A DNA stretch of 22,460 bases. Source: Eledone cirrhosa (taxonomy: Eukaryota). Below the pieces are notes generated by a model, which was given only the letters and a program-made list of their open reading frames with translations, did no database searches and was not told the DNA's origin. Shown piece after piece: positions 1 through 22,460 of the stretch. Both the position numbers and the translations under genes were made by a program. The stretch's first letter is position 1. Each line of letters opens with the position of its first letter. The stretch lies in NCBI GenBank assembly GCA_964016885.1, contig CAXHJY010000840.1:1-22460 (forward strand), read 5' to 3'.

Positions 1-16884: not shown

Positions 16885-17228
16885 TTTTCTTCACCCATTC
16901 CTGCGAGGGTCGTGGAAGCAGAGTCCTCAAACATTCCCTCCTGGGGATCCCGTCAGAAGCAACTGTCTCCAACTCATCCAGCTGGATCCCCAAGCATGAC
17001 CATCCAAGCTCATAGATGTTATCCAACCATCTTGCTCGTGGTCTACCCCTGGGTCTCCTACCTGTTTGTTTCGCCCGTAAAATCTGTCTAGCAATTCTTT
17101 CCTGAGACATTCTACCCACAGTATTGGAGCTGTGATCTCTCAATTCAGAGACTTAGCAGCTCTACCTGGGTGACTCTCTGATCTCAAGCTACACACTTTA
17201 TCAAGTAACATTACTCCAAAGACCCTTA
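16885..17228 (-). mobile_element. Degenerate 3' fragment of a second RTE-clade LINE (Rex3/Expander-like C-terminus)
   Basis: RMSQERIARQIL...GRRPRGRPRARWLD...LGW..LGI..EL..VA...LLPRP; upstream frameshifted remnants read GVMLLDKV and IERSQL. Confidence 0.8.
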
Positions 17229-17237
17229 ACTAATATA

Positions 17238-17270
<33 letters not shown>

Positions 17271-17276
17271 TATATA

Positions 17277-17352
17277 GTGCCTGCAGTGTGAAGACCACTA
17301 AACAAATCAGAGCAGTACTTGATGCATGGTGAGATGCAGAGTGGGTATATTA
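17277..17352 (-). mobile_element. Possible diverged tail fragment related to the 17552-17629 family
   Basis: Abuts TA/CA repeat and shares GACCA...AGTACTTGATGC...GCAGAGTGGGTA with GACCA...AGTACTCAATAC...GTAGAGTGGGTA. Confidence 0.4.
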
Positions 17353-17517
17353 TTAACTAGAAATGCGCAACCGGTAAAAACTTAAAACTAAATACTAACC
17401 AATACTTATTACTAATTTTTACTTATTCCTAATTAAACTATTTTTCACTGGGAACAGTTTGTCAGCATTTTCTTTTCCATTTTCCAATATATCACAACTC
17501 GTGTGTTACACCTCTAT

Positions 17518-17551
<34 letters not shown>

Positions 17552-17553
<2 letters not shown>

Positions 17554-17740
17554 CGAAGGAAATGTGGTAAGGAACCAGGTGGACCATAACGCACCAAAGT
17601 ACTCAATACTTGAGGTAGTAGAGTGGGTAATAGGAACCAGTAAGACCCAGACAGCTGAGCTCAAGCCGTTTCGACGGCTAATTCTGGACAGAATTAGCCG
17701 TCGAAACGGCTTGAGCTCAGCTGTCGGGGTCTTACTGGTT

Positions 17741-17745
<5 letters not shown>
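17552..17745 (-). mobile_element. (TA)n-embedded short element with 57-bp terminal hairpin (copy A), putative Penelope-like derivative
   Basis: Arms 17630-17686 and 17689-17745 are 56/57 complementary. Homologous in inverted orientation to 21245-21443. (TA)n on both sides. Confidence 0.8.
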
Positions 17746-17775
<30 letters not shown>

Positions 17776-18504
17776 CACTGCAGTGAGGGTATATTAATGA
17801 GGTAGAGGAATATATATATATATATTCTACTCACTATATCAAGACATTTGACACCTCTCGCTTGCAATGACTTTTTTTCTGACAGAATGAGAAAATAGGG
17901 GGGGGGGGGGATCTCTGTTTCTTTTTAAAATCCAAGATGCTTTTTTTTTTCTTTTTTTTTTTTTTTTTTTGTTATTGCAGTTAAAAGAAAAAAGGAGGAT
18001 TTCTTTGTCAGAGATGAGCTCAGGTAAATTTAAAGAGCCAGTCATTCTACATGTATTTAGATTTTCACAGGCTTCTTTCTTTCTTTCTATTCATTCACCT
18101 GTGTTTCTACAAAGCCCTGTATGTTTTATCTGAACTAAATATACCCGACATACATAAATGTGTGTGTGTGTCTGTGTCTGTGTATATATATATATATATT
18201 TGTATATATATATAGTTGTGTGTGTGTGTATATATATATATTTGTGCACGTGTGTGTATGTTCGTGTGTGTGTGTTAACAGTCAGGAGACATGAAATAGT
18301 TGAAAATGCCTTAAGTAACTGGAAGCTATGAGGCATGACACAGGCACATAAAAAGATAGAGGTGATTATTATAATACCTTGTGTATATAAACATCCAATG
18401 TGTTGTGTATGTATAAATAGTATATGTATGTGGTTGTGTTCTGATACAGCTTTCCTCAATAGTAGCAAGAGTTATTACAGTCATAGAATGAAGCCATATA
18501 TATA

Positions 18505-18638
18505 TCTGTGTGTCCTGGGTTCAATAGGGGGTAACCACAGTAAGTAACTTACTCAATACATTAGTAGAGTGTAAATATAATGTTTAATATAGAAATGGCT
18601 TCTACAGGACTAGAACTGTTTCATTCAAAAGAAATCAT
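18505..18638 (-). mobile_element. TA-adjacent short element with truncated hammerhead-like motif, putative Penelope-like
   Basis: Minus strand ATGA-tttc-tttt-gaat-GAAAC-agttcta-GTC; shares TACTCAATAC...TAGTAGAGTG with copy A and a ~45-bp block with 11367-11413. Confidence 0.55.
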
Positions 18639-18687
18639 GCATGGTCCTTCATAATTTCTTAATTAGCAACAAGGTCTTGTATATATA

Positions 18688-19106
18688 GTACAGTAAACAT
18701 TATAAACAGAGGTTATATTACATGTGGGGCTGGACAGAATGTTGTAATACAGTAACATTATAAATATAGGGGTTACATTACATGTGAGACTAGACAATGT
18801 TATATCATAGTCGGTGGATTGGCAGTATCGGTAGAGGGTCGGACGCCATGCTTTGACGCATAGAGTTACGGCCCTTGCCATTCTGAGTTCAAATCTCGCC
18901 GAGGTTAACTTTGTCTTTCATCCTTACGGGGTCGATAAAATAAAGTACCAGTAACACACTGAGTAATTGCTGGCCTTGTGCCAAAAGTAGAAACAGTTAT
19001 ATCATAAACAGGGGTTACATTACATGTGGAGTTGGACACAATGTAATACAGTAACATTATAAACAGAGAGGATTACAATACATGTGGGGCTGGATAAGGT
19101 TATATC
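18688..19106. repeat. ~45-60-bp minisatellite (4 units) interrupted by a SINE
   Basis: Core ATAAA(C)AGRGGTTAYATTACATGTGRGRYTRGA recurs near 18702, 18760, 19004 and 19059. Confidence 0.8.
18810..18995 (+). mobile_element. tRNA-related SINE of a third family, with 11-bp TSD
   Basis: A-box-like TGGCAGTATCGG (18820-18831), B box GAGTTCAAATC (~18885-18895), central CTTTCATCCTTACGGGGTCGATAAAATAAAGTACC. TSD GTTATATCATA at 18799-18809 and 18996-19006. Confidence 0.85.
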
Positions 19107-19440
19107 GAGCAAGAAAGTTTTTACAAAATGCAAATCAAATTTCATAACACTTGAAATAAATATAAAATTATTATAAAACAAAAACTAACGCAAGATATCC
19201 AGCTATACCTCTTTCTCACTTCTATTCTTTCACTCTCTCCTTCTCTGAAGGAAATAAGCTGTATGCAGTCCTGGAGAGAGATGGGCTCAACCAGGTTCTA
19301 AAATGCCCTAGAAACGCCATATGTCAATATGGTGTTCCGACAACTCGTGAGTTAAACGGGTTCATATTCTACCATACCATAGGGACCCACTAGTTAGGTC
19401 CTGTTAGATAACCCCATATTTCTGCCTATCTACTATATCT

Positions 19441-19681
19441 TATATGTTTGTCGGAGATAAGCTGGCTTCTCTCACTCTCTCAACATAAACACACACCGTA
19501 CATTATATATTTTTCGGGGATAATGCCTCTCTCGCACCATACATTCTTTCTTGGAGATGAGCCCCTTTCACCATACATATATTTCTCTTTGTCTATCTAT
19601 CGTCATACATTATATAATTCCTGGGGTTAAGCCTTTCTCTCTCTCGCGCCATACATTATAATATTTCTCGACGATAAGCCT
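19441..19681. repeat. Degenerate ~40-bp tandem repeat (about 6 units)
   Basis: Approximate consensus CCATACATTATATATTTCTCGGGGATAAGCCTCTCTCGCA; units near 19441, 19496, 19537, 19571, 19603 and 19649. Confidence 0.7.
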
Positions 19682-20027
19682 CACCCCTACTATCTCAGAC
19701 AAGACAATGCAACAACGTGCTTCTAATAAGAAGCCTTGGTTGGCGTATGATGATCGCTCGGATAAATATTGACTGGGAACATGCAATGTGCGTGACCGTA
19801 TGGAAGAGCAATGGAATTGATGGATGAAATAGCAACACATCCCAGTATCAGACACCAGGGAATATGGTGTGGAGTAACTTGCTTAAGCCTTTCGTTATAT
19901 TTCTAATGAAAGACAGTTTATGATTTTCAAATAATTTTGAAAACAATCGATTATTTGAAGTGGTTTAGTAATACAAAGGCAGTTTCATGTGGTCTGGTAT
20001 CAACCTCACATATTGCTAGTAGCAGGA

Positions 20028-20160
20028 AAATCTTCCTCAAATCACGGGTTACTATTTTATTTTTTATACAAAAGCTAATGTACTCCTAAATTTATACTAT
20101 GGTTGAATAAAAGGAGCGATAATCACGGCTGGAGTATTTTTATTAGGGTTGCCAACAACA
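20028..20160 (+). mobile_element. Old degenerate dispersed repeat (SINE-like 3' part), related pieces at ~21040-21120 and ~21672-21760
   Basis: AAATCTTCCTCAAATCAC resembles AAATCACCCTCTAATTACAC (21084); GCTAATGTACTCCTA resembles GCTAATGTAGCCCTA (21688); TCACGGCTGGA resembles TCACTACTGGA (21726); ends in CAACAACA. Confidence 0.45.
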
Positions 20161-20590
20161 CATACGAACTAAGGACAAGACAGAACATTCTAGTTCCAAA
20201 TTCAGATCGAACCAAAATTGTTTTATCATACTTTATCTTCCATCAAAGATCGATGAGTTAGTAATCATACGCACATTATAGACATACATAATCACACATA
20301 CATATACAGATACACACATGCAGATAATTATACACATACACACCCAATACAGACACACACATACATAAACATGCATAGACACACACATACATGCACCGAC
20401 ACACGCATATTTGTTTTCTTTATCAATGCCATGTAATCGCAGAAAGTACACAAACACATCTTTTCTTTATTAAGGCCCAGTAATCACAGATCATAAGAAA
20501 ACTCTAGAGTACCAAAAGTCAAACTTGGCCATGAAAATATCTCTACTACGGTATGAGTACTCATTCCTGCTACAGCCAATATTTAGCGGA

Positions 20591-20737
20591 TATGTGTATG
20601 TGTGCCTATCTGTGTGTGTACGTACCTATGTACGTGTATGTGCCTATGTACATGTGCATGTGCCTATGTGCGTGTGTATGTGTATGTGCCTATGTACGTG
20701 TGTATGTGCGTGCGTGTGCCTATGTGTGTGCGCGTGT
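20591..20737. repeat. GT-rich cryptic repeat with recurring GTGCCTATGT
   Basis: Direct reading; about 6 CCTAT-containing units. Confidence 0.8.
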
Positions 20738-21211
20738 AAAAACATTTAAATCGACACAACCCCTGTCGCAGGAAAGAGTTGATCTCACAACACCAAAGTC
20801 CAAAGATGTCTTACCGAGGCACGAAGTTCAGAATGTGGAAATAAGCATGGACCAGTTGCATTGCTATGTTTTGTTGTTTTGTTTTACTATAATGTGACAT
20901 GGTTTTAACTGGGAATCGAAACCATATATAGCATATATATATATATATTAGAATGGAAGGCGAAAGAAAGACTACACTTTGATCTTAGCTAAAAGGCCGG
21001 ACACCACCAGATAATAACGACAGCAACATCTACAACGAGGAAACTACTATGTGGTCTCAAGATATGCTAGACCTAGTAGCTAAATCACCCTCTAATTACA
21101 CCTAACACCGTCAAAGGACAGGGGCACATCTCTCTCTCTCATATTTATATATGAATAAAATTAGTCCTTCATCAGTGATCTTCCAGCCTTCATTGGTATT
21201 TCTTCGCTTTG

Positions 21212-21244
<33 letters not shown>

Positions 21245-21249
<5 letters not shown>

Positions 21250-21442
21250 AACAAGTATGACCCCGACAGTAGAGCTCAAGCCGTTTCGACGGCTAATTGT
21301 GGACGAGTCCAGAATTACCGTCGAAACGGCTTGAGCTCTGCCGTCGGGGTCATACTTGTTCCTATTACCCACTCTACTACCCTAAGTATTGAATACTTTG
21401 GTGCGTTATGGTCCATCTGGTTCCTTACCACATTTCTTTCGT

Positions 21443-21443
<1 letters not shown>
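21245..21443 (+). mobile_element. TA-flanked short element with ~60-bp terminal hairpin (copy B), putative Penelope-like derivative
   Basis: Arms 21245-21304 and 21307-21365 (3 mismatches, 1 indel). The unique part 21366-21443 differs from copy A 17552-17629 at 5 of 78 positions. Confidence 0.8.
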
Positions 21444-21446
<3 letters not shown>

Positions 21447-21497
<51 letters not shown>

Positions 21498-21498
21498 G
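21447..21498. repeat. (GT)n microsatellite
   Basis: Direct reading. Confidence 0.95.
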
Positions 21499-21663
21499 TT
21501 TAGCCCCAGGTAGATGCTGACCTGATTAATCTAGGATAGGTGTTTCGGACATGACACACATGAGTGTGTGCATTCGTGTGAGCGTGAGCATACGTGTGTG
21601 TGTGTCAAACACCTTCGATCATAGATTAATCAGGTCAGGTTTTCCCTGAGGCTAAACAACAAC
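21498..21663. repeat. Imperfect inverted repeat (~50-bp arms) with an (AAC)n end on the right
   Basis: CTGACCTGATTAATCTA (21517-21533) pairs with TAGATTAATCAGGTCAG (21622-21638); also GTTTAGCCCCAGG/CCTGAGGCTAAAC and AGGTGTTT/AAACACCT. Confidence 0.8.
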
Positions 21664-21789
21664 AAACTCCAAAGAAAGGACACATTAGCTAATGTAGCCC
21701 TACACAGTCATAAAAAGATGAGGTGGTCACTACTGGAATGTTTTTTATCTGGGACTAAAATACGTAGAAAATAGCTGCCACAAAGCGAC

Positions 21790-21980
21790 TAGGGAGAGAA
21801 ACGGAGACTAGCGAGAGAAAGAGAAAAGTGAGGAACAGAGACTATATATATAGAGAGAGAGAGTGAGGGAGGGACAGAAACTAGAGAGAGTGAGTGATGG
21901 ATTGGGACTAAAGAGAATGAAAGTAAATGAGAGAGAAAGAGGGAGAAAAGAGAGAGAAAGAGGGAGAAAAAAGAGAGACT
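21790..21980. repeat. GA-rich low-complexity (mostly polypurine) tract
   Basis: Direct reading; includes GAGAGAGAAAGAGGGAGAAAA twice. Confidence 0.8.
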
Positions 21981-22460
21981 GCTATGACAAGTGCTCTGTG
22001 GGTGATGTATGTGAGTGTGTATGTGATTATAAATATGTATGTATTGTACTATATACATATGTATTTATACGTATATATATTAATAAGTACACACGCACAC
22101 ATACAAACACGTATATGCATATATACGTGTGTGTAGAAGACATAATAGATGGAAGTAAAAGGACAACAACACTCCGGAACGAATTAAGAAACATCTAATA
22201 AATAACATTTTTTTTAAAGCAATAAGTTTTCATTCAAAAATATTTGTGAATTTTCTTTAACACTTCTTTTCTGTGGAAACTGAATCAGTGTGTGTGTATA
22301 TATATCTATTAATTTCACGCTTGGAGGGAGTAGAGATGTGTGCGTGTGTGTACATACATACACACACGCACCTCACTCCACTTCTTCCAAGCGTGAAACT
22401 AATACACTTCATGTTATTGCATCCTCTTGTTCGTTTTTTTTTGTTTCCTTGATTTATACA

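What the first reader, a model, noticed from the sequence alone, without database searches (positions are those of the whole stretch)
17552..21443. TA-targeting hairpin elements whose two arms change in concert between copies
Seen: copies A (17552-17745) and B (21245-21443, inverted) each have a 78-bp unique part plus a 57-60-bp hairpin with a 2-nt spacer, ending at the same ATAGGAAC/(TA)n junction. Three positions differ between copies yet are matched in both arms of each copy: A ATAGGAACCAGTAAGACCC.GACAGCTGAG versus B ATAGGAACAAGTATGACCCCGAC.G.AGAG. Inference: one arm is re-copied from the other during mobilisation (snap-back cDNA synthesis or template switch) or is actively homogenised. The asymmetric hairpin-plus-tail layout does not fit a MITE or a SINE.
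Basis: partly seen in the sequence, partly recalled or inferred. Interest (0 to 1): 0.72.

Follow-up and report, generated by a model that had tools for sequence, protein, structure and literature searches.

The report
Twin-primed stubs of a Penelope retrotransposon
These two hairpins are stub-sized insertions of a recently active Penelope-like jumping gene that has tens of thousands of such stubs in this genome, and their matching arms likely arise because both cut DNA ends copy the same RNA up to its predicted capped start, which would explain how this class of elements builds its mirror-image ends.

Summary
In detail: both hairpins, the 78-bp tail and the three concerted differences are there. 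They are not a stand-alone element. Copy A is a near-exact piece of a 3,543-bp Hydra-clade Penelope-like retrotransposon (RT plus C-terminal GIY-YIG) with intact tandem copies in this genome; a 16-mer from the tail has 49,212 exact hits. Stubs and multi-kilobase insertions share one layout: two head-to-head arms starting at fixed points 78 nt apart. Arms match at birth, then decay separately, so there is no ongoing homogenisation. A single snap-back fails: either arm can be the longer, mirror junctions are equally common (69 vs 79), and tail-less arms occur alone. Best reading: both cut target strands prime reverse transcription of one RNA. Stubs stop at a predicted transcription start, marked by a non-genomic G (47 of 53 junctions). 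The layout is published; my searches found no paper with this mechanism. No RNA data were available, and 0 of 20 arms longer than one unit stop at the next predicted start, which I cannot explain. The scan reached this reading before, on other pieces of this genome and in other genomes.

The parts
17552..17629 (-). Copy A 'tail' (c1-c78): the RNA stretch between the two inferred reverse-transcription start points; element sense is the minus strand
   Evidence: Identical to the intact 3,543-bp parent unit L174/L175
17601..17624 (-). Bulged hairpin (4 bp, 2-nt bulge, 4 bp) just 3' of the inner start point; the parent has a second such hairpin just 3' of the outer start point
   Evidence: Folds this way in all common tail variants and in the parent's second copy; role inferred; lead from earlier notes
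17630..17689 (-). Copy A tail-side arm (c79-c138)
   Evidence: 1 mismatch to parent (c98)
17689..17745 (+). Copy A tail-less arm (c135-c79), joined head to head with a 1-nt overlap
   Evidence: 0 mismatches to parent; same junction in 69 genomic copies, mirror junction in 79
17695..17730 (+). 3' half of a predicted type I hammerhead ribozyme (stem II 3' strand, GAAA, stem III, GUC cut site, stem I 3' strand); the 5' half lies upstream of c139 and is missing from the stubs
   Evidence: Alignment of 25 read-through variants read by eye; no Rfam hammerhead hit on the stubs; cleavage untested
17523..17552 (.). (TA)n target, left flank of A
17743..17773 (.). (TA)n target, right flank of A
21245..21304 (-). 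Copy B tail-less arm (c79-c138), older subfamily
   Evidence: 91.7% to active parent
21305..21305 (+). G absent from the parent, directly before the predicted +1 A (21306); likely a copied 5' cap
   Evidence: This base in 47 of 53 junctions of this type; in 0 of 25 read-through variants
21306..21365 (+). Copy B tail-side arm (c139-c79), reaching the predicted transcription start
21366..21443 (+). Copy B tail (c78-c1)
   Evidence: 93.6% to A's tail
21212..21247 (.). (TA)n target flank of B; the other flank is ATAT then (GT)n 21447-21499

Best explanation
The hairpins are short insertions of a Hydra-clade Penelope-like retrotransposon, likely made when both cut ends of a (TA)n target prime reverse transcription of one element RNA at two fixed points 78 nt apart, the two cDNAs likely running to the RNA's predicted capped 5' end and being joined head to head. 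SHOWN: identity with the parent; two fixed outer ends (c1 and c79); either arm can be the longer; arms alike at birth and decaying separately; a sharp length limit at c133-c143; an extra G there. INFERRED: two priming events; one RNA molecule for both arms; c139 as the transcription start (initiator-like TT[T/C]A+1GT, TATA-like run at -29 to -31, ORF start about 230 nt downstream); the cap as source of the G; joining by microhomology; the stubs being dead on arrival. Why stubs dominate (inferred): the start points lie in the 5' UTR, 61 and 139 nt from the cap, so enzyme bound near the 5' end of its own mRNA can only make 61- and 139-nt cDNAs. Long copies need a template that extends upstream (read-through multimer or ribozyme-made circle; untested). 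Odds: PLE stub 0.97; two separate primings 0.8; c139 = capped start 0.7.
For: Parent: long copies run on into about 1.2 kb of 3' UTR and an RT-GIY-YIG ORF; the intact unit is 3,543 bp with a 718-codon ORF, in tandem. Two fixed ends: of 28 long insertions with both starts resolved among the 60 loci, 27 pair a c1 arm with a c79 (once c77) arm and 1 pairs c79 with c79; in stubs the second arm starts exactly at c79 in 50 of 70. Independence: tail arm longer 23, other arm longer 38, equal 9 of 70; mirror junctions 69 vs 79, p = 0.46; about 20 of the 60 long loci show one arm only, about a dozen of them starting at c79 (counted by hand). One template: in 21 long two-armed insertions arms differ by 0.9% vs 3.2% between insertions, and 34 variants private to one insertion are in both arms. 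RNA end: the longer arm ends in c130-c145 in 57 of 70 stubs, but only 1 of 28 partners of long arms ends there, so the limit belongs to the template class and is not a pause every pass meets. Extra base: C 47, T 4, G 2 of 53; C/G in 43 of the first 50 of 316 single-base junctions. Literature: purified PAc cuts and extends both strands, starts at two internal sites bounding the tail and is predicted to be a dimer (PMC11167929); the Penelope promoter lies in the pLTR (PMC2377424).
Against: No RNA evidence for the start site or the cap. 0 of 20 arms longer than one unit stop at c139 of the next unit (loci chosen for 784-786-codon open frames); a simple capped mRNA template would predict many. Some stub arms run to c140-c145 with genomic bases, so the start is not a single base. 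One search is confounded by a subfamily with a genomic G at c140 (3 of 25 read-through variants); one search is not. The partner arm was the strict nearest neighbour in only 9 of 21 long insertions (4 ties, 8 others) and 3 of 52 stubs (18 ties), so 'one RNA molecule' cannot be told from 'one source locus'. One stub has arms of two subfamilies (c081). Long palindromes can invert their centre or lose part of an arm after insertion, which could mimic mirror junctions and asymmetry in stubs. That reverse transcriptases copy a 5' cap as an extra G is recalled; searches gave no usable citation.
Confidence: 0.72

Rival explanations
1. Snap-back or self-priming: one cDNA (or an antisense template) folds back at the truncation point and copies itself, as the first reader proposed and as PMC3846280 suggested for PLE palindromes.
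For: Arms are alike at birth. Many junctions overlap by 1-4 nt (30 of 70). Arkhipova and colleagues read junction palindromes as self-priming (passages).
Against: A fold-back copy cannot hold template sequence beyond the fold point, yet the tail-less arm is longer in 38 of 70 stubs and by kilobases in L181, L274, L279. Folding back from the tail-less arm cannot add the 78-nt tail. Lone c79 arms exist.
Confidence: 0.1
2. Twin priming is right, but the limit at c139 is a polymerase stop or RNA processing site (for example ribozyme-region structure or bound protein), not the capped transcription start.
For: c139 lies inside loop 2 of the predicted hammerhead. No arm longer than one unit stops at the next c139 (0 of 20). 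No RNA data.
Against: Partners of long arms almost never stop there (1 of 28). The added base is strongly C in the cDNA (47 of 53). The site reads as an initiator with a pyrimidine at -1 in all 25 read-through variants.
Confidence: 0.2
3. The hairpin is a self-propagating non-autonomous element (MITE- or SINE-like master) copied as a unit by the PLE enzyme.
For: 69 copies share A's exact junction; 28 of the 29 other loci printed have the same 194-bp sequence as each other.
Against: The mirror junction is as common (79). A position-ordered sample shows dozens of different junctions. Stub subfamilies mirror those of the autonomous element. Stubs lack everything upstream of c139 and the second hairpin.
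Confidence: 0.05
4. Arms are homogenised after insertion by gene conversion or replication template switching.
For: 4 private variants in both arms of stubs and 34 in long insertions.
Against: One-arm private variants dominate (28 vs 4; 90 vs 34). Arm-arm divergence rises from 0.4% (10 copies with active-type tails) to 4.4% (17) and 6.8% (25).
Confidence: 0.03

Closest known systems
Hydra clade of C-terminal EN+ Penelope-like elements, incl. Hydra-1_Obim (Craig et al. 2021, PMC8557442; abstract, passages, section 11 and supplement rows seen)
   Same: RT plus C-terminal GIY-YIG in one ORF, DKT motif, CxCX5C linker, CxxC and CxH near the C-terminus, (TA)n targeting, hammerhead motif in the pLTR; clearly alignable by eye to the Hydra-1_Obim protein.
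   Different: A different family from Hydra-1_Obim (compared by eye only; 3.54 kb vs 2.5 kb, RWR for RWK, other ribozyme sequence). It has pLTRs and tandems, a 78-nt tail and tens of thousands of stubs.
Standard EN+ PLE insertion: partial tandem, adjacent inverted 5'-truncated copy, optional 30-40-bp tail (PMC8557442 fig. 2 legend; PMC3846280 passages; PMC2377424 passages)
   Same: Exactly this layout, here shrunk to about 195 bp.
   Different: The tail is 78 nt. The passages read do not describe a sharp shared length limit or an extra G, and PMC3846280 proposes self-priming on an antisense template.
PAc (Poseidon, Anolis) in vitro reaction (Frangieh et al. 2024, PMC11167929; parts 1-2 of 4 read)
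   Same: Two internal RT start sites that bound the tail, AT-rich target, both strands cut and extended, predicted dimer.
   Different: PAc start sites lie inside the ORF and are called non-homologous to the primer; here they lie in the 5' UTR and each has a 3-nt match to (TA)n. The parts read do not link two-strand extension to the inverted copies.
L1 twin priming (recalled, not read)
   Same: Both target ends prime cDNA on one RNA and the products are joined by microhomology.
   Different: In L1 the second primer anneals at a variable internal site and the two pieces do not overlap; here both starts are fixed and the pieces overlap, which gives a palindrome.
Non-LTR retrozymes (bioRxiv 10.64898/2026.07.22.740005, part 1 of 5 read; PMC4209133, part 1 of 4 read)
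   Same: PLE-derived, non-coding, hammerhead-related; the U3-A8 core variant is reported for Cercyon PLEs.
   Different: Retrozymes are head-to-tail arrays with whole ribozymes; these stubs are head-to-head and hold only the ribozyme's 3' half.

Membership tests
EN+ Penelope-like element (parent) | Single ORF with RT and GIY-YIG endonuclease | tested here: met
   718-codon ORF with YRDDG RT core and VIYQC...AYIG nuclease motif. Pfam and PDB gave no hit, so this rests on motifs and on the by-eye match to Hydra-1_Obim; 278 full-length homologs.
EN+ Penelope-like element (parent) | Partial tandems (pLTR), inverted 5'-truncated copy, one-sided tail | tested here: met
Hydra clade | DKT motif, CxCX5C linker, CxxC and CxH, no CCHH in the nuclease | tested here: met
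   DKT 118, CNCPDRSIC 573, CNLC 671, CKH 699; definitions; absence of CCHH judged by eye
Hydra clade | RWK motif | tested here: inconclusive
   RWR at the matching place (residue 38)
Hydra clade | Insertion into (TA)n | tested here: met
   Tail-side flank ends in an AT repeat in 84 of 94 position-ordered copies
Hydra clade | Hammerhead ribozyme in the pLTR | tested here: inconclusive
   Stems and a variant core (YUGANAA...GAAA...GUC) seen in 25 read-through variants; minimum-energy folding did not give the hammerhead fold; some subfamilies have C3 with A8; activity untested
Hydra clade | Placement in the RT phylogeny | not tested
   Reference sequences were seen only in a paper supplement and were not brought into a tree
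MITE (class II) | Terminal inverted repeats at both ends, fixed interior, link to a transposase | tested here: not met
   One arm is 78 nt internal, the interior varies per copy and the parent is a retrotransposon
SINE | Derived from tRNA, 5S or 7SL with own pol III promoter | tested here: not met
   The whole stub is accounted for by the PLE unit; no such Rfam hit
Non-LTR retrozyme | Head-to-tail units each with a whole type I hammerhead | tested here: not met
   Head-to-head, 3' half only

The most novel reading that the evidence does not exclude
Penelope-like elements insert by a dimer that primes two cDNAs on one RNA from two hairpin-marked sites, and use two template classes: the capped mRNA yields only dead 195-bp hairpin stubs carrying a copied cap, while full-length and tandem copies come from ribozyme-cut, circularised RNA with no 5' end. 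This would explain tail, inverted copy, pLTR tandems and the ribozyme's purpose in one scheme.
Probability: 0.3. Interest if true: 0.75.

Novelty: new variant of a known kind. Interest (0 to 1): 0.48.

Why it matters
How Penelope-like elements form their inverted and tandem structures is named as unresolved in PMC8557442. This family offers thousands of young insertions and many intact ORFs, and its statistics separate two-primer synthesis from fold-back and point to a start site at single-base resolution. That makes the question testable with an in vitro assay of the PAc type. In practice, tens of thousands of these hairpins would be misfiled as MITEs, SINEs or miRNA precursors (Rfam's best hits were sub-threshold miRNA models). 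Arm-arm divergence can date insertions as LTR pairs do. The element class and the layout are already known.

Tried and rejected
1) A canonical CUGAUGA hammerhead core at the hairpin tip: 3 hits, all junction variants; rejected. 2) A stand-alone 140-nt SINE-like RNA (my first idea, note 1): dropped when long copies ran on into the ORF. 3) Finding the partner through Pfam GIY-YIG: the 40 loci examined held other PLE families, with family stubs only as nearby separate insertions. 4) Rfam: only sub-threshold hairpin models. 5) Pfam and PDB for the ORF: no hits. 6) RNA evidence: no RNA holder listed. Contigs of four runs showed a depth step at both c1 and about c144 in X1 and X4, but contig depth is not copy number and X1 may be the source sample, so it is not used. 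7) One search's pattern missed the active subfamily (8 hits); one search corrected it (2,467 hits). 8) Circular template: successive units in one arm were identical over 400 nt in 10 of 17 pairs outside the L174 array but differed by up to 9 in others, and the array reads A-B-A-B-B; undecided. 10) A look-up of earlier findings by sequence found nothing. 11) No citation found for cap-derived G.
Full report
OBSERVATION. Copies A (17552-17745) and B (21245-21443, inverted) are real, align end to end and fold far better than shuffles (z about -20). I count positions from the tail end: c1-c78 tail, c79 = ATAGGAAC. The three concerted differences are c87, c92 and c105. The arms are imperfect: one mismatch in A; three mismatches and a deletion in B.

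ABUNDANCE. The window lies in a 3.0-Gb genome (host not named by any tool). A tail 16-mer has 49,212 exact hits, control 0. Of the first 100 hits I fetched 94 distinct copies: 70 are two-armed stubs, 8 have a long tail arm, 16 have one arm or another form; 84 of 94 have an AT repeat at the tail end. This sample comes from the first 14 Mb of one contig and needs an exact 16-mer.

PARENT. Long copies continue past the arm into about 1.2 kb of 3' UTR and an RT-GIY-YIG ORF. A protein search gave many 784-786-codon open frames, often 3.54 kb apart. One intact unit is 3,543 bp, with 718 codons from a Met about 90 nt downstream of c1. A differs from it at one base; B's tail and tail arm at 9 of the first 126. 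The ORF has DKT, CxCX5C, CxxC and CxH, which define the Hydra clade, and resembles Hydra-1_Obim by eye. Pfam and PDB gave no hit. I built no tree.

LAYOUT. Stubs and long insertions share one plan: an arm from c1 and an arm from c79, head to head. Among 60 loci taken from the first 100 of 2,467 read-through hits, 28 had both starts resolved: 27 were c1 + c79 (once c77) and one c79 + c79. About 20 showed a single arm from either start, and the rest were unresolved (hand counts). This is the published PLE layout of inverted truncated copy plus one-sided tail.

ARE ARMS CONCERTED? At birth, yes. In 52 usable stubs (of 58 parsed, of 94) arms differ by 4.8% within a copy and 11% between copies. In 21 long insertions the figures are 0.9% and 3.2%, with 34 insertion-private variants in both arms. 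Afterwards, no. One-arm private variants dominate (28 vs 4; 90 vs 34), and arm-arm divergence climbs from 0.4% to 6.8% with distance from the active subfamily. Strict nearest-neighbour pairing is weak (3 of 52; 9 of 21) because copies are too alike, and one stub is a subfamily chimera.

SNAP-BACK OR TWO PRIMERS? A fold-back cannot hold template beyond its fold point. The tail-less arm is longer in 38 of 70 stubs and the tail arm in 23. In L181 the tail arm is 272 nt and the other about 5.3 kb. A's junction occurs 69 times and its mirror image 79 times (p = 0.46). Tail-less arms occur alone. Two separately primed cDNAs explain all of this and fit the in vitro behaviour of PAc: both strands extended, two start sites bounding the tail. 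Caveat: palindromes can invert or delete after insertion, which weakens the stub evidence but not the kilobase cases.

WHY SO SHORT? The longer arm ends at c130-c145 in 57 of 70 stubs, whereas only 1 of 28 partners of long arms ends there. The limit therefore goes with the template. In sense orientation c139 is the A of TT[T/C]AGT, initiator-like, with a TATA-like run at -29 to -31 (consensus motifs recalled). Where one arm reaches c139 and the other c138, the base between them is C in 47 of 53 cases (the pattern excluded A); the parent has A or G there, never C, in 25 variants. Copy B has this base (21305). I read it as a copied 5' cap (mechanism recalled, no citation found). A smaller group of ends at c97-c101 sits at the predicted ribozyme cut (11 of 140 arm ends). 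Against the simple picture: none of 20 arms longer than one unit stops at the next c139, so long copies need another template, either read-through multimers or circles; one search did not decide. There are no RNA data.

START SIGNALS. Following earlier notes, I checked and found a similar bulged hairpin 3-5 nt 3' of each start point, conserved across tail variants. Each start also has UAU, matching a (TA)n primer end. Their role is inferred.

WHAT IS KNOWN. Class, clade, TA targeting and layout are published. Searches (open-access library only) showed no paper proposing two fixed primings for PLE inversions or start-site-limited stubs; PMC3846280 proposes self-priming. Most subscription papers and Repbase entries were not searchable, and I read most papers in part only (see Closest known systems; also PMC13282606 part 1 of 3, and PMC8969392 passages). 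bioRxiv supplements were not available; I do not rely on them. I wrote the twin-priming and cap reading in my notes before looking up earlier findings by words and place. Those AI notes agree but are not independent support.

VERDICT. Interest 0.48.

Noticed in passing
window 18498-18640 (and an arm-only piece near 11360-11420): Stub of a second family with the same plan: about 75-77-nt tail, arm starting at a fixed inner point, nearly the same bulged hairpin, and a canonical CUGAUGA hammerhead core in longer copies; hits in 25 of 293 loci held.
   Followed up: partly
L174, L175, L268 (G000:C1:91.47-91.49 Mb): One insertion holds 4.5 head-to-tail units whose variants read A-B-A-B-B, then a run of 55-bp repeats of c1870-c1927 at the junction with the opposite arm, as if the enzyme jumped back repeatedly.
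   Followed up: partly
L222 (copy c081): Stub whose tail and tail-less arm belong to one subfamily while the start of the tail-side arm matches another: a two-template or recombinant product.
   Followed up: partly
L092 (c023) and L284: Exceptions to the c1 + c79 rule: a c1 + c1 palindrome and a c79 + c79 palindrome.
   Followed up: no
L069: Tail arm stops at c139, adds GGAAAAAA and jumps to c820 of the element, suggesting a template jump at the predicted RNA 5' end.
   Followed up: no
G000:C1410 (L002, L032): A second contig carries the same locus with both A and B at 97-99% identity, likely the other haplotype; two of the arm mismatches in the window are absent there.
   Followed up: partly
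window 13140-14120 and 14258-15660: Two tandem 3' ends of a LINE with a zf-RVT domain (Pfam hit at cut-off); the Tx1/L1-like label is recalled.
   Followed up: partly
window about 8230-11270 and 1-800: A broken endonuclease-RT LINE and the 3' end of another LINE; CR1/L2-like and RTE-like labels are recalled from motifs, not tested.
   Followed up: no
window 1535-8179: 6.6-kb strand-biased (TA)/(CA) microsatellite array.
   Followed up: no
window 18689-19105: Dispersed direct repeats of about 60 bp in two clusters.
   Followed up: no
L114-L129: Other Penelope-like families with long open frames (up to 938 and 1,096 codons) and a CxxxxCxxC-type linker are present in this genome; 10,596 GIY-YIG candidates in all.
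   Followed up: no
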